Positions 1 to 64,000 of a stretch of DNA of 64,000 bases are shown in pieces; the stretch's first letter is position 1, and each line of letters starts with the position of its first letter. Origin of the DNA: Candidatus Bathyarchaeia archaeon (lineage in GTDB: Archaea > Thermoproteota > Bathyarchaeia > 40CM-2-53-6); the NCBI GenBank assembly GCA_050013255.1, contig JBEKFP010000002.1, forward strand, positions 96,001 through 160,000, read 5' to 3'. Position numbers and translations under genes: made by a program. Under the pieces are notes generated by a model that saw only the letters and a program-made list of their open reading frames with translations, searched no databases and was not told the origin of the DNA.

Positions 1-954
1 AACGATTCTCAAAGCGACCGTCAAGAATGCAAGGACAATAAGGTAAGTCATGAGAAAGCCTGCTCCGGCCCCGTAATCCTTTCTGACCCGTCGCGTCAAC
101 ATAACCATGGCGAACCCGACAAATCCAAAAAGAACTAAGACATAACCGAGCTCGCCCAAAGCCACGGCGGCTGTTTTTCCAACAGAAACAGCCAGCAACC
201 GGATGAAGCCCGTTGCGGAACGTTGGACCACAGGAACTTGGTAGGTGTATACCTTCGTCCCGAGGTAGTAACGAAGCATGACTGGCAGGACCCGGAGGTA
301 CCATACTATCGCGCTGAAAGTTAACGCAGGGGCGATAATAGTGAAAAGGGCTTTTGCCGAATAGCGTTTTCCAAGCTGAAGTGTGAATGGAAGCACAACG
401 GCAAAAGGAATGAGGATGATGAGGAGGAAATGGTAGTACAGGACGCTGGCCGCTAGGAAAGCCGCAGCTAACAGTAGATTTGTCCACCTCTTCGTGACGA
501 GTCCGCGTAGCATGAAGAGCAAGGAGAAGACAAAAAAGAGATGAGCCAGGCCCTCGGGGATGCCTATGGATGTTCTCATAAAGTAGAACCTGTCCGTAAC
601 CGTCAGAACTGAAGCAAGGGTTGCGATCCTGTGTGAACGAAGGATTTCGAGAGTAAGCAGATAGATCGGGATAACATTCAGTGCCGTGGCTATTGGAATG
701 AATCTAATGATCTGGTATGGGTCTGTTCCGGAGGATGCCAGTGCTGCGACGAAGTACATGAACGTGGGAGGATAGCCTGTCTGCGTGAAAAAAGAGTTGA
801 GCGTTCCCGTGCTTAGGAACTGACGGGTCCACGCAGTCCAACTCCAAGGGTCCAAAGCGCCAATGACCGGCGAGCTAATAGGATCTAAAGCTTTGATGGC
901 GGTTGCAAATGCTGCAACCACCAAAAGCGGGGTGTACGTTCGCAGAGTTTTCAT
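1..954 (-). CDS. Multi-pass membrane protein, probable GT-C fold glycosyltransferase (3' end outside window)
   Basis: Absent from ORF track. Manual translation from ATG at 954 is open to position 1: MKTLRTYTPLLVVAAFATAIKALDPISSPVIGALDPWSW...GYPPTFMYF...IGIPEGLAHLFF. A DP loop after TM1, YPP and many TM segments fit GT-C/PMT-like enzymes. Confidence 0.7.
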   Translation of the reverse strand, partial: MKTLRTYTPLLVVAAFATAIKALDPISSPVIGALDPWSWTAWTRQFLSTGTLNSFFTQTGYPPTFMYFVAALASSGTDPYQIIRFIPIATALNVIPIYLLTLEILRSHRIATLASVLTVTDRFYFMRTSIGIPEGLAHLFFVFSLLFMLRGLVTKRWTNLLLAAAFLAASVLYYHFLLIILIPFAVVLPFTLQLGKRYSAKALFTIIAPALTFSAIVWYLRVLPVMLRYYLGTKVYTYQVPVVQRSATGFIRLLAVSVGKTAAVALGELGYVLVLFGFVGFAMVMLTRRVRKDYGAGAGFLMTYLIVLAFLTVALRIV

Positions 955-1200
955 AGCCAACAATCGACTTGCTTACGGTTATAACAATTGACTTAGCTCA
1001 AAAACCAAAAGCCTTCTCGAAGACCTCGAATGATTTGGTAATGGGCCATCAAAGCCTTTGGGGCGACGCCGGCGTTTCGGCTAAACTCTCGTCAGATGTC
1101 CTCTCTGTTGAAGCGAGCTTTCTAATTCACTCATGTAGAGTTAAGAACAGTTAAATATTCCAGGTCTTTCTTCAACTCGCATCATGGGATGTTTGCTTAA

Positions 1201-2316
1201 TTGAGTAAACAGATACGGTTGATTGAGCCTGTAGTCGGGTCAGAAGAGGAACGCTTGGTTGCCGAGGTTCTGAGGTCGGGTTGGCTTAGCGAAGGGCCGA
1301 TGACAAAGAGGTTCGAGCAACTCGTCGCCGAGTTCGTCGGCGCGAAACACGCTGTGGCTGCAACTTCTTGCACAACTGCGATGGAAATCGCGCTCAGGGC
1401 AATGGAGGTCGCTCCCGGGGAGAGGGTTCTGATCCCAGACTTCACACACCCGGCCACAGCTGACGCCATAATAGTTCTTGGTGCGAAACCAGTTTTGGTT
1501 GACGTGGACTTAGCGAGTTACAACATGGACTTTGAGGAAGCAAGGAAGGCGCTTTCCAAACCGGGACGAGCTGTGCTTCCAGTTTCCTGGGGAGGCTACC
1601 CTCTAAACAAGAAAGAGCTTACCAAGTTGAAAGACGAGTTTCACGTGTTGGCGTTAGAGGATGCCGCCTGCAGCTTGGGATCCGAGTGTGATGGGGCAAG
1701 GACTGGGACGATGGCGGACGTTACCTGCTTTAGCTTCCACCCTAGGAAAGTAATGACGACGGGTGAAGGCGGAATGATAACAACCGAGAGCGATGAATAC
1801 GCCGAGAAGATGAGGAGTTTCAAGAATTTTGGGTCGGCAAAAGTAGGGACCGAAGTACGATTCATTCGATATGGCAGCAACTACAAGATGAGTGACATAC
1901 TCGCCGCGGTTGGCGTTGCACAGATGGCCAAACTGCCTAAGATTATAGAACGAAGAATCGAACTCGCCAAGAATTATGACAAGTTGCTAAACGACGTCGA
2001 CGGTATTAGGCCCCCAAGTGGCGGCAAAGGGCTCAAGCACATCTACCAGACGTACGCAGCATACGTTGAAGTAGAAGGCGCTAGAGACAAATTGATTCAA
2101 CATCTTCGTGGACTCGGAATAGAAGCGCAGATTGGTACCTACGCGTTGCACATGGAACCGTACTACCAGAACCTTGAGAGGCAAGGTAACCTAGAGAGGT
2201 CTAGGAAGCTCTACGAGAACCTAATCGCGCTCCCCATGTCGCACAACATGACCTCAGAGGACCAAAGACGCGTCGTAACCGAGCTCGGCAAGTTCCTAAA
2301 GTCCTTCGGTCGCTGA
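1201..2316 (+). CDS. DegT/DnrJ/EryC1/StrS PLP-dependent sugar aminotransferase
   Basis: SCTTA, EDAAC, FSFHPRKVMTTGEGG (PLP lysine) and NYKMSD motifs. Confidence 0.95.
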   Translation: MSKQIRLIEPVVGSEEERLVAEVLRSGWLSEGPMTKRFEQLVAEFVGAKHAVAATSCTTAMEIALRAMEVAPGERVLIPDFTHPATADAIIVLGAKPVLVDVDLASYNMDFEEARKALSKPGRAVLPVSWGGYPLNKKELTKLKDEFHVLALEDAACSLGSECDGARTGTMADVTCFSFHPRKVMTTGEGGMITTESDEYAEKMRSFKNFGSAKVGTEVRFIRYGSNYKMSDILAAVGVAQMAKLPKIIERRIELAKNYDKLLNDVDGIRPPSGGKGLKHIYQTYAAYVEVEGARDKLIQHLRGLGIEAQIGTYALHMEPYYQNLERQGNLERSRKLYENLIALPMSHNMTSEDQRRVVTELGKFLKSFGR

Positions 2317-2321
2317 CGGCC

Positions 2322-3236
2322 TTGCGAGTTCTGATTTTCGGAGCAGCAGGTTTCGTAGGTAGAAACCTAGTCGAAAGACTCTCCAAGGAAAAGCATGAAG
2401 TAACGGCCTCCGATGCGCTGGAGAACCCCTACGGTCAGTCCACCAAGTACGTCAGGGTGGATGTTCTAGATCGGAACGGCATATTCGAGGCTGTAAAGGG
2501 AAATGAGGTAGTCGTACATTTGGCCGCGTCTCCGCTCGTGGCGTCCCTAAAGGATCCAACGCTAAACATGAGAGTTAACATCGAGGGGACGCTAAACATC
2601 TTGGACGCAGCTAGAAAGCACGACGTTAAGAAGGTCATTTATTCTTCCGCCTCGTCTGTTATCGGAACACCCAATTATAATCCGGTTGACGAAGAGCACC
2701 CGACTACCCCTAAGACTCCCTACGCCGTCGCCAAGAAGGCATGCGAAGACTACCTAAGGGTCTACAAGGAAGTGTACGGCCTACGATATTTGGTGTTCAG
2801 ATTCTTCAACCTGTACGGCCCCTGGCAGACCTACTTGAGCGGCGCGTTGGTTCCAAACCTACACAAAACGCTACTGGAAAACAATGAATTCCAGGTTTTC
2901 GGGGATGGGTCTAGCACACGGGACTTCATTTACGTCGAGGACGTCGTCGATTACTTCAATTCGGCGATGACCAAGAATGTCGAAAACACAACAATCAATA
3001 TGGGAACAGGAATTGGCACATCGATTAAGCAACTCATCGATCTAGGCTCAAAGGTGTTAGGAGTAACCCCACGGATTGCATACAAACCAAGTCGGCCAGG
3101 AGAAATAGGTAACTTCGTTGCCGATACAAAACGGCTCATACAAATATTTGGGGCAGGGCCTCGAACATCTCTTGAAGAAGGGTTGAGAAAATCATTTTCT
3201 TGGCTAAGCGCGAAACAATCAGGAGCTCATGCTTAA
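2322..3236 (+). CDS. NAD-dependent sugar epimerase/dehydratase (extended SDR)
   Basis: GAAGFVG Rossmann motif, YAVAK (YxxxK), RFFNLYGP, RDFIYVED. Confidence 0.95.
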   Translation: MRVLIFGAAGFVGRNLVERLSKEKHEVTASDALENPYGQSTKYVRVDVLDRNGIFEAVKGNEVVVHLAASPLVASLKDPTLNMRVNIEGTLNILDAARKHDVKKVIYSSASSVIGTPNYNPVDEEHPTTPKTPYAVAKKACEDYLRVYKEVYGLRYLVFRFFNLYGPWQTYLSGALVPNLHKTLLENNEFQVFGDGSSTRDFIYVEDVVDYFNSAMTKNVENTTINMGTGIGTSIKQLIDLGSKVLGVTPRIAYKPSRPGEIGNFVADTKRLIQIFGAGPRTSLEEGLRKSFSWLSAKQSGAHA

Positions 3237-4786
3237 CCGAGAACCCGATATAGAAATCGTAACGGGACTTTAAGAAGGCCAGGTATACCCGTCCGTATCA
3301 ATAGGTCCATATCCTCAAGCTTGAACAATTTCGCGAATTTTACCGCGACACAGGTCGAAATTACCATGACCAACAGAGCACCGAATTGAAGAACGAAAGG
3401 AATTCCTGACCTCGCGAGCAATAATGCGCCCAAACCTATGGCAACGGATAGTATTACGGACAAGTTTGCGCCTAACGAGAAACCAAACTCCTGAGCTACA
3501 TAATGGTTTAGCAGGAACGAGCTTGCCAAGTAAGCCGCTACCCAACCCCAAGCGGCTCCTTCTATGCCAATTCTTGGGATGAGAATGAAATAGCATGATA
3601 GTTCGAAGGCGTACTGTACAACTGTTACCCAGAATGATTGTTTCAACTTGTCATAAATCCCGGAGTAGATTGACTGGAGAGCCGTAGGCATGTGTGCAAT
3701 TTCACCGTAAGCTAGTATCAGGAACGCCCCAATAGCGGGGTAGTATCGCTGGCTGAGGAGGATGCGGACGATCGGCGGTAGGCATACAATGCTAATGCTT
3801 ACAGCAAGCGCGAAGAGAATTGTCAATTGTGGAACGATTCTGTGGAAATATTTCCGTAGCGCGTCAGCCCTTCCCATACTCTTCAACCCCTGGAGAATTG
3901 GGAACATAAGATTCGGAAAAAGCATCACAAACTGGACGAAGATTGTGTTCATGCTGTTAGCCGTGTTAAAGAGTCCAACAGCGGCGACTGATACAAAATA
4001 CAGTATGAGATAGAATTCGATTGGGTTATAGATGTAACTGAGAACGGACGTTGGAATAGCGGGCGACGAATAACGCACAGTGCGATCCAGCTCGTTTCGA
4101 ATATTGGCCGTTGGCAAACCCTGTCTGAAATTATCACGCCTCAGCCATAGGGCAAGAAATAGCGACTGAGCGACTGAGCCTCCGACGCTTAGGGCAATCA
4201 GCCAATCGATGCCTGCCACGTGAACGTACTTGTATAGCAGATACAAGGCCCCGACCTGAAACAGCTGACTAATCAGGCCAGCAGTTGCGACTTGAGTGTA
4301 TTTGCCAAAGACTCGCAGGTAACTGTTCACTTCATTCCCCAGAACCCACAAGGTCAAAAACAGCGGGACGGCCCAAAGAATTCGGCCAGACAGTCCTATC
4401 CTTACTGCCAATATGTTGTGCCCAAATATGTAGAAACCACCGAATGCCAGGGCTGTCGCCCCCCAGATGAGTGATAGCAAAATCAGTCTGACCCGAAATG
4501 TTCGGCGTACACCTCCGGCCTGAACGTACTCCTCTTTGCCGAAGCGGATGAGTGCGCTGGATAGCCAGTTGAATCCGAGAGATTGTAAGAAAAGGGCAGC
4601 TGTCGTAATCAGCGCAAGCTGTCCTGTAACATCTGGAGCAAAAACTCTCGTCGAGAAGTATACTGTGAATACAGATGGCAATATCCCAATCAAGTTCATG
4701 CCGTAAGACGCCGCAACGGTCGTGAAGAGAGTTGAAATCTCTCCCTTAATGCGCGGATTTTGATGCCCGCTGTTCGCAGTGGCCAA
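3233..4786 (-). CDS. Oligosaccharide flippase (Wzx/MOP-type polysaccharide biosynthesis protein)
   Basis: 517 aa, about 14 TM segments, VGLFNTA and LIPRIGIEGAAW flippase-like motifs. Confidence 0.85.
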   Translation of the reverse strand: MATANSGHQNPRIKGEISTLFTTVAASYGMNLIGILPSVFTVYFSTRVFAPDVTGQLALITTAALFLQSLGFNWLSSALIRFGKEEYVQAGGVRRTFRVRLILLSLIWGATALAFGGFYIFGHNILAVRIGLSGRILWAVPLFLTLWVLGNEVNSYLRVFGKYTQVATAGLISQLFQVGALYLLYKYVHVAGIDWLIALSVGGSVAQSLFLALWLRRDNFRQGLPTANIRNELDRTVRYSSPAIPTSVLSYIYNPIEFYLILYFVSVAAVGLFNTANSMNTIFVQFVMLFPNLMFPILQGLKSMGRADALRKYFHRIVPQLTILFALAVSISIVCLPPIVRILLSQRYYPAIGAFLILAYGEIAHMPTALQSIYSGIYDKLKQSFWVTVVQYAFELSCYFILIPRIGIEGAAWGWVAAYLASSFLLNHYVAQEFGFSLGANLSVILSVAIGLGALLLARSGIPFVLQFGALLVMVISTCVAVKFAKLFKLEDMDLLIRTGIPGLLKVPLRFLYRVLG

Positions 4787-5005
4787 TCAGTATGCACTTT
4801 ATGCGATTCTACCTGGGCTAGCCATAACCTTACTTATCCTTTCTTGAATTCTCTTTCAGCTACATGCTTCAAGGTGCTTGAAAACAAAACATTTTAGCCA
4901 TACAAAAGGAATGCGAAAAGACCTAACCTTGTCACTCATCAGCAACTTACCTAACCCTCTTACCTTTGAACATCTCAAGAACCCAAGTCAGAGAAACGTG
5001 GAAAT

Positions 5006-6091
5006 TTGAATTCGCGAATAAGCACGCGAGGGACGGTAAGATACGTTCGCAACTTGAAAGTCAAGGAAATCTACAGAGCTTTTGGCGCCAAGGAGAGCGA
5101 CGTAAGAGATGTTGGCCAGCGACTCTCCAAGGAATTCCATCGACACGTTGTAAACACGTTTTCGGGAAGAATTGGAATCTATATCGCCTTAAAGGCTTGC
5201 AACCTTGCCGCGACCGATGAGGTCCTTATCCCTGAGCACATAAGCTCCTGCGTCGTTGACGCTATCAAAAAAGTCTGTAAACCAACCTACAATCTGAGTA
5301 ACAAGACAAGGGCTATGGTTGTTTTTCATCAATTCGGCTATCCACAAAAAATGGACGAGATAAGCAAAATCGCACAAGAAAAGAACCTCATGATAGTCGA
5401 AGATTGTGCACATTCCTTGAGCTCTAGGTACAAGGGCGTAAGAATTGGTAGCCTTGGGGATGCAGCCGTACTCAGCTTCTCGAAGATCTTCCCCACCATT
5501 CTAGGTGGTTGCCTCATAACAGATGACAAACGAATTCTAGACTTTGCTCTGAAATATTTACGAGACAACAAGTCCTCTTTCAAGAAAATATGCCAGAAAC
5601 TCTTCCTTGGACCCACCTTGATAAATGCTGAAGCAAAAAACTACCTAGTACACCACATCTTCGCTCCAATAGTAGGCATGACTTGGAAGTACTTCTTTGA
5701 CCTTCCGAATCCCAGTGACATGGTTTGTCACCTAATTCTGGATTACCTCAAGGATCTGGATCACTATTCCAGGAAGAGACGAACTAATCTGCAAATTATG
5801 AGAGCTCGCCTCGGCGTGGGGTATCACAGCGAGCTTGAAGATGGGTGCGAGGTAGTACCCTTTGCAGTTCCCTACCTTTGCAGTGACCCAGAAAGGATGC
5901 GGGAGGAATTGAGAAGACGAAATATCCTGGTTGGGGTGAACTATTTCGACATGAACCGCAACATTCTCTCCCCTAACTTCAAAAGAGTGCTCGCATTGCC
6001 TTGCCATCAAGACCTCTCACCTTCGAATATTGAATATTTGTTAGACTCTCTGAAGGAAGCAGAATCCAGAACTGGAACTCATCTAACCTGA
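5006..6091 (+). CDS. Divergent DegT-family PLP-dependent aminotransferase
   Basis: FSGR, HQFGYP, IVEDCAHS, SFSKIFP, LALPCHQDL. Confidence 0.8.
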   Translation: MNSRISTRGTVRYVRNLKVKEIYRAFGAKESDVRDVGQRLSKEFHRHVVNTFSGRIGIYIALKACNLAATDEVLIPEHISSCVVDAIKKVCKPTYNLSNKTRAMVVFHQFGYPQKMDEISKIAQEKNLMIVEDCAHSLSSRYKGVRIGSLGDAAVLSFSKIFPTILGGCLITDDKRILDFALKYLRDNKSSFKKICQKLFLGPTLINAEAKNYLVHHIFAPIVGMTWKYFFDLPNPSDMVCHLILDYLKDLDHYSRKRRTNLQIMRARLGVGYHSELEDGCEVVPFAVPYLCSDPERMREELRRRNILVGVNYFDMNRNILSPNFKRVLALPCHQDLSPSNIEYLLDSLKEAESRTGTHLT

Positions 6092-6172
6092 AATGTCGAC
6101 AACAAATCAAGATCAGGTAGGTAAATTGATTGGATAACGTATTTCAAATACGCAACGAGCGAGAGTAAGTTC

Positions 6173-6988
6173 TTGGGTGAGAATTGGTTAGCCCAGTTGC
6201 GGGCATTCTACGATAAGCGGGTCAAAGAATTAGAACGTTATGATGACGAACCAGCGCTAAACGGTTACAAAGCTCCGGGCGGGTCTCCCTATTGGACACA
6301 AGACATCCAAGAAAGGTTACTGGATGATATTACTACCAAACTGAGACTTGCTCCAGAGTATTATGTGCTTGACGTGGGTTGCGGTACTGGAATGATGCTT
6401 AGGCACATAGCCCCGCGGGTGGCCCACATAGTCGGCGTTGACTTCTCCCAAAGCATGATAGATCATGCGAAACGCTACGCCCCCGAGAATGCGACGTTAC
6501 TACGACAAGATGCTGTATCGCTCTCTTTCAAGGACCAAATGTTTGATCGTGTTCTCTGCTACAGCGTTGTAATGAACATCCTTGATGATGACTTCACTCG
6601 TTCCCTACTGACTGAGCTGGTGCGCGTTACGAAGAACGGTGGATTAACACTCATCGGGAATGTCCCTGATTCCGAAAAGCAAAAGGAGCAAGTCGAGGTA
6701 ATTCGTAAGCTGCAATGGAACCAGCCTATGCCGCATCCTCGCCCCCTTCAACGGATAATTGGTCGGCCACGAGATCTATGGCGCTATCGCATTCGGCGAT
6801 CAGTGGCCCCGAGTCAGGGTAATCGGTTTTATGCGAAAGACTTTTTCAGGAATTTTGCCCATCGAGTGGATTGCGACATCAATATTCAGCCTGTAAATGT
6901 GCCCGGATTCGTTTATGCACCTTTTCGATTTGACGTTCTACTTACACCCAGGAGTACAACGCGAAAGTTCTCTGCTAATTATGCCTGA
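6173..6988 (+). CDS. Class I SAM-dependent methyltransferase
   Basis: VLDVGCGTG, GVDFS, FDRVLC. Confidence 0.9.
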   Translation: MGENWLAQLRAFYDKRVKELERYDDEPALNGYKAPGGSPYWTQDIQERLLDDITTKLRLAPEYYVLDVGCGTGMMLRHIAPRVAHIVGVDFSQSMIDHAKRYAPENATLLRQDAVSLSFKDQMFDRVLCYSVVMNILDDDFTRSLLTELVRVTKNGGLTLIGNVPDSEKQKEQVEVIRKLQWNQPMPHPRPLQRIIGRPRDLWRYRIRRSVAPSQGNRFYAKDFFRNFAHRVDCDINIQPVNVPGFVYAPFRFDVLLTPRSTTRKFSANYA

Positions 6989-7030
6989 CCTCGGTTCGAA
7001 ACAGAGTTTGAGCTCACATGAAACTCTTCT

Positions 7031-8164
7031 TCAGCTCCTCTCACCTGAGGAGCGAAAAAGGGTTCGACCCCAATTCCACACTTCCTCTTGCAGAGCTTGC
7101 AAGAGATATTTTCGCCAGTCATACAGAAGCAAACCTTCGAACAAGAGGAATGCCCTCCCACCGAACTCGCGTTTGAAATGTCCTATCCTAGCCATCTTGT
7201 CTTGAGGAGGCAAGTATGGGAAGTAGGGGCCCATTTCATACCACTTCTTCCCCTCGTTTCGGGCCCACCTCATACTTTCCCATATCAGCAAATTATGTGG
7301 AGACAGCTCGTGGGCATTGTAGTCGACACCACCCGCATAATATGTGACAGCGTCCTTGTAGGAGAGCAGCAATACACTGGAGATTGGCTTAGAACTGTGT
7401 GATGCTATGAAAAACCTCATGGATCCCATCTCCCCGAAACTTCTATGCGCTTCTTGAAAGAAGGAAACGGGGCTCATTTCTGACCGGGAACGACGGAAGC
7501 TCGATTGATAGGGCTTGTAGAAGGCCTCCACGCCACTAACGCTGTTGTTCTGTTCGCAAGTAACACCAGATTGTATTGCTTTTCTGACTAGGTTTCGGCA
7601 TGCTTTACTGCATGCAGCGAAAAGTTGTTCTTCCGTGCTAGTTTGAAGATCTACGATCGTCGTAGGTGTCTCCACACCCTGCAAGCGAGAGAGCCCTACC
7701 GTCGAACCGTACCTTGGTGAGGCAATAAATCCGTACTGAAGCAGTGGATTGACTTCAGTGCGAAGCGGAGGCATGTAAGCGGGAGCGAGCGTGGGCAAAC
7801 GTGCTTCCAGATAGGTCGCCTTCCATGCTTTCGCGCGTTCTTTGAGGTACCCCAAGCTGAAGTCCATGGCAGCCTGCCGCAGTTTCTTATCTAATCCCTT
7901 CGCCAGGGCTGGGCCACTTCGCCCCAGCCCCGTAGACAGAAAACGTTGTCTGAAGCCTCTCCGTGTTCCCCTGCTAGATTGGTAAACGCAGAAAACTCCC
8001 AACGGTTGCCTATCGTCGGATATGATCATGAAAGACTCGTTTGGGTAAAGAGTGGCGACCAAGTCCATCCATTCAGTTCTGTGGTAGAGCCACGCTTCAT
8101 CCGATTCATCGACGAGTCGATTCCAAAGGTGTTTGTCTGAATCGTGATAAGGGACTATCTTCAC
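7031..8164 (-). CDS. GNAT/FemAB-like acyl- or aminoacyl-transferase
   Basis: WLYHRTEW, CRNLVRKA, YYAGG, LLIWESMRWA, FKREFGG match the FemAB-related GNAT pattern. Confidence 0.8.
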   Translation of the reverse strand: MKIVPYHDSDKHLWNRLVDESDEAWLYHRTEWMDLVATLYPNESFMIISDDRQPLGVFCVYQSSRGTRRGFRQRFLSTGLGRSGPALAKGLDKKLRQAAMDFSLGYLKERAKAWKATYLEARLPTLAPAYMPPLRTEVNPLLQYGFIASPRYGSTVGLSRLQGVETPTTIVDLQTSTEEQLFAACSKACRNLVRKAIQSGVTCEQNNSVSGVEAFYKPYQSSFRRSRSEMSPVSFFQEAHRSFGEMGSMRFFIASHSSKPISSVLLLSYKDAVTYYAGGVDYNAHELSPHNLLIWESMRWARNEGKKWYEMGPYFPYLPPQDKMARIGHFKREFGGRAFLLFEGLLLYDWRKYLLQALQEEVWNWGRTLFRSSGERS

Positions 8165-8276
8165 TGTTTCCTCATTCCGGCTGGGCAGACAAACATTCTC
8201 GAGATTGGCGTATGTAAAGCGAAACTATGGATGCATCCTTTTAATCTTGGCGTGTTCCTACTCAGCAAGAACGCGA

Positions 8277-8846
8277 ATGTCGAATCTGCAGAATCAGCTT
8301 TCATCGTTACGCGACGAGCTTAGGAATCATTTCAAGTCTAAGTGGAAGAGGTCGTTGCCGTTCTATGAAGAAATGCTAGGTGATCGCGCACGTTGGGATA
8401 GAGCTGCCTTCCTAGGATTCGGAGCAGGAAGTAGCATGTATGATAGTAGCTACTTGTATGGGGACGTGAAGGTTGGTGAGGGAACGTGGATAGGGCCCTT
8501 CACAATACTTGATGGAAGCGGGGGTTTGGAGATTGGTGACCATTGCAGCATTTCAAGCGGAGTTCAAATCTACAGCCACGAAACCGTAGAATGGGCGCTT
8601 ACAGGCGGGAAAGCCAAGTATCGCTACGCGCCAACGCGCATCGGTAACTCTTGTTTCATCGGAAGTTTAACCGTCATCCGAATGGGCGTCAAAATCGGCG
8701 ATCACGTTCTAATTGGGGCCCAGAGCTTTGTGAACAAAGATTTACCCGCCTACTCAATCGCCACGGGATGCCCAGCAAAAATCATTGGTCGCGTGGAATT
8801 AGCTGGGGATCAAGCAAAGTTCGTCTACCTAAGCAGTACGAAGTGA
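8277..8846 (+). CDS. Hexapeptide-repeat (LbH) acyltransferase
   Basis: LbH repeats (VGEGTWIGP, IGDHCSISSGVQIYSH, IGNSCFIG) and GCPAKII. ATG 8277 preferred over 8205 because a TATA-like CTTTTAAT lies at about 8238. Confidence 0.9.
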   Translation: MSNLQNQLSSLRDELRNHFKSKWKRSLPFYEEMLGDRARWDRAAFLGFGAGSSMYDSSYLYGDVKVGEGTWIGPFTILDGSGGLEIGDHCSISSGVQIYSHETVEWALTGGKAKYRYAPTRIGNSCFIGSLTVIRMGVKIGDHVLIGAQSFVNKDLPAYSIATGCPAKIIGRVELAGDQAKFVYLSSTK

Positions 8847-8894
8847 CCTCACTTCGGTGCATCCAATGCTTCATCCCTTGGGGCTGCACTAAAC

Positions 8895-9908
8895 TTGATT
8901 TTGCCAGTGCTGAGGTGCCCCGACTGCAGACTTCCAATCAAAGATTTCGTATGTCCAATTTGTAAGAGAGATTTTCGCACAGGTGACAAGCCATACTTAG
9001 ATTTCCTACCCGTTGAGGACTATCGCAGCGGCGATTCTGAATTCACCCAAATGCCCGACATATTCGAGAATTTTTCTAGATTCATAGGCGCAAGAAAAGT
9101 ACTTAGCGAGTATGACATAACGAACATTGAGAAAACCAACCTCAAACTTTTCCAATCCGTCAAAAGACATGAAGGGCTGAGAGTCCTAGAGATAGGAGCC
9201 GGGCGGGGGTATTTTTGCAGGTTATTTACGACAAAATACACTGCCAACTACTATTGCGCCCTCGAATATGAGCAATCTAACCTGAACTACGGTTTGAGAT
9301 TAGGAAATTTCCAGAACGCCTCGCAACTGTTCCGTGGCTCTGTTTATTCATTACCTTTCGAGGATCGCCAATTCGATTTAGTCGTCATTTCTGAGGTCTT
9401 GGAGCATTTGTCAGAACTGGATCTAGCGATGGGCGAGATTAGACGAGTCCTCGATCCTAACGGATGGGCTATAGCATCTGTCCCAAATTCCATCCTATAC
9501 ATGTATCCGTACCCTATCCTGATCACGCTACTCCAGTCGATTCATCATCTTGGAGACCAAAATGATGACAAAGGTTTTCGACTCTTAGTCCGAAGGTTTA
9601 GGCGATTAGCTAATGATAATCTGCAGGGGACTTATCATCGGCCCTTCTTTCCGTCACAGTTTGCCAAGCTGTTCAAAAATCACGGCTTCAGCATTGAAAA
9701 TCATGTTTCATCCATGTTGACCTATTTCTGGGATCCAGCATTAACCAATTTCGCCGACAGATACCCTAACTCTAGTGCAATGATGTTTTTCTCAAAAGTC
9801 GCCATCAATATCTCCGATCGCCTTCTTCAAAGTAGGTTGCCCATCATTAGATACAGTGGAATCAGACAACACATTCTAGCCAGAAAGCGCAATGAAATGA
9901 CGAAGTAA
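8895..9908 (+). CDS. Class I SAM-dependent methyltransferase with N-terminal CxxC..CxxC zinc ribbon
   Basis: CPDC...CPIC, VLEIGAGRG, SEVLEHL, SVPN. Confidence 0.9.
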   Translation: MILPVLRCPDCRLPIKDFVCPICKRDFRTGDKPYLDFLPVEDYRSGDSEFTQMPDIFENFSRFIGARKVLSEYDITNIEKTNLKLFQSVKRHEGLRVLEIGAGRGYFCRLFTTKYTANYYCALEYEQSNLNYGLRLGNFQNASQLFRGSVYSLPFEDRQFDLVVISEVLEHLSELDLAMGEIRRVLDPNGWAIASVPNSILYMYPYPILITLLQSIHHLGDQNDDKGFRLLVRRFRRLANDNLQGTYHRPFFPSQFAKLFKNHGFSIENHVSSMLTYFWDPALTNFADRYPNSSAMMFFSKVAINISDRLLQSRLPIIRYSGIRQHILARKRNEMTK

Positions 9909-10045
9909 TTCTGACTGAATCGTTGCTCGAGCCGCTTCATCAGCAGCTCTTTTCGGTGCACAATAGCGGGGGGGCCAAACAATGGAGGGATTATATGCGG
10001 CAATTTTGCGTATTAGGCCGACTTAGTATTCTGTTGTGCGACACC

Positions 10046-10891
10046 ATGTTTCTAATTTGTTTGACTCACGACATAGATCAGTTAGAGCATCCATTCTCTA
10101 GCACTCTAGGCTTGGCTCATGGACTCTTTAACTCTGCCAAAATGAGAATTGCACTTCGCTACTTGGCTGGAGTCGCTTCGGCTAGAAAGAACCCGTACGA
10201 TACTTATGATAGGATATTAGACCTTGAAAAGAAGTATGGTGCAACATCAACCTTCTTCGTTGTCCCTGCGCAGAGTAAGGCAAACGCCGAGTGCCTAGCG
10301 AGGCTTCGAGCCGCTAGAACTGAAGTCGCACTTCATAACATAGGTACTTCATACATATCTCCATCTGAATTAGCGAGACAGAAGAACGTCATCGAGAAAT
10401 TCTTAGGGTCAGAAATCTCGGGGGTCAGATCACATCGGCTCGATCTTATGATTCCTAGAACCTTTGAGTTTCAGAAACATTGTGGCTTCAAGTACGATTC
10501 GAGTTTCTTCCCACCACGGTACGGGAACAAGAGGATATACACCCCTTTCCCAGCAACGGATGGATTACTTGAACTACCGCTTGCGTTCATGGACAGCGAT
10601 TTCCAGGAAATGGCAATGGTCGGCCCTGATGCGTTGCAAAAGACTTGGACGCGCATTGAAAGAATACTGGAAGACTATCGCCGCCGTCAAGGAGTCTGTA
10701 CAATTCTGTGGCACCCTACAGCATTCTACGACGACGGGTGCGAGCTGCACAATCTAAACTATCAGCACTTCAAAGGCTTCGATAAACTTTACGAAATGAT
10801 TTTGGAATATGGCTCAACGAAGAGTGATAGGATGTGCGGATGCTTGGAGGCAATCGAGCATTGGAAAGGTTCAGAAGAAAGCATGTGGTAG
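10046..10891 (+). CDS. Polysaccharide deacetylase-family (NodB/CE4-like) protein
   Basis: LTHDID, STFF, EVALH, GVRSHRL, YDSS, ELPL..MD, ILWH. ATG 10046 preferred; TATA-like TTATAT at about 9991. Confidence 0.85.
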   Translation: MFLICLTHDIDQLEHPFSSTLGLAHGLFNSAKMRIALRYLAGVASARKNPYDTYDRILDLEKKYGATSTFFVVPAQSKANAECLARLRAARTEVALHNIGTSYISPSELARQKNVIEKFLGSEISGVRSHRLDLMIPRTFEFQKHCGFKYDSSFFPPRYGNKRIYTPFPATDGLLELPLAFMDSDFQEMAMVGPDALQKTWTRIERILEDYRRRQGVCTILWHPTAFYDDGCELHNLNYQHFKGFDKLYEMILEYGSTKSDRMCGCLEAIEHWKGSEESMW

Positions 10892-10974
10892 CCGACCAAG
10901 TAAGGCGAGATTCTCTCAATCACAATTCAATAGAGAAAGAAAGACGTCTGAGCGGATAGAGCGGTCGGTCGAAG

Positions 10975-12114
10975 TTGGAACTCCTGCAGAGTAGGTTGAT
11001 GGACGTCCTTGTCTGCCCAGCTTGCCACTCCAAGCTACGGCTTCACATACTCTCCGAGCAACGCAAAGATGGAGTGCTTCGCTGTCCGAGGAAACATGCT
11101 TATCCGATAATCAATGGCCTGCCAAAGATACTCGTGGGCGGACTTGAAAGCGATTACGCACAGTTCTTATCCCGTTACCGAGAGGAGCTTGCTTCCGAAA
11201 ATATGGTATTCTATTCAGAGGCCAATGGTAGGGCCGAGAGTAGGCAAGATCAGGACACCTTTCGTGAGAAATGGACCTCTAAAGACACCATGGGCGTAAG
11301 CAGCTCGTCGCCTTACAAAGCATTCATGCGGAAGTGGATGTTGGAGAAATATGGGTGGAAAAACGAAGCTGGTTTTGCAGAGGGGCTAAGGGGTCGCCAA
11401 CTAATCCTGGACGCCGGAGCCGGTCTCGGGAGGGAAGTAATCAATTTGGCCACGGCCGCGCCGGAAGCGACAGTTGTGGGTCTCGAGTTCTCGGACTGCG
11501 CAGCAAATGCCCTGCGGAACGTATCCCCTCTTCAGAATGCTTGCATAGTGCAGGGCGATATTATGCGAATGCCATTCGCTGAAGATTCATTCGATTATAT
11601 TTTGAGCGAGGGTGTGCTACATCACACACCTAAAACCCAGGAAGCGTTCAAGAAATGCTGCGTTGTTCTAAAGAAAGGGGGCGAGATTGCGTTCTACATT
11701 TATCGAAAGAAGGGCCCAATAAGGGAATTTGCGGACGATTTCTTGAGAAAGGTCATTCAGGACATGTCCGTAGAAGAAAAGTGGAGGATGGCAGAGCGGA
11801 TTACCTCGCTGGGAAAGTCTCTGTCTGAGGCGCATGTGGCTGTGGAAATTTCCGAGGGCATTCCCGAACTTGGCATCAAAAAAGGGGAAATTGACGTTCA
11901 GAGATTCATCTATTACAGCTTCTTGAAGTGTTTCTGGAATCAGGAGTTACCGTTTGAGGAGAACGTGATAATCAATTTCGATTGGTATGTTCCCAGGCAT
12001 GCGCAGCGTCATACGGAAGAAGAGATACGGGGATGGTGCAAGGAGAACGCCATAAAGATAGTATGGTTTCACGAAGAAGAGTCCGGCTACAGCGTTCGGG
12101 GAATAAAGACTTAG
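10975..12114 (+). CDS. Trm112-like zinc domain fused to class I SAM methyltransferase
   Basis: LVCPAC...LRCP..YPIINGLP, ILDAGAGLG, GVLHHTP, NFDWYVP. Confidence 0.9.
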   Translation: MELLQSRLMDVLVCPACHSKLRLHILSEQRKDGVLRCPRKHAYPIINGLPKILVGGLESDYAQFLSRYREELASENMVFYSEANGRAESRQDQDTFREKWTSKDTMGVSSSSPYKAFMRKWMLEKYGWKNEAGFAEGLRGRQLILDAGAGLGREVINLATAAPEATVVGLEFSDCAANALRNVSPLQNACIVQGDIMRMPFAEDSFDYILSEGVLHHTPKTQEAFKKCCVVLKKGGEIAFYIYRKKGPIREFADDFLRKVIQDMSVEEKWRMAERITSLGKSLSEAHVAVEISEGIPELGIKKGEIDVQRFIYYSFLKCFWNQELPFEENVIINFDWYVPRHAQRHTEEEIRGWCKENAIKIVWFHEEESGYSVRGIKT

Positions 12115-12127
12115 TCAATTCGGAGGT

Positions 12128-12631
12128 TCACTGCTGGGCCAAAGGCCTACGCCGTGGTGTTCCGACGTATCCGCCTTGAATTAATGTTGTCATCATTTTC
12201 TCTAGGTTTTCGATTTGGCGTCTTTCCTCACTGGTTATGAGGTTCTCGCGGTCAGCAATTTTCTTTAGCAGGCTAAGCATTTCAAGATAAAGTGGGGCAA
12301 AGGCTTCGCGAAGGTATCCCGGCTGCAACTTGTAGGCGTAAGGATTGGCTTCGGCCATGATGTCCTGTTCGCTAGCCATAGCAGAAGTCCCCTTGATGTG
12401 TAACCAACCAATGATCGTCGAAAGGGGGACGCCCACCAGGGCAGCAATCACAATGAACCGCGTAAAACTACTGAAAATATCGTGCAGTTGAGGGACGCTT
12501 TTGACTAGAAGGTAGTAGACCACCGTAGCTGTGCTGACCAGTCCCAACAAGAATGTCAGATATGTCCCGTAACCAATTCTGAAGTAATACCAGGTCCTCG
12601 TTAGAAGAATGCCGTACTTGGAAGGGGCCAA
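12128..12631 (-). CDS. Hypothetical two-TM membrane protein
   Basis: 167-aa ORF with two hydrophobic segments (RTWYYFRIGYGTYLTF..., IIGWLH..., EANPY); GGAG upstream of the TTG start. Confidence 0.7.
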   Translation of the reverse strand: MAPSKYGILLTRTWYYFRIGYGTYLTFLLGLVSTATVVYYLLVKSVPQLHDIFSSFTRFIVIAALVGVPLSTIIGWLHIKGTSAMASEQDIMAEANPYAYKLQPGYLREAFAPLYLEMLSLLKKIADRENLITSEERRQIENLEKMMTTLIQGGYVGTPRRRPLAQQ

Positions 12632-12757
12632 CTATTGGTCTCCTAAAGTGCCCCGCAAAGTGTCATGTTACTTAAACATGGTCTCAATGGAAGCTTGTCA
12701 TGAGCGACATAGAAACGTAACCTTCTGGGCAAACTAGAGTGGTTTCGACGCCTTTCC

Positions 12758-13833
12758 CTACAAGAAGGTGCAGTCTTTGCACTTGTCGGGAGGATCTTCC
12801 GAAAGTAGTTTTTCTCTGAACGTCCGGAACTTTTCGCCATTCCATATTTCGCTGAAGCCGTCTTTACTCAAATTGCCGAATGAGACAAAGTGGATTGCGC
12901 AGCAGGGACGGACTTCACCTCTCTCATCCGTGACCAGCATTGTCCAAGGCTGCTTGCATCTGGTTCTAACTTTGGGTTGTGTCAAGGGCGGCAAACCTAT
13001 CTCTAACCCGAATTCCTTAGCCATCCCCTCAGCTTGTTCGAACAGTTTTCTCATCTCATCCTTCTCAGCATCGGATGCGCAACGCAGAGACTCCGAGCGG
13101 GTCGAAATGCCAACGTCGAAGGCATATTGCATATCCGAGAAACTTATGGCGTCTACTCCAGCAGCCCCGCACAACTTCACCATGTCCCCGACTTGCCGGT
13201 AATTACGCATCATGAGTATCGAGTTGACGACTATCCGAAGGTTCGACCCTGCGCGTTTCTTGGCATCTATCAAGTTCTTCATAGCGGTCGTTACCTTCTC
13301 TAGCGTCGTACCCACCCTTATCGCTTTGAAAGTTTCAGGATCAGCGCTGTCGATAGAGATGTGTACAACGTCGAGGCCAGATTTGAGGACGTTTTCAATG
13401 TTTTTCTCATTTAACAACGTTGCATTTGTTGTGACGACGGTTCGTATCTTTCGTTTCTTAGCATACTCTATCATCCTGAAGAGATCCTTATGCATCAGCG
13501 GTTCGCCAAGCCCTGTAAGTTCAACCTCTTTGATGAAGGGCATTTTGTTCAGTATTTTAGTAAATTCCTCGAATGACATTGCCTGATCTTTGAACTGCGG
13601 ATCGTTTCTCGGGCACATCGTGCACTTGAGGTTGCAATAACCTTCCACCGAAATCTGGGCATTAATCGGCCCATAGGGGACTTCGTAGGGGAGCTCTGTT
13701 CCATTGACTATCTTAGAAACTCTGAAGACGACGCGATTGTAGAGTTGGTGAATATTCGAGTTCCTTATTATATGATATCGCAGGCGAAGTGTCGATAACA
13801 GGCCGCGCCCTGATGTTTTCGTCTGTCAGTCAA
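12758..13833 (-). CDS. Radical SAM protein with SPASM/twitch domain; true start upstream of the ORF-track start (frameshift or non-canonical start)
   Basis: CNLKCTMC, GLGEPL, TTNATLL, SIDS; C-terminal CKQPW..RPCC..CKDC. Frame is open upstream to 13825 without a canonical start; TTG at 13833 is one base out of frame. Confidence 0.85.
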
Positions 13834-14121
13834 CCTCAGTGGGCGATACTTGAGGCGTTGTGCTTATACCTTCTATCCGTTTCAATTTCCCATGGCTTCG
13901 GCAGACGTTCGTTTTCATTACGTATGGCATATTTAAGCCTTGACTCAAGTTATCCGCATTTTTCTGAGACTCGCGAGAAATCTAATCGCGCCCCCAAGAA
14001 AATTAGGCCAGCGTTGACCATAAGTCAAGTCGGACTCTTCTGTTGAGTTCTTTGGGAGGCGAATCGGGTTGTTTGATTCCCAAAAGCTTTCATGCGCCAT
14101 TCTAGGAGAAGGTCCAAAATC

Positions 14122-15111
14122 ATGCGATCAAATCAAGTTTCCCTTCTCGCTTGTCCGATTTGTAAAGCTAATCTCGATTTGCAGGTCTCGGACAGACGAG
14201 ATGAGAGAATCAGGGAGGGCACTCTTCGATGTGCACGGTGTGCCGCGCATTTTCCCATCTTGAATTATGTTCCACGTTTTGTACCCGAGAAGACATACGC
14301 AGATTCCTTTGGACTGCAGTGGACTAAGCACGCTAGAACACAGTACGATAGCTATACAGGTCTACCGATATCGGAGGAGCGATTTTTCAAGGAAACCAAA
14401 TGGCCGAGGAAAATGTCTGACCAAGCAATATTAGAGGTGGGTTGTGGTTCTGGGAGGTTCACGGTGCACGCTGCCGCGACGGATGCCACTGTGGTATCCC
14501 TCGATTATAGTGCGGCCGTTGACGCCAACTACATGATTAATGGCGAGAGAGACAACCTGCTGATCGTTCAAGCGGATGTCTATTCGATGCCTTTCAAAGG
14601 AGGGTCCTTTGATAGGGTCTTTTCCTTCGGCATGTTGCAGCATACCCCTGATGTCAAGAAAGCGTTCCATTCTTTGTTAGGCCCATTGAAACCGAAAGGG
14701 AAAATCGCAATTGATGTTTACGCAAAGGGGAAGAGTCTTAGAGGAAAATTGGCCACAAAACATTTTGTAAGGCCTGTTACCAAACGCCTTCCGAATAGCC
14801 CTCTCTACTCGCTTTGTAGCCGCTATGTTCGATTGATGTGGCCCATGGCGAAGGTTATTCACCGTATACCGCGAATTGGCCCAGGAATAAATTGGCGATT
14901 GCTCATACCGGACTATATGTCATCATACCATCTTCCGGAACGGATACTTCGAGAATGGGCTATGCTCGACTGTTTCGATATGTTGTCGCCAGCATTTGAT
15001 AATCCGCAAACGATTGAAACAGTTGCCTCATGGTTCTCTGAGGCCAACTGCAAAGACGTAGAGATAGAATACGGCTACAATGGAATCGAGGCTCGCGCAA
15101 CTAAACCGTAG
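14122..15111 (+). CDS. Trm112-like zinc domain fused to class I SAM methyltransferase
   Basis: LACPIC...LRCARC..FPILNYVPRF, SFGLQW, LEVGCGSGRF, GMLQHTP, FDMLSP. Confidence 0.9.
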   Translation: MRSNQVSLLACPICKANLDLQVSDRRDERIREGTLRCARCAAHFPILNYVPRFVPEKTYADSFGLQWTKHARTQYDSYTGLPISEERFFKETKWPRKMSDQAILEVGCGSGRFTVHAAATDATVVSLDYSAAVDANYMINGERDNLLIVQADVYSMPFKGGSFDRVFSFGMLQHTPDVKKAFHSLLGPLKPKGKIAIDVYAKGKSLRGKLATKHFVRPVTKRLPNSPLYSLCSRYVRLMWPMAKVIHRIPRIGPGINWRLLIPDYMSSYHLPERILREWAMLDCFDMLSPAFDNPQTIETVASWFSEANCKDVEIEYGYNGIEARATKP

Positions 15112-15139
15112 GTCTAGATTGAAGGAATCCCGCCCGTGT

Positions 15140-17059
15140 TCACTGCGCCAGCAGGGCGGTCATTTGAAGCTTGGGCTCAGGTGACCTGTCCAACATATAC
15201 ATCCTGTACCATATCTCTAAGGCCAACAGGTCCCAGATGACGATGTAATGCTTGACCAGATTCATCGAGGCCTTATGGCGCAACACTTCTTCAACGTAAT
15301 CCTTTCTAACGTAGCCTTTTTTCACAGCATAGCCTTCTGGGAGCAATTGGTTTGCGTATTCGGCTATGTTTTTTGAGAACTGCACGCCAACTGTGCCCCC
15401 GAAACCCTGTTTTTCTTTTTTCAGAACCCGGTCTGGCAAAATGCCTTCCATGGCCTTCCGGAATATGTACTTACCACGTCCATCTTTGTATTTCAGCCTC
15501 GCAGGAATCTTGCCTGCGAGATCAATGAGTTCGTTGTCGAGGAGCGGAACGCGGGCTTCGATGGAGTTCGCCATAGACATGGTGTCTTCTACGTGAAGAA
15601 AGTCGTCGGGCATTTTCACGCTGAAGTCTGCGAGAATTATCTGGTCAACGAACGATAGTTTGTTTCGGAAGTAATCTCCAAAGACATTCCCTACCCTGGG
15701 CAGTTTTCGGGATAACAGGCGCTTACCATAGATCTTTTTCAACCATTCCTCGTCAAACACCTCGTCAAGGCTTGCGACTTGCAGATAGAGGTCTCGATTG
15801 CTCCCGATGTAGGCTACTCGCTTAAGTTCGTGGATATGGTCTATTTCAAAAATGGATCCATACCGCGAAACGTACCGCGCCAGAGATGCCACGCTCCGAC
15901 CCGCGGATGTGGCCACTTTCTTGGGTATCGCCCTTCTCTCACGTTCAACGTCTTCCGCGAATTGATATTTCCATTCGTAACCGCCAAACAGTTCGTCGCC
16001 GCCTAGCCCTCCAAGTAACACTTTCACATGCTTGCTGGCCTCTCGCATAATCCAGTACGGGTAGAGATTTCTTTTTGGCATGTCAGCGTGCCAGATCATC
16101 TTGGGATAATCTTTCAGAATGTCCTGCTCCGCGACAAGCGTTTGGTGCTCAGCGCCAAATTCCTCAGCAACGGCAACAGCGTCGCGGATTTCATCGGTGG
16201 CTTCACCGAAACCCATAGTGAACGCTTTCAATGGACGATCTGACACTCTAGCCGCAAATGCTAATATCGCGCTGCTGTCGATCCCGCCCGACAGAAGAAT
16301 TCCTAAGGGCACGTCACTGATCAAATGCCGTTTCACGGCGTTCGAAAGTGTCTCCCTTATTTTCTCAACAAAATAGTCCTCAGTGTGATGTTCAGCAGCC
16401 GGCTTCAGATTCCAGTATTTCTTGACCTGGAATCTCTTGCCATCGAATTTCGCGTAGGTCCCGGGGGGCAAACGGGATATTCGTTTGAATAGGGTTTTTT
16501 CTCGCGGAATGTATCGCAGGTTCAGATAGTAGTGTAGGCCTTCACGGTCAACTCTCCTCGGTACATCCTGGCACTGCAGTATTGCTTTGATCTCTGAGGC
16601 GAAGATTAGGCGGCCATCACTAAGCCGGGTGTAATACAATGGCTTAATGCCGGATCTGTCCCTCGCCAGAAGTAAGCTATGCTTTTTCGTGTCCCATAGG
16701 GCAAAGGCGAACATGCCATTGAATTCGGTGCAGCAATCTTCCCCGCGTTCTTCGTACATGTGAACTATGACTTCGGTGTCTGAATTCGTGTTAAACCGGT
16801 GACCTAGTGCTTCGAGTTTCTGTCTAAGTTCTCGGTAGTTGTAGATCTCCCCGTTGTACACCACGACTATCGATTTGTCTTCGTTGTAGATTGGTTGTGC
16901 TCCCCCTGGAAGGTCGATGATGCTGAGACGGGTATTTCCAAGTGAGATGCGATCGTCTTCAAAGTACCCCTCTCCGTCTGGACCTCGGTGCCTCAACACC
17001 AGGCACATTTTGCGCAGTAGTGCCGAGTCTGCAAAGTTGAAGCCACATATCCCGCACAT
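15140..17059 (-). CDS. asnB: Asparagine synthase (glutamine-hydrolysing)-family amidotransferase
   Basis: MCGICG N-terminus, HRGPD, RLSIID, NGEIYN, LSGGIDSS, GGDELFGGY, EARVPLLD, KQGF. Confidence 0.95.
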   Translation of the reverse strand: MCGICGFNFADSALLRKMCLVLRHRGPDGEGYFEDDRISLGNTRLSIIDLPGGAQPIYNEDKSIVVVYNGEIYNYRELRQKLEALGHRFNTNSDTEVIVHMYEERGEDCCTEFNGMFAFALWDTKKHSLLLARDRSGIKPLYYTRLSDGRLIFASEIKAILQCQDVPRRVDREGLHYYLNLRYIPREKTLFKRISRLPPGTYAKFDGKRFQVKKYWNLKPAAEHHTEDYFVEKIRETLSNAVKRHLISDVPLGILLSGGIDSSAILAFAARVSDRPLKAFTMGFGEATDEIRDAVAVAEEFGAEHQTLVAEQDILKDYPKMIWHADMPKRNLYPYWIMREASKHVKVLLGGLGGDELFGGYEWKYQFAEDVERERRAIPKKVATSAGRSVASLARYVSRYGSIFEIDHIHELKRVAYIGSNRDLYLQVASLDEVFDEEWLKKIYGKRLLSRKLPRVGNVFGDYFRNKLSFVDQIILADFSVKMPDDFLHVEDTMSMANSIEARVPLLDNELIDLAGKIPARLKYKDGRGKYIFRKAMEGILPDRVLKKEKQGFGGTVGVQFSKNIAEYANQLLPEGYAVKKGYVRKDYVEEVLRHKASMNLVKHYIVIWDLLALEIWYRMYMLDRSPEPKLQMTALLAQ

Positions 17060-17125
17060 TTTGTTGACCTCGTATGAAATATCCTATAGGCTAACGGGGC
17101 AGAATCACCTTACGTTTGGCAATTA

Positions 17126-18466
17126 TCAACCTTGTAATCGCAAGAGTTCTTCGTAAGCCCGCACCTTAATTTCGTTGGTTTTCTCCATTGAATGTCTTTC
17201 AAAGGCAAGTCGCCTCGCGTTTTCTCCCAGCACTTTCGACCGTTCAGGGTTGTCTATTATTTGGCATATGGCTTCAGCGACAGCTTCTACGTTCTTTTCC
17301 GGAACCAAGTAACCGGTCTCGCCGTTCTTAACTAATTCGTAGTGCCAATCCACATCATAGGCAATGACCGGTCGACCTGCGGCGCAGGCTTCTATGAGGC
17401 TAAAGCCAGCCATCAAACAGAGGTTGACATCAGCCATCATTCGTATACTTGGAATCATCTGTTGTGGTTGGAAGCCCACAAACCGTACCGAATCGGTCAG
17501 ATTGAGTTCACGGCATTTGGCTTCTAGGTTCGATCTTTCTGACCCTATTCCAACCATGAAGAATATTGTGTCATTACGTTTCTGGTTGATTAGACGCGCG
17601 ACCTCAATAACATCATATGGGTAGTTGTACTTGGTCAGTCTTCCTACGGAACAAACGACTTTCTTGTCGTCCAGCTGAAAGAGTTTCCTGCATTCAGTTC
17701 CGTCATCTGATTTGTATGGAGTCAGGTCTATTCCGTGGGGGATTATTCTAATTCTGTCGGGGCGAGCTCCGCTTCCTATTGCGTACTTCGCTATGCTCTC
17801 GCGTATTGGCAGAACCATTGGTGCGTGCGACAGGACGAATCTTTCGAGTTTCTTTGCAATCGCGCGCGACCCCAAGATGACCTGGGATTCTGACCTACCG
17901 GTTGTCGCGTATGCTAGGTCATAGTCGGCGTGTAGTGAGACGCAGAACGGAGTGCGAGTGATGTTTGATACCGCCCACATTACGAGCCCGCAATAGTAAG
18001 GGTCCCGTGCATGGAGTATTGCTACACGATTTCGTAAAGTCAAGGCCGATATTTCCAGAACTAGCTTGGCAAGGTAAGTGAGTTTCATCACGTTGGCTGG
18101 GATCTTGCGTTCATAGACAGTGAAGTCCTCTCGGAGCTCAAGTCGGCAGTTGTTTGGGCCCATGAGGAAACGATAACAATGTTCGAAGTAGTTGGATGGA
18201 TTATCACGGAAGTAGACGTTTAGCGTTCCATACTTCCGGTGAATGCTCGTCAAGTCTGCTCCAGGGACAAGCAATGCGATGCGCTTTCGCCTTGTACGGT
18301 TCATAATGCGGAAGATAACGGCCTCCACCAGAATGAGGATTGTCAAGGGAACTGCAACAAAAATGTCCAATATGGAAAGTAGTCCTCGAACAATTATCCT
18401 GATCAACTTCAAGAAGTGTTTACGCACAGTAAACGCACCCGCGGGAGACAGTGACATTTCGCACAA
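17126..18466 (-). CDS. GT4 glycosyltransferase with N-terminal TM segment
   Basis: VGRL, SLIEACAAGRPVI, ELVKNGETG; hydrophobic N-terminal helix. Confidence 0.9.
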   Translation of the reverse strand: MCEMSLSPAGAFTVRKHFLKLIRIIVRGLLSILDIFVAVPLTILILVEAVIFRIMNRTRRKRIALLVPGADLTSIHRKYGTLNVYFRDNPSNYFEHCYRFLMGPNNCRLELREDFTVYERKIPANVMKLTYLAKLVLEISALTLRNRVAILHARDPYYCGLVMWAVSNITRTPFCVSLHADYDLAYATTGRSESQVILGSRAIAKKLERFVLSHAPMVLPIRESIAKYAIGSGARPDRIRIIPHGIDLTPYKSDDGTECRKLFQLDDKKVVCSVGRLTKYNYPYDVIEVARLINQKRNDTIFFMVGIGSERSNLEAKCRELNLTDSVRFVGFQPQQMIPSIRMMADVNLCLMAGFSLIEACAAGRPVIAYDVDWHYELVKNGETGYLVPEKNVEAVAEAICQIIDNPERSKVLGENARRLAFERHSMEKTNEIKVRAYEELLRLQG

Positions 18467-18886
18467 CTGTCTTGGCGGAGGTTAAGAAGTTTAGGCTAAG
18501 CTGCGGCTCGTATTGTTATATTGCTTGAGGGATTTTTCATGGTTCACGTATATGAAGGAGTCAGTTCGACCTGGTAAACACTCCAATGGAAGCAGTGATG
18601 TTCTATCTGCCCTGAGCGTCCACTTAGGCGGCAAATCAACTACCCTACTGTTGAGTGAGGTAATACAGTCTTCTAGGTTCTGGCCGTTGACTCACTCCTT
18701 TGCCGAATCAAAGTTATGCATTGTGTCTTCGGCATTTGCAGACCAAGCACTATAACACTAATGAACGCTGATGCGAACTCGGCGGCGCTAGCTGAGGATT
18801 AGTCAATCTCTTTATAATACAAAATGATTTACGCATGATCCTGATTTCATTCATTCGACTTTTCGCTCCAACTGATGTGAGACGAT

Positions 18887-20164
18887 ATGCTTAATGAACT
18901 ACCTCAGAAGATTCGTGATGGTAAAGCGGTCATCTGTGTTATCGGCCTAGGCCGGGTCGGGTTGCCCTTGGCCATTGTGTTGGCGCGTTCTGGGCTTAAG
19001 GTCTTGGGCGTTGATGTGAACGACAAACGTGTTAGAGCGATCAACAATGGCGAAATGCCGTTTCACTACCCAAACTTTGACAATTGGTTGAGAGAAACGG
19101 TGAGCGCTGGAAGGTTCGTCGCTTCTGAATCTAAGGACCTAGTATACTCGCAATCGGATGTGATTGTTGTTACGGTTGGGACGCCAACTGGCTCTCAATA
19201 TCAATTTGATTACTCGCAGCTTCATTCCGCATTGCGCGAAGTAGCCAAGGTCAACATTAAGGGGAAAGCAATCATCATGAGGTCAACGTCTGTTCCTGGT
19301 ACATTGAAAAGAATTGTACTACCGTTGCTTTCAAGAGAATCGGGTCTAAAGCTTGGCGATTTCGCTCTCGCTACATGTCCAGAGAGGATCCTCGAGGGTA
19401 AAGCGATTCCAGAACTTTATGAGCTCCCGGAAATTGTGGGTGCTGCGGACGACCTCAGCGGAGCCATTGCTTCCGAATTGCTTCGCAAGATTAACCCTGA
19501 GAAAAAGATTTCAGTTACGACTCCAACGGGAGCTGAGTTGGCGAAGCTTTTCACGAACATCTATCGGTACGTGAACTTTGCGCTGGCGAATGAGTTTGCG
19601 GTGAGGGCAGAGAGATACGGCGAGGACGCGCATGAGGTAATCCGGATCGCAAATAATGGATATTCAAGATCCCATATTCCGATTCCAGGGTTTGCTGGGG
19701 GACCATGTCTGAGCAAAGACGGTCTTCTCCTCGACAACAACACGACCTTCAGCAGCATGATCTCAGCGGCTTGGAAGCTGAACGAAGCCGTGCCACAGCA
19801 CGTGGCCGAATCAATCCTCGATGAGCTGGGGTCCCTCTACGGCGTGAAGGTCGGCCTTCTTGGTCTAGCATTTAAGTCCGAGAGCGATGACTTGAGGTTA
19901 TCCCCATCAGTGAAGCTCGGAGAGATTCTCACTGCCTACGGAGCAAAAGTGCAAATTCATGATCCATTCGTCAAAGAAACGCTCTCCTTGAAGGACGCGC
20001 TGCGAGATGTTGAGGTCGTGATTTTGGCCACAAACCATCGTAGTTTTCAAGAAATAGCTTCTCTCATAGACAACTCGGGCTGCAGAATGGTGTACGACGT
20101 ATGGGGGATGTTCGAACCAAAACAATTTTTGAAAGCCAAGTATAGGCGGTTTGGAAGAGCATGA
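18887..20164 (+). CDS. Nucleotide-sugar 6-dehydrogenase (UDP-ManNAc/GlcNAc dehydrogenase family)
   Basis: GLGRVGLP, VGTP, CPERILEG, GGPCLSKD, GLAFK..DDLRLSP. Confidence 0.93.
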   Translation: MLNELPQKIRDGKAVICVIGLGRVGLPLAIVLARSGLKVLGVDVNDKRVRAINNGEMPFHYPNFDNWLRETVSAGRFVASESKDLVYSQSDVIVVTVGTPTGSQYQFDYSQLHSALREVAKVNIKGKAIIMRSTSVPGTLKRIVLPLLSRESGLKLGDFALATCPERILEGKAIPELYELPEIVGAADDLSGAIASELLRKINPEKKISVTTPTGAELAKLFTNIYRYVNFALANEFAVRAERYGEDAHEVIRIANNGYSRSHIPIPGFAGGPCLSKDGLLLDNNTTFSSMISAAWKLNEAVPQHVAESILDELGSLYGVKVGLLGLAFKSESDDLRLSPSVKLGEILTAYGAKVQIHDPFVKETLSLKDALRDVEVVILATNHRSFQEIASLIDNSGCRMVYDVWGMFEPKQFLKAKYRRFGRA

Positions 20165-20260
20165 CCTTATGCTCCCCGAAGATGAAGGCGTAAAGAATCC
20201 AGAAGTTGCAAGAAAACCTGTGGATTACTCAGGTACCTGTTTCCCCGTGGCAGCTGGTAA

Positions 20261-21082
20261 TTGAGTGTTTCAACCATGAGTCGCAAAAAGCTAACGGGGG
20301 CTTTCCTGGTGGTCATAAGGTCGACATTACGACTCAACTACCGAATGGTCCGAGCAGTCCTGAGGCCCCTCGGAAGAAGAAGAGCACTGATCCTCGAAAG
20401 GATATGGAGCAACCCAAGCGAATTACCGGATGTCCTTCCGGTCCCAGATTTGATACGGTATCAAATGCGATTCCATCATTGGATGAGCAATATTTACAAA
20501 TTCAACAAATGGGAACCTAAAGTGACGAATGCGCTTCAAGGCCTTCATGGATCATTATTCGTGGATGTTGGCGCCAATCTTGGGTTCTACGTCAACTATC
20601 TGCAGAGTAATTTTTCCAGAACAGTGGCTATTGAGCCACACCCTATCCTGTGTGAATACCTTAGAAAGCATCATCCACCGAACTGTCAAGTGGTGGAAAA
20701 GGCAATCTCAAAGAGCAATGGAACGGCTGAATTTCATATTGCAGAAGGTGATGAAAATTTCGGATTATCAAGCATGCTGCCAGTACGGTCGAATCTGCGG
20801 CGAAATAGTGCTAGAGAGAAGAGGAGAATAATCGTCCAAACTGAGACCTTAAGCAAGATTCTGGACGGGAGGACAGCCGACTTGGTGAAGGTTGATGTTG
20901 AAGGGGCAGAATGGGAGGTCTTGGAGGGGGCGGAGCCCGTAATGCAACACGTGATATCGTGGATTATAGAATTGCACAACCCGGAAAAGAAGGCAGCCCT
21001 CGGCAACTACATGAAATCCTTCGGATACACTTGCAAATGGTTGGACGAAACCCACGCCTATTTTACGAGACCGCACCGGTAG
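20261..21082 (+). CDS. FkbM-family methyltransferase
   Basis: VDVGANLG, AIEPHP, KVDVEGAEWEVLEGA, IIELH. Confidence 0.9.
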   Translation: MSVSTMSRKKLTGAFLVVIRSTLRLNYRMVRAVLRPLGRRRALILERIWSNPSELPDVLPVPDLIRYQMRFHHWMSNIYKFNKWEPKVTNALQGLHGSLFVDVGANLGFYVNYLQSNFSRTVAIEPHPILCEYLRKHHPPNCQVVEKAISKSNGTAEFHIAEGDENFGLSSMLPVRSNLRRNSAREKRRIIVQTETLSKILDGRTADLVKVDVEGAEWEVLEGAEPVMQHVISWIIELHNPEKKAALGNYMKSFGYTCKWLDETHAYFTRPHR

Positions 21083-21139
21083 AGGTTAAGCTCTACAGAG
21101 AGCGGGAGCAAGAAGCCTTGCGCAGTAACTTGCATGATT

Positions 21140-21165
21140 TCCCTGTAATATGCGTGCGTTTCATT
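21140..21165 (-). pseudogene. Possible inverted remnant of an FkbM paralog C-terminus
   Basis: Minus strand reads NETHAYYR versus DETHAYFTR at the end of the adjacent FkbM gene; 17/24 nt identical, several mismatches synonymous. Very short. Confidence 0.3.
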
Positions 21166-21181
21166 TGGAGGAGATAACGGC

Positions 21182-22522
21182 TTACTGCAGCCAGTTGCTA
21201 TCTCCCGCAACAAAATACTTTGGCCCGGTCTGATTCCAGTTAAAGTGCTTCCAAGTCTCTTCAAGGTTATCTATTATGAGCCTACATTTCGTCAGATGTT
21301 TTTTCAATTGTGATTCTTGTATAGCGCGGTACAATCTGTGGCCGGCCACAATTAGAACGCATTCGAATTCAGAAAGGCCTTCCGGGAAGGTAAAGGTCTC
21401 AGTCCCGGCCAGCTTCTTGATCTCCTCTTGCGTGTAGTATGGGTCATTTATCTTCACTTTCACTCCGCGTTCCATGAGCCTCTTCGAGATACGCAGGGCT
21501 GGACTAAGCACATGGACCTTTAGGTCACCCTTGTAAGACAATCCCAAGATTCCAACATTCTTGAAACCAGCATTGGCGACGTGGTCCGCAACAAGCGCGG
21601 GCAGCTCGCTGTCGGTGGCAACAGTATCTTTGAGCAGTGTCAAATATTCCGGCCTCTCCGCACCCTCCAAGACGTATTTGGAAGACAAGGGAATGCAATA
21701 TCCGCCACTTCCAAAACTGGGCTTGTAAAATCCGACGTTCCATTTCGTTGCGACCAGCCTTAGCACTTCGGTCATGTTTAAGCTGGGATATGCAAGGCTG
21801 AGCTGGTTGGCCAGCGTGATTTCCATATGTCTGTATGCGTTTTCGACGCTCTTGACTATCTCTGCGTGTCTGTGGTCTGGTGCTGGGATTAGCCTGTCGC
21901 ACACAATACCTAGCACCTCGGTCATGAGCTTGGTTGTCTCGGGCGTTGTTCCTCCCACAATTCTTGGTAAGGACCGAAGGTTCTTTTCTGGACTGATGAA
22001 CCAGTCACGGCGAGGAGCCACGCCCAAGAAAACATCTTTGCCCACTGCTATGCCTTTCTTCTCGAAAATTGGGATTGCCAAATCGTCGGTTTTGTTTGGT
22101 GTTAATGTGGACTCTATGATTACGAGCGGAGGTTCGCCAGATTTTGGTATGTGTGTTGCGATCTTGGTGATGACATCTTCAAGCGCCCCATCCCATGGTT
22201 TGTCTTCTTTCTCGGTGGGTATTGCGACCATATGGACTGAAAACTCAGGAGCGAGAACTTTCTTCCAGTCCACGGTTGCAGTCATCATGCCTGAATCTAC
22301 GAGGTATCTTGTATCAAAGCCAAGCCAATATTCCATGTTTGGTACGGGCGTTTTGCCATCGTTGATTGTTGAAACAATCCTCTCCGAAACATCCGTCCCA
22401 ACACATGCTACCCCTTCGGCAGCGAAATTTGCCATCGTTGAGAATCCGATGTAGCCTGTTCCCCACACCGCTATCTTTCGTTCCCCTTCGAGTAGTCGGC
22501 TGCGTATTTGTTGTGGTTGCAA
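21182..22522 (-). CDS. Nucleotide-sugar dehydrogenase (divergent)
   Basis: GTGYIG, IPTE, IESTL, KSVENAYR, GGYCIP catalytic Cys, GLSYK. Confidence 0.9.
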   Translation of the reverse strand: MQPQQIRSRLLEGERKIAVWGTGYIGFSTMANFAAEGVACVGTDVSERIVSTINDGKTPVPNMEYWLGFDTRYLVDSGMMTATVDWKKVLAPEFSVHMVAIPTEKEDKPWDGALEDVITKIATHIPKSGEPPLVIIESTLTPNKTDDLAIPIFEKKGIAVGKDVFLGVAPRRDWFISPEKNLRSLPRIVGGTTPETTKLMTEVLGIVCDRLIPAPDHRHAEIVKSVENAYRHMEITLANQLSLAYPSLNMTEVLRLVATKWNVGFYKPSFGSGGYCIPLSSKYVLEGAERPEYLTLLKDTVATDSELPALVADHVANAGFKNVGILGLSYKGDLKVHVLSPALRISKRLMERGVKVKINDPYYTQEEIKKLAGTETFTFPEGLSEFECVLIVAGHRLYRAIQESQLKKHLTKCRLIIDNLEETWKHFNWNQTGPKYFVAGDSNWLQ

Positions 22523-22574
22523 TTGTCGTCGGCGGCTCTATGAGGAGTATGTGAATTAACTCTTTTGCAGAAAG

Positions 22575-23561
22575 TCAGGCATTCTTTGGCCGTAACGAAC
22601 TGATGAGCGTTTTCAAGCCTTCATTTAATTCTATTTTGGGTTCGAAGCCCAAGATGTTTCGAGCCCCAGCTATGTTAGCATAGCTTTCCCTGATGTCGCC
22701 AGGCCTTGTGTCGGTGTGAACGGGTGCAATGTCCGTCCTCCCATACATCTTAGCGAGTACCGAGTAGAGGTGGTTAATCGTTGTTGCAACTCCCGTCCCA
22801 ATATTGAAGGCCTCTCCTAGTCCGCTGTTGGTTTGCAATGCTCGAATGTTTGCCCTCGCAACATCTGAAACATGGATGAAGTCTCGCGTTTGTTCGCCGT
22901 CGCCATGAATGGTTGGCTGTGCCCCCTGGGCCAGTCGTTTTGCAAAGATCGCGATTACGCCACTGTAAGGGTTTGCGCTTTGCCTTTCGCCGTAGACGTT
23001 AAAGTACCTTAGAGAAACCGTGTTTAGCCCATAAGTCCGGTAGTAGGATCCGCAGTATTTCTCACCTGCAAGTTTTGAGACACCATACGGCGTGACGGGG
23101 TGTAGTGGGTTGTCTTCCGAGATTGGTAAAGTGCTCTGGTTACCGTAGACAGAAGATGAGGAGGCGAAGACTGTTCTTTCCAGTTTGTTCTTAAGTGCAG
23201 CACGAAGGACGTTTAGTGTTCCAGAAACATTTACTTCATTCACGATTTCAGGCTTCTTCACTGAGAAGTATGGGCTTACGATGGCGGCCAGATGTATGAT
23301 TGCATCAGTCTTCTTAGTCAATGAATCGAGTAATCTATATTGAGTGACCGTGCCTTTCCTGAAATGAAACTTGGGGTTCCTCTTGCAAAGCTTAAGGTTC
23401 CTTAAGCTTCCGCTGGAAAGATTATCGAGAACCCAAACTTCCGCGCCTCGGTTCAGGAGGAGGTCGACTGTGTGGCTACCGATGAATCCAGCGCCTCCGG
23501 TGACGAGAACTCGTATGCCACTTACACTTTCATTGATGGTGGGCAAGTCTGCGAAGCTCAC
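22575..23561 (-). CDS. NAD-dependent epimerase/dehydratase (UDP-glucose 4-epimerase-like)
   Basis: VTGGAGFIGSH, YGVSK, RYFNVYG, TRDFIHV. Start trimmed to GTG 23561 (or TTG 23546) to avoid overlap with the upstream gene. Confidence 0.93.
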   Translation of the reverse strand: MSFADLPTINESVSGIRVLVTGGAGFIGSHTVDLLLNRGAEVWVLDNLSSGSLRNLKLCKRNPKFHFRKGTVTQYRLLDSLTKKTDAIIHLAAIVSPYFSVKKPEIVNEVNVSGTLNVLRAALKNKLERTVFASSSSVYGNQSTLPISEDNPLHPVTPYGVSKLAGEKYCGSYYRTYGLNTVSLRYFNVYGERQSANPYSGVIAIFAKRLAQGAQPTIHGDGEQTRDFIHVSDVARANIRALQTNSGLGEAFNIGTGVATTINHLYSVLAKMYGRTDIAPVHTDTRPGDIRESYANIAGARNILGFEPKIELNEGLKTLISSLRPKNA

Positions 23562-23575
23562 AACGCGACAGCTAT

Positions 23576-24769
23576 TTATGACGCTCGCAGTCGAGACAGG
23601 TTCAATTTCAGTAAGTATGTTATCTTCGCGCCGTAGTGGACTCCAGACATGCATGGCCCCAGAAGGTCGATGACTGGTTGGGCCCCCTGATAGTTTAGAT
23701 CCCATCCGAAATAGCGTATGAAAAATGGCGAGGTCGTTATGGGAGAAAGAAATCCGCTAAGGAATGTTAGAGAGAATAGGAACAAATCGTTGTCCAACGC
23801 ATAACAGATACTAAGCAACGCTGATGCCCATATAAAATGTAGGCCATAACCTATTCCACTAGCGAAAAAAATCATTAGGGGTACCAAAACCAACAACACA
23901 AGTGCGGTATTTTTCTTCCAGCACGAGAATGAAACATAGAGTTGCAACACCAGCAAGAATGGCGTAAGCGTGAATAACGCAGCAAGACGAAACCCGAGGA
24001 AATCCAGAAGCTCAGGTTGAGTTGCCGGAAACCGTAGAAGTGTATTCAGTGGAGCAGCGAATGAACCAATTACGAATCCTTGGAGAACCAAACCGAGGAT
24101 TATCGGCATGACAAAAGCGGACGCAAAATGGGCCAAAGCCCTCGTCGCCGGCCGGCCTTCCACCCAAAGAGCATAGACTACAAAGAATGGTAGGAGCAAA
24201 ATCGGATAGAGCCGGAGAATAGTGGCCAAGGAAATACACAAACCGCAGCATGACCACTTTCGGTTCATACCGTACTGAATAGCGAGTAGCACAATTACTG
24301 CTGGGACAACATCCATCGTGGTGAACCAGTAAAGCCAATACCAATTGAACGGGTTGAGGTGCCAGGAGAGGAAGGCTTTGCTAGCTCTCGATGGGTTCAA
24401 CCTTCCCACCAGATTGAATACCAACAATCCCGTAAAGAAGTCGCAAACAATAATTGGGATCTTCATCACGTACATAAGTGAATACCGCGCGATAGACGGG
24501 TGTGTCACCATTTCAGCGAGCGTGGCGTGCTGGATTGGCAACAAAGTCCATAGCCAGTAGAATGGCGTAAGGAACATGTCTAGGCCAAGGTAGACCCCAA
24601 ATACCCCCACGGAGGGGAGCTTCCCATTGCTGATTAGGTTGAAAACGCCTTGGCTCCCATCAATCCAATAAAAAAAATCGCTTGTGAGCGATGGCAATGG
24701 AACAAGGATGAGCTTAATGGCCCAAACTGCAAGGACCATGATCATCCATTTTCGTGAAAGATTGAACAT
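23576..24769 (-). CDS. GT-C-type membrane glycosyltransferase (PIG-M/GT87-like)
   Basis: SDF loop, MKIPIIVCD, LNPF, MDVVP, LRLYPILL; many TM segments. Confidence 0.7.
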   Translation of the reverse strand: MFNLSRKWMIMVLAVWAIKLILVPLPSLTSDFFYWIDGSQGVFNLISNGKLPSVGVFGVYLGLDMFLTPFYWLWTLLPIQHATLAEMVTHPSIARYSLMYVMKIPIIVCDFFTGLLVFNLVGRLNPSRASKAFLSWHLNPFNWYWLYWFTTMDVVPAVIVLLAIQYGMNRKWSCCGLCISLATILRLYPILLLPFFVVYALWVEGRPATRALAHFASAFVMPIILGLVLQGFVIGSFAAPLNTLLRFPATQPELLDFLGFRLAALFTLTPFLLVLQLYVSFSCWKKNTALVLLVLVPLMIFFASGIGYGLHFIWASALLSICYALDNDLFLFSLTFLSGFLSPITTSPFFIRYFGWDLNYQGAQPVIDLLGPCMSGVHYGAKITYLLKLNLSRLRAS

Positions 24770-24775
24770 GAGATT

Positions 24776-26053
24776 TCAACCAGATTCGTAATCTCGTGCT
24801 CGCCTACGCCAATTCCAATGACTAACAACAGCTAAGACGTAGACCAAGGCGAATGCGTACATGGTGTCCTGGATAAGACCAGCCAGAATGAATTCGGTCA
24901 CGTCCGATCGAAGGAATTGTTGAATTGCGATCGAATATGCAGGTAGGCCGGTCCCCTCTATAGGGAAAAGAAGGAGGCTGTAGCCGCTCGGGGTTGCCAA
25001 ACCTGCAGAAGTGATGAACCAAGCAAAAAATACAGAAAGTTGGAAGACGACCAAGAGCAAAAGTCGACGTCGACCAAACAAGGCGACATCTAGAGTGATG
25101 AATGGCAGGACCCAAACGAAGTATTGCGCGTGAAACTCTGAGAACACAAAGTAAGTCAACAGCACGACCGTAACAAGATGAATGATATAACCTGACGGAT
25201 TCGAATCTTCTCCGAAGTACAGTGCGAGGAAATATACGACGACCAGCGCAGCCATGGCGACGCTGAGAGGGACGCTGGATGAGAAAATCCCTAAAATCGA
25301 CAAAGGTTGAGAGATCGGCGTGTAGTTCGTGAACTCCGCCACGGTAAGACTCGCGCCCTGCGAAAACCAAATCAGATAAGCGACAACTCCGAGAGGTCCG
25401 CAAAGCGTCATCCAAAGCTCGTGCAGCCGCTTTTCTGGGGAATACTTATGCAAATAGAGCAGTAGGGCAGGCAGGATGAGGATTGGGTAAAGCTTCAGCC
25501 CGATTGCGCAGAATAGAATTATGACTGATAAAATGGGCTTTTGCCGTAGCAGGCACAGCAGGGATACCAACGTAAGCAAGGCCACGAGAATATCAGGGAC
25601 GCCAATAAACTCAACAGCAAATAGAGTGAATGGATTCATGAACCAAATTAGACTCGTGAGGCGCGCAGACTCGCGGGAAACAGTGATTTTGCAAACTGTG
25701 AGATACAGTGCGGCCGACATGAGAATGTCGCAGATGAATCCGGGTAATCGTAGGAATAGCGAGAGTAGTCGAAGGTCCCCCTGCATCGTTGGAGGCGTCG
25801 TCGTTGACCAGGCGGCATAGGAGACGTTAGATCCTGTGAGCATTTTCCAGGCTTCGAAGAGACCGGTCTCCAAAGCAACCCAAGGCGAAGCGGAGAACCC
25901 TGAGACCGGAAATGATTGAAGCTCGTAGCTTGCAGGCGCCAAAGCTGAGAATGCCAACTTGATACTCGCCACCACAATAAACAGAACTAAGAATGCCATA
26001 CCATTGTTCAAGAAAATGGATAATGCCCTTAGCTGAGGAGCAATCAATTTCAT
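24776..26053 (-). CDS. GT-C-type membrane glycosyltransferase (PIG-M/GT87-like)
   Basis: LRLPGFICD, WFMNPF, GVPD, LKLYPILI, QYFVWVLP; distant paralog of the adjacent gene. Confidence 0.7.
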   Translation of the reverse strand: MKLIAPQLRALSIFLNNGMAFLVLFIVVASIKLAFSALAPASYELQSFPVSGFSASPWVALETGLFEAWKMLTGSNVSYAAWSTTTPPTMQGDLRLLSLFLRLPGFICDILMSAALYLTVCKITVSRESARLTSLIWFMNPFTLFAVEFIGVPDILVALLTLVSLLCLLRQKPILSVIILFCAIGLKLYPILILPALLLYLHKYSPEKRLHELWMTLCGPLGVVAYLIWFSQGASLTVAEFTNYTPISQPLSILGIFSSSVPLSVAMAALVVVYFLALYFGEDSNPSGYIIHLVTVVLLTYFVFSEFHAQYFVWVLPFITLDVALFGRRRLLLLVVFQLSVFFAWFITSAGLATPSGYSLLLFPIEGTGLPAYSIAIQQFLRSDVTEFILAGLIQDTMYAFALVYVLAVVSHWNWRRRARDYESG

Positions 26054-26127
26054 GAAGTTATCAATTCTGCCCTTCGAAGTTTTCTAGATTTAAGACTATT
26101 CCACCGATTGCGCAAATTCCGATTATT

Positions 26128-26271
26128 TTTCCTAGCACGGAGGTTACGCATAGAGCCGGTCGAAAGGTCATCGAGAACCCAGATCTCCACTCATTCCCCT
26201 AAGAGGGAGTCTACGGTGTGGCTTCCGATGAATCCTGCTTCGCCCGTCACTAGAATTCTGTCATAATCCAA
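26128..26271 (-). pseudogene. N-terminal remnant of an NAD-dependent epimerase
   Basis: Translates MDYDRILVTGEAGFIGSHTVDSLLGE*VEIWVLDDLSTGSMRNL versus IRVLVTGGAGFIGSHTVDLLLNRGAEVWVLDNLSSGSLRNL of 22575-23561; internal TGA, truncated. Confidence 0.85.
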
Positions 26272-26282
26272 ACTCGCGCAAC

Positions 26283-26987
26283 TCACGAGTGAGATGGCGT
26301 TTTCGATTTATCGCTCAGTTGGCGTACTTCCTCGAGGGTCTTGAAGGTTCCAATATCATAGTGCCTTTTCTGCGTTAGGTATGCAAATACGGCCTTTCGG
26401 TCACGCAAAAGCTCCGGGACCACCTGTTGTGAGATGTCAGTGCTGGGTTTGCAATATGACAGAATTTCTTTCTCGCAAACCAGTATGCCCATGCTGACAG
26501 GATATTCTTTGATCACCGGTTTTTCTTCAAAGTACGTAATTCTGCCATCATCGGCCACTCGTGCTACACCATATTCAATTGGAACCGTAGTGCTCATAGC
26601 AATAGTGCAAATCGAGTTTTTCTCGATGTGGAATTGAATCATGGCCCGCAAGTCCATATCAGTCAACACATCTCCGTAATACACAACGAACCTGTCGCCG
26701 AGAAGTCTGGCGGCCGCGCCCAACGCGCCGGCTGTGCCGATCCGCTCTTCTACTGAGTATTCTATTTTCACACCGTATCGGGTTCCGTCGCCTAGATGGT
26801 TTCTGAGCAAGTCATACTCGTTCTGCGAAATGAGCATCACTATCTCCGTGACGCCATGGTCTTTGAGGTAATCGATAATGTGCTCGATGACGTAGCGGCC
26901 ACCAATCGGTATCAATGACTTTGGAACGTAGCTGGTGATCGGGTAGAGGCGGGTTCCCGCACCTCCAGCCAGAATAGCCGCCTTCAA
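26283..26987 (-). CDS. Sugar-phosphate nucleotidyltransferase (NTP transferase domain only)
   Basis: MKAAILAGGAGTRL..PK, GTAGAL, YYGD, EKP, YDIGT. Confidence 0.93.
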   Translation of the reverse strand: MKAAILAGGAGTRLYPITSYVPKSLIPIGGRYVIEHIIDYLKDHGVTEIVMLISQNEYDLLRNHLGDGTRYGVKIEYSVEERIGTAGALGAAARLLGDRFVVYYGDVLTDMDLRAMIQFHIEKNSICTIAMSTTVPIEYGVARVADDGRITYFEEKPVIKEYPVSMGILVCEKEILSYCKPSTDISQQVVPELLRDRKAVFAYLTQKRHYDIGTFKTLEEVRQLSDKSKTPSHS

Positions 26988-27475
26988 TCAGTAAGCCCTA
27001 GGTTTCAGCCACGAAACGGGTCGGCTAATAAGCCTTTGATTAGGGCGCAAGGCCGCCGCAAATGAAATTGGGAAAAACGCCAGTTGCTAGGAGACTTCAC
27101 TTCGATCATCAAGAAATGTGAAAGGCTCAACTCGTTGAACGGGCCGAGCGTGTCTGAACGGCGCTCGTATTGGGCCCAGCTTGATCTCCTCCATGTTCAG
27201 TTTCAAGAGACAGGTGGCGCGTAAAGCGTAGAGGGCCCCCAAAGAAATGTGTCGGTCGGCAGGCCGCCGTATATAGATTGGGCTATGCTCGTCCCGAATG
27301 TCAGGACGCTTACGCATTGCGAAGGCAGATTGCAAAAGGTGCATGCTTTGGCAGTTTTGTAGCGGGTCGGAGTCGCAACTTCCGGTTGTCTGCGGCAGCT
27401 CTGGCTATGAGTTTTATTCTTAGAACAATCGTTATCTTTCAAGCACATATGGGTTAGACGGGCCCGAACAGGCGA

Positions 27476-28249
27476 GTGATAGTGGCGCTCAATTCAAGAC
27501 ATTATTTTGACATGGTCACTGTTCTGACCGCGAAGGATTTCAAGATTCGCTATAGGAATTCAGTGCTGGGGTTCGCATGGTCGTTGTTGAACCCCCTCGC
27601 ATATATGGGAATTCTGACGCTCGTATTCTCGCTTCTCTACAGGGTTAATATCCCGAACTTTGCGGCTTGGGTTTTGATCGGGGTTCTGATATGGAGATTT
27701 TTCTCGGTGGGCACGAACCAGGGGCTGTTCAGTATAGTTAGCAATCCATCGCTGGTCAGCAAGGTGTACTTGCCCCGATATTTGTTAGTTCTCTCGAACA
27801 ATCTCGCTAACCTGCTCGGTGCCGGGCTCGAGTTTCTCGTGTTGCTTCCACTGCTGGTGATTCTAGGGGTCAGTTTTAGTTTCACTGTTTTTTTGCTACC
27901 GGTCATCCTTACATTTGAGTTCATGCTCATCTTTGCTCTGTCCCTCTCGCTTTCGGCGCTTAATCTCAAATATCGAGATTTCTACCAACTTTGGGACATC
28001 GCGCTTCAGCTTGGGTTTTGGTTAACGCCAATAGTATACGACGTTAGCCTGATTCCGTCCAAATATCGGCCTCTGTATCTGCTCAATCCTGTTACTAGCC
28101 TGATGGATTCTGCCAGGTTGATTTTTCTTGCGGGTCAGCTTCCTTCATTATACGACGTCGCTGTTGTGCTAGTGAGCGTAGTGGTTTTCTTCGCGATTGG
28201 ATTGGCCATTTTCAGATCTTTGGAGAGTCGGTTCGCAGAGGAATTGTAA
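27476..28249 (+). CDS. ABC-2 polysaccharide exporter permease (Wzm/TagG-like)
   Basis: DFKIRYRNSVLGFAWSLLNPL, KVYLPR, YRD, TPIVY, LNP, FAEEL. Confidence 0.93.
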   Translation: MIVALNSRHYFDMVTVLTAKDFKIRYRNSVLGFAWSLLNPLAYMGILTLVFSLLYRVNIPNFAAWVLIGVLIWRFFSVGTNQGLFSIVSNPSLVSKVYLPRYLLVLSNNLANLLGAGLEFLVLLPLLVILGVSFSFTVFLLPVILTFEFMLIFALSLSLSALNLKYRDFYQLWDIALQLGFWLTPIVYDVSLIPSKYRPLYLLNPVTSLMDSARLIFLAGQLPSLYDVAVVLVSVVVFFAIGLAIFRSLESRFAEEL

Positions 28250-28252
28250 CGC

Positions 28253-29014
28253 TTGCCAATAATCACTGTCGAGGATGTCTGGAAGCGGTTCAGGATACCG
28301 CACGAGAAGCGGGCGACGGTTTTCGATCACGTCGCTGGCACCCTTACGTTCTTGAGCGGAAAACGTTACAGCTACGAGGAATTTTGGGCCCTTAAGCAAA
28401 TCAGCTTCTTGGTTGAACAGGGGGAGTCGTTGGGAATAATTGGTCCGAACGGAAGCGGAAAAAGTACTCTCCTTAAAGTGATTGCGGGAATCATGAAACC
28501 TGACAAGGGCAGAGCTCACACCCAAGGGAAAATTGCCCCCGTGCTTGAACTGGGCATAGGTTTCAGTCCTGACCTAACAGTAAGAGAAAACCTGGTGATT
28601 TATGGGGTCGTTATGGGAATGTCGCGTTCTCAGCTGAAGAGAGATGCCGATTCAATTCTCGAATTTGCCGGGTTGAATAGGTTTCAAGATAGCAAGCTCA
28701 AGAATCTGTCTTCAGGTATGCAGGTGCGCTTGGCCTTCTCAATCGCAATTCAAACAGAAGCAAACATGTTCCTTGTAGACGAGGCATTGTCTGTGGGAGA
28801 TATGGAGTTTCAACAGAAATGCTTGCAGAAATTCCGCGACTTCAAGAGAGAAGGGAGATCAATAGTGCTTGTATCGCACAGCATGGATCTCATCCGCAGC
28901 TATTGTGAGAAGACACTGTACCTAGCGAATGGGGAAATTCGATTCTTTGGGGCAAGCGTGGATGCAGCAAGCAAGTATGTCGACGACATGAAGGCTCCAT
29001 TGGCAACGCGATGA
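28253..29014 (+). CDS. ABC polysaccharide exporter ATPase (Wzt/TagH-like, no C-terminal carbohydrate-binding domain)
   Basis: GPNGSGKST, LSSGMQVRLAFS, VDEALSVGD, VSHS; 253 aa. Confidence 0.95.
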   Translation: MPIITVEDVWKRFRIPHEKRATVFDHVAGTLTFLSGKRYSYEEFWALKQISFLVEQGESLGIIGPNGSGKSTLLKVIAGIMKPDKGRAHTQGKIAPVLELGIGFSPDLTVRENLVIYGVVMGMSRSQLKRDADSILEFAGLNRFQDSKLKNLSSGMQVRLAFSIAIQTEANMFLVDEALSVGDMEFQQKCLQKFRDFKREGRSIVLVSHSMDLIRSYCEKTLYLANGEIRFFGASVDAASKYVDDMKAPLATR

Positions 29015-29043
29015 ATGTCCGCTTCACAAGTTCAGCTTTTGAC

Positions 29044-30087
29044 TTAAGCTTCCAGGTCCGAATCAACGAGTTTGTCAAATGATGTAGAAACTGTCCTCAC
29101 AACGATTCGCTGACGCGCATCTGACAGGGTGCCCTTGATTCCTTTTGCCCCGAAACTCGAACCAAATCCTCTTGCCGGAGGAGTCAAAATGAGCAATTGT
29201 TCGAATCCGCTCGTCTGAAACCATGAGAGCACTTCTTTCTCTGTTGGGTGATGCTGGTACTGGGGGGAATACCAATCGAAATTTCCCACACGGGAATTGC
29301 CGATAATCATGTAATTCCTCAATTTCTGCAAAGGTGGGTCAGAGGAATGCTCGGCGGCGACTTCGCTGATCTTCCAGAGAAGCGAATGGGGGAGGCGTGT
29401 CGTTATAGAGCGCAAGGCAGAGTTGATTGCTTCGCGTCCCACGTCTGCTCGATCGTAGACCCATATCGAGAACTCTCCCTTTTGACGAAGGGTGGCTGAA
29501 ACAGAGGAGAACGCTGCCGATGGGTCGGGGGTGTGGTGTAGAACTCCAATCGAATAGATCGCATCGAATGTGTTCGTTGCGAAGGGTAGATTGTACAGGT
29601 CTCCCTGCACAAGATGCACGTTTGGAAGGTGGGCGGTGTTCAGGCTAGCGCTCTCAATAGCGTCACTCAGGTCGATTCCAACAACTTCCGCGCCGAATTT
29701 CGCCGCAAAGTACGCGTATCGGCCAAAGCCACAACCTGCATCGAGAACCAGTTTGCCCTTGAAAAAATTCTCAGTCCACAAGGTCTTTGCGAGAAATTCC
29801 GTCTTGTCTCCTTCGTCAATGCGCTTGAATTTTGTCCACTGAAATCCGAAGCTTCGTCTTGTTTTCTCAAGTTTCGAAGTAACGGTTCCGAGTTCCTTTG
29901 AGACGGACGCTGAGCTAGATGCCGAAGGTAGGATTCGTGGTATGCCATTGACTATTGGATAACTTCTTCCGCAATCCGATAGGAGGGTTCCTTCTTCTAT
30001 TTCTTCGCCACGAACAATCTCTTGTGAGAGATTGAAAGTTCGGTGGCAGAACGGACACACCAGTATCTCAAGTAAGCGTTGCTTCAA
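29044..30087 (-). CDS. Trm112-like domain fused to class I SAM methyltransferase
   Basis: LVCPFC...YPIVNGIPR, SFGFQW, LDAGCGFGR, GVLHHTP, NFDWYSP. Confidence 0.9.
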   Translation of the reverse strand: MKQRLLEILVCPFCHRTFNLSQEIVRGEEIEEGTLLSDCGRSYPIVNGIPRILPSASSSASVSKELGTVTSKLEKTRRSFGFQWTKFKRIDEGDKTEFLAKTLWTENFFKGKLVLDAGCGFGRYAYFAAKFGAEVVGIDLSDAIESASLNTAHLPNVHLVQGDLYNLPFATNTFDAIYSIGVLHHTPDPSAAFSSVSATLRQKGEFSIWVYDRADVGREAINSALRSITTRLPHSLLWKISEVAAEHSSDPPLQKLRNYMIIGNSRVGNFDWYSPQYQHHPTEKEVLSWFQTSGFEQLLILTPPARGFGSSFGAKGIKGTLSDARQRIVVRTVSTSFDKLVDSDLEA

Positions 30088-30099
30088 TATTATCGCGGC

Positions 30100-31164
30100 T
30101 CAACCGTTGCAGGCTGACCTAATCGATTCCAAGGTCAGCATTCCGATCCTATTCCAGTTGAAGTTCTTGGCCACCCATCGCCTGCCATTCTTCCCAAGCT
30201 GCTTCGCAAGCTTTCTGTCCGAGAGTATTGTTCTTAGAATTGACACCCATTTGTGTACATCACCGTTTGGGACGGTATAGCCTGTCTTCCCTTCCAAGAT
30301 TATCTCCGGGACTCCCCCCACTCTGCTGGCGACTACTGGGCGTTCCATGAGAGCGGCTTCGAGAACTGTCGTTGGACACATATCAAGACCGGAGGCTAAG
30401 ACGTAGACGTCGGCCTCTGAGAGCAGCCGTCTGAGCCCAGATGGGTAATCCACTTGCCCCAACATGTGAACGTTAGGTAGATTTGCGAACGTTTCCCGTA
30501 CCAGGGATTCGTATGTTTGGCTGATCGGTTGCCCACCTGAGATATAGAAGTTAACCTCTGGCATCTCTTTGACAACTCTTACAAATCCCAACAGTCCCCT
30601 CACCTTCGGCAATATCGTGTGATTCTGGATGATGCAGACGTTCGGATGTTTCAATTCAACGCCGGGCTCTTCGTAGAAGGTGTCAGGGTCTACTCCCTGA
30701 GGGATTACAATTGTCCGTTTTGAGGGGAAGTGCTCTAGAACAATATCGTTCAGTGCCCTACAGATGGGCGTTACAACCTCAGCCAAGGCAAGTGCCATGT
30801 AGGTGAAGTAGTACCGGTGCAATGCGAAAACTCTGTCAAGGTTGGTCGCTGTTGCAATCCAGCCATCGTACTCTGACCACCAGTCCCCGCGAAGGTGAGC
30901 GACTACGGGAACATTTTTTCTCGATAGAACTTTGTGAATCTTGGCGTACCAGACGGGGTAGTGCGGGTAATCCGTGTAGACAGCGTCTGGTTTTATCTCG
31001 CCAAGCTGTCTTAGGAGCTGTCGGGATGGGAGAAGCCAGCCCTTTGAGCTGAAGCAAGCTCCGACATCCAACAGAAAGGATTCGACGCCTGACGGAAAAG
31101 TCCTAATCATTTGCTCGAAGAAGTTCTTTTTGAATGAATTAACTACGAAGGCAACTCTCAACAT
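30100..31164 (-). CDS. GT4 glycosyltransferase (paralog group A)
   Basis: SGLDMCPTTVLEAALMERPVVASRVGGVPE; ATG 31164 preceded by SD-like GGTGGTGA. Confidence 0.92.
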   Translation of the reverse strand: MLRVAFVVNSFKKNFFEQMIRTFPSGVESFLLDVGACFSSKGWLLPSRQLLRQLGEIKPDAVYTDYPHYPVWYAKIHKVLSRKNVPVVAHLRGDWWSEYDGWIATATNLDRVFALHRYYFTYMALALAEVVTPICRALNDIVLEHFPSKRTIVIPQGVDPDTFYEEPGVELKHPNVCIIQNHTILPKVRGLLGFVRVVKEMPEVNFYISGGQPISQTYESLVRETFANLPNVHMLGQVDYPSGLRRLLSEADVYVLASGLDMCPTTVLEAALMERPVVASRVGGVPEIILEGKTGYTVPNGDVHKWVSILRTILSDRKLAKQLGKNGRRWVAKNFNWNRIGMLTLESIRSACNG

Positions 31165-31188
31165 GTCACCACCCAAGAGTCGCAAATA

Positions 31189-31416
31189 TCACTTCGTATG
31201 AATGTTTTTTATGAGCCTCATAGTTTTGCGCCGCACAAGATTAATGCCGTTTGACGTAAGCGAACTCGTGATAGTGAATATGTATTTCACATAGATCATG
31301 GAATATTTCACATGTCTCATGAACGTGCTTCCCATCACTAGGACAGAAATAGGGGTGTAGGTGATTAGCATCACAAATGGTCCTGCGAGAAGCAGAATAC
31401 GTGAGGGGCGATTCAT
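31189..31416 (-). CDS. Small membrane micro-protein (75 aa) upstream of GT4
   Basis: Paralogous to 32590-32865 (12/38 identical, ungapped); hydrophobic N-terminal half, basic tail; TATA-like TTTAAG about 33 nt upstream. Confidence 0.7.
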   Translation of the reverse strand: MNRPSRILLLAGPFVMLITYTPISVLVMGSTFMRHVKYSMIYVKYIFTITSSLTSNGINLVRRKTMRLIKNIHTK

Positions 31417-31511
31417 CTAGTGTCGCTGGCTCCATGCTTTAGCAGCGTCTTAAACTATCGTACAAGGTAGGTGGACATGAAGGTTGCGGCGGAAAAGACA
31501 ATGCGATGGCT

Positions 31512-32585
31512 TCAATCCTCGCTGTGTAGTCTGATAGCCAACTTGGCCGCTTCCAACATTCGTAAGCCCGTCTTGGTAAGGGTGAAATTCTCAAGCACCC
31601 ACTTCTTACCATTCCTTCCCAGTTTGCGAGCCAACGTCTTGTCAACCAGTATAGACCGTATCGTTCGAATCCAGGTGTCCGTAGCACCGTTGGGTATCGT
31701 GTAGCCCGTGTATCCTTCCTTGACTATTTCGGGTACGCCACCTACCCTACTCGCAACTACTGGCTTTTGCATGAGGGAGGCTTCGAGCACGCTTGTCGGG
31801 CACATGTCCAACCCAGATGCGAGCAGGTACAAGTCAGCTTCGGTAAGTAGTTGCCTTACCCCGCGAGGGTGATCCACAGGCTCCAGCATGTGGACGTTTG
31901 CGAAGGTGGCGAAAGTTCTACGCACCAAAGCCGCATAGGGTTGTTTACTCCGTTGCCCTGCTGTGATGTAGAAGTGAACATCAGGCATTCTCTTGACTAC
32001 ACTTGCAAATTGCAGGAGGCCCCTGACTTTCGGCCAAATAATGTGATTTTGAATCAAACATACACTAGGATGCCTCAGGGAAACGCCAGGCTCTTCGAAG
32101 AAAATATCGGGATCGACGCCCCCGTACACCTCCACTGTGGGCTTGAATGGAAAATGCAGTGAAACAACTTGCGTCAATGCGCGACAAACCGGAGTTATGA
32201 CATCTGCCAACGCGAGTCCGGTGTAACTGAAATAATATCGATGTACTGCGAACAACCGTTCAAAGGCCCTTGCTGTCGTCAACCAGCTCTCAAATTCATT
32301 CCACCAGTCCCCATGTAGCTGGGCAACTCGTGCCACCTTCCGTTTCCGAAGCATTTGATAGAGCCAGGCATACCACATTGGGTAATGCGGATAATCAGTA
32401 TAGACAACTTCAGGGCCAAAGTCCATCAGCTTTCTCAAGAACGTTCTTGAAGGAAGTGACCATCCTTTTGCGCTGAAACAATCGCGCGCATCGAAAACCG
32501 CATATTCGACTGATCTAGGGAGCGTCCTCGCAATTTTCTCAAAGGAGGTCTTCTTGAATGTGTTTACGATGAACGCAATTCTCAT
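31512..32585 (-). CDS. GT4 glycosyltransferase (paralog group A)
   Basis: Close paralog of 30100-31164 (YTDYPHYP, GDWW, IQNH, SGLDMCP). Confidence 0.92.
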   Translation of the reverse strand: MRIAFIVNTFKKTSFEKIARTLPRSVEYAVFDARDCFSAKGWSLPSRTFLRKLMDFGPEVVYTDYPHYPMWYAWLYQMLRKRKVARVAQLHGDWWNEFESWLTTARAFERLFAVHRYYFSYTGLALADVITPVCRALTQVVSLHFPFKPTVEVYGGVDPDIFFEEPGVSLRHPSVCLIQNHIIWPKVRGLLQFASVVKRMPDVHFYITAGQRSKQPYAALVRRTFATFANVHMLEPVDHPRGVRQLLTEADLYLLASGLDMCPTSVLEASLMQKPVVASRVGGVPEIVKEGYTGYTIPNGATDTWIRTIRSILVDKTLARKLGRNGKKWVLENFTLTKTGLRMLEAAKLAIRLHSED

Positions 32586-32589
32586 TTCC

Positions 32590-32865
32590 TCACTTTCTTA
32601 CCCGGGGGCCCCTTCTTGCTAAAGGCCTGCGTGACGGACGGCGTTTCCATGCAGTATGTTGGACGCGCATAAGGCCTTCCCAAGCGTATCTGAAAGGCAG
32701 TGATAAATAGTACCGCAGAATGTGAACGCGGTACTGTAGAATGTGAACGCGGTATTTGATATGCTCCACTCCCCTCAACAAGGAAATAACTAGCGCGACG
32801 GGAGCGTACGTGACGAAAAATATGACGGGCACAATCGATAGAATGGTTCGAGACGGGATCCTCAT
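32590..32865 (-). CDS. Small membrane micro-protein (91 aa) upstream of GT4
   Basis: Stop lies 4 nt before the GT4 ATG; TATA-like TTATATAAG about 40 nt upstream; paralog of 31189-31416. Confidence 0.72.
   Translation of the reverse strand: MRIPSRTILSIVPVIFFVTYAPVALVISLLRGVEHIKYRVHILQYRVHILRYYLSLPFRYAWEGLMRVQHTAWKRRPSRRPLARRGPRVRK
32713..32754. repeat. 21-bp tandem duplication (2 copies, 19/21 identical) encoding YRVHILQ/YRVHILR
   Basis: ccgcagaatgtgaacgcggta followed by ctgtagaatgtgaacgcggta. Confidence 0.9.
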
Positions 32866-33006
32866 TCCGACCAGGTCTTCCAGGAGCGTTCTTGTTGGTG
32901 GTTTCTTATAATGTTCGTATACGAACGATTTCTGGTTGTGTTTGAAAAGATTGTATGCGCAGCGGATAGGTCAATCTTGGAAGCAAAATGAGCGAGTGCC
33001 ATTATC

Positions 33007-34101
33007 ATGCCAAGTTACGAAACGAAAGTCGCGCTCTTGCTGCCAGCGGAGAACTTGGGCATTGAGATGCCATCGACCAACCTTGGCAACAGGATGATCT
33101 GTGAAGCGACGAGACGAATAATCGAACGCCTGCCTGTTCACTTCAAACCGGAGGAATTTACGTTTCTAAGGAAGCCTAACGGAGAAGAGTTAGATCGAAT
33201 TAATGCATGTGACCGGGCCATCTTTGTTGGGACAAATATCTTCCAGCCCCAAGCCGTCGGGTGGAGATGGCGTGCGCAAGATCTTGGACAAATCAAGATT
33301 CCTTACTCGTTGTACGGAGTGGGCTATAGCGGGCCATTGGGGCGTGTTCCTCTGCGCATATGCCGAGAGACCAGAGACCTAGTTGAATGGTCTCGAGGGG
33401 GGAGCTCTATCGGGGTACGCGACCCTCAGACAGTTCGATGGTTAAAGCTCTTTGGAGTGAATTCGGAACTCGTCGGATGCCCTGTGCTCGCATACCCGGA
33501 TACGTTCACTGATATTTCGATTGGCAAAAATACACCAGTTTTGGCCATCAGGGAGATTCTTCTTCACAATCCAGGCGAAGGGCCAAAACAAGCTCAACAG
33601 GATCTTATCGATTGGTTCTTCGAAAAATATCCGGACGGCCGGAGTGTGGTGCAATCACCGGAAGACCTCAAGCTTGTGCATGACAGACCTATCGTTGCAA
33701 CCTTTGAAGAAATTATTAGAGAATTATCGAGAGCACGGTTCGTTGTTTCGACGCGACTTCATGCGGGAATGTTAGCCCTGGCCTTTGGTCGCCCAGTAGT
33801 CTTCCTTGCCCATGATACACGGGTTGCATCTTTCTGCGAGATGATTGGGGTGAAAGCCTATCCCTTAACCTCCGAAGGGCTGAGAAAGGCGTTGAAGGCA
33901 GCCCAAAAGATCGACCGGGGAGATTTGTCGGAACTCAAGCCTGCCGTCGAACGAGTACGCCTCCTAGTGCGACGACTGCATGAGTTCCTAAACGAGGAAA
34001 TAACAGGGTCTAGGGAAAACATGATGCGACATCCCTCCAGGGCACTTACAGCTCTGCGGCGAGCAAGAGCTCGACTGCTGGAATGGGGACCCGAATCATG
34101 A
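33007..34101 (+). CDS. Polysaccharide pyruvyl transferase-family protein
   Basis: NLGN, YGVG, IGVRD, GCPV, VVSTRLHAG, HDTR. Confidence 0.85.
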   Translation: MPSYETKVALLLPAENLGIEMPSTNLGNRMICEATRRIIERLPVHFKPEEFTFLRKPNGEELDRINACDRAIFVGTNIFQPQAVGWRWRAQDLGQIKIPYSLYGVGYSGPLGRVPLRICRETRDLVEWSRGGSSIGVRDPQTVRWLKLFGVNSELVGCPVLAYPDTFTDISIGKNTPVLAIREILLHNPGEGPKQAQQDLIDWFFEKYPDGRSVVQSPEDLKLVHDRPIVATFEEIIRELSRARFVVSTRLHAGMLALAFGRPVVFLAHDTRVASFCEMIGVKAYPLTSEGLRKALKAAQKIDRGDLSELKPAVERVRLLVRRLHEFLNEEITGSRENMMRHPSRALTALRRARARLLEWGPES

Positions 34102-34102
34102 C

Positions 34103-35398
34103 TTGGCCGGGATGAAATGGTTGCGCAAAATCAAACTCCTGATACTGGTACCCACTATGGAGTTGGGAGGCATGGAACTTTGCACATCCTTCTTGCTGAG
34201 CCATCTTAATCGAGAACTTTTCGAAATTGAACTGGTCATGGTCTTCGATCGCCAGAGTTACTTCGAGATTCCTTCCCACGTACGAGTTCATGTCTTGGAG
34301 AAAGCAGGTCTCACGAATGACACTGAGCTAACCGTGCAACCATCGATTGCGGTATCGGAAAAGAATCGGGATAGCCTGATCTGGCTGGAAACTACTGCTT
34401 TGAATCTGGCCGCTCTAGTTCGGACCCTGCAACCGGACTTAATCTTGGCCCAGCACGTCCTTGCTAGCGCGGTTTCCTTGTTGGCTAAGAGACACATCCG
34501 TTCGACCATAAAGATAATCGCGAGTGTTCACAACTTCAGCTCCAGATTTCTGGAAATTGTCCCATACGGAGAGCTTTATGCACTCTTACTTCGGCGACAT
34601 TTGAGAGAGGCCGATGCTGTTGTCGCGATCGGGCAGGGCATTGCAAATGACTTGATTATGAACTTCGATGTGGACAGGACCCAAGTCAGAGTTATCTACA
34701 ATCCGTTTGATTATGAACGAGTGAGAAAACTGTCTACAGAGAGCTTACTGGAAAACAGGTTTTTCCTGGATGGTGTTCCAAACATACTTTTCGTTGGTGG
34801 GTTAAGACCTGAAAAGGGGTTAGAGTACTTGCTTCAAGCGATCGCTCTGTCACGCAGACTGCAGAGACTTCGATGTGTGATCATTGGAGAAGGAGAACGT
34901 CGAACTGAGCTTGAGGAGTTGGCGAAACAGTTAGGTATTTCCTCAGACACCTTTTTCTTGGGCAGACGACCTAACGCATTCAAATATATGCGCGCGGCAT
35001 CATGCTTCGTCTTGCCTTCACTTGTTGAAGGCTACCCCTACGTCGTTCTCGAAGCCATGGCTTGTGGTTGCCCCGTAATTGCAAGTGAATCAGGTCCTGA
35101 TGTTCAAGAGCTACTCGGTTATGGACAAAGAGGCCTTCTCGTACCCGCGAGGGATCCAGAGGCTATCTCTGATGCGATTCAGAGGATTGTCTCGGACACA
35201 AATCTACGCGAGAACATGATTGAAGCCGGAAAAAGTCACATCGAGAAATTCACGCCCATTTCAGCAGTTGCCCAATACGAAGCGCTGATGAAAGCAGTTG
35301 TCCGTTCGGGGTTAGTTCGGCGCTCATTGGATGTCCTGTCATGGCTTACCCGGAGACATCTACCCGGATTTCGCAGGGCCAAAGCAGACCGCTCTTAG
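34103..35398 (+). CDS. GT4 glycosyltransferase (C-terminal tail derived from out-of-frame remnant)
   Basis: GGME, IYNP, VGGLRPEKG, EGYPYVVLEAMACGCPVI. Confidence 0.92.
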   Translation: MAGMKWLRKIKLLILVPTMELGGMELCTSFLLSHLNRELFEIELVMVFDRQSYFEIPSHVRVHVLEKAGLTNDTELTVQPSIAVSEKNRDSLIWLETTALNLAALVRTLQPDLILAQHVLASAVSLLAKRHIRSTIKIIASVHNFSSRFLEIVPYGELYALLLRRHLREADAVVAIGQGIANDLIMNFDVDRTQVRVIYNPFDYERVRKLSTESLLENRFFLDGVPNILFVGGLRPEKGLEYLLQAIALSRRLQRLRCVIIGEGERRTELEELAKQLGISSDTFFLGRRPNAFKYMRAASCFVLPSLVEGYPYVVLEAMACGCPVIASESGPDVQELLGYGQRGLLVPARDPEAISDAIQRIVSDTNLRENMIEAGKSHIEKFTPISAVAQYEALMKAVVRSGLVRRSLDVLSWLTRRHLPGFRRAKADRS

Positions 35399-35952
35399 CT
35401 GTCATGGAGATTCTCCACCATAATCCAGGCGAGCAAGCAAAACTGGCTCAGTGCAACCTCGTGGACTGGTTCTTCAAAGAGTTTTCCGATGGGGCCGGGG
35501 TAACGCAGTCTCCGAAAGACTTGGGGCTGGTCACCGACAAACCAATCATAACAGAGTTCCAACAGATCGTCGCCGAACTATCGAGGGCACGCTTGGTCGT
35601 TTCAACACGCCTTCACGCTGGAATGCTGGCGCTTGCGTTTGGTCGCCCAGTGGTCTTCATTGCACATGATACACGAGTTGCATCATTCTGTGAAATGATC
35701 GGAGTGAAACCATATAGATTGAGCTTTGATGGACTTGCAGAGCCCATTCAAGCTACTAGAAGGATAGTGTCTGGGGATTTATCTGGATTCGAAGCAGCCA
35801 ATGAGAGGTTGCCGATCCTGATGCGCCGGCTCCAAGAGTGGTTGGAGGAAGTCCTTGCAGGTACTCGAGCAAGCGGAATGCGACACCCGAATAGAGCGTT
35901 TACATTCTTACTTAAAGCGAAAACTAGACTGGTGCAACGTATACTGTGGTGA
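35305..35952 (+). pseudogene. 5'-truncated second pyruvyl transferase (C-terminal half only)
   Basis: FGVSSALIGCPVMAYPE...VVSTRLHAGMLALAFGRPVVF.AHDTRVASFCEMIGVK aligns to the C-terminal half of 33007-34101; no homology is evident upstream of 35305. Confidence 0.85.
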
Positions 35953-36397
35953 TTCGTCCCAGTTCGTTCTTGCGTCAAATTTGGGTTGAAAAAGGGATTG
36001 TTGCATCAAAATTCAGGGTTGCAGGGGGACATGCTGTCTTTGCACATCGTAGTGCAAAAGAGCCCTTCAGATCGAAGCGCAGTTACCTCGAATATCCAGT
36101 CTCCCCCTCAACGTCATCCAGACCATCACTTACCCCCACAGAAAGAGGAAGTAGTCTAGAAGAACGAATCTATTGGAGATTCGAAACTGTGCACATTACG
36201 TAATCTGGTTTTTTCTCTGCAGATTTCTTTGTTTGCATTGCAACTCCCAGCGGTCGATACGACCCACTTGTATTTTAGCCTTTGCAATTGAAACACGATT
36301 GGTATGCGTCAAATCATGGCGTCCTGCTGGAACAGTCATCCTTTTGTCCATTTACGGAAAAACAAATGAGCACCATTGATACCGTCTCCGGCAAGCT

Positions 36398-37240
36398 TTG
36401 AGGTGTCGTCCCTTGCAGCGAGCAGATCTGTCCATCGTAGGCATAGGTATCCGAGGCGTATCTGAAATCACCCCTGAGACCGAGCGGATTCTCCGCCGTA
36501 GCACCGAAATCTTCTACATGGATCCCCGTCCCATCGTTTCAAGATACTTCAACAAGGTCAATCGCAACTCTCACAACCTGCTCAAACGCTACAAAGAAAA
36601 TCGCAAAGCATACGACGTATACGAAGAGTTGTCTTCGCTCGTAATTAACAGTGCATTGAAGAAGCCGGGCGCCTGCTACGCAACGTATGGTAATCCAATG
36701 ATCTACGACACAATTACCCAGCTGATTCTTCAGAAAGCAATTTCCAGACGGCTCAAAGTGGAGATCGTTCCAGCCGTTTCAGCTTTGGACAGCGTCCTAG
36801 TCGATTTGCGACTTCCTATCTTAGACGAAGGGTTGCAGATCTTTGAAGCTAATAGGTTGGTTCTGCACAGACAAAGAATCGAGTCATCGGTTCCTTGCTT
36901 GATTTTCGGTGTGGGATCATTTGGTACCGTCATCATAACAATTGGACGACGAAGTACTGAGAAGAGATACCTCCTTCTCGAAAAGCATTTGCGACAATTC
37001 TATCCAAGCACCCACCCGATCCATCTCGTCGAGTCGTCTTTACACCCCCACATGCGAAATCGAATAACAAAAACAATGATGAACCGACTAGGAAAAATGT
37101 ACAAGCGAATAAATTACAACACTACGCTCTACATACCCCCGGTGCCGAAGGCCAAGTACATTGATAGGGATTTTGATTCCAAGATTCATTCAACGCGCTG
37201 GACTAGCAAAATTGTCGGTGACTCTGGGACAGGGCGTTGA
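36398..37240 (+). CDS. Tetrapyrrole-methylase-fold SAM methyltransferase, borosin (OphMA/SonM-like) alpha-N-methyltransferase homolog
   Basis: LSIVGIGI, YGNP, PAVSALD..VDL, GLQIFEA, FGVGSFG, LRQFYPSTHPI and TLYIPP are colinear with remembered borosin motifs IVGTGI, YGHP, PGVSAED..ADL, GC.TYEA, FQVGCVG, LEQEYG.EHPV and TFYIPP. Confidence 0.8.
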   Translation: MRCRPLQRADLSIVGIGIRGVSEITPETERILRRSTEIFYMDPRPIVSRYFNKVNRNSHNLLKRYKENRKAYDVYEELSSLVINSALKKPGACYATYGNPMIYDTITQLILQKAISRRLKVEIVPAVSALDSVLVDLRLPILDEGLQIFEANRLVLHRQRIESSVPCLIFGVGSFGTVIITIGRRSTEKRYLLLEKHLRQFYPSTHPIHLVESSLHPHMRNRITKTMMNRLGKMYKRINYNTTLYIPPVPKAKYIDRDFDSKIHSTRWTSKIVGDSGTGR

Positions 37241-37327
37241 TACCCAAACAGGTCTGAGGACTTAGGCTTCTTGATATTGATTCGAGAGAACAGATGTGCC
37301 AGAGCTCTTGGAGCGTGGGTTTCATAG

Positions 37328-38458
37328 TTGACAATTGTTGTCTCTAACATTCGCGTGATTCAGGATTCTGACAGTTCGCAGTTGCAAGCTCGGATCCAAA
37401 GCGACAAGCTTGCCAGTCCATTTCTGTTATGGTACCGCTTCCCCTCAGGTTTTGAGAAATACCTGAACATTCAGAACGGAAATCCCTTTCTGGCCGCGCT
37501 CTTAGTGATTGCCATGCAAACGGGGGAGACGTTAGAGGTTGCTGCCTCAGTTTCTCCCCAGCTCTTGAACGCAACTGAGAAAATTCAGGAATTGCTTCTA
37601 AGTTGGTATGGAGGTTTGTCTAGAGTCAAAGTCGTAGCTCCCGAAACAGATCGACATGAGCAAACGCGAGAGCAAACAGGAACAGGTCTATTCTTCTCCA
37701 TGGGCGTGGACTCGTTCTACACTCTTCTCAAGAATATTGAGCAGGATCCAGATCGAGCCATAACCCACCTGATCTTTATCCGCGGATTCGATATCTATCT
37801 TGAAAAATGGAATAATCAGCTTTACCCATCGGTCCTGAGAAGTGCTACCCGAGTGGCTGAACACTTTCGTAGGCAGATCATACCTGTTGCGACTAACATA
37901 CGAGACCTCTCCGACCCGGTCGTCAAATGGGGGCCGTTTTACTTTGGCAGCGCCTTGGCAAGTGTCGGTTTAGCTCTCGATGGTTTGCTCGACGCGGCAT
38001 ATATCGCCGGCGGCTTGACTTATGATCTCCTTTCTCCGTGGGGGTCGCACCCAGACCTGGATCCACTCTGGTCAACTGAGACCCTGAGATTCATCCATGA
38101 CGGATGCGAGGCCGATAGAATAGCTAAGGTCCAACTCATCTCGAAATATCAAGTCGCATTGGAAACGCTGCGGGTTTGTTTCTACAATCCGGAGAACATG
38201 TATAACTGTGGCAAATGCGAAAAATGTTTGCGGACGATGATTAGCCTTCACATAGCAGGCGCACTGAACAAGTGTTCGACCTTCCCGCATGAGATAGATG
38301 TGGAACTTCTGCGTGGGCTGCCCAAGCTTAGCGAAGGATCGAGTCCAGAAGAACAAGCTGTTATGCGCGCAAGTCTTACCACATACATCAATGCGCTGGG
38401 AAACTCCCCAAAGGACTTGGAAATAAAAAAGGCGCTTCAGGATCACATGTCCTCGTAA
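37328..38458 (+). CDS. Conserved hypothetical PP-loop-like/QueC-like protein with Cys cluster
   Basis: FFSMGVDSFYT (SGGxDS-like), PWGSHPDLDPLWS, LRVC..YNCGKCEKCLRT. Confidence 0.7.
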   Translation: MTIVVSNIRVIQDSDSSQLQARIQSDKLASPFLLWYRFPSGFEKYLNIQNGNPFLAALLVIAMQTGETLEVAASVSPQLLNATEKIQELLLSWYGGLSRVKVVAPETDRHEQTREQTGTGLFFSMGVDSFYTLLKNIEQDPDRAITHLIFIRGFDIYLEKWNNQLYPSVLRSATRVAEHFRRQIIPVATNIRDLSDPVVKWGPFYFGSALASVGLALDGLLDAAYIAGGLTYDLLSPWGSHPDLDPLWSTETLRFIHDGCEADRIAKVQLISKYQVALETLRVCFYNPENMYNCGKCEKCLRTMISLHIAGALNKCSTFPHEIDVELLRGLPKLSEGSSPEEQAVMRASLTTYINALGNSPKDLEIKKALQDHMSS

Positions 38459-38671
38459 CTAATCTTCGGTTCTTGTCGGATCCTAGTCTTCAACAAAGAC
38501 AACAAAGCAACCCCGATATGGCCAAGATGTTCTAGAGTGTTTGACATTCGCTTCATATTGTGAAAAATTCTTGAATTCTTGTACTTCTCCACCCATAAGC
38601 GCAGGTTTCGTTACTGCTAGGTTTTCTTCCATGAAGGTTCGATTTTAGAACCGAAGAATCGGCCCAGATTC

Positions 38672-39075
38672 TCATGTCGAGTTTTGTTTTAACCATTCAA
38701 TCGTCATCTCTAAGCCTTCGCCCAGGTCAACTTTAGGAACCCAGCCAAGGCGTTTCTTTGCAGGAGACATGTCCAAGGCCCTGCTGAAAGGCCCCTCCGG
38801 CTTGGATTTATCAACGGCTGTAGCTAATGCGCTCAATTATCCCTGATTCATAACACGTCCGAATTGTATTCTGATGGATCGCGAATCCCAGACTACACAT
38901 TGCCTGTTGCTGGTCGAGGAAGGCTCGACCGCCGAATACTGCACCAAACATGAAAACTGTGTCGATGTAATATTTCATCAAGATATGTTTTAGACGTTCA
39001 CGTTCGGTTGAAAGATCGATGATTTCCAACTGGGGGTCGATGCCGTGCTTTTTTTGAATCTTATGAAATCTGTTT
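38672..39075 (-). pseudogene. Internally deleted, 5'-truncated copy of the epimerase at 46276-47298
   Basis: RFHKI...LEIIDL...IDTVFMFGAVFGGR...ERISYS is joined out of frame at about 38813 to DKSKPEGPFSRALD...GWVPKVDLGEGLEMTIEWLK*; about 157 codons missing. Confidence 0.9.
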
Positions 39076-39130
39076 GGTGATGCCAAGACTTTTCTACAGT
39101 TTTGCACATGTAGGCGTCGGTGTTGTTCTC

Positions 39131-40534
39131 ATGAAATTCGACCTCCTGACCGGCTTTTTGCGAAGGCAGAAATCATCAGTGATGGTTCTGGGGTTTATCT
39201 TCACCCTGTCCGCAAGCCTGTTGAGAATACGGATGCTCTGGAGCGCTAGAGAAGGACTCTGGAGTCCGCTCGATCCTGACACAGAGACTTACGCATACTT
39301 CGCCAAGCTAATTCTCTCGAAAGGTGTCACGGCGTACACGAACGTAAGCAGGGTTCCGTTTTGGCCAATTGTTGTGGCTCCATTCTACGCATTATTCGGT
39401 TTGAATAATATAACGATCAAACTTGCATCTTTCTTCTTTGGTATTCTCACGGTCCTCGCAACTTACCAGGTGGGTAAGACAGCCTTTGGGAATAAGGCAG
39501 GCGTCCTCGCGAGCTTTCTCTACGCCGTCAGCTTCTACGTAGTTTTCGATGCGTACCGAGGCTTGAGGGAGGAATTATTCTCGTTTCTACTACTCTGCCT
39601 AATCTACTTCGCTATCCAAAGGCGAACGGGTAGTCATCTGAATCTCTTGGCTTCGGCAATTCTCACTGTGATGCTCTACTTTACTAGAACCGATGGAGCA
39701 TTGGTCGTACTGCCGACTATGCTTGTTTACATAGTGCTCTCTTCTATTTCGAAGAAGCAGAGAATTCCATTCAAGAAGCTGTTCCTGATATCAGTGATGT
39801 TTGCCCTCTCAATTGCAGGCTGGAGTTGGTATTCAGCAAAACTATCTGGAGACCCGTTCGCGGAATCAACCGCATATGCAAGTTACAATTACTTTGTTGA
39901 GTTCCAGAAAGGAGTAGGGGCCTTTCCGAGGGTCACGATGTCAGATTACTTATTCAAGTATCACACACTGACGCAGTTACTTGTGGCAACTTTGCAGGGT
40001 TCAATGTGGATTTTTCAACTACTCAGTCTAAGCCTAGCCTTTGGTTATCCCGCATACTCTTCTCCCATAGCTTTGATGGTGATATCCTTTCTTCTGATCT
40101 TGTTTTTCTCAAGTGCAGTCACGCTATGGAAAGAAAAGAGAAACTGGTACTTTCCTCTCCTCTACGCAACCGTCGTCCCGTACTTGGGGATGTTCCAGGG
40201 CCTAGGCGTTATCGAAACTGCTCGAAATCTCGTCCCATTCGCACCAATTCTCACGATCACGGTCGCCTATTCGGTTGTTAGGATTTACGGGTTTTTGGTT
40301 TCAAGCATAGATCAGCATCTGTGCTTCGGACGGGTCATTGATCGAGGAATCTTGGCTTTACGGCTTATTCTTTATGGAATCCTGGCCTTTTTCCTACTGG
40401 GATATGTTTCCGTGAACTACCTCTACCTTCTCGCTTGGGCCCTCCTACCCATCAATTTTGCAGATTTATTCTTCTTGAGTTTTGTAGCCATTCTTTGCTT
40501 AGCTTGGGTTATCCTGCGCTCCTTCGAGAAATAG
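39131..40534 (+). CDS. GT-C-type (ArnT/PMT-like) membrane glycosyltransferase, paralog of 43939-45342
   Basis: WSPLDPD..TY, RVPFWP, RGLREELFS, YFTR.DG, SGDPFAEST, GVIET.R shared with the paralog. Confidence 0.82.
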   Translation: MKFDLLTGFLRRQKSSVMVLGFIFTLSASLLRIRMLWSAREGLWSPLDPDTETYAYFAKLILSKGVTAYTNVSRVPFWPIVVAPFYALFGLNNITIKLASFFFGILTVLATYQVGKTAFGNKAGVLASFLYAVSFYVVFDAYRGLREELFSFLLLCLIYFAIQRRTGSHLNLLASAILTVMLYFTRTDGALVVLPTMLVYIVLSSISKKQRIPFKKLFLISVMFALSIAGWSWYSAKLSGDPFAESTAYASYNYFVEFQKGVGAFPRVTMSDYLFKYHTLTQLLVATLQGSMWIFQLLSLSLAFGYPAYSSPIALMVISFLLILFFSSAVTLWKEKRNWYFPLLYATVVPYLGMFQGLGVIETARNLVPFAPILTITVAYSVVRIYGFLVSSIDQHLCFGRVIDRGILALRLILYGILAFFLLGYVSVNYLYLLAWALLPINFADLFFLSFVAILCLAWVILRSFEK

Positions 40535-40580
40535 TCTGTCAAGATACATGCAACTCGAGGGTGAAGGGTGTGAGGGACCA

Positions 40581-40672
40581 ATGAGAGTGTGTTTTATTGC
40601 GAAGGAAATGTTCGCTTGGGGAAAATATCGTGTGTTTGGCAGTTACGCCATCTTTGTCGGAAGGGAACTAAC
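40581..40672 (+). pseudogene. N-terminal remnant of a GT4 glycosyltransferase
   Basis: MRVCFIAKEMFAWGKYRVFGSYAIFVGREL resembles a GT4 first beta-strand/Gly-loop/helix; GAGGG upstream; cut off by the convergent gene's 3' end. Confidence 0.55.
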
Positions 40673-41729
40673 CTGCTTGGCTCTCTTGTTCAAGAATCGA
40701 AGCCAACCTAGGCGCTTGGATTTCCCAGCTGAAGTCGCCAAGAACAAACTGGCGTCCCGCTCGCCCCATCCGTCGAGAGAGTCTCGTATCACTAAGGAGC
40801 ACTTGGAGTTTTTCAATCCAGGGCCGCGTATTTCCATTGGGCAGCAAAAAACCGGTTAAGCCTTCTTTGATCAGTTCCGGAATTCCACCCACATTCGACG
40901 CTACAACTGGACGTTCGCAAACGGATGCCTCCAACAAGGTGGCTGGGCAGCAATCGAGACCAGAAGGGAGCACGTATACGTCGATTGACTCGTAGAACTT
41001 GCGTACACCCTGGGGGTACGGTAACCTGCCGAGCAGGTGAGCGTTGGGCAATCTTCTGAAAGCTTCCTCAACCAAAGGAGTATGTTCACCACCACCGGCG
41101 ATGTAGAAGTTGACCTTCGGCATTTCCCTAGCCACGTTGGCGAACCAAACTAGCTGCCTGACTTTAGGAAGAATATTGTTATCCTGCAAAATTCCAACAC
41201 ATGGGCTCTTAAATGGGAATTTGTCCGTCATTTCGCCGATCCAGGGTCGTGCGTCAATACCTTCGTGGAATACCTCAACTCGTTTGTCCGGCATTCTTCG
41301 CGCCACAATCTCCTTCAGCCAGCCGCACAAAGTCAAGATTCTGTCTGAGAGCGAAAGGCCGCTCGCCCATGATAATTGGTACAGTGGTCGTACAAGTTTC
41401 GTCAAAGTAGGGGCATGTTTGAAATAAACGGAATATTCTGTCCATACGTCACCTCGCAACAGAGCAACAAGTGGCAGACGACGGCGACTCATTTCCGAGT
41501 ACAGTTTGGCGTACCAGTTTGGGTAAGCAGGGAAGTCAGTAAAGACAACATCAGGTTTGAAATCGATGAGCTCGTTCATTATCTCTCCAACAGCGAAGAA
41601 CCCAGTACCTCTGGCGCGATTAACCGGTATAACGGGCACCATGCGTGATTGAATATTGCTGGGGAAGTACTCCGTCATGGCGCTGAAGAACCGAACCTTA
41701 TACGGTGCGTGAATTATCAGAACTCTGAC
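40668..41729 (-). CDS. GT4 glycosyltransferase (distant member of paralog group A); start probably upstream of ATG 41678
   Basis: FTDFPAYP, RGDVW, LQDNNILPKV, SGLDCCPATLLEA. In-frame upstream VRVLIIHAPYKVRFF aligns with paralog N-termini. Confidence 0.88.
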   Translation of the reverse strand, partial: VRVLIIHAPYKVRFFSAMTEYFPSNIQSRMVPVIPVNRARGTGFFAVGEIMNELIDFKPDVVFTDFPAYPNWYAKLYSEMSRRRLPLVALLRGDVWTEYSVYFKHAPTLTKLVRPLYQLSWASGLSLSDRILTLCGWLKEIVARRMPDKRVEVFHEGIDARPWIGEMTDKFPFKSPCVGILQDNNILPKVRQLVWFANVAREMPKVNFYIAGGGEHTPLVEEAFRRLPNAHLLGRLPYPQGVRKFYESIDVYVLPSGLDCCPATLLEASVCERPVVASNVGGIPELIKEGLTGFLLPNGNTRPWIEKLQVLLSDTRLSRRMGRAGRQFVLGDFSWEIQAPRLASILEQESQAG

Positions 41730-41793
41730 GTCGCAACCCTCCCAGCAAATGCAGGTCTCTTTCCCTCTTGCACGGCGAGCGCACCAATCAGGT

Positions 41794-42927
41794 TTAAGAT
41801 GACTTTACGGCTTCCCCGTAAACCTCGCTGAGGGCTGGCAACACACTTTCCCACCTAAATCTCCTGTGGACAGTGTCACGAACTTCGCGGCCAAATCGAC
41901 GACACAACTTTCTATCTTCCAGAGCCATCAACAGCCTTTCCGCCAGTTCATCTGGGTCCTTGCATGAATAGTACAAGCCCGCTTCTCCCAGCACTTCCCT
42001 CGTGGAAGGAAGGTCAGAGGCTACAACCGTGTTTCCGGCAGCCATTGCTTCAAGAAGCGCAAGGGGGAGCCCTTCACGCCTCGAAGGAAGTACGTAGACC
42101 AATGATTGCGCGAGCATTCGAGCTACGTCTCTTCTATTTTTCTGGCGGACAAAGGTCACCGAATCCGACAACTTCAGTTCGTGAGCTCTTCGGATTAGCT
42201 TGCCTCTAAGCGGACCGTCCCCTGCTATAATGGTATGAACATGAATTCTCTTTCTAACCTTCGCGAGCGCCTCTAGGAGAACGTCCAGTCCCTTTTCTGG
42301 TACGATTCGTCCGACCCATGCGATGCCCTTTCGTTTGCCTTTCCCAGGTCGGAATAGGGCAGTGTCGACGCCGACCGGCACAATTCGAATGTTCCTGACC
42401 GGAACTCCAAGGTCGCGGACTTCGCGTGCATCCGCTCTAGTCAAGCAAATGACCCGAGTAGAGTTGCGAAGTAACCATGTACCTACGCTCTTCAAATAGA
42501 TGAGTTGTGAGGTGTTGGTCAGCCAATCGCGCAGAGCCATCACTCCGTGTACCGTTGTGATTGCAGGTTTGGCCGAGTCCAACGCCGCCTTCACCGAAAG
42601 GACCGTTGTCCAGAACAACGGTGAATGAGCATCAACCAGATCGCATTTGGAGACGCGCACCGCACCGTAAATAGGCAGGGCGAAAGGGTTTGCCATCCCC
42701 AATGCGTCCCAAGGCATCCAGACATTTTCGTACCGGCTTATCTCGTATCCGGTTTTAGATCTTTCGCGCCTAGGAAGCTTGTCTCTCCGAACAGTCACTA
42801 CTTCAATCTCGTGGCCCAGTCGTGACTGTCGAGACGAAAGCTCGTGGCAGTAGATTGCATGCCCACCCACTACGTCCGGGTAAAGCGCATGCGTGACCCT
42901 GCATATGTTCAATGCTTTCATAATCAT
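41794..42927 (-). CDS. GT4 glycosyltransferase
   Basis: VGGH, TVHG, VGRIVPEKG, EGLPLALLEAMAAG. Confidence 0.93.
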   Translation of the reverse strand: MIMKALNICRVTHALYPDVVGGHAIYCHELSSRQSRLGHEIEVVTVRRDKLPRRERSKTGYEISRYENVWMPWDALGMANPFALPIYGAVRVSKCDLVDAHSPLFWTTVLSVKAALDSAKPAITTVHGVMALRDWLTNTSQLIYLKSVGTWLLRNSTRVICLTRADAREVRDLGVPVRNIRIVPVGVDTALFRPGKGKRKGIAWVGRIVPEKGLDVLLEALAKVRKRIHVHTIIAGDGPLRGKLIRRAHELKLSDSVTFVRQKNRRDVARMLAQSLVYVLPSRREGLPLALLEAMAAGNTVVASDLPSTREVLGEAGLYYSCKDPDELAERLLMALEDRKLCRRFGREVRDTVHRRFRWESVLPALSEVYGEAVKSS

Positions 42928-43001
42928 TCGCTTGAAGTACTAAGCAATAGCTCCCGAGCAGTCTTTTTCACCAGATTGCGGCTAGCTTGGAGTCCACCCC
43001 A

Positions 43002-43877
43002 CTATCTGTTTTCCCTAACGACATTGCTGACGGTGAATAAGATGACGGCCATGAACATGAGCAAGAGCCCCGATGTCACGATCGCTTCTGTTAGCAATGC
43101 AACATTCGTAACAGGTTTGCTCTGCGCTGCGTACAATGGGATGATGTACAAACCGTACAGCACTCCACTTAGGGCCGTCACGATGCCCAAGGTTCCGTAA
43201 AACAGCAGCGGGTGTCTAATTGATACAAACTTGATGAGACTGGCCACCACATCAAGGCCGTGATAAAGAGCATTGCGGCCGGAAGGAACGTTAACAGCAG
43301 CTATTGAGACCTCCTTGATTCTGAGTTTTTGTTCTGCAATCTTCATCAATATTTCCACACTAGCGCCCATACCTAGCTCGGCAGGGGAAACGTCCTGAAT
43401 AGCTGTTCGACCATACGCACGAAAGCCGCTTTGCGCATCAGTTATTGCGAGTCCTGATGCAGCGCTAGTGAGGTCTGTGATCGTCTTGATTCCGAACTTT
43501 CTATATCGTCGCATCAGTTGCCGCTCGCTGTGTGAATTGAATCTTGAACCGATAACAACATCTGCCTCTCCCTTCAAGATTGGCTCGGTCAATTTCGGGA
43601 TCTGATCCGCATCATGCTGTCCGTCTGCGTCCAACGTTACCATAACTTCTGGATTCAGTTCGCTGGCGCGTCTGAACAGGCGAGCTAGAGCAGAGCCATA
43701 ACCCCCGGGCTTGGGATTCCTTATAACTTCTGCCCCCATCGCCTCAGAGATTTTCCCGGTCAGATCTGTTGAGCCGTCGTCGCAAACAATTATCTTATCT
43801 ACGTAAGGTTTGGTCTTTGCCAACACTATTGCTATGGTACCTTCTTCATTGCGCGCAGGCAGACAGGCAACAATCAT
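43002..43877 (-). CDS. GT2 polyprenol-phosphate glycosyltransferase (DPM1-like) with C-terminal TMs
   Basis: PARNEE, DDGSTD, LDADGQH, GSRF, DAQSGFRAY; two C-terminal TM segments. Confidence 0.92.
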   Translation of the reverse strand: MIVACLPARNEEGTIAIVLAKTKPYVDKIIVCDDGSTDLTGKISEAMGAEVIRNPKPGGYGSALARLFRRASELNPEVMVTLDADGQHDADQIPKLTEPILKGEADVVIGSRFNSHSERQLMRRYRKFGIKTITDLTSAASGLAITDAQSGFRAYGRTAIQDVSPAELGMGASVEILMKIAEQKLRIKEVSIAAVNVPSGRNALYHGLDVVASLIKFVSIRHPLLFYGTLGIVTALSGVLYGLYIIPLYAAQSKPVTNVALLTEAIVTSGLLLMFMAVILFTVSNVVRENR

Positions 43878-43938
43878 GTTGGCAACCCGTAACGAATCAC
43901 TGTTAGCCTAGGCTAAAAGTGATTCCAAATCATTCCAA

Positions 43939-45342
43939 TTAGTGTAACTTGCGGACCGCGCTAAGTATTGCCCACAGCACGGACAAACCGAAAAACGCAG
44001 AAACCGCCACTATGTCCTGAAGGCCGGGTTTTAGGGTCGCCCAAGCCAGGAGATACGCGTAATTGACGGAAATGTAAGCAAACACGATAAGCCCTAGGAA
44101 GAGAGAAACCAGCAGGGGGATTGCTCCGCGTCTCCTCCGGAGCCACGATTCTGAAGACTGATAGACCGTAAGCAGTGGTAGCGAGATTGTGATAAAGATG
44201 ATCGGCGCGAAGGGGACCAAAGCCCGAGGTGTCTCGAGAACGCCGAGTTGGTGGAATAAGCCTAGATAGGGTACTGTAATGGCATAGAGGAACGGGAAAT
44301 ACCAGTTGGTATTCCGCCTCCACATCATAAAGGCACCTGCAAAGAATAGGATGGGCACTATTGGAAAGAGCAGCCAACCCATAGGTGGAATATTTGGAAG
44401 GTAACCAAACAAGTAAGGGTACAACAACATGTCGAGGAATTGAATGATCCACAGCGTACCGGCAGCGCTCGCGGAAAGCAACTGCGAAATTGTGTGATAT
44501 TGAAACAAATATTGCGACATTGTAACATTTAATGTCGGATGGCTGCCTGCTGCTTTTTGGAACTCAACCCAATAATTCCAACTTGCATAGCTAGTTGACT
44601 CCGCAAACGGATCCCCACTCAAACTGAACGAATACCAGGCCCAGCCAGCAGCGGAAATGGCAAATGCAAGCGCGATAAGAAACATCTGCTTCACAGGCAT
44701 TTTCTGCCTACGCATTTTTGAGGAGACAGCGAGGTAAACGAGCAGTGATGGAACAACAAGTAATGCCCCGTCGCTTCTTGTGAAGTAGAGTAACGACGTC
44801 AGAATAGCGGACAAACCTATTCTAACTAAGCCTCTGGATTGCCTTACTAGAGCAAAATAGATCAAACCGAGGAGGAGCAGCGAAAAGAGTTCCTCTCTCA
44901 AGCCTCTGAGAGCGTTGAAAACAACGTAGAAACTTATCGCTAAGAGAAAACTGGATACCAACCCAACCTTAGGTGAGAACGCCTCTTTCGCGACTATGTA
45001 AGTCGCGAGAATCGTCAGAAGTCCGAAAACGAAGGAGGCAACTCTGATTGTGGTGAAACCGGGGCCTAGCAAAGCGATGAAAGGTGCCACGGTAATCGGC
45101 CAGAAAGGAACTCGGGCAGGATTAGCGTATGCCGACAGGCCGTGTGAGAGAATGACTTTGGCATAATACATGTATGTTTGGGCGTCAGGATCTAGTGGAG
45201 ACCACAGCCCCACTCCCCCTCTCGGGCTCGACAGCAGGCGCCATCTCACCAAGACTGCTTCGAGAGCGAAGATGAGACCTAGTACAATCGAGGAAAGCCG
45301 GAGCCGCGGCACATGCGCAAGAGTAGATCCTATGGCCCGCAA
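43939..45342 (-). CDS. GT-C-type (ArnT/PMT-like) membrane glycosyltransferase
   Basis: WSPLDPDAQTY, RVPFWP, REELFS; multi-TM. Confidence 0.82.
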   Translation of the reverse strand: MRAIGSTLAHVPRLRLSSIVLGLIFALEAVLVRWRLLSSPRGGVGLWSPLDPDAQTYMYYAKVILSHGLSAYANPARVPFWPITVAPFIALLGPGFTTIRVASFVFGLLTILATYIVAKEAFSPKVGLVSSFLLAISFYVVFNALRGLREELFSLLLLGLIYFALVRQSRGLVRIGLSAILTSLLYFTRSDGALLVVPSLLVYLAVSSKMRRQKMPVKQMFLIALAFAISAAGWAWYSFSLSGDPFAESTSYASWNYWVEFQKAAGSHPTLNVTMSQYLFQYHTISQLLSASAAGTLWIIQFLDMLLYPYLFGYLPNIPPMGWLLFPIVPILFFAGAFMMWRRNTNWYFPFLYAITVPYLGLFHQLGVLETPRALVPFAPIIFITISLPLLTVYQSSESWLRRRRGAIPLLVSLFLGLIVFAYISVNYAYLLAWATLKPGLQDIVAVSAFFGLSVLWAILSAVRKLH

Positions 45343-45624
45343 GCATTCACTTTCCGGGCATCAAGAAATCTGCGGGCCCATTATAACACTGCTGATTAGC
45401 CAACAGGGTGACGGAGGTGCAAGGATCACACCGCAAAACAAATAGATGCTGAAGATGCTCTTTCTCCAAGACCACTTCAAGTCCCCTTTGGTTCATGAAC
45501 GATGTTCAGAGAACGGTTTTTGCCAATACGCGGAAACATTGTTTGGGTCATTGAGAAGGAGCCTTAGTGACTAGAATGAAGGCACCATGATTGCTAATGT
45601 CGAATCTATCTCAACGATCTCTCT

Positions 45625-45717
45625 CATTCTTCTAGTCGAGGTCCCTTCGGCAACTTGAGACGAGGCTTCTCCAGGTAGTAAAGGCGAGTCAGACCGACAA
45701 GAAGCGGATAAGCTTTT
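45625..45717 (-). pseudogene. Decayed C-terminal remnant of a paralog of the adjacent methyltransferase
   Basis: KAYPLL...LEKPRLKLPKGP versus EAYRLL...LEKLNLKLPEGP in 45719-46279. Confidence 0.55.
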
Positions 45718-45718
45718 T

Positions 45719-46279
45719 TCATTTGATGCACGCATAGAAATTCATATGCATCTTCTGGGATTTTCCGAAGTTGAACCCGGCAGATCTCAAAGCAGATTCG
45801 ACCAATTCATCAGACAGCCATCGATGTGGCCCTTCGGGGAGTTTCAAGTTAAGCTTTTCAAGGAGATCTAGCAGCCATTCGTATTTGCTTCTTGCTACGG
45901 CGAGTAGCAAAACTCCATTCTTTGTTAGAAGTCTGTATGCTTCATCCACGACTTTGAATGATGGTAGATGTTCGAGGACGTCCAGACACAAAGCACTTTC
46001 GAAAGTAGCATCCCTGAACGGAACATGCTCCACATCAGCAACCAAGTAGGAAATGCCTGAATGTCCTGCTTTAATGAAATCTATCGCAAAATCCAAGCCG
46101 ACCTTCACGTCTGCATGCACCCATGACAACGCTAATCCGGAAGCACAGCCCAGGTCAATGACGGAACGCCCGTGATACTTTTGCACCTGACTTTTCATGA
46201 GATCAAGATAGAAACTTTTCTTCTTTGCTTCATAGAATGAAGCGATATTGTTGAAATGAGATCTGACGCCACGTTTCAT
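45719..46279 (-). CDS. Small class I SAM-dependent methyltransferase
   Basis: IDLGCASG, GLDF, DVLEHL; ATG overlaps the upstream TGA (ATGA). Confidence 0.88.
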   Translation of the reverse strand: MKRGVRSHFNNIASFYEAKKKSFYLDLMKSQVQKYHGRSVIDLGCASGLALSWVHADVKVGLDFAIDFIKAGHSGISYLVADVEHVPFRDATFESALCLDVLEHLPSFKVVDEAYRLLTKNGVLLLAVARSKYEWLLDLLEKLNLKLPEGPHRWLSDELVESALRSAGFNFGKSQKMHMNFYACIK

Positions 46280-47298
46280 TGCCAGTTGTTCTTGAGCCAA
46301 TTGATAGTCAGCTCCAAACCTTCCGGCAAATCGATTCTTGGCGCCCATCCGAGAAGCTCCTTGGCTCTCGTAATATCAAGCGCTCTACTGAATGGTCCTT
46401 CGGGTTTCGATTTGTCATATATAACTTGCTTCGGCTTATGGCCGCTGATTTCTAGAATCATGTTAGCAACATCTTTGATCTGATATCGTTTATCCCAACC
46501 AAGATTCACCGGCGTTCCCTCAGAAATCTTCTCACACGCCGAGATCATTCCAGAAACAATGTCAGTTACGTAGGTGAACCCCCTTGACTGATTACCGCTT
46601 CCCCAGATGACATACGGATCATCCTTCCGCAATGCTTTCTCAATCAACATGCTTATCGCGTGTGAAGTGGGAAATTCTCCAGCACCATAAACCGTTAAGA
46701 ATCTGCATGAACTAGTTTTCATTCCGTACTCCTTACTGAAGGCTTGTAAGGTCATTTCGGTCATGATCTTTTGGAAGCCGTATAAGTTGTCACTAGCATT
46801 GTATCTTTCACCAGTGGAGAGAACATCATCTTCTTTCAACAAGTAACCTTCCCTATTCAACGACGGAGGGTAGACGCAGGCTGAACTACTGTATGAAATT
46901 CGCTCCACGCAACCCGCCTCATAGCAGGCTCGAATTGTGTTCTGATCTATTGCGAATCCAATGCTACAATCTGCTTGACGCTTATCAACGAATTCTCTTC
47001 CGCCGAAGACTGCTCCCAACATGAAAACTGTATCAATGTCATTTCTAACCAGGATCTTATGCAACCGATCACGTTCAGCAGCTAGGTCGATGATCTCCAG
47101 TGGGACAGTTGCTTTATGGTTAAGGCAGATTTCATGAAATCGTCCTAATCTTTTCATCCAAACATTCGAAAAGACGTTAGCGGCGATCAGTCGATCTGCA
47201 GCAACAAGGTTAACTCCCCTCTCTAAGAGTGAATCAACCATAACGCTGCCTATGAATCCGGTTGCGCCTGTGACAAGCACGTTGCTCATCTTGCTCAT
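46276..47298 (-). CDS. NAD-dependent epimerase (GDP-mannose 3,5-epimerase-like)
   Basis: TGATGFIG, SSSACVYP, YGFQK, WGSGNQSR.FTYV, KPEG. Confidence 0.9.
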   Translation of the reverse strand: MSKMSNVLVTGATGFIGSVMVDSLLERGVNLVAADRLIAANVFSNVWMKRLGRFHEICLNHKATVPLEIIDLAAERDRLHKILVRNDIDTVFMLGAVFGGREFVDKRQADCSIGFAIDQNTIRACYEAGCVERISYSSSACVYPPSLNREGYLLKEDDVLSTGERYNASDNLYGFQKIMTEMTLQAFSKEYGMKTSSCRFLTVYGAGEFPTSHAISMLIEKALRKDDPYVIWGSGNQSRGFTYVTDIVSGMISACEKISEGTPVNLGWDKRYQIKDVANMILEISGHKPKQVIYDKSKPEGPFSRALDITRAKELLGWAPRIDLPEGLELTINWLKNNWQ

Positions 47299-47304
47299 TT
47301 CAGA

Positions 47305-47970
47305 TCACCATAACTCCTTCATTAGAACAGCTACATGATTGAATCCGGTTGACCATGTTTTTGCTTTCACTTCTCCACCGGCACGGGTCCCTTCTACGAT
47401 CGGAATCTGGGCGACTTTCAGTCTCATTTTCGCCGCTCGAATACTCATCAGATACTCGGTTTCATTCCATTCAGACTTCACTTGCATCCTATCCCAAACT
47501 TCCATCTTGAATATTCGAAATCCAAACGTACTATCACTGTAATGAGATCCGAAGAACAAGTTCACTAAAAGCGTTAAGACATGATTGCCTAATCTTCGTA
47601 ATCCATACGGATCATCTGTATCATCGGTCTTTCCGCCTGGTTCGAAACGTGTACCGAAAACCAAATCATAACCGGTTCTGAACGTTTCAATCAACGCGGG
47701 TATGTATGCTGGATCATCATTTCCGTCCGAAGACATTAGCATGACAGAATCATCTCTAACATACTGCATTGCTTCGCGAATTCCATTTCCTCTACCGGGA
47801 ACTGTCTGCTTTACGATTCTGCACGGCCTGTCCTTCAAGAACTCCAGTGTCCCGTCAGTTGAATTATTGTCGACAATTATGATTTCTCTGAATTGATGAA
47901 CTGGAAGACGAGGCCAAACCCATTTCAAGCCTTCAATTTCATTCATGGTTGTGAGGATCAGAGTGACCAT
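47305..47970 (-). CDS. GT2 glycosyltransferase (DPM1-like, soluble)
   Basis: MNE, VDNNSTDGT, SSDGNDD, GTRF, E..MSIRA. Confidence 0.9.
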   Translation of the reverse strand: MVTLILTTMNEIEGLKWVWPRLPVHQFREIIIVDNNSTDGTLEFLKDRPCRIVKQTVPGRGNGIREAMQYVRDDSVMLMSSDGNDDPAYIPALIETFRTGYDLVFGTRFEPGGKTDDTDDPYGLRRLGNHVLTLLVNLFFGSHYSDSTFGFRIFKMEVWDRMQVKSEWNETEYLMSIRAAKMRLKVAQIPIVEGTRAGGEVKAKTWSTGFNHVAVLMKELW

Positions 47971-47989
47971 GCTAGTTCCTCTCCCTCAC

Positions 47990-48201
47990 TTTCGTCTCTC
48001 TTCTTCGCAGCGGGCGCGCCCAAAGGAATTATGATATCGTATTTTAGACTGTCGTCTGCAAGACAAAGTCTGTTGATTGTCTATTCGTCGAGCCGAATCA
48101 AGTATCTTAACAATGTGTTCTCCACAGTGAATTGTTTGCGACACCTCAAATCCCAAAGCCCGGCCCTGGCAGCGGGTCCCCACAAGAATAGCCGCTTTCA
48201 A
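47990..48201 (-). pseudogene. Possible decayed nucleotidyltransferase remnant
   Basis: TTGAAAGCGGCTATTCTT..GGGACCCGC (MKAAILVG/TR) versus TTGAAGGCGGCTATTCTG..GGAACCCGC of 26987; later EHIV..YL-like traces; downstream extent uncertain. Confidence 0.4.
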
Positions 48202-48373
48202 CGAAGGTTCCTTCGCCTCCGTTCTCTGACCATGAGGCAGTTGACTGTGCCGTAATAAGTCTTTGAAGAGTTGGCGGCCTGGAATCCCAAACCCACTTAT
48301 AGAACGGTTCGGGCTTGCGTGCACAAAGCTTCCAACGGCACGCGCGCAGATGTGGTCGGGGGAATTGTTTCAT

Positions 48374-49939
48374 TTGAAAACTCAAGCGTCAGTTGCTAAG
48401 GGAGCAACTTCCCTCTACGTCGCGAACATTGTCGTGCTCGTCGCCAACACGCTCTATTTTCTCGTATTAACAAACTTCCTCCGTTCGACGCTGGGTGTTG
48501 GAATCGTTACTGCTCTGAACATCATGATCTGGTTTTTGGTTACGGTTTGCATCTTAGCTCAGCCGGTCGCGGTGCAATCCCCTGTCCCGGCACCTTTGGC
48601 GGTCCTCAAGTTCATTCCAGAATTGCTGGCGAAGAGAGCTCGGTCGGGGGCCGGGAAGCTTTTCACGACTTCTCTGGCCTTTTCTGGGGTGATAGGTGGT
48701 GTTATTGCAACTGTTCTCATCGCTGCCCCTGGTCTCATAGTTCCTCTTGTCGGCGGGCAGGCGATCGACCCAAACTACGTCCGGCTCTCGGGCATTGACG
48801 TTCTATTCCTATCGCTGGGGCAGGTCTGCATTGGAGCGCTCATCGCGCTCGGCGAAATGAAGAGCGCAACGCTGTACCTTATTCTTTGGAGTGCCGTACG
48901 GTATACGCTCGCCTCAGTCCTGCTGGTCACTTTCGCAATCTCAGGCGTGCTTGTGGGTTGGATTTTGGGCGACGTGGTGTTGCTCGTTTTCGCCGTCCAA
49001 AAGTCAGTTCGCACGTTGCGTGTGGGGGGCGGAAGGTCAAGCTTTTCCATGTCCGAGCTCGCGCGTTATTCCCTCTACACGCTCCTGAGTGCGCTGATTG
49101 GTTTCGCGGTTAATCAGGCGGATAAGATTTTCACTTTGGCCCGGCAGGGGTTGCCTGAACTTGCGGTTTACAATGTGGCTATTGTTGCTGCGAGTTTCGC
49201 TGGCTTTGCTCCCTACGCTCTGCTTACAGTCCTGCTGCCCGCCCTATCTGCCTTGCACGCGGCGAAGAGGACAGGGCAAATGCGTGCGTTGATACATTCC
49301 TACTCTCGCTATGTGTCAATCGTGGTTCTCCCAGTCGCGTTTGGTTTCGCATCAATCATGGGAGTTGCACTGCGAATCTTCGGCCCCGAATATGTGGCCG
49401 GCCTTGTGCCTTCCGTTATCGTTTCCGTTGCGACTGGGTTAACGGCTGTGGGTGCCGTTTACGCGGGGGCGCTGTTGGCGGCTGGGGAGTTGAAGTGGTT
49501 CACGGGCGCGAACGCAATAGGCCTAGTCGGGCTCGTAGTCGTATCCTACTTCCTGACGCCAATCTTCGGTTTGAGTGGCCCCGCTTTAGGTCGGGCCACG
49601 TTGATGGCGTTAGTGGCTTTGGTTTACGGTTTTGCGTTATGGAGGAGCGGCTTCTTGGAGTTTGACCTACGTGCGTTCCTGTGTGCGGCGGCTGGTTCGG
49701 CCGTCATGGGTGTCGTTGTCTTCTTTGCCTTATCGTTCGCTCATTCCTTCCTAGCGAAACTGGCCATGCTTCCCTTTGTTGTCATCTTTGGGGCGTTTGT
49801 TTACGTGGGTTCTTTGCGCGTCCTCCGGCTTCTCACAGTGGACGACTTGAAGTTCGTACGCGACCTGTTGCCCGCGAGGTTCCATGGGGTTCTTCCGTTG
49901 GCGGCTAGGTTGGCTGGTCTAAGCCGGAAAAGGAAATAG
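48374..49939 (+). CDS. Oligosaccharide flippase (Wzx/MOP-type)
   Basis: About 14 TM segments, VAKGA, QADK, AVYNVA, LLPALS, PIFGLSGPA. Confidence 0.85.
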   Translation: MKTQASVAKGATSLYVANIVVLVANTLYFLVLTNFLRSTLGVGIVTALNIMIWFLVTVCILAQPVAVQSPVPAPLAVLKFIPELLAKRARSGAGKLFTTSLAFSGVIGGVIATVLIAAPGLIVPLVGGQAIDPNYVRLSGIDVLFLSLGQVCIGALIALGEMKSATLYLILWSAVRYTLASVLLVTFAISGVLVGWILGDVVLLVFAVQKSVRTLRVGGGRSSFSMSELARYSLYTLLSALIGFAVNQADKIFTLARQGLPELAVYNVAIVAASFAGFAPYALLTVLLPALSALHAAKRTGQMRALIHSYSRYVSIVVLPVAFGFASIMGVALRIFGPEYVAGLVPSVIVSVATGLTAVGAVYAGALLAAGELKWFTGANAIGLVGLVVVSYFLTPIFGLSGPALGRATLMALVALVYGFALWRSGFLEFDLRAFLCAAAGSAVMGVVVFFALSFAHSFLAKLAMLPFVVIFGAFVYVGSLRVLRLLTVDDLKFVRDLLPARFHGVLPLAARLAGLSRKRK

Positions 49940-49974
49940 TCCGCGTCGAGGCCCTATTCTCCACCGCCATTCTA

Positions 49975-50052
49975 GATGAGCAACATGTTTTCTTGAGTGC
50001 GGCGGCCGAGTCAGCGCTCATGGGCTTCCTGGTCTTCTACGCCTTGTCGTTT
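49975..50052 (+). pseudogene. Remnant of a paralogous flippase C-terminal segment
   Basis: FLSAAAESALMGFLVFYALSF (49990-50052) versus FLCAAAGSAVMGVVVFFALSF (49676-49738); 15/21 aa identical. Confidence 0.75.
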
Positions 50053-50062
50053 TGGTTGAAGT

Positions 50063-50581
50063 CTAAATGGGAGTCGGTTCTTCGACTTCGATCTCCGTTT
50101 CCTGCTGGATCTCCTGCGCTCTTCCTATGATGTCTTGGTCAAGGGTTACGAAGGTTTTGATGTCGTACCCCCATTTTCGCAGGTTGCTTGCATACGCTAT
50201 ATGCAGTAGGTCAAGTGTCTTCAGTTTGAGCGCGTGTGCAAGGCGGATGCAAGTGAGGTACTCGATGGGTGCCGAAAATGGAATTCCACCGGCTCGGAGT
50301 TTGGCCCTGGCGGGAACTGAGGCAACCTGCAAGTGTGAGTCTCTGATGAGGAATTCGAGGAGTGCGCGGACGCGCCTTCTAGGTGTTTCTCGTAGTAGTT
50401 CATCTGGGGCGCGGAGTGCGGGATCGACCCTTGAAAGAACAGCCATTAATTCCACGAGCGAGATCGGTGAAATCAACTTCCGGATTGCGCTTTGTTCCAG
50501 ATACCCAACAGCCATTTGATGCAATTTATCTTCAGGGAAATACTTGGCCAATATTACGTTGGTGTCGACATACTCCATCAT
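50063..50581 (-). CDS. PIN-domain toxin (VapC-like)
   Basis: YVDTNV, E, LKTLDLLHIA, FVTLD acidic PIN residues. Confidence 0.88.
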   Translation of the reverse strand: MMEYVDTNVILAKYFPEDKLHQMAVGYLEQSAIRKLISPISLVELMAVLSRVDPALRAPDELLRETPRRRVRALLEFLIRDSHLQVASVPARAKLRAGGIPFSAPIEYLTCIRLAHALKLKTLDLLHIAYASNLRKWGYDIKTFVTLDQDIIGRAQEIQQETEIEVEEPTPI

Positions 50582-50835
50582 TTCCTACCTTCCGAAACAA
50601 TCTCCACGACACTTCTCTTGGAGGCGTAGGAGATAGGATTCTTACCTTGTTTCTTTATGGCCAACAGTTTGTTTACGACGTCAGCTATGTCTTCGTCCTC
50701 ACCCAACTTTTCCTCAAGACCCTCGGCAAGGATTGCTCTGATAGCCTCGTTTCTACTACGATACCGCCCCTGTTTCATTAACAGGTTAAGCCTGCGAACC
50801 TCGTCGTCATTGAGGCGGAGAGGAATAACTGTCAA
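50578..50835 (-). CDS. Ribbon-helix-helix (CopG/MetJ) antitoxin
   Basis: VIPLRL..DEVRRLN.L..GRYRSRNEAIR; overlaps the PIN gene start. Confidence 0.85.
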   Translation of the reverse strand: MTVIPLRLNDDEVRRLNLLMKQGRYRSRNEAIRAILAEGLEEKLGEDEDIADVVNKLLAIKKQGKNPISYASKRSVVEIVSEGRK

Positions 50836-50844
50836 TATTCATCA

Positions 50845-50863
50845 CGTATACATAATGTATACG
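50845..50863. promoter_or_regulatory. Palindromic operator of the TA operon (CGTATACAT-A-ATGTATACG)
   Basis: Perfect 9-bp inverted repeat between a minus-strand TATA-like TTTTTATT (about 50868-50875) and the antitoxin start. Confidence 0.7.
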
Positions 50864-51011
50864 GGTCAATAAAAACGCATCTCGGAATTTTCTGTTGAAT
50901 TCGTGATGATGGAAATCAATTCCGATCCGCAACCCAAGGCTCGCCCAGCAGCGCAAACACGTGAATGCAACATGTCATCTCCCACGAAAACGCCGCAAAA
51001 TCAACCCCGTC

Positions 51012-51045
51012 TGACTCAGAAAACTGAGTCACCCCCCTGGGGGGT
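51012..51045. repeat. Two abutting inverted repeats (TGACTCAG-AAAA-CTGAGTCA and ACCCCCC-T-GGGGGGT)
   Basis: Read directly from the sequence; function unknown. Confidence 0.7.
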
Positions 51046-51160
51046 ACTTGTAAGCGTGCGCGCGACGAAACCAAGGGTGTGGAACACTGGAAATTAGCTG
51101 CATGACCCAAGAGGTCAGGCGGCTACGACAAGAAAAGGCGTGTGATTCCTTCCAATCTTT

Positions 51161-51457
51161 CTACTTGGGTGGGAGTGGTAGCCCTCGGCAGCCCACCTTT
51201 CCGCGCACTCGGCGGTTGAAGTTCGGGCAGGTGAAACATTCAACGAAAGATACGACCTTCAACTTTACTGGGCAGTCGACGGCTTCCTTCTTCATCTTCG
51301 CCAGCATCTTGCCTTTAACCGCCCCTTTGATGGCTTCCAAGTATTCCTTCGGGGTCGGAACCGCCTTGGGCGGAGAGAATATGTCCACTAGGTACTTGTC
51401 ATCCTCACCCAACTGAACCGGCGTCTTATCATCCGCAGGCGGAGTAGGTTCGCTCAT
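51161..51457 (-). CDS. Small hypothetical Cys-containing (putative Zn-binding) protein
   Basis: VDCPV..SFVECFTCPNF..RVRGKVGC; ATG 51457 preferred. Confidence 0.65.
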   Translation of the reverse strand: MSEPTPPADDKTPVQLGEDDKYLVDIFSPPKAVPTPKEYLEAIKGAVKGKMLAKMKKEAVDCPVKLKVVSFVECFTCPNFNRRVRGKVGCRGLPLPPK

Positions 51458-51559
51458 AAGGGACTCAAGCTTCGGAATGGGCTTCATGCAATTCAATAAA
51501 ACACTTTCGAACAGGTATCAGCTGAATATCCAGCACGTCCATGGTATCGCCAATGCAAC

Positions 51560-52336
51560 TCAAATAATCTTATGGAAAAGGTCCATTCGCTTTCCTAGAG
51601 TTAGCTTCCTCGACAAACCAGACTGCTCGGCCCTGTGAAGGCGGGGTAACCCTCTAACAATCGCGACGGGTATTCGCTCAGTCCCCTGCCCCATAACCAG
51701 CTCAGCTGCAGCCGCAACCTCATCCGCCAAACCAACGAACTTGTACCTTAACTGGTAACCAAAAATGTCCTCTAGGCCTCGATAATCGACGATAGGTTCC
51801 AAACCTGAAACTCCGATGGCGAACTCCACCTGGCCAACCCGAAATGGGCGGCTGTACGTGTCGGCAACGATCACCGCCAGCTTCCTTCCAGACAAAGCCT
51901 CAAGCTTAGCTCTAATTCTCTTAGCTGATGAATCTGAATTCTTCGGAAGCCTAGCATACCCGAGGCGCCCCTTCACATTCGACTTGTCAACACCCGCATT
52001 CACACACACCGTCCCGTCCTTCCTCTCAACGACTAGAGCTTCCCCGTCGGCACGCAAAACCCGTCGCGTATCCATCAGGATTAATTCAACAAGCCTTGCA
52101 TCTTTACCAGTCTTCCGGGACAGTGCCCGAGCTCTGCCACTTGGCCTAATCGTTGAAATGTCAACTTCAAGCCCCTCTGCCTTAGAGACTATCTTCTGAG
52201 AAACAACTATAACGTCACCATCAACAAATCCCAAATTCGCGTTTTTCGCAGCGCCGAATATGCTTTCGCCAACATCGTCGCCTGGTTTCACTAAACCGAT
52301 CCTTTCTAAGCCTATGACTGAAAGTGCTCGGGTCAT
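51560..52336 (-). CDS. cofE: Coenzyme F420-0:L-glutamate ligase
   Basis: VKPGDD, VVSQKIVSKAEG, NAGVDKSN, DTYSRPFRVG, ADEVAAAAELVMGQ, PVAIVRG. Confidence 0.93.
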   Translation of the reverse strand: MTRALSVIGLERIGLVKPGDDVGESIFGAAKNANLGFVDGDVIVVSQKIVSKAEGLEVDISTIRPSGRARALSRKTGKDARLVELILMDTRRVLRADGEALVVERKDGTVCVNAGVDKSNVKGRLGYARLPKNSDSSAKRIRAKLEALSGRKLAVIVADTYSRPFRVGQVEFAIGVSGLEPIVDYRGLEDIFGYQLRYKFVGLADEVAAAAELVMGQGTERIPVAIVRGLPRLHRAEQSGLSRKLTLGKRMDLFHKII

Positions 52337-52396
52337 TTCTCGCACCTTAACCTTTCTGGGAACTGTGAGTTCCAACTGCGACAGCTATACTTGTTG

Positions 52397-52428
52397 CTTA
52401 AATAACGTATGACCATTTCGCGCAAAAC
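52397..52428 (+). promoter_or_regulatory. TATA-like core CTTAAATAACG plus TTCGCGCAAA motif upstream of first hppA
   Basis: The same 11-mer and a near-identical motif occur upstream of the second hppA. Confidence 0.55.
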
Positions 52429-52510
52429 GCACCCACAAAAAACCTACAAGGGTTGATCCAACTGGCCAAAATCGCTTCAGGAGTTCGGTAGCTTGTTTGA
52501 AGTGGGCGTA

Positions 52511-54784
52511 ATGACCTTCGAGGGTCTCGTCCCTTGGGCAATTATCGGAATCGCCATAATCAGTTTGCTGTATGCATGGTGGCTCCGCGGGGGAGTTTTG
52601 AAGAAAGACAAAGGGACCCCCAAGATGCAAGAAGTCTGGAACGCCATCCGTGTTGGCGCTGACGCCTACCTGAATCGGCAGCTTCACACAATTCTCCCAC
52701 TCATAGGCATGTTGGCAGTGGCATTATTCTTCACCGTGTATGTGGTCCAACCCACGTCAGAAGCAACCGAAGTGTTCGGAAAGAACGCACAACTCATCGT
52801 AGCGGTCGGCCGCATGCTGGCCTTCATCCTCGGCGCATCATTCAGCCTTATCGTAGGCCAGTATGGAATGCGTATGGCGGTTCAGGCGAATGTTCGTGTT
52901 GCCTCTGCATCCCGACGAAGCTTCAACGAAGCCTTATCCATCGCCTACTACGCCGGGACAATCACCGGAATGCTAACCGACGGCTTAGGCCTTCTTGGTG
53001 GAACTTCAATCTTCATCATATTTGGGAAGGCGGCGCCAGATGCACTGCTCGGGTTCGGTTTCGGCGGCACACTTCTTGCACTTTTCATGCGAGTTGGGGG
53101 CGGAATATACACTAAGGCAGCGGACGTAGGCGCCGACCTTGTTGGAAAAGTGGAGAAGGACATACCCGAAGACGACCCACGTAACGCTGCCGTAGTTGCT
53201 GATTTGGTGGGCGATAACGTGGGCGACTGTGCTGGAATGGCGGCGGACATCTTCGAATCATATGAAGTAACGATTGTTTCAGCATTGATCCTGGGCTTGG
53301 CCGTGTTGGCTTTTGACCCACAACACAGGCTCATGTGGATACTCATCCCACTCATCATCCGCGGCATCGGCGTCATCTCATCTATCCTTGGAACGTTCAC
53401 TGTGCCTATTTGGACTAGGTTCCCCATCAAGTTTCTCAGGGCCAACAATGCAGAAGACGCGATGTTTCGCTCTTACGAGGTTTCTAGCATTAACACCGTT
53501 TTTTGGGCGTTTATTGTTGCGTGGTTCTATGGGAATGATTGGCGTCTCGGAGCACTCGTGGCCATCGGCGTTGGACTTGCGGTAAGCTTCAACCCACTAA
53601 CCTCCTACTTTACTGCCACGGACAAGAATCCAGTCAAGGATATCGTCAAAGCCACCGAGGCCGGACCGGCAACAACAATTCTTTCTGGCCTAGCGAACGG
53701 GTTCGAATCATCCGTCTGGGCACTCTTGTACATAGTCATCAGCTTCGTCCTAGCTGTCCTGCTCTTTCCACCCGAGAACGGTAGTGTCTACACATTGTAC
53801 GCCATAGCGATGATCGGGATTGGCATGCTAAGCCATACCGGTAACAATGTGGCGATGGATTCCTACGGACCAATCAGCGATAACGCCAACGGCATCGGGC
53901 AGATGGCTTGGGAACAATTAGATGATGAGGAGACGAGGAAGGGCCGGCAGATCATGGCGGACCTCGATTCAGTGGGAAACACCACGAAAGCTATCACCAA
54001 AGGAATAGCCATTGCCTCAGCCGTAATTGCTGCCGTGTCACTCTTCGCATCATACATCACGGCCACAGGTCTGCAGACGATTAGCGTCTCAGATATCAGG
54101 GTCTTCATAGGCCTTCTACTGGGAGGCGCGATGCCGTGGCTGTTCAGTTCACTAAACATCCGAGCCGTCTCGAGGGCAGCCAAAATGATAGTTGAGGAGG
54201 TTCGGCGGCAGTTCCGAATCCCAGGCGTTATGGAGGGTAAAGTGCTTCCGGACTACCGTGAGGTTGTAGGTATCTCTACAGCTGCCGCGCAGAAAGAGCT
54301 GATACCCTTGGCAGTCATAGCGTTGAGCATCCCCATCTCTGTGGGTCTGATGTTGGGCGTTGAAGCGTTGGGTGGTTTCTTGGCCGGTATCATTGTGTCG
54401 GGGCAACTGCTAGCTGTTTTCATGGCCAATGCCGGCGGAGCTTGGGATAATGCGAAAAAGACGATCGAGGATGAGCCACGCGATTTGGCCGCGAATACCG
54501 GCAAGGGCAGTGATCGCCACAAAGCCAGTGTGGTTGGAGACACGGTTGGCGATCCACTGAAGGATACCGCCGGCCCAGCTTTGAATCCCATGATCAAAGT
54601 CGTCAATCTAGTCTCCCTAATCATAGCACCAATCATCGTCGCCGCCAAGACGAGTTGGGCAACTTTTGTTGTCGCTTTGTTACTAATCGCCGCTGCGTCC
54701 TGGGCCCTTTGGCGCAGCAAACATGACGTCTCACTGGAAGAGAAAGCTAGAACTAAAAGTTCAAACATGCCCGACTCAGTCTAG
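52511..54784 (+). CDS. hppA: Membrane-bound H+-translocating pyrophosphatase, K+-independent signature, divergent subtype
   Basis: GGGIYTKAADVGADLVGKVE, EDDPRN, GDNVGDCAGMAADIFES, GNTTKA (Lys), GDTVGDPLKDTAGP. Confidence 0.95.
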   Translation: MTFEGLVPWAIIGIAIISLLYAWWLRGGVLKKDKGTPKMQEVWNAIRVGADAYLNRQLHTILPLIGMLAVALFFTVYVVQPTSEATEVFGKNAQLIVAVGRMLAFILGASFSLIVGQYGMRMAVQANVRVASASRRSFNEALSIAYYAGTITGMLTDGLGLLGGTSIFIIFGKAAPDALLGFGFGGTLLALFMRVGGGIYTKAADVGADLVGKVEKDIPEDDPRNAAVVADLVGDNVGDCAGMAADIFESYEVTIVSALILGLAVLAFDPQHRLMWILIPLIIRGIGVISSILGTFTVPIWTRFPIKFLRANNAEDAMFRSYEVSSINTVFWAFIVAWFYGNDWRLGALVAIGVGLAVSFNPLTSYFTATDKNPVKDIVKATEAGPATTILSGLANGFESSVWALLYIVISFVLAVLLFPPENGSVYTLYAIAMIGIGMLSHTGNNVAMDSYGPISDNANGIGQMAWEQLDDEETRKGRQIMADLDSVGNTTKAITKGIAIASAVIAAVSLFASYITATGLQTISVSDIRVFIGLLLGGAMPWLFSSLNIRAVSRAAKMIVEEVRRQFRIPGVMEGKVLPDYREVVGISTAAAQKELIPLAVIALSIPISVGLMLGVEALGGFLAGIIVSGQLLAVFMANAGGAWDNAKKTIEDEPRDLAANTGKGSDRHKASVVGDTVGDPLKDTAGPALNPMIKVVNLVSLIIAPIIVAAKTSWATFVVALLLIAAASWALWRSKHDVSLEEKARTKSSNMPDSV

Positions 54785-54829
54785 CGAAAACGGAAACATC
54801 TATTCGAATCTTTACAGTTCCCCGGTTCA

Positions 54830-54876
54830 CTTAAATAACGAAACAACTTCCTATGCGAGGTTTGCTTCGCGCGAAA
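54830..54876 (+). promoter_or_regulatory. TATA-like core CTTAAATAACG plus palindrome TTCGCGCGAA upstream of second hppA
   Basis: Identical 11-mer to 52397-52407; perfect 10-bp palindrome at 54866-54875. Confidence 0.55.
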
Positions 54877-54888
54877 GAGGAATAATGC

Positions 54889-56958
54889 TTGCTAATTGAT
54901 TACGTCTTCGTAGTCAGCGCTCTTTCACTTGGCGTGGCCGGTTACGTTGTCACCTGGATAATGAAACAGGACACTGGAACCGCGAGGATGAGGGAGATTT
55001 CTAACGCTATCAAAGACGGTGCCGAAGCATATCTCTCGCGTCAGTACAGAACCATCAGCATAATCGCCATAATTGCGACTATTTTGATGGCGTTTGGCAT
55101 CCGGGATCCTAAGAACGCTTGGCTCGGTGTCGATACTGCCGGCGGCTTCCTCCTCGGCGCGGTATGCTCCAACCTGGCCGGTTACATCGCGATGTACATC
55201 TCGGTCCGCTCGAACGTTCGCGCCGCGCGGGGTGCGATGAGCAGCCTAGACCGCGCACTGAAGATAGCGTTCCGGGGTGGAATAGTCTTCGGGCTAGCGG
55301 TCGTTTCAATGAGCCTACTCGGAATCTCAACGCTATTCCTTGTTTTCAAAGGCGACCCTCGGCTCATTGTTGGCTTCGGGTTCGGGGCCAGCTTCGCAGC
55401 GCTATTCGCCCAATTGGGAGGGGGTATTTACACCAAGGCTGCCGATATGAGCGCAGACCTTGTCGGGAAAGTAGAATTTGGAATCCCAGAAGATGACCCT
55501 CGCAACCCTGCCGTCATAGCAGACCTGGTCGGGGACAATGTTGGCGACATTGCAGGGCGTGGGGCAGACCTGTTCGAATCTATCACCGCCGAAAACATCG
55601 GTGCTATGATACTTGGCCTAGCACCCGCCGTTTACGCTTTATTTGGGATCAACGGCCTCATATTTCCGCTGTTAGCCAGATCCTTTGGATTGATCGGGAC
55701 AATGGTCGGGTCAATGTTCGTGTATTCCCGAAAGAAGGAAGATCCTTTCACCTCGTTAACTCGAGGCCTAATCATTACTGGCGTCATATCTGCAGGAGGC
55801 TTCTACTTCCTAACAGTTGTGCTACTCAACGGTGAAATGAATTTCTTCTTCGCCGCACTTGTCGGAATTGTTGCGGCGGTACTTGTAGCGTGGATAACTG
55901 ACTACTACACCTCGTACCGAAGAAAGCCCACGCTTGAAATCGCCAGCGCCTCAGAAAGCGGCCCTGCACCTGGAATCGCGACGGGTTTCGCCGTCGGAAT
56001 GGAATCATCTGCACTCTTCATAATTGTAATTGGTGCAGCGATCCTGCTTGCTTTCGCTTTAGGGAACGGCTTCGTTTCGGAAGGCGCGCGGTTAGACCTT
56101 ACCGATCCTGCATTCCAGAAGGGACTCTATGGAACAGCGATAGCAACTATGGGCATGCTTTCCGTCACTCCAATGGTCCTTGCAATGGATGGCTTCGGTC
56201 CCATTACGGACAACGCTGGGGGCATCCTCGAAATGTCCGGCGTTACGGCTAAAGCTAGGGCAATTTCAGACCGCCTTGATTCCGTGGGCAACACGACTAA
56301 GGCGTTGACGAAAGGTTACGGCGTCGCATCAGCCGCACTTTCAGCGTTCCTCCTGTTCAGTGCCTTCCTAGAAGTCGCCGGGTTGAAAGGCGTTGACCTG
56401 TCCAGGCCTGGCGTTTTCACCGGCGCCTTCGTCGGAGCCATGCTAATCTTCTTCTTCAGCTCACTCGCGATCAAAGCAGTCGGAAGAACCTCAGCAGTGA
56501 TGATTCGCGAAATCCGCAGGCAGTTCAAGGAAATGCCCGGCATCATGAAAGGCACCGTTAAGCCTGACTATTCACGTTGCATCGACATCAGCACAAAAGC
56601 GGCGTTGAAGAACATGGTTTACCCAAGCATGCTCATCATCATAGCCCCGATAGTTGTCGGCGTACTTCTCGGTGCAGAAGCAGCAGGCGGGCTTCTAATA
56701 GTGGGCACAGTGGTCGGCGTTCTAATGGCACTGTTCATGAATAATGTCGGCGCCGCCTTGGATAACGCCAAGAAGTACATAGAGGCTGGGCATTTGGGCG
56801 GGAAGGGTTCGCAAGTCCACGCCGCAACCGTGATTGGCGACACGCTAGGCGACCCATTGAAGGATACCGCAGGGCCCTCATTGCACGTCGTAGTAAAGCT
56901 CCTAAACACACTAACCCTCGCACTGGCACCCCTATTCATCTTGGCCCTCTTACACTAA
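54889..56958 (+). CDS. hppA: Membrane-bound H+-translocating pyrophosphatase, K+-independent (AVP2-like)
   Basis: FAQLGGGIYTKAAD, GDIAGRGADLFES, GNTTKALTKG, GDPLKDTAGPSLH. Confidence 0.95.
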   Translation: MLIDYVFVVSALSLGVAGYVVTWIMKQDTGTARMREISNAIKDGAEAYLSRQYRTISIIAIIATILMAFGIRDPKNAWLGVDTAGGFLLGAVCSNLAGYIAMYISVRSNVRAARGAMSSLDRALKIAFRGGIVFGLAVVSMSLLGISTLFLVFKGDPRLIVGFGFGASFAALFAQLGGGIYTKAADMSADLVGKVEFGIPEDDPRNPAVIADLVGDNVGDIAGRGADLFESITAENIGAMILGLAPAVYALFGINGLIFPLLARSFGLIGTMVGSMFVYSRKKEDPFTSLTRGLIITGVISAGGFYFLTVVLLNGEMNFFFAALVGIVAAVLVAWITDYYTSYRRKPTLEIASASESGPAPGIATGFAVGMESSALFIIVIGAAILLAFALGNGFVSEGARLDLTDPAFQKGLYGTAIATMGMLSVTPMVLAMDGFGPITDNAGGILEMSGVTAKARAISDRLDSVGNTTKALTKGYGVASAALSAFLLFSAFLEVAGLKGVDLSRPGVFTGAFVGAMLIFFFSSLAIKAVGRTSAVMIREIRRQFKEMPGIMKGTVKPDYSRCIDISTKAALKNMVYPSMLIIIAPIVVGVLLGAEAAGGLLIVGTVVGVLMALFMNNVGAALDNAKKYIEAGHLGGKGSQVHAATVIGDTLGDPLKDTAGPSLHVVVKLLNTLTLALAPLFILALLH

Positions 56959-57088
56959 CGCGGGCAGCCATAGTGCTGGTTCGCCCATTGAACCATCGCT
57001 TCAGTATCAAATTCATCACTCCTTAGTTTTCATGTTGCCAAAGAAGGAACCCTATTAAACGGGTGTAATCGTAGCCGTCTCGGCCTTA

Positions 57089-58297
57089 GTGTTGCAAGAG
57101 GTCATGCGGGCTTCGAGAAGGGGGCAAGCGGTCGAATATGCAATTCGCGATATTATGGTTAAGGCAGAGGAAGTCAGGCGAACCGGAAAGAAGATTCTTT
57201 ACTTAAACATAGGCGACCCCGTCAAGTATGGTTTTGAAACACCTCTCCACATCAGGGACGCCTTGAAGAAAGCAGTTGATGCAGGCTCGAATTACTATTC
57301 AGCATCGGAAGGAGTCAAGGGACTACGTGAAGCGGTGGCCGAGAAAGAAAATTCAGTAAACGGGGCTCATGTTGACCCGCGCAATGTTATGATCACTCAG
57401 GGAATTTCTGAAGCAATCTCCTTCCTGATGGGTGCAATCGTCAATCCTGGAGATGAAGTCCTCCTTCCGGGACCATCCTACTCTCCTTACATGACCTACG
57501 TTAAGTTCTTCGACGGAAAAGCAGTCACATACAGAACTATCGAAGATAGAGGCTGGGCCCCTGACCTATCGGATCTAGAGAGTAAGGTAACCGCACGGAC
57601 ACGTCTTATCGTCATTATCAACCCGAGCAATCCCACTGGCGCAGTTTACTCAAGGAATGAATTGTCACGAATCCTAGAAATTGCTGCTTCCCACCACATA
57701 CCGGTAGCGGCCGACGAAATATACGACAGGATCGTCTACGACGGCGGGTTCACCAGCGTCGCCTCCATTGCCAAGGAAGTTCCACTTTTCGGATTGAATG
57801 GGTTTTCGAAAACGTATATGATGACAGGTTGGCGGCTAGGATACCTGTATCTTCAAGACCCGGGAGATGAAATGAGGGATGTTTGGGATGCAGTGCAAAG
57901 AATATCACGTGTACGGTTGTGCGCAAGCACACCTATTCAGTTCGCCGGTATAGAGGCACTCCGAGGGCCTCAAGGACACATAACCGAAATGGTGTCAAAA
58001 CTAAAACGGCGCCGCGATTTATTCTGGAAACGCGCAAACGAAATTCCCGGACTATTCGCAACCAAACCCGCAGGCGCATTCTACCTTTTTCCTAGAATCA
58101 ATGCGATAGGGCATAGATGGAAGAGTGATTATGAATTCGTCACTGAACTTCTGAAGGAAACAGGGGTTCTGGTCGTCCACGGGTCGGGGTTCGACCCAAT
58201 ATACGGCAAAGACCATTTCAGAGCGGTATTCCTCCCTGACGAGACAATTCTAACCGAAGCTTTCGACGCAATTGAGGATTTTATGAAACGGCGCTGA
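57089..58297 (+). CDS. Class I/II PLP aminotransferase (alanine aminotransferase-like)
   Basis: VEYAIRD, LNIGDP, NPSNPTG, DEIYD, GFSKTYMMTGWRLG. Confidence 0.9.
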   Translation: MLQEVMRASRRGQAVEYAIRDIMVKAEEVRRTGKKILYLNIGDPVKYGFETPLHIRDALKKAVDAGSNYYSASEGVKGLREAVAEKENSVNGAHVDPRNVMITQGISEAISFLMGAIVNPGDEVLLPGPSYSPYMTYVKFFDGKAVTYRTIEDRGWAPDLSDLESKVTARTRLIVIINPSNPTGAVYSRNELSRILEIAASHHIPVAADEIYDRIVYDGGFTSVASIAKEVPLFGLNGFSKTYMMTGWRLGYLYLQDPGDEMRDVWDAVQRISRVRLCASTPIQFAGIEALRGPQGHITEMVSKLKRRRDLFWKRANEIPGLFATKPAGAFYLFPRINAIGHRWKSDYEFVTELLKETGVLVVHGSGFDPIYGKDHFRAVFLPDETILTEAFDAIEDFMKRR

Positions 58298-58358
58298 CTC
58301 AAATCAATCCTGTAAAGGTTTAATTTGAGTCTTCAACTAGAAAGGTAGGTTTCAAACC

Positions 58359-58535
58359 ATGTCGGAAGAAAGCGAGCAACGGCCCGCCGGCATAATGTAC
58401 GAATGTATAAGCTGCGGACAACACTTAACCGCCGATCAGTTAGCCATGACACCGGAGATTAAATGCCCGTTTTGCGGATACCGAGTCCTCCGTAAGGCCA
58501 GGCCGCCCATCGTGAAACGTGTAAAGGCACGCTGA
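58359..58535 (+). CDS. rpoP: DNA-directed RNA polymerase subunit P (Rpo12)
   Basis: Below the ORF-track cutoff. Translates MSEESEQRPAGIMYECISCGQHLTADQLAMTPEIKCPFCGYRVLRKARPPIVKRVKAR, with YxCxxCG..CPxCGYRVLxKxRP. Confidence 0.93.
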   Translation: MSEESEQRPAGIMYECISCGQHLTADQLAMTPEIKCPFCGYRVLRKARPPIVKRVKAR

Positions 58536-58573
58536 TTTCTTAGGCTCTGACCCTCAAGCCCACCCGGCACAAG

Positions 58574-58894
58574 CTAGTGGGTGTTTGCACCGTGCCCAGT
58601 TGTAGTGGTCTTGTTTCTCATAGTATAACCGACTAAGAAGATTTCAACGATTATGTTACCAATCGCGAACACTAGAGATGAGGTGAGATTGATTGACAGA
58701 ATATACAATCCCAGTAGACAAGCCAAAACCAGGACAAAGAGGAACTCTTTCAACCTAACACGAATTGTTCCACTCTCTGTCGATCGATTCTTTCTTCGGT
58801 GATAAAGGTAGAAACTTACAGCTATCAGGAAGACAGTACACCATGTGATGCTCACAGCCCACACGAAGAGCAGCTCTGAATATTTCATTGTCAT
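58574..58894 (-). CDS. Small three-TM hypothetical membrane protein, last gene of the mgtA operon
   Basis: Starts 5 nt after the mgtA stop; GGTGA upstream; hydrophobic segments. Confidence 0.65.
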   Translation of the reverse strand: MTMKYSELLFVWAVSITWCTVFLIAVSFYLYHRRKNRSTESGTIRVRLKEFLFVLVLACLLGLYILSINLTSSLVFAIGNIIVEIFLVGYTMRNKTTTTGHGANTH

Positions 58895-58899
58895 TCACC

Positions 58900-61509
58900 T
58901 TAGAATTTACAGACCTTGTAGAAGAATACCTTCCCCGCGTCCACGAGAAGAAGATAGGTGGCTACCATTAGCACTAGCAACACCCAAAATTCAGCTGGAA
59001 GAGGCACGAACCCAAGAAAATGACCTAGAAATGTGAAAGGAAGGATCGTCCCAAAAGCCACGGCTGATAATGTCAGAATCGTCAGCCACTTACCGGGCTT
59101 ACTCGTAATGAAAGGTATTCTTCTAGTTCGTATTACGAAGATAACGAGGACCTCGGTCCAGAATGATTCGACAAACCATCCGGTTTGGAATAGAGCGGGG
59201 GCTGCGCCAAATATGAAGAGCATTATGCCGTAGGTTAGGAAGTCGTAGAGAGAACTAAACGGCCCGAAGAATAGCGTGAACTTTCTGACGAAATCGATGT
59301 CCCATCGCTTTGGCAAGTCCTTGTATTCGACGTCAATTTCGTCTGTTGGCAGTGTCATGTTTGCGACATCGTAGAGTAGGTTCATGAACAGGATTTGCAT
59401 TGGAAGCATTGGGAGGAACGGGAGAAACAAAGAAGCCCCCGCGGCGCTGAACATGTTCCCGAAGTTTGAGCTTGTTCCCATCAGAATGTACTTTGTAACG
59501 TTGCCGTAGACCTTCCGCCCTTCTTCGATTCCGTTAGCCAAGACAAGTAGGTCCTTGTCGAGCAGAACGATATCAGCCGTATCTTTTGAAACGTCAACTG
59601 CTGAGTCGACTGATATGCCGACATCCGATTCAAACAGAGCTGGGGCATCGTTGACACCGTCACCCATGAAACCAACAACGTGCTTGTTGACTTTGAGGGC
59701 CTTGATTATGTCGAGCTTCTGCTCGGGAGTTATGCGCGCAAAGATGTTTGCCTCTTCGACTGCCGTCCTTATTTCATTGGATGTCATCTGTGTTAATTCG
59801 GAACCCCGAATCACGCGGTATACCGTAAGTCCTAGCTCTTGACAAACTTTCACGGCGACTAGTTCGTTGTCGCCCGTTAGAATCTTCACGTCAACGCCCA
59901 TTAGTTTTAGTTTGTTCAGTGCTTGGCGGGCGTCTTCTTTCGGCGGGTCGGTGAACGTAATGAAACCTAGAAGAGTGAGTTTGTTTTCTTCATCAACCGA
60001 ATAAGAACTCTTGTTTTCCACAGAGCGGTAGGCCAGAGCGATGGTGCGGTAGCCAGCCTCGGCTTGCTCCGTCAACTTCGGTTCAATCTGAACACGCATG
60101 TGGTCTATGGGTTCGATTCCATTGGGTGTTTCGACTTGCTCGCATCTCGCAAGAACAGATTCTGGCGCTCCCTTAGTAATTAGTAACCTTCCTACTTTGG
60201 TCTGGACCACTGCGGACATCATCCGTCTTTGATAGTCAAATGGGATTTCGTCGATTACAACGTTTGAGTCTGAGTCCTTATGGAATCCCTTTTCGTTCGC
60301 AAATTCCCAGATAGCAGCATCCATTGGGTTGCCTGTAACTTCTCCCAACCCAACCACAGCGCTGTTGCAAAGTAAACCATATTGCAAAATGCGGAGTTCA
60401 GCGGCTCCGAGCGGAGTCCAATAGTCTTTCACGCTGATCTTTCCACTGGTTAGCGTGCCAGTTTTGTCTGTGCATAGAACGTCCATGTTGCCAAAGTCTT
60501 CAATCGACACCTGACGTTTGACGACAACTCTGCGTTTTGCCATATTCCGTGCCGCTTGTGAGAGGCTAATTGTCACAATTGCAGGCATCAGTTCTGGGAC
60601 TAAGCCTACTGCTACTGCCAGCGAGAACAGGAGAGATTCAATAATGGGGTGCCCGATTAGCGCATTTAGGGTGAATATTCCGACGACTAAGGCCAGAGTA
60701 AGAGAGATTAGTAAGTTGCCGTATTTTCGGACGCCTCTTTGGAATTCGGTCTCTGGCCGTGTTCGGGCTAGGCTCCTAGAGATTGATCCAAATTCAGTAT
60801 GTTTTCCTGTTGCTACAACTACACCGCGACCGGTACCATGCGAAACCACCGTGCCCATGAACATGTAGTTAGCTAACTGCTGTGGTGTAGGATTCTGAAC
60901 TTGAAGCGTGGCAAAGTTTTTCTCAACTGGAAAGGACTCCCCTGTTAATACTGCTTCATTGACCTCCAAGTCCTTACAGTCGACTAGTCGTATGTCAGAC
61001 GGGATAATGTCCCCCACGTAGACCGAAACCAAATCGCCTGGAACGAGCAACTTAGAGTCAATTTGTGTCGCTTTTCTATCTCTTATCGCTACCGCCTTCA
61101 GCGACACGGTCTGTCGGAGATGCTCGATGATTTTCTCAGCTTTGTATTCATTATAGAAACCTAACACGACGCTTAGGGCGATAATCGCTACAATGGCAAT
61201 GGATTGTTCGAGTTCGAAGAATCCGGCCACCACTGCGGCGACCAGGAGTATGAAGAGTAACGGGTTCTTGACTTGTCGGATGAGAATCCTCATTGCGCTG
61301 AATGCGTGAGTTGGTAACTCATTAAGGCCGTAAGTCTTGAGCCGAGCCTGAGCTTCCTGTTCTGATAAGCCATTTACACTTGTTTCGAGCTCTCTAAAGA
61401 CGTCTGAAGGTGGGATGGACCAATAGTCCTTGCGGTTGCTCGTCGTTTGCGTATTCGTGTCGGACGTGGCATCCCCACCAGCTGTCCAGCCAGCCGACAC
61501 AGGGGCCAT
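58900..61509 (-). CDS. mgtA: Mg2+-translocating P-type ATPase
   Basis: TGES, AVGLVPELMP, IEDFGNMDVLCTDKTGTLT, PFDYQRR, TGDN, GDGVND, SSNFGNMFS, FQTGWFVES. Confidence 0.92.
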   Translation of the reverse strand: MAPVSAGWTAGGDATSDTNTQTTSNRKDYWSIPPSDVFRELETSVNGLSEQEAQARLKTYGLNELPTHAFSAMRILIRQVKNPLLFILLVAAVVAGFFELEQSIAIVAIIALSVVLGFYNEYKAEKIIEHLRQTVSLKAVAIRDRKATQIDSKLLVPGDLVSVYVGDIIPSDIRLVDCKDLEVNEAVLTGESFPVEKNFATLQVQNPTPQQLANYMFMGTVVSHGTGRGVVVATGKHTEFGSISRSLARTRPETEFQRGVRKYGNLLISLTLALVVGIFTLNALIGHPIIESLLFSLAVAVGLVPELMPAIVTISLSQAARNMAKRRVVVKRQVSIEDFGNMDVLCTDKTGTLTSGKISVKDYWTPLGAAELRILQYGLLCNSAVVGLGEVTGNPMDAAIWEFANEKGFHKDSDSNVVIDEIPFDYQRRMMSAVVQTKVGRLLITKGAPESVLARCEQVETPNGIEPIDHMRVQIEPKLTEQAEAGYRTIALAYRSVENKSSYSVDEENKLTLLGFITFTDPPKEDARQALNKLKLMGVDVKILTGDNELVAVKVCQELGLTVYRVIRGSELTQMTSNEIRTAVEEANIFARITPEQKLDIIKALKVNKHVVGFMGDGVNDAPALFESDVGISVDSAVDVSKDTADIVLLDKDLLVLANGIEEGRKVYGNVTKYILMGTSSNFGNMFSAAGASLFLPFLPMLPMQILFMNLLYDVANMTLPTDEIDVEYKDLPKRWDIDFVRKFTLFFGPFSSLYDFLTYGIMLFIFGAAPALFQTGWFVESFWTEVLVIFVIRTRRIPFITSKPGKWLTILTLSAVAFGTILPFTFLGHFLGFVPLPAEFWVLLVLMVATYLLLVDAGKVFFYKVCKF

Positions 61510-62328
61510 TTAGGGGTTTTGCAGCTTTTTCGCGCCTGAACTGCTGGTATGATTCAAGACCGGTTCTTCCCTGACCTCAAATGCGTCGACCATCGGATAG
61601 GCTGTTTTCACGGCCTTTTCGAGTTTGTGAGAAATCTCATGTGCCTGCTTGATCGACATAGCCGGGTCAAACTTGCAGTGTAGGAATGCATACAGGTTAT
61701 TCCCGCTGCGTCGGATTTTTACTCCATGTACCGCCTTGATTTCCGGGAACAGTTTCGCTGCGTCCTCTATAAACCATCTTAACTCTGAGCCGCGCCCCTC
61801 GAGCTCTCTGCTTAGGAGATCTGATGCTTGTTCCATGTGAACTATTACTTCGTGAATATCCGGGTCCGCAACCCTCAATCTTCTTTCAACTTCCGTGGCG
61901 ATCTCATGTGCTTGTTTCACCGTGATATGCGCGCTCACCTCGAGGCGGAGGTCAACAGAAAACCTTCCGCCTATCTTCTGAATGTGGACATTGTGGACGC
62001 CTCTTGAGCCTGGTACTTTTTCCGCAATTTCTGTCACGAGAGTGGCGATTCCGGTTCTCGTGTGGCCAATGGGTTCCGTCTGGATGGTAATTCGTGCAAT
62101 TCGTTGCGCCTTGCTTCTTATTGTCCTCTCGATAATTGAGATAATTCTGTGGACCTCATCGAAGGTTAAACTGCTTTCGAGGAAGACGTGTGCGCTGATG
62201 TCAAGCCTCTTACCCGTCACGCGTACGCTGACTTGGCGGCAACCCCTTACTTCAGGGACCGCTTCAATCGTGTCCTTGATGCGATTAGAAATCTCCTTGG
62301 ATGAACGTTCCAACAATGGGATGGGCAT
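61510..62328 (-). CDS. Soluble protein of three tandem CDF (cation efflux) C-terminal dimerisation domains
   Basis: Three ~85-aa repeats: LTFDEVHRII..IQTEP, ITVKQAHEIA..IVHMEQ, MSIKQAHEIS..VREEP; no TM segment. Confidence 0.75.
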   Translation of the reverse strand: MPIPLLERSSKEISNRIKDTIEAVPEVRGCRQVSVRVTGKRLDISAHVFLESSLTFDEVHRIISIIERTIRSKAQRIARITIQTEPIGHTRTGIATLVTEIAEKVPGSRGVHNVHIQKIGGRFSVDLRLEVSAHITVKQAHEIATEVERRLRVADPDIHEVIVHMEQASDLLSRELEGRGSELRWFIEDAAKLFPEIKAVHGVKIRRSGNNLYAFLHCKFDPAMSIKQAHEISHKLEKAVKTAYPMVDAFEVREEPVLNHTSSSGAKKLQNP

Positions 62329-62417
62329 TGCTCATTCCGACTGCGAAAAACTTGAGGCATACGTGTCATAAAAGCGACTCGTCCGGTTTCCACGTCTCCC
62401 GGGTTGAATTGATGTTT

Positions 62418-63317
62418 TTAGAGTTGAGCTTTGCGGCATTCTGGACAGAAACCCTCTGAGTCGCTCAGAAGCGCTCCACAGAACTTGCATTTCACGTAGC
62501 TCTGCTTTTCTTTGGAAGGCCTGTACGCTACTTTTCCCCCTCTTTCGTATCTCTTCCCAAAGAATACGGCGAGTTCGAGCAGAATGGCCATCGGAATGAA
62601 CAATGCCAAGTCGGCTATTGGGCCACCATCTGGAGTGACCACTGCAGTAACGATATAGAGAGCGGCGTAGATGTAGCGGCGGCGTGTGGTCACATAACTC
62701 GTCTTAATGATCCCGAACTTGACGAGGAGAACAAAGAAGACTGGGAGCGTGAAGGAGAAACCTGCTGACAGAGTCGTAACGAATACCATATTGTAGAAGT
62801 CCATCACGTAGATTATCGGCGAAGCGCCTGCTAGTCTGAAGAAAGGCAACTGGGCCCAAAGTATGAATGGTGCCAGAATCTTGTAGCCGAATGCTACTCC
62901 AAGAACGAACAGAAGCGTGAAAGAAACCATGAAGGGGTATATTGCCTTTCGTTCTTCAGGGTAGAGGGCAGGGTCGATGTACCTGAATACCTCATAGGCA
63001 ATCACAGGAGCACTGACAGCTACGCCGAGCAACACGGATCCGGTGAAGTAGATTACCAGAGGTGCTGTGATTTCTCCAGCGATAAGTTGAATCCCGGTGG
63101 GAAGTACGTCTTTGACAATCTGACGGAGAACAAGTGCGATTAGCGGGTCGTAAAACGCGAAAGGGTCTTTGAGAAAAGATGGGTTTGCGGGGAAAACCAT
63201 GAATATCGTTGTTGCTATGAAGAGCGAATACAGCACTATTTTCAGTCTGGAGGCTAGCTCGGAAAGGTGCTCAGAAAGTGTACCACCCTTTTCTGGTTCG
63301 ACTACTTTTGCATTCAT
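62418..63317 (-). CDS. tatC: Twin-arginine translocase subunit TatC with C-terminal zinc ribbon
   Basis: EHLSELASRL, PALYPEE, FTLP, TPDG; tail CKFCG..FCPEC. Confidence 0.92.
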   Translation of the reverse strand: MNAKVVEPEKGGTLSEHLSELASRLKIVLYSLFIATTIFMVFPANPSFLKDPFAFYDPLIALVLRQIVKDVLPTGIQLIAGEITAPLVIYFTGSVLLGVAVSAPVIAYEVFRYIDPALYPEERKAIYPFMVSFTLLFVLGVAFGYKILAPFILWAQLPFFRLAGASPIIYVMDFYNMVFVTTLSAGFSFTLPVFFVLLVKFGIIKTSYVTTRRRYIYAALYIVTAVVTPDGGPIADLALFIPMAILLELAVFFGKRYERGGKVAYRPSKEKQSYVKCKFCGALLSDSEGFCPECRKAQL

Positions 63318-63406
63318 AGAGAAAACCGTCCGAGTGCTTAGCTAGGCTTAACTTCGTTATACCCTCGCCCAACCTTTCGCGTACTTCGTGGATGACTAAA
63401 TCGGGT

Positions 63407-63688
63407 TTACTTCTTCGCCGTTCGTTCCGCAATTTCCTTGGCAATTTCTTCCTTGGTCTTTCCTTCAGTAGTGATTCCCAAGTTCTTTGCGGCAGTTATG
63501 AGAGGATCGGAACTGGGCTCAGTGGTGCTCGAGGCCGTCGATGATGATACTTCCTTCGCCGCTTTCTCAAACTCTTTCTTGGCGAGTCCTATCGACCTTG
63601 CCAGCTCCGGCAGTTTCTGTGGTCCCCAGAGGAAGACTACAAGGAGAATGCCAACTACAATTAGCCACTCATAACCGATTAGGGCCAA
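63407..63688 (-). CDS. tatA: Twin-arginine translocase subunit TatA
   Basis: GYEWLIV..LWGPQKLPELARSIG.AKKEFEKA. Confidence 0.93.
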   Translation of the reverse strand: MALIGYEWLIVVGILLVVFLWGPQKLPELARSIGLAKKEFEKAAKEVSSSTASSTTEPSSDPLITAAKNLGITTEGKTKEEIAKEIAERTAKK

Positions 63689-64000
63689 TGATTCTCACAT
63701 CGCAAACATGCGTTCAGGACAATATAAGAGTGCTGAACGAAATGCAAACAGTTTCAATATTTCTGGACGACAGATTCTGCGGAATACCTTTAAGCCACGA
63801 AAGTTCGCCGAGTAAGAAATCTCTTTGAACGGTGGCCAAGAGGTGAACTGGGACGTTTGTTGGCGGAATCCGGCTGCGTCCACTATATTTCATCCTGCCA
63901 ACTCTTCCTTTGGGAATAGTGCTCCTAATCCGAATCCCAGTGTTTGGCCCAACCCTCAACGAAATCTTCGCCTATCAACTGACGGCCGGGCTCTTTCAGC

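Follow-up and report, generated by a model that had tools for sequence, protein, structure and literature searches.

A borosin-like methyltransferase encoded in a glycan locus of a Bathyarchaeia archaeon is accompanied by a conserved small open reading frame, a candidate for its peptide partner, and on these sequence grounds the enzyme is probably not an orphan. Both genes lie in the 64,000-nucleotide stretch of DNA that was analysed (henceforth, the window), where they form a rare three-gene cassette with the gene of a QueC-like ligase:

36170..36238, minus strand: small ORF of 22 codons (P0306), MQTKKSAEKKPDYVMCTVSNLQ, candidate substrate or precursor peptide
36398..37240, plus strand: borosin-like class III (TP_methylase fold) SAM methyltransferase (P0001), 280 aa, without a borosin-binding domain (BBD) and without a fused core
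37328..38458, plus strand: QatC/QueC-like PP-loop ATPase, 376 aa, 87 nt downstream of the methyltransferase and on the same strand

The methyltransferase gene is real, intact and under purifying selection. The ORF at 36398-37240(+) has no internal stops on translation, and purifying selection follows from dN/dS values of 0.10-0.22 in comparisons with four orthologs (dS 0.6-1.9). Gene callers place the start at 36413; the ATG codons of two orthologs (loci L007 and L005) align with TTG 36398.

Family placement rests on profile and fold scores. The sole Pfam match is PF00590 (1.6e-17), and the protein has no MazG domain. When the sequence was compared with all PDB chains using phmmer, 25 of 25 matches were borosin alpha-N-methyltransferases (OphMA, dbOphMA, MroMA and SonM), with alignments colinear over residues 9-251 (OphMA, 3.9e-18; SonM, 2.6e-16) and the R72A mutant of OphMA as the top single match. 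A Foldseek search with the AF2 model (pLDDT 94.8) returned borosin enzymes only among the matches listed (to rank 50), with TM scores of 0.77-0.86. A family profile made of the query and its 59 nearest relatives scored borosin enzymes at 1e-57 to 1e-50 (~190 bits); the family found next was that of cobalamin-related tetrapyrrole methylases, which reached 5e-9 at best (39 bits), a gap of ~150 bits. By sequence and by modelled fold, the closest solved relatives are borosin alpha-N-methyltransferases only. Assignment to the borosin family had been proposed in a preliminary description of this DNA on the basis of the motifs IVGxGI, YGxP and TxYIPP and of the segment YKENRKAYDVY. The translation contains them as IVGIGI, YGNP, TLYIPP and YKENRKAYDVY, and the assignment holds by sequence, profile and predicted fold; the suggested comparison with OphMA, SonM, YabN and precorrin methylases places the borosins nearest and the others far behind.

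That the gene encodes a common tetrapyrrole methylase or one of the YabN type, or is a decaying passenger without function, is largely refuted, and we regard it as very improbable. In its favour, NCBIfam ranks the YabN model first, with 62 bits over its N-terminal half, and some relatives carry the name ‘YabN’ in JGI annotations. However, 62 bits is far under the 525-bit cut-off of the model (NF052436), and MazG is missing both here and in the ten fused relatives scanned. In five genomes reached through related loci, the YabN model matched almost exclusively MazG parts. The cobI_cbiL model of NCBIfam gave 26 bits against a cut-off of 163. A tetrapyrrole role is made further unlikely by the rest of the genome (2.46 Mb, 3 contigs), whose sole other PF00590 gene encodes diphthine synthase (Dph5); with PF00590 represented by these two genes alone, no sign of a corrin or siroheme pathway was seen in the genome. 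Decay is at odds with the dN/dS values and with intact ORFs in five loci.

The best matches in sequence and fold are OphMA, dbOphMA and MroMA, fused fungal borosins. These enzymes are their own substrates, and each has a clasp domain (BBD) as well as a C-terminal core. The window enzyme, by contrast, ends in a short, polar tail ~30 residues past TLYIPP, which bears out the earlier statement that it has no fused core peptide. As judged by length and architecture, the methyltransferase has no BBD (a five-helix bundle), and none of the neighbouring ORFs is of a size to encode one.

The active site combines conservation with one conspicuous substitution. Residues Y65, Y75 and Y97, kept in all orthologs and in nearly all relatives, align with the conserved Y66, Y76 and Y98 of OphMA and with Y58, Y71 and Y93 of SonM. 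Position A71 corresponds to OphMA R72 and SonM R67, and is directly preceded by a conserved R69-K70 pair. This arrangement had been read in the preliminary description (both Tyr kept, Ala at the Arg position, Arg/Lys before it) and is confirmed in the PDB alignment. In an alignment of 60 sequences, Ala or Gly occupies the Arg position in six of six Bathyarchaeia sequences, with R-K or R-R just before, and Arg itself is present in most relatives. In SonM, R67 binds the substrate i+1 carbonyl and closes the ‘top lock’; an R67A mutant is inactive, and R67K lowers activity ~100-fold (PMC8429565). For this reason, Ala or Gly at this position is a real departure from the characterised enzymes. Arg-independent borosin-like variants may be common. 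Alignment and tree also delineate a neighbouring clade, with eight representatives, that has Asp or Asn at the Arg position within L-D-L-type motifs.

No precursor had been noticed in the flanks of the gene. This view is not confirmed, as a conserved 22-codon ORF, 36170-36238(-), has a counterpart in every orthologous locus; it is shorter than the usual thresholds and escapes ordinary ORF calling. The ORF is divergent from the methyltransferase and lies ~160 nt upstream of it. Its predicted product has a Lys-rich N-terminal half and a conserved C-terminal decapeptide, Y-[VE]-M-[CF]-[TH]-[VIL]-[SAT]-N-[LV]-x. When the upstream regions of the five loci were aligned, a sharply conserved block appeared ~130-240 nt 5' of the methyltransferase; it contains the following element:

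36270..36283, minus strand: BRE/TATA-like block AAAGGCTAAAATAC, ~45 nt upstream of the small-ORF ATG

The element is followed by GGGAG, 7 nt before the ATG. Its sequence is the same in four loci (the window, L006, L009 and L005) and similar in the fifth (L007), despite near-saturated synonymous sites in the neighbouring genes. From their sequence and position, the two elements are predicted to be an archaeal promoter and the ribosome-binding site of the small ORF, and the promoter block may act in both directions. The orthologous peptides are:

L006: MKKPANKKSHYVMCTIANLR
L007: MESKKSAKKPQDYEMFHLTNVP
L009: MKRAKKTRHYVMFTISNVR
L005: MKGKR..., start of the peptide only, as the contig ends there

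Orthologs of 19-22 aa are found in L006, L007 and L009/L008/L030/L039, and the complete copies end at the same TAG. The small ORF adjoins the methyltransferase in five of five distinct orthologous loci, one of which (L005) lacks the QueC-like gene. Differences among the copies fall on codon positions 1, 2 and 3 in numbers of 21, 15 and 37, indels keep the frame, and conservation collapses past the stop. Because dS in the neighbouring genes is near or above 1 (range 0.6-1.9), such conservation implies selection. The ORF is present in a single copy in the genome, and 300 other genomes of the class gave no match to a degenerate pattern derived from it. A search of metagenome and genome collections with the DNA pattern of the promoter block recovered only the SPRUCE_253 lineage, other matches being by chance; hence the independent examples of the small ORF stay at five. 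No Rfam family matched over 35300-39200. Two plus-strand ORFs that overlap the small ORF (36173-36379 and 35946-36203) were considered and rejected: either the most variable site is codon position 1 or the frame is interrupted, and their lengths are not conserved.

The third gene of the cassette encodes a 376-aa protein with an N-terminal beta-rich domain followed by a QueC-like core. Conserved columns include S124-x-G126-V-D128-S129 (SxGxDS) and four cysteines (C284, C294, C297 and C300). No sequence match was obtained in Pfam (PF06508 included), NCBIfam or the PDB. In contrast, the AF2 model (pLDDT 94) matched QatC (E 3.5e-6) and QueC (probability 0.98) in Foldseek, and VIA-align ranked QatC (Z 15.9 over 299 residues), QueC (Z 13.1) and Cap9 (Z 12.0) ahead of other PP-loop enzymes. 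The protein thus has the fold of the QueC family and its C-terminal Cys4 site, and lies outside PF06508 by sequence. The match to QatC is full-length, and those to QueC and Cap9 cover the core (Z 12-13); a PP-loop variant and a four-Cys site complete the resemblance. However, similarity to these enzymes was not detected at the sequence level, the 376-aa gene has neither QatA/B/D nor CBASS genes around it, and its family is associated with glycan loci and adjoins pyruvyl transferases. QueC-family enzymes adenylate a carboxylate and form amides, and QatC and Cap9 do so on protein N-termini (PMC13279940). From its modelled structure, the 376-aa protein is predicted to catalyse ATP-dependent carboxylate activation and amide formation.

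More than 1458 homologs of this protein, at 40-50% identity, are spread across bacterial phyla. In three of the four bacterial loci examined (L012, L013 and L052, from Armatimonadota and others), a polysaccharide pyruvyl transferase gene precedes the homolog by zero or one gene; no TP_methylase was seen beside it in any of the four. Such a neighbourhood suggests that pyruvylated glycans undergo an ATP-dependent modification not described so far. The link is limited to the group at 45-50% identity because distant Bathyarchaeia paralogs (25-33% identity) lack it: tblastn detected no pyruvyl transferase within ~9 kb of them. The family occurs without the methyltransferase in eight of 300 genomes of the class. 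A search of genome contigs for related loci with the 376-aa protein alone gave no match, and a complex prediction for the methyltransferase and the 376-aa protein gave a score of 0.02, which is evidence neither way.

The cassette, which consists of the small ORF (-), the methyltransferase (+) and the QueC-like ligase (+), sits in a glycan locus that extends over at least 45 kb. The glycan setting described earlier is upheld: the locus encodes several GT4 glycosyltransferases, a pyruvyl transferase, PMT_2, an ABC-2 exporter, AsnB, a DegT aminotransferase and a hexapeptide acyltransferase, together with two UDP-sugar dehydrogenases. The cassette is bordered by these features:

33007..34101, plus strand: full-length polysaccharide pyruvyl transferase, the gene type found upstream in three of four bacterial loci of the 376-aa family
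35341..35952, plus strand: truncated pyruvyl transferase paralog that retains the C-terminal half only, 60% identical to residues 161-344 of the 33007-34101 product
38672..39107, minus strand: remnants, in two pieces, of an NAD-dependent epimerase gene that is a paralog of 46276-47298

The epimerase fragments are 73% and 65% identical to residues 295-338 and 53-137 of the 46276-47298 product. The truncated pyruvyl transferase on the left and the epimerase fragments on the right are rearrangement scars at the edges of the cassette. In a second Bathyarchaeia species (L009) the glycan context is kept, and the same three genes lie between intact GT4 genes. The three genes behave as an accessory module in variable glycan loci, and the cassette was probably acquired horizontally.

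Orthologs of the methyltransferase, at 69-79% identity, were found on four other distinct contigs, one of them from a Bathyarchaeia MAG from SPRUCE peat. Methyltransferase and ligase occur as a pair in four of the five distinct orthologous loci (the window, L006, L007 and L009/L008). In the fifth, L005, the QueC-like gene is absent, and a gene for a PaaK-like adenylating ligase is convergent to the methyltransferase. Searches of 300 other genomes of the class did not recover the methyltransferase, and its profile had no match in 400 genomes of the phylum; for Thermoproteota, the scope amounts to ~700 genome searches with overlapping samples.

Other genes of the glycan region deserve mention. 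Two class I methyltransferases, 29044-30087(-) and 10975-12114(+), carry an N-terminal Trm112p-like zinc-ribbon domain. A FemAB/GNAT-like gene at 7031-8164(-) weakly matches the PEP-CTERM-associated FemAB family, a hint that the glycan may be decorated with aminoacyl or peptide groups.

A full HMMER scan for the methyltransferase yielded 1424 cluster representatives, with identities of 33% or less beyond the orthologs. The nearest relatives are bacterial; the archaeal borosin homologs listed earlier are few, mostly from Halobacteria. N-terminal extensions of 93-294 aa occur in 24 of the 149 nearest relatives. Seven of the extensions were read; a RiPP-leader-like motif is common to most of these, and two have weak, sub-threshold matches to Frankia_peptide. 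The motif, approximately L-x-R-V-V-L-D-x-x-F-R ... L-[ST]-x-E-E-K, is found in the N-terminal 100-200 aa of P0011, P0014, P0024, P0029, P0045 and P0083, and extensions of the P0011 type are reminiscent of NHLP/Nif11/Frankia-type RiPP leaders fused ahead of the methyltransferase. Relatives with leader-like N-terminal extensions resemble the ‘type 0’ borosins (Lee et al. 2024, bioRxiv 10.1101/2024.01.09.574750). Other relatives are fused to a 2OG-Fe oxygenase, to DUF6065 or to a class I methyltransferase. Fusions of methyltransferase and ligase were sought among the 149 relatives and not found.

Secreted small-peptide genes are also seen beside relatives. In locus L015, a methyltransferase of the Asp clade (P0008 cluster, likewise without the Arg) adjoins a divergent, secreted, Cys-rich small ORF at 7432-7608(-) and is followed by an ABC exporter (8803-10467). 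A gene with a C39-peptidase domain lies ~7 kb away, in a bacteriocin- or RiPP-like setting. In locus L054, a 71-aa ORF at 2744-2959(-) adjoins P0012, the outgroup nearest to the clade of Bathyarchaeia methyltransferases; judged from its sequence, this ORF is plausibly a repeat-core RiPP precursor. Its product combines a signal peptide with two copies of the motif F(I/L)KDKGIHSAMPT(D/E), and a class I methyltransferase gene is located just upstream. A search for further related loci with P0019 returned one marginal locus. Because of the leader-like extensions and the secreted small-peptide genes of L015 and L054, peptide modification is the prior expectation for the family. The suspicion that homologs might consistently have their precursors elsewhere is partly borne out: many of the nearest relatives look peptide-directed, with leader-like extensions or with secreted-peptide genes and an ABC exporter.

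Among characterised systems, SonM/SonA of Shewanella oneidensis (a type IV split borosin; PDB 7LTC and others) offers a close parallel. SonM is likewise a stand-alone methyltransferase of ~260-280 aa, with the same fold as the window enzyme (TM 0.83-0.88) and colinear with it over residues 11-254. The catalytic Tyr residues and the Tyr of YGxP are kept at an identity of ~21%, and the substrate SonA is encoded by a separate neighbouring gene, as is the candidate peptide in the window. Differences are also found: SonA has a five-helix BBD, whereas the candidate peptide has 19-22 aa and none; R67, essential in SonM, is Ala or Gly in the Bathyarchaeia orthologs; and, unlike SonM/SonA, the window enzyme has a QueC-like ligase as its neighbour and a glycan locus of an archaeon as its setting. 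Split borosins that lack a BBD are already known from Legionellales, and 733 borosin-like methyltransferases without an assigned precursor have been described (Lee et al. 2024, bioRxiv 10.1101/2024.01.09.574750). Those enzymes, like the one studied here, have no BBD in cis or in a neighbour, and their precursors are hard to recognise. The window enzyme differs from them in its Bathyarchaeia origin, its separate sequence clade, the lack of the Arg, and a context that is of the glycan rather than the RiPP type.

The reading that we prefer, as possible rather than probable, is a minimal peptide modification of the split-borosin type that dispenses with a BBD and acts on the small peptide. The small peptide would be translated and serve as substrate, and the SAM-dependent enzyme would methylate one or more amide nitrogens in the C-terminal decapeptide of the divergently encoded 19-22-residue product. 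The missing Arg would be compensated by the R69/K70 pair or by a different binding mode. By analogy with QatC and Cap9, which act on protein N-termini, the QueC-like ligase may act on the same peptide, or else on a pyruvylated or uronate-bearing glycan. We favour a peptide substrate because the characterised enzymes and the nearest relatives look peptide-directed, and because the small ORF accompanies the methyltransferase in every locus, the ligase-less L005 included. Support comes also from the small ORF keeping its frame and stop despite indels, with third-position changes dominant, from the occurrence of small ORF and methyltransferase each in this genome only among 301 of the class, and from the BBD-less split borosins of Legionellales as precedent. 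Against a peptide substrate stand the lack of a BBD or other recognition domain, with a very short leader of ~10 residues, and the replacement of the SonM R67 equivalent by Ala or Gly in all orthologs. The cassette lies, moreover, inside glycan loci in both species with long contigs, the methyltransferase is probably co-transcribed with a ligase of an otherwise glycan-associated family, and neither a protease nor an exporter dedicated to a peptide product was seen at the locus. Shared synteny is weakly independent evidence, since the five loci come from fairly close relatives (69-79% identity).

An alternative that we consider unlikely gives a concrete form to the suggestion of the preliminary description that a sugar amide is methylated, and places the chemistry on a glycan: the QueC-like ligase would adenylate the carboxylate of a pyruvate ketal or uronic acid to yield a carboxamide or an amino-acid amide, and the borosin-like enzyme would N-methylate that amide. 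Such a route is made plausible by the downstream ligase gene, 87 nt away on the same strand and paired with the methyltransferase in four of five distinct loci, and by the location of the cassette in glycan loci of two species. Three of four bacterial loci of the ligase family also fit, with a pyruvyl transferase zero or one gene upstream. Carboxylates and amides are to be expected from a locus with genes for two UDP-sugar dehydrogenases, for AsnB and for pyruvyl transferases, and in L005 a different carboxylate-adenylating enzyme, PaaK-like, is the neighbour. A substrate other than a peptide would also be in keeping with the missing Arg, whose SonM counterpart binds the i+1 carbonyl of the peptide. 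However, we know of no class III methyltransferase of the borosin-like clade that acts on a sugar, and all characterised and nearest uncharacterised relatives look peptide-directed. The ligase family is widespread without the methyltransferase (in eight of 300 genomes of the class and in the bacterial loci), L005 keeps methyltransferase and small ORF without the QueC-like gene, and the conserved small ORF is left unexplained. Recruitment of a borosin-type enzyme to N-methylation of a glycan amide, or ligation of the Lys-rich peptide to a glycan carboxylate followed by methylation of the conjugate, is in our estimate rather unlikely. A larger protein could also be the target, be it a surface or S-layer protein, a component of the glycosylation machinery or the QueC-like ligase itself. 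Borosin enzymes do methylate protein-borne segments (OphMA modifies its own C-terminus), QatC-type QueC homologs act on protein substrates (PMC13279940), and a cell-surface locus would be a natural setting. Nonetheless, no nearby candidate has a conserved hydrophobic tail or a BBD, the C-terminal tail of the methyltransferase is short and polar, and the small ORF is again left without explanation, so that we deem a larger protein substrate improbable. The probability that remains beside the peptide, glycan-amide and other-protein readings goes to other functions.

Hundreds of borosin homologs lack a known substrate, and borosin-like enzymes without an assignable precursor are a recognised category. 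Three things are new here: the absence of the Arg from a Bathyarchaeia clade, a candidate substrate of 19-22 residues that has no binding domain, and the association with a QatC/QueC-like ligase within a glycan locus. Ribosomal peptides with N-methylated backbones are, to our knowledge, made by borosin enzymes alone. The cassette offers a very small, tractable system (a 22-residue candidate peptide and a 280-residue enzyme without a binding domain), a natural variant that does without an Arg thought to be essential, and a first point of entry to the QueC-like ligases, a large, unannotated family that travels with polysaccharide pyruvyl transferases. If a glycan amide is the substrate, borosin chemistry would extend to carbohydrates. 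A glycan amide or a peptide-glycan conjugate would represent the first borosin amide-N-methylation outside RiPP backbones, and the QueC-like family, with its more than 1400 members, would gain its first known function. The small peptide could, on the other hand, be an ordinary peptide substrate; if so, borosin-like systems would reach Bathyarchaeia, and a new minimum for substrate recognition would be set.
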